Notes: generated by a model not told the origin, from the sequence alone. A stretch of 7,315 nucleotides of DNA from Candidatus Vampirococcus lugosii (GCF_018420025.1 NZ_JAEDAM010000058.1:1-7315); one strand, 5' to 3'; positions 1-7,315 are shown, counted from the first letter of the stretch. A program made the numbers and translations.

Positions 1-1
1 A

Positions 2-949
2 AATGATTGAAAAAATTGATGAACTACTTGAAATTATTTGGTTATTAATAGTGATTTAACAGAAAATGAAGAAATAAATGAAAAAATATCTTGATCTTGA
101 GATTTAAGTGAGGTTGAAAAAGTATCAGATACTTATTTTAAAGAAAGTGGTGGTAGTATTTCAAGTTGAGCAAGTGATGGAGGCTGAGGAAGTGATGAAA
201 TAGATACCCCTATAAATAATCCTTTTAAAGATTTAGAATATAATACTTGAGATGTTATTGAAGTTAATGGAAATAACATTATATATGCTTGAACTCAAAA
301 CCGTGATTGAGAAGAATATATTTTAATGACTTATGATGCTTCAGATTTATGAGATTCTGGTCGATTATTTAAAGATTGAACAAAAGATAAGTGGACTAAA
401 AATGATTGAGATAATTGGAGGTCTTGTAATGTTTATATAGATTGTTGACATATGCGGGGAGGTGCGACTGTTTTTGATGATATGAATAAAAATCCTTATA
501 TTAGATATACTTGATTATTTGTATCAAAAAGTGGTGAACAAGTTTGGTGTGGAGATTCTAGTATTGAGTACTGTAATGATGCTTCAGATTGAGATAAAAA
601 TACTGATGAAATAATTGAATTTTTTTCAAATACAGATAAGTCGGAAGAAATATATCCGAGATATACTGCTGCTGAATTTTGTAGAGATTTAAGAATATGA
701 TGATATAATGATTGGTATTTACCTGCAAGACAGCAATTATCAATTATATCTACTATTTTAGATAAAAATATAAGATATCTTTCTTCTACTGAATTCGCAA
801 ATAACGACCCTAATTCAGGTAATTGGTTATACGAATATAATGAGCTTGGTGGTTTATGGACAAAAAAATCAGTGCCCTGGGATATGAGTAACTGATGACA
901 TGCACTGCTTTGGGATGAGCAGACACTTTGTATTCGTGAAAGTCAATAA
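2..949 (+). CDS. DUF1566 / Lcl C-terminal-like domain protein, probably secreted or surface-exposed (5' end outside window)
   Basis: Frame 2 is open from the window edge to TAA 947-949 when TGA is sense (21 in-frame TGA by hand count). The C-terminal part (about 668-946) reads AAEFCRDLRIGGYNDWYLPARQQLSII...YLSSTEF...NWLYEYNELGGLW...LCIRESQ*. This fits the DUF1566 pattern A-x-x-C...G-x-x-DW-x-LP...L...S[ST]...C-[IV]-R near the C-terminus. Upstream are a Gly/Ser linker SGGSISSGASDGGGGS (146-193) and several Cys. The terminator hairpin follows directly. Confidence 0.65.
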
Positions 950-955
950 GAGTAA

Positions 956-990
956 ACAAAAAAACATTTCTATTAAGAAATGTTTTTTTT
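956..990 (+). terminator. Rho-independent terminator hairpin, A-tract/T-tract flanked and so possibly bidirectional
   Basis: It lies 7 nt after the TAA. The stem is aaaaaaacatttc (958-970), the loop tattaa (971-976), and the return arm gaaatgttttttt (977-989), giving up to 13 bp. The core acatttc/gaaatgt is followed by a run of 8 T (983-990). Only 2 G:C pairs, so it is a weak stem. Confidence 0.55.
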
Positions 991-1225
991 ATGTTTTCGG
1001 GCGAGGACCCTCATCTTTGTAGAACAAAATTTCTAAATTCTTGATTTAGATAAGGATTTGCGAGAAAATAAAAATAGATTTATGTGCTAAACAAATTTAT
1101 ATAATAATTGTAGATTTGATATTTAAAGATTTTGGTTTGCAATTTTTTTTTACATTTTACATATTTTAGATTTTTTTCTCAACTGTTCTTGTTTTGTAAG
1201 ATTAATTTTATTTTTAAATATATAT

Positions 1226-2341
1226 TTAAATTGTTTTTAGATATCAAATTCATCATCATTTAGCTACATTCAATATTTTACTTTCTGAAAATCTTGTTAG
1301 GATTAATCATTCTGAAATAATATCTCAATTTTTTATAAAAAAATGAGGACATACATCAAAATAAACTTCTTTTGATATAATTTTATCTTCTTGAAAAAAA
1401 TTTATTTTATTTTTTTGTGCTTCAACAAACTCTTGTGCAATAAAATTTGTATTTAAATTAGTTTCTATAATTTTTTGCCAATCTGACTGTTTTATATCTT
1501 TTCATATATATATGTTACCTCATTCTATTCAATTTGATGCTTTAATTACATAAAAATCTTTATTTTTAATTATTTTATTTTTATTTTCTTCGTTTACATC
1601 TAACTTTTCCAAAATATACGAATGTTTAATTTCAGATAATAATTCTTTATAACCTAAAGTCCACATATCAAAAGTATTTATAAAATCTATTTTATACTTA
1701 TAAAATTTTTCCCAATTTTTAATACTTAATTTAGAAGTTTCTAAACATCTTCTTATTTTATCTATTTTTATTCATTTATAATAAATTCAATCATCATTAA
1801 AATCTAATTCAGAAAATGTTCATATATTTACATTAAATCAATTTTCTTTCAAGAAAAAATATTCAGTATAATAAGCATCTTTAAAAAAAACTCATTCTGG
1901 ATATAGAATAAAAATTTTTTCATTTTTATCAAAAAACTTTAAAAAATTATTTTTATGTAAATTTTTTTCTTCATTTAATAAAACAGAATATGTATTATCA
2001 TGCATTAATAATCAATCAGGGTAATCAGAGTTTAATTCTATTATTTTTATGTTATTATTTTGATCTAACATACAATCAAATCTTACAACTCAAGTATAGT
2101 TATTTTGAAATAAATTTTGTATTACTCATTCATTATTTTGATTCATAAATTTTATTTTTTTAGATTTATCTATTTTCATAATTTCTTCAAGTATATATTT
2201 ACAATTTTTTATTAATAAATCTGAAATAATATATTCATTAGACATTAACTTATTTGCAATAGGCAATTTAATTTCTCATTTTGATATAGGATAATATAAT
2301 TTCATTTTGGACCAAAAATCTTTATATTTACTATTTGACAT
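1226..2341 (-). CDS. ATP-grasp superfamily enzyme (glutathionylspermidine-synthase-like or circularly permuted ATP-grasp type 2-like), substrate unknown
   Basis: ATG at 2341-2339 is preceded by an in-frame TAA (2350-2348). I checked the frame codon by codon down to TAA at 1228-1226: 371 aa with 18 in-frame TGA. Motifs read: VVRFDCMLDQNNNIKIIELNSDYPDG (R-x-D...E-x-N-x-D-x-P pre-ATP-grasp signature), FYVIKASNGIEGGNIYIG (K-x-x-x-G-x-x-G-x-G-[IV] phosphate loop), FIAQEFV, and C-terminal LTRFSESKILNVAKGGGIGY. Family-level call only. Confidence 0.6.
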
Positions 2342-2377
2342 ATTTATTTAAATTAATTTTTAAAAATTCAACTTCCT

Positions 2378-2407
2378 TATATATAAAGATTTTATTTTTT
2401 TTTTCAA
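2378..2407 (-). promoter_or_regulatory. Candidate sigma70-like promoter for the ATP-grasp gene
   Basis: On the minus strand: TTGAAA (2407-2402), a 16- or 18-nt A/T spacer, then TATATA (2385-2380 or 2383-2378), followed by AGGAAG. The ATG lies about 36 nt downstream. Sequence pattern only, in very AT-rich DNA. Confidence 0.3.
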
Positions 2408-2538
2408 TATTATTATTTTTTACATTACATTTAAATGTATTATTATTTTAAATTTAAACAAAAAATATAAAAAATCACTTGAAAAAAAAATATAATAGAT
2501 TAGATATAATATATATTTTATTTTTTTATATTTTTTGT

Positions 2539-4092
2539 ATGATATACAAAGTAAAAACTATATCAAATATTTGACTTGATTGATATGAAGTAATAATTGA
2601 ATCAGATAGTAATAGATCTTTACCAACTATAGATATAGTTTGATTGCCAGACAATTCTATAAAAGAATCAAAAGAAAGAATTAAATCAACTTTTAGATCT
2701 GTATGAATTGAATTGCCTCCTAGGAAGATTATACTTAATTTATCGCCATCAGATATTAAAAAAATTTGAACAAGATTTGATTTAGCTATGGCAGTTGCTA
2801 TATTATTTTTGACTTATGAAGGAGATTTACAAAATTCAGATTTTATTAAAAATTCTGTTTTTTTCTGAGAACTTGGTTTAGATTGAAATTTAAAATCTAT
2901 AAATTGAGTGTTGCCAGCCGTATTGTATGCAAGGAAAATTTGATATCAAAATTTTTTTGTTCCACAAGAAAATTTATATGAACTTAAATATATAAAATGA
3001 ATAAATATTTATCCAATATTAAATTTTTCTCAAATAGTTGATTTTTTTGTCAAATGAGATATTTTAGATAAAATTATTTGATGAATAAATTTTGATGATT
3101 TATCAAATGATTTAGATAATCTTGAGAATGATTTTGAAAATATTTCATGACATGAATTAGCAAAAAGAGCTTTGACAGTATCAGCTGGTGGATTACATAA
3201 TTCTTTGTTAGTAGGACCTCCTTGAAGTGGTAAAACTATGCTTTGTAAAGCAGTTCAAACAATATTGCCACCTATGAATTTTGATGAAATTTTGGATCTT
3301 AGTCAAATATATTCTGTAATTTGAAAATTAAATAAACATAAACCACTTATTACTTCTAGACAATTTAGAACAGTTCATCATACTGCATCAAAAGTTAGTA
3401 TTATTTGATGATGAAATTTTCTTACTCCATGAGAAGTTAGTTTGGCACATAATTGAATTTTATTTTTTGATGAATTAGCAGAATTTCCTAGAACCGTTTT
3501 GGAAGTACTTAGACAGCCAATAGAAGATAAAATTGTTAATATTTCTAGAGTAAATGGAACTGTTTCTTATCCTGCAAATTTTATGTTTATAGCTTCTATG
3601 AATCCTTGTAAATGTTGATATTATAAAGATATGGAAAAAAATTGTACTTGTTCAATAAATGAAATTAAAAAATATCAATCAAAAATTTCTTGACCTTTAT
3701 TAGATAGATTTGATATGATACTAGAAATACCTAGACAAAAAGTAGAAAAAATAATAAATAATAAAAAAGATGAATTGTCATCAAAAAAAATAAGAAAAAA
3801 TATAGAAAATGCTTGGAAAAATCAACAAAAAAGATTTATCTGATTAGATATAAGTTCTAATTCTCAAATGTCTAGTTCACATATAAATGAATTTATAAAA
3901 CTTGATGATAATAGTAAAAATTTATTGGAAACAGCTAGTAAATCACTAAATTTATCACCTAGAGTGATACATAGAATTATGAAATTATCAAGAACAATAG
4001 CTGATATTGAAAATTCTGAAGATATAAAACAAAAACATTTGGCAGAAAGTTTACAATATAGATCTAAAAATATGTTTGTAGAAAATGAATAA
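2539..4092 (+). CDS. comM: ComM/YifB family Mg-chelatase-like AAA+ ATPase (competence-associated helicase family)
   Basis: 517 aa with 24 in-frame TGA, ending at TAA 4090-4092. The N-terminus [23 protein letters not shown]...IVGLPD is typical of the family. Also present: FGELGLDGNLK; Walker A LLVGPPGSGKTM (3214-3237, TGA at 3223); [29 protein letters not shown] (Walker B, 3403-3480); RQPIEDK; [11 protein letters not shown] (3616 TGA); [10 protein letters not shown]; and a C-terminal [20 protein letters not shown] helix. Track ORF 3868..4092 is the tail of this frame. Confidence 0.93.
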
Positions 4093-4119
4093 ATTTTTAT
4101 TATTTATTCTTAAAATATT

Positions 4120-4695
4120 ATGAAAAAGAAAAAATTTAATTGACAATCAAAAGATGAATATGTTTTATATTTTGCTAGAGAAAATTTTTTAAGATATTTT
4201 TTTAGTAAAATAGCTGATTTTGGTACTATATTTTGAATTTGATTAATATTTATGTTTATTTCATTAGTTTTTAATAAAATTATAGTAGCTATTATTATAG
4301 CCTTGTTTGTTGTTTTTACAACTTTGATTATGTATGTATTTTTATTTTGGCGAAATACATATTTAATTATTACTAATGATAGATTGATAAAATTTTCAAG
4401 AGATGGTATATTCAAAAGTCATATAAGAGAAATAAATATTTATTCTATTCAAGAATGTATTTCAAAATGTTGAGGTTTTATTGATAAAGTATTAAATTGT
4501 TGAAGTGTGACTTTTATAGGTAAAGATTTAAAAATTCAAATATATTTTGATTGAGTAAATTATCCTGAAGAATTAACTATGTATGTAAGTAGATTAAGAG
4601 AATTTATGAAAAATAATTCTGAATATCCTCCCAAAGAAATAACATGTTTTATGCCTAGAAAAATTAGAAAAGAAATAAAAAATAAAAAATTATAA
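4120..4695 (+). CDS. Small membrane protein with two TM helices and a bacterial PH (bPH_2 / YdbS-YdbT-like) domain
   Basis: ATG 4120 lies 27 nt after the comM stop, so co-transcription is likely. 191 aa with 6 in-frame TGA, ending at TAA 4693-4695. It has two hydrophobic stretches, FGTIFGIGLIFMFISLVF and IIVAIIIALFVVFTTLIMYVFLF. These are followed by WRNTYLIITNDRLIKFSRDGIFKSHIREINIYSIQECISKCGGFIDKVLNCGSVTFIG, which matches the Y-x-[IL]-T-x-x-R-[LI] ... G-x-[LV]-x-[IF] layout of membrane-flanked PH domains. Track ORF 4252..4473 is an internal fragment. Confidence 0.55.
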
Positions 4696-5709
4696 TATTG
4701 ACCAATATCATGAATTTGATTCATAAATAAATCATTTAATTTCCAACATAGAAATATTTGTAATTACTTCATCATAACTTAATCATGAATTTACAATAAT
4801 TTCTTTTAGACTAATGTTTTCTTGAGAGATAGATAAATAAATTTTTTTTTCAATTTCATTTAATTCTGATATATTTTTATTATTTTCTTTATTGTTTATA
4901 TATTCTTCATTATTTCATAATTTATCTTGTACAAAATCCTGTATATCAAAAATAGATTCAATAAATCATTTGGAAATATATCTATTAACTCATTTTGAAT
5001 TTTTTTCAAAAATTGAGTTTGGACTTGCAAATACTGGTATATTCATTTTTTTAGCAAAATCTACAGTTATTAAACTACCAGATTTATCTCCTGCTTCAGG
5101 AACAAAAACAAAATCACTAATTCAAGCAATAATTCTATTTCTCTGAGGGAAACTGTAATTAGTTGGTCTCATCTTAATCTTAAATTCTGACAAAATTAAA
5201 CCATTATTTTCCAATATTTTGTTGATAATATTTCTATCACTTGAAGACAAAAAATATCAAATTCATCAACCCAATACAGAAATTGTAGGAATATTATTTT
5301 CAATAGATAAATTATGACATAATTGATCAATTCAACTAGCTAATCAAGAAATAGTAGCTATATTTTTATATCATTTTAATTTATCAAATAATTCTTCAAG
5401 AATTTTTTTTCAATAATTAGACAAATTTCTAGGTCATACTATAGCTATTATTTTGTGTTTATTTAATAATTGAAAATTTCATATAGAATATATTATATGT
5501 GGTGTAGATTTAATTTTTGATAATCTAAAATGAAATGAATCAGTATTTTTAATATGTAAATCAATATTATTATTGTTTACATAATCATAAATTTTATCAA
5601 AATTATATCATAATAAATCTTCTTTTTTTAATTTTGATAATTGAGAAAGAGTTATTTTTTCATCTAAACTATAAAGTAAAGCTTTTTTATAATTAAGGTC
5701 AAAATTCAT
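4690..5709 (-). CDS. dprA: DNA processing protein DprA/Smf (recombination mediator loading RecA on incoming ssDNA)
   Basis: ATG at 5709-5707 with an upstream in-frame TAA (5727-5725). I verified the frame to TAA at 4692-4690: 339 aa with 17 in-frame TGA. Motifs read: IAIVGPRNLSNYG; ATISGLASGIDQLCH; IPTISVLGGGIGY; SEF...PTNYSFPQRNRIIAGISDFVFVPEAGDKSGSLITVDFAKKMNIPVFASP. The C-terminal winged-helix-like tail reads EKKIYLSISQENISLKEIIVNSGLSYDEVITNISMLEIKGFIYE. Confidence 0.9.
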
Positions 5710-5752
5710 TTTTAAAGTCAAATATTATTTTTTTGTAAAATGTAATAAATTA

Positions 5753-6670
5753 TTATTTAGATATTTTATATTTTTCAGCTCATATGAATATTTCTCAATT
5801 AATTATTTTTAATATAGATCTTTCATTTTCAAATTCTCATATTTTTTTTCCAAAACTGTAATCTATATCTATTACTTTCAATTTATCAAATCTATCTACT
5901 AATCCACCAAATCAATTGTGTCAATTTATAATAGTATCTATTCAGATATCATAGATATTATTGTATATATATTCTTTTTCATAATTAGGTAAATTTCTTC
6001 TTCTATTTCATAATAAAAATATATTTGATATATAAAAAAATTCTTTCATTAAAGAGTTATTAATAGGTTTTTCTTCATGAATTAAAGATGCAACTCATTT
6101 ATTAAAAATACCATTTATATAGTCAATTCATTTATCCAAAATTATATTCAAAATTTCATAGGTTGGATTTGTATGAATAAATAATATGGATCAACTTCTA
6201 TATACTAATTTATAAGTTTTTATTATTTCAATTAAATTTTTTCATTTATCAGAATTTTTCATATTATATATAATATTTTTACTGTCATTTCTAAGTTTAT
6301 CAAAATCATTACAATTTTGAAAATCATCACTTGCAAATTTTTTAAATTCTATCAATCATTTAAATGTTCATTTATAACTTGTATATTCAGATTTTGTAAA
6401 TAAATAAAGCAATGCCTTGTAATCATGATTTCCAGAAATTAATTGAATTTGACAATTATTTTTTTCAGCATTTTTTTTTATTTCTCTAATTTTAAGTAAA
6501 ATATCAATTCAATTAGTATGTCTATCAGCTAATATATCTCACAAAAAAATACATATACAGTTTTTTCATATCCATTTTCATTTGTCATCTATTAAAGATA
6601 ATGATTTTAAATTTTCATAATATGCATTTAAATTTCAATGTAAATCTCATATTACATAAATATCACTCAT
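5753..6670 (-). CDS. Calcineurin-like metallophosphoesterase (PPP family, ApaH/PrpE-like)
   Basis: ATG at 6670-6668. I verified the frame to TAA at 5755-5753: 305 aa with 19 in-frame TGA. The canonical motif series is present. It comprises IYVIGDLHGN (6635-6649, both Gly are TGA), IFLGDILADRHTNG (GD-x-x-DR-like), LISGNHD, LFIHTNP, and INGHNGFGG. It lies 43 nt upstream of dprA on the same strand. Confidence 0.8.
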
Positions 6671-6707
6671 ATACAAAATTAACTTTAAAAAAATTAAATA
6701 TTTCCTA

Positions 6708-6736
6708 TATATAATTATTTTTGATATACATTGCAA
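6708..6736 (-). promoter_or_regulatory. Candidate sigma70-like promoter for the metallophosphoesterase-dprA unit
   Basis: On the minus strand: TTGCAA (6736-6731), a 17-nt spacer, then TATATA (6713-6708), followed by TAGGAAA. The ATG is 37 nt downstream of the -10 box. Pattern only. Confidence 0.35.
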
Positions 6737-6802
6737 GTAATTTTTTATTATTTACTAAAAAGTAGTTAAGAATTTAAAAAAATTATTTATATATAGTTAA
6801 AT

Positions 6803-6830
6803 TTGACATATATTAAATATTATTTATAAT
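6803..6830 (+). promoter_or_regulatory. Candidate sigma70 promoter for the gene starting at 6881
   Basis: Perfect consensus hexamers: TTGACA (6803-6808), a 16-nt spacer, TATAAT (6825-6830), 50 nt upstream of ATG 6881. The TTGACA hexamer, with its G and C, stands out in this AT-only spacer. Confidence 0.45.
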
Positions 6831-6880
6831 TATTTTATATATTAAATATATATTTAAATTCTAATTAAAATATAAACAAA

Positions 6881-7315
6881 ATGGCTTTTGATAAAAATCA
6901 AATTAAAATAAATTTGGATATAGACGATGAAACAATTAATAATGAAGAATCAAAAACTTCCGATTTTAGTATTAATTTTTGAGAAGAATTAGAAAATAAT
7001 GAAGATAATGAAAATAATTTATTACAAGATAATGAAAATGAATCTAATGAAAGTAATAATATTAATGATTTATTGCAAATGGAAAATAACTCTCAAGAGT
7101 ATAAAAAAGAATTTAATATTGAAACTGAAGAAAAGAAAGAAAGTGAAAAAAATAAAATTAATTTCACAAAAATAAATATATTAGAAAATATTGATGATGA
7201 ATGACTTAAAGTTAACAATATAGATGATAAAACAAAAGATTTTGAAATTTTTAAAAATCATAAAAAAAGAAAGAGAAAAAAAATAATTTTTAGATCTGTT
7301 TGAGCTCTTTCTATT
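6881..7315 (+). CDS. Hypothetical protein: acidic Asn/Glu/Asp-rich N-terminal region, polybasic patch, then the start of a hydrophobic segment (3' end outside window)
   Basis: ATG 6881 is the first start after in-frame TAA 6866-6868. The frame stays open to the window edge (145 codons, 3 in-frame TGA). The sequence reads MAFDKNQIKINLDIDDETINNEE...NEDNENNLLQDNENESNESNN...KKRKRKK (7262-7282) IIFRSVGALSI. I recognise no family. Low-complexity AT-rich frames can stay open by chance, so coding status rests on the promoter, the ATG context and the length. Confidence 0.55.

Follow-up and report, generated by a model that had tools for sequence, protein, structure and literature searches.

The locus considered here raises a simple question, which is how a contig that yields hardly any open reading frames under the standard code is meant to be translated. 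The window, meaning the whole stretch of DNA analysed, is an entire contig of 7,315 bp from Candidatus Vampirococcus lugosii, a predatory bacterium; it has a GC content of 20.6% and is a small slice of a 1.3-Mb genome. Translation with table 11 gives only five ORFs of at least 60 aa, together 393 aa or about 1.2 kb as had been estimated in a preliminary description of the sequence, and some of these are on the wrong strand. When TGA is read as sense, seven contiguous genes occupy 6,567 of the 7,315 bp (89.8%, where about 90% had been claimed). When only stop-to-stop frames of 100 aa or more are counted, table 11 yields 351 aa and TGA as sense 3,115 aa, a ratio of 8.9. Of 18 loci taken from other genomes, 17 have a ratio between 1.2 and 2.2, and the remaining locus, with a ratio of 6.9, is a 2.5-kb tRNA-rich stretch. 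An earlier hand count of roughly 108 in-frame TGAs proved exact when repeated by program (108, distributed over the genes as in Table 1), and the seven genes further contain 36 GGN and 16 TGG codons. It had also been stated that all seven genes end in TAA; this holds for the six visible gene ends, whereas gene 7 runs off the contig with its stop unseen.

The standard code could be kept if the region were non-coding or a set of decayed pseudogenes in which the TGAs are real stops, and the short fragments produced by table 11 are what such a region would give. Against this, neither TAA nor TAG interrupts the 2,189 in-frame codons, even though the two triplets make up about 8.9% of off-frame positions (6.3% and 2.5% per codon, respectively). 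The products are also full-length and high-scoring, e.g. 524.2 bits for gene 3 against the YifB model TIGR00368 (cut-off 362.4) and 197 bits for DprA, and 24 relatives keep either TGA or GGN at the TGA positions. The pseudogene reading is thereby already refuted, and its probability is effectively nil. UGA is a sense codon in this window.

Table 1. Genes, candidate terminator and coding motifs in the 7,315-bp window.
Feature	Position	Strand	In-frame TGA	Remarks
Gene 1, hypothetical surface-type protein	2..949	+	21	5' end truncated by contig edge
Gene 1 Gly/Ser linker	179-190	+		gga ggc tga gga
Gene 1 gat tgg	710-715	+		
Candidate intrinsic terminator	954..996	+		AT-only hairpin then T-run, directly 3' of gene 1 stop
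Gene 2, hypothetical protein	1226..2341	-	18	Weak glutathionylspermidine-synthase pre-ATP-grasp match
Gene 3, ComM/YifB Mg-chelatase-like AAA+ ATPase	2539..4092	+	24	NCBI start is TTG at 2479
ComM Walker A, GPP[TGA]SGKT	3214-3237	+		TGA is the Walker A glycine, 3223-3225
ComM GGG of IIGGG	3406-3414	+		Encoded by TGATGATGA
ComM further TGAs	3430, 3454, 3616	+		
Gene 4, small membrane protein, DUF304/bPH_2 type	4120..4695	+	6	
Gene 5, DNA-processing protein DprA	4690..5709	-	17	DNA_processg_A 196.9 bits
DprA GGT TGA TGA	5263-5271	-		
DprA TGAs	5434-5436, 5344-5346, 5332-5334	-		
Gene 6, calcineurin-like metallophosphoesterase	5753..6670	-	19	Includes both GDLHG glycines and GD motif
Metallophosphoesterase GD-motif TGA	6539-6541	-		
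Metallophosphoesterase GDLHG TGAs	6647-6649, 6635-6637	-		
Gene 7, acidic low-complexity protein	6881..7315	+	3	Runs off 3' edge

The structure of the ORFs alone does not distinguish table 25, in which UGA is glycine, from table 4, in which it is tryptophan as in Mycoplasma, Spiroplasma and some insect endosymbionts, and lineages using table 4 are typically of low GC. The two can be separated by the identity of the residue. Each of the 20 amino acids was substituted at 33 TGA sites and the Pfam bit scores were summed over three families. Glycine scored highest with 606.9 bits, followed by alanine (530.3, a lead of 76.6 bits for glycine) and serine (528.7), whereas tryptophan ranked 17th with 481.5, 125 bits under glycine; glycine was the best residue in each of the three families separately. 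When the code tables were compared by profile HMM, as the preliminary description had proposed, scores for glycine, an unspecified residue (X) and tryptophan were 282.3, 246.9 and 236.5 bits for Mg_chelatase, 133.4, 109.6 and 99.7 bits for ChlI, and 196.9, 159.4 and 150.3 bits for DNA_processg_A. The Metallophos match of gene 6 reaches 26.4 bits with glycine (cut-off 21.5) and disappears with tryptophan or X. The same direction is seen in two matches that stay below their cut-offs under every translation, namely Lcl_C in gene 1 (20.1 bits with glycine only; cut-off 34.9) and GSP_synth in gene 2 (22.5 bits with glycine, 16.7 with X and none with tryptophan; cut-off 29.3).

Homologs from standard-code organisms with solved structures were aligned to the TGA sites of the window. 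Gene 3 matches the Legionella ComM structure 8rxd with E = 1.5e-84, and this protein has glycine at 15 of the 24 TGA sites and alanine at three. DprA of S. pneumoniae (3uqz) has glycine at 8 of 11 sites and a second DprA structure (4ljr) at 6 of 13. Tryptophan was found under no TGA in any of these standard-code PDB homologs. Approximately one-quarter of the ComM TGA sites (56, 154, 181, 182, 435 and others) fall in variable columns that are uninformative on identity. All motif coordinates given in the preliminary description match the sequence, including the Walker A, GDLHG and DprA glycines listed in Table 1.

The DNA of related organisms points the same way. Across 24 Absconditabacteria ComM genes, the 24 columns that hold TGA in the window contain TGA 236 times, GGN 276 times, another codon 64 times and TGG never; a smaller, earlier ortholog set gave 73 TGA, 35 GGN, 11 other and no TGG. 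Public protein sets give a different impression, which can be taken to favor tryptophan, in that many public pipelines rendered TGA of the relatives as W. Among 120 database ComM orthologs, the numbers of W and G at the TGA sites are inversely related (r = -0.95), a trade-off that arises because of this rendering, and 11 table-25 translations carry glycine in 234 of 264 cells under the window TGAs. Caution is thus needed with large public protein sets, where most ComM orthologs of this clade show tryptophan in place of the true glycine. A table 4 translation would in addition give the window genes 5.7% Trp and 1.6% Gly. The tryptophan reading is refuted by the tests run and has a negligible probability. 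The amino acid specified by UGA is glycine, and every proposed test that was run, from the profile scores to the residues beneath the TGAs, agrees with that earlier assignment.

TGA accordingly accounts for 108 of the 144 glycine codons (75%), while GGC occurs once and GGG is absent. UGG stays tryptophan: TGGs of the window are TGG in five of six ortholog comparisons, W77 of gene 4 lies in a W/Y column of its family, and gene 1 has eight TGG codons, including that of the D-W pair (gat tgg) at 710-715. UAA is the stop actually in use. TAG would by table 25 also be a stop, but is unused in the window. The locus is legible only with TGA as glycine, without which the contig seems almost gene-free; read in this way, it carries genes for ComM, DprA and a metallophosphoesterase, together with four for lineage-specific proteins.

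The window almost certainly comes from an Absconditabacteria/SR1 organism that uses UGA as a glycine codon according to NCBI table 25. Placement in SR1/Absconditabacteria or Gracilibacteria, as made earlier from the sequence, is borne out, since Ca. Vampirococcus lugosii is an Absconditabacterium. Among the best 120 ComM matches, every named one (a minority) is an Absconditabacteria/SR1 bacterium. UGA as glycine has been known in SR1 and Gracilibacteria since 2013. The recoding seen here is therefore already known and not new, which agrees with its earlier description as rare rather than new. The contig was deposited with translations made under table 25. Its NCBI Ca. Vampirococcus lugosii proteins P0001 (gene 3; G at 24 of 24 TGAs), P0121 (gene 4) and P0271 (gene 1; 'VAMP_201n1, partial') are identical to the products obtained here, with glycine at every TGA. 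The genome paper of 2021 states the UGA=Gly recoding and used Prodigal with table 25 (PMC8080830), and the same assignment was inferred for six of six Absconditabacteria species (PMC8629427).

Table 4 codes, which are found in Mycoplasmatales, Entomoplasmatales and several insect endosymbionts, share with this window the capture of a stop codon, the low-GC context and the loss of UGA termination, but UGA specifies tryptophan there and glycine here. From the table 25 code (UGA Gly, UGG Trp, UAA stop) the window shows no difference in kind. The setting is also the same, i.e. a low-GC genome in an uncultivated, host-dependent CPR lineage, with V. lugosii itself annotated by table 25; what stands out is the unusual dominance of TGA among the glycine codons.

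Published work on the clade suggests how such decoding may operate. A dedicated tRNA-Gly with anticodon UCA would read UGA, and this tRNA is predicted to carry the GlyRS identity set G1:C72, C2:G71, G3:C70 and U73. Loss of release factor 2 is probable, so that termination at UGA would no longer take place, and RF1 would handle both UAA and UAG. Extreme AT pressure, as reflected in the GC content of the window (20.6%), later turned TGA into the main glycine codon. In ComM of the relatives, the TGA share of glycine codons is negatively correlated with locus GC (r = -0.78). Criteria for reassignment concerning the tRNA-UCA-Gly and RF2 are given in PMC8629427; the genome paper makes no mention of release factors (PMC8080830), and Hanke 2014 contains no tRNA or RF2 text. 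Counting against the reading, ARAGORN found no tRNA in the window and no UCA anticodon among 37 tRNAs in 86 related loci. A scan of 185,579 species genomes for a canonical cloverleaf with Gly acceptor and UCA anticodon, a pattern that may not fit the tRNA of this clade or may overlook it for a trivial reason, gave 18 matches, all in unrelated standard-code genomes and none in Absconditabacteria or Gracilibacteria.

Table 25 may describe the code of the clade incompletely, because Shulgina and Eddy predicted that CGA and CGG specify tryptophan in Absconditabacteria (PMC8629427). This would refine the glycine reading rather than replace it: CGA/CGG may serve as further tryptophan codons in the clade, which table 25 misses, and three residues of the window annotated as Arg would be Trp. 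Besides the published prediction, the relatives lend it weight. The ComM tryptophan column of 24 relatives holds TGG 12 times, CGA or CGG 11 times and TTC once, with AGA or CGT never present, and other CGA/CGG sites lie in Tyr/Phe/Trp columns. In the four nearest relatives (L001-L004), Pfam scores with CGA as W rather than R changed by +6.6 (PLDc_2), +2.3 (SIS), +0.6, +0.5 and -0.7 bits. The window itself leans, if anything, the other way. CGA/CGG make up only 3 of 2,189 codons, namely CGA at 362-364 and CGG at 455-457 in gene 1, both without homologs, and CGA at 4351-4353 in gene 4, immediately 3' of a conserved TGG. The five closest ComM genes have no CGA/CGG at all. The gene 4 codon (codon 78) appears Arg-like. 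Its counterpart in the nearest ortholog is AAA (Lys), and the residues in the family column are R (18), Y (16), K (8), H (6) and W (2). The weak, below-cut-off bPH_2 match reaches 17.4 bits if the residue is R and 16.0 if it is K, but is lost with W or X. Compared with the extended code predicted with Codetta (PMC8629427), the clade is the same and the relatives alternate CGA/CGG with TGG at the Trp column, but in the window these codons are near-extinct and the sole testable one is Arg-like. On balance, the tryptophan assignment of CGA/CGG in this contig is conceivable, at somewhat less than an even chance.

It is also imaginable, though improbable, that the meaning of CGA differs, or is ambiguous, between V. 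lugosii and its nearest sequenced relatives, since among relatives CGA is Trp-like by the ComM tryptophan column in the wider clade and by the score gains for PLD and GlmS in L001-L004. If the relatives are Trp-like and the window Arg/Lys-like, a boundary of sense-codon reassignment would run inside the family, and one side or the other would have deposited table-25 proteins that are wrong at CGA sites.

The gene 1 product carries a Gly/Ser linker, and its C-terminus weakly resembles Lcl_C/DUF1566; a homolog search with it returned only a self-match and a paralog fragment. The same search with gene 4 returned only the self-match. An ortholog of gene 4 adjoins ComM in the relative L001. The score of gene 5 with TIGR00732 is 183.9, slightly below the cut-off of 191.15. 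Two candidate orthologs were set aside on low identity: L001 14010-15044 for DprA (14%) and L003 3149-4117 for gene 6 (22%). An Rfam scan of the window gave no match. Upstream of gene 7, a perfect TTGACA-16-TATAAT is present at 6803-6830; promoter-like sites in the window are no more numerous than in shuffled sequence. The hairpin downstream of gene 1 has a predicted folding energy of -13.2 kcal/mol (z = -3.9; none of 200 shuffles as stable) and is likely an intrinsic terminator, which a terminator scanner missed for lack of G-C pairs in the stem. The convergent genes 4 and 5 have their stops overlapping in the palindrome TTATAA (4690-4695).

Under the bacterial code (table 11), the window of 7315 bp (GC 20.6%) holds five ORFs of at least 60 aa, several of which lie on the wrong strand. 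These amount to 393 aa, the same total of approximately 1.2 kb that a preliminary description had given. When TGA does not count as a stop, seven long frames lie end to end and span 89.8% of the window, matching the seven contiguous genes at about 90% coverage described previously. The in-frame codons of the seven genes include 108 TGA, 36 GGN and 16 TGG; an earlier hand count of roughly 108 TGAs was accurate, as was every motif coordinate. The claim that all genes end in TAA holds for six of them, while the stop of the seventh falls outside the window. Internal TAA or TAG codons are absent from the 2189 in-frame codons, and this is not due to chance because TAA and TAG together make up approximately 8.9% of off-frame triplets in the same DNA. 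Freeing TGA increased long frames 8.9-fold in the window; the same gain was 1.2-2.2-fold in 17 of 18 loci of other genomes, and the outlier (6.9-fold) was a tRNA-rich 2.5-kb stretch. Freeing TAA or TAG as sense instead of TGA gave no comparable gene map. The features are listed in the table.

Table. Genes read with TGA as sense and other features along the window
Feature	Position	Strand	Remark
Gene 1	2-949	+	truncated at contig edge
Leader module of gene 1	2-190		
AT-only hairpin and T-run	954-996		
Gene 2	1226-2341	-	
Gene 3	2539-4092	+	ComM
Gene 4	4120-4695	+	
Palindrome TTATAA	4690-4695		contains both TAA stops
Gene 5	4690-5709	-	DprA
Gene 6	5753-6670	-	metallophosphoesterase
Sigma-70 consensus	6803-6830		TTGACA-16-TATAAT
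Gene 7	6881-7315	+	runs off window end

UGA is translated in the window, and it is translated as glycine. Three translations of all seven genes, reading TGA as Gly, as Trp or as X, were scored against Pfam. Gly gave the highest score and Trp the lowest for Mg_chelatase (282.3 bits with Gly, 246.9 with X, 236.5 with Trp), ChlI (133.4, 109.6 and 99.7) and DNA_processg_A (196.9, 159.4 and 150.3), and Metallophos was matched only with Gly (26.4 bits, above the cut-off of 21.5). The profile comparison proposed in the preliminary description hence favors Gly over Trp in all four families. Each of the 20 amino acids was also placed at 33 TGA sites in a construct of ComM and DprA, which is in effect a small-scale Codetta test. 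The summed score was highest for Gly (606.9 bits), followed by Ala (530.3), Ser (528.7), Thr (524.1) and Asn (522.7); Trp ranked 17th (481.5) and Leu was lowest (476.2). Gly also ranked first within each family taken alone. X-masked queries were aligned to solved structures from bacteria using the standard code: in Legionella ComM (8rxd), 15 of the 24 TGA sites are occupied by Gly, three by Ala and none by Trp, and Gly is found at 8 of 11 sites in S. pneumoniae DprA (3uqz) and 6 of 13 in H. pylori DprA (4ljr). NCBIfam assigns gene 3 to the YifB-family ATPases (524.2 bits against a cut-off of 362.4), and gene 5 scores slightly below the cut-off of the dprA equivalog (183.9; cut-off 191.15).

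Codons can be compared among relatives independently of any translation table. ComM DNA from 24 Absconditabacteria genomes or metagenome contigs (GC 22-42%) was compared column by column. Under the 24 ComM TGAs of the window, the relatives have TGA 236 times, GGN 276 times and TGG never; the 64 other codons cluster at a small number of variable columns. TGGs of the window lie opposite TGG in five of six ortholog comparisons. TGA and GGN interchange while TGG is kept apart, which is the look of synonymous codons. The preliminary description had pointed to these columns as a check on reading TGA as Gly, and they support it along with the Pfam scores and the structures. Of the window's Gly codons, 75% are TGA; GGG does not occur and GGC occurs once. 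In ComM the TGA share is 77% in the window and 97% in the nearest relative, and among relatives it is higher at lower GC (r = -0.78).

The best database match to gene 3 is an NCBI protein of Candidatus Vampirococcus lugosii, identical to the Gly translation at all 24 TGAs, and genes 4 and 1 also match NCBI Vampirococcus proteins. The organism belongs to Candidatus Absconditibacteriota, in line with the SR1/Absconditabacteria-type placement made from the sequence. Its genes were called using Prodigal with table 25 (PMC8080830). The recoding finding is correct, yet already in print for exactly this genome; as the preliminary description held, it is rare and not new, both code and organism being known. 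Public protein sets hold many SR1 proteins made as if TGA were Trp. Among the best 120 matches, 108 of 119 ComM orthologs contain more than one Trp, and these 108 have Gly 1254 times and Trp 977 times at the window's TGA columns. Eleven NCBI table-25 translations have Gly and no Trp there. Trp and Gly counts trade off across the orthologs (r = -0.95); therefore many pipelines rendered TGA of these genomes as Trp.

The decoder described for the clade is a tRNA-Gly with a UCA anticodon and the bacterial GlyRS identity set, and RF2 is absent (PMC8629427). Going by this literature, such a tRNA would read UGA in the source organism, which would lack RF2. The 7315-bp window contains no tRNA, and none of 37 tRNAs in the flanks of 86 related loci has a UCA anticodon. 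A scan for a canonical cloverleaf with a Gly acceptor and UCA anticodon, using one genome per species, gave 18 matches, none in this clade; here the pattern or the assumption of a canonical tRNA is at fault, and the result is not evidence of absence. Canonical tRNAs of 71-75 nt with a Gly-type acceptor stem and UCA anticodon were found in scattered standard-code bacteria (loci L090, L091, L093, L094, L096, L097, L098, L100 and others), in several cases in the glyT slot of a Thr-Tyr-Gly-Thr tRNA cluster. Their hosts are not code-25 genomes, as judged from coding density, and these tRNAs may act as natural suppressors of UGA or may stem from misassembly.

CGA and CGG have also been predicted to encode Trp in Absconditabacteria (Shulgina and Eddy, PMC8629427). 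At the ComM Trp column opposite window 3814-3816, relatives (loci L007-L027) carry TGG in 12 cases, CGA or CGG in 11 and TTC in one, with AGA and CGT both absent; their remaining CGA/CGG codons fall in aromatic columns. This alternation fits the published reassignment. Replacing Arg with Trp at CGA in the two nearest relatives gained 6.6 bits for PLDc_2 and 2.3 for the SIS domain of GlmS, and was neutral elsewhere. The window has only three such codons (362-364, 455-457 and 4351-4353), and their meaning touches at most three residues; all are rendered as Arg in the deposited proteins. Homologs covering the two in gene 1 were not found. The sole testable one, the CGA at 4351-4353 in gene 4, looks like Arg rather than Trp from sequence comparison: the nearest ortholog has Lys at this site, a weak bPH_2 match is kept with Arg or Lys and lost with Trp, and the family column holds Arg 18, Tyr 16, Lys 8, His 6 and Trp 2.

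The leader module of gene 1 (SDLTEN.EINEKISGSGDLSEVEK.SDTYFKESGGSISSGASD) is 94% identical in P0272, a partial Vampirococcus protein with beta-helix repeats on a 13.3-kb contig, and the repeated leader probably explains the assembly break at the gene 1 edge. The hairpin directly 3' of the stop codon of gene 1 (dG -13.2 kcal/mol, z = -3.9) resembles a terminator that lacks G-C pairs; a consensus terminator scanner missed it. ComM starts in NCBI at a TTG (2479) that precedes the first ATG (2539) by 20 codons; the resulting N-terminal extension (KKKYNRLDIIYILFFYIFC) has no match in relatives, whose proteins start at the ATG-aligned position. Promoter-like sites in the window do not exceed shuffled sequences in total; one, upstream of gene 7 and 50 bp from its start, is a perfect sigma-70 consensus. 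Genes 4 and 5 are convergent and share the 6 bp of the palindrome.
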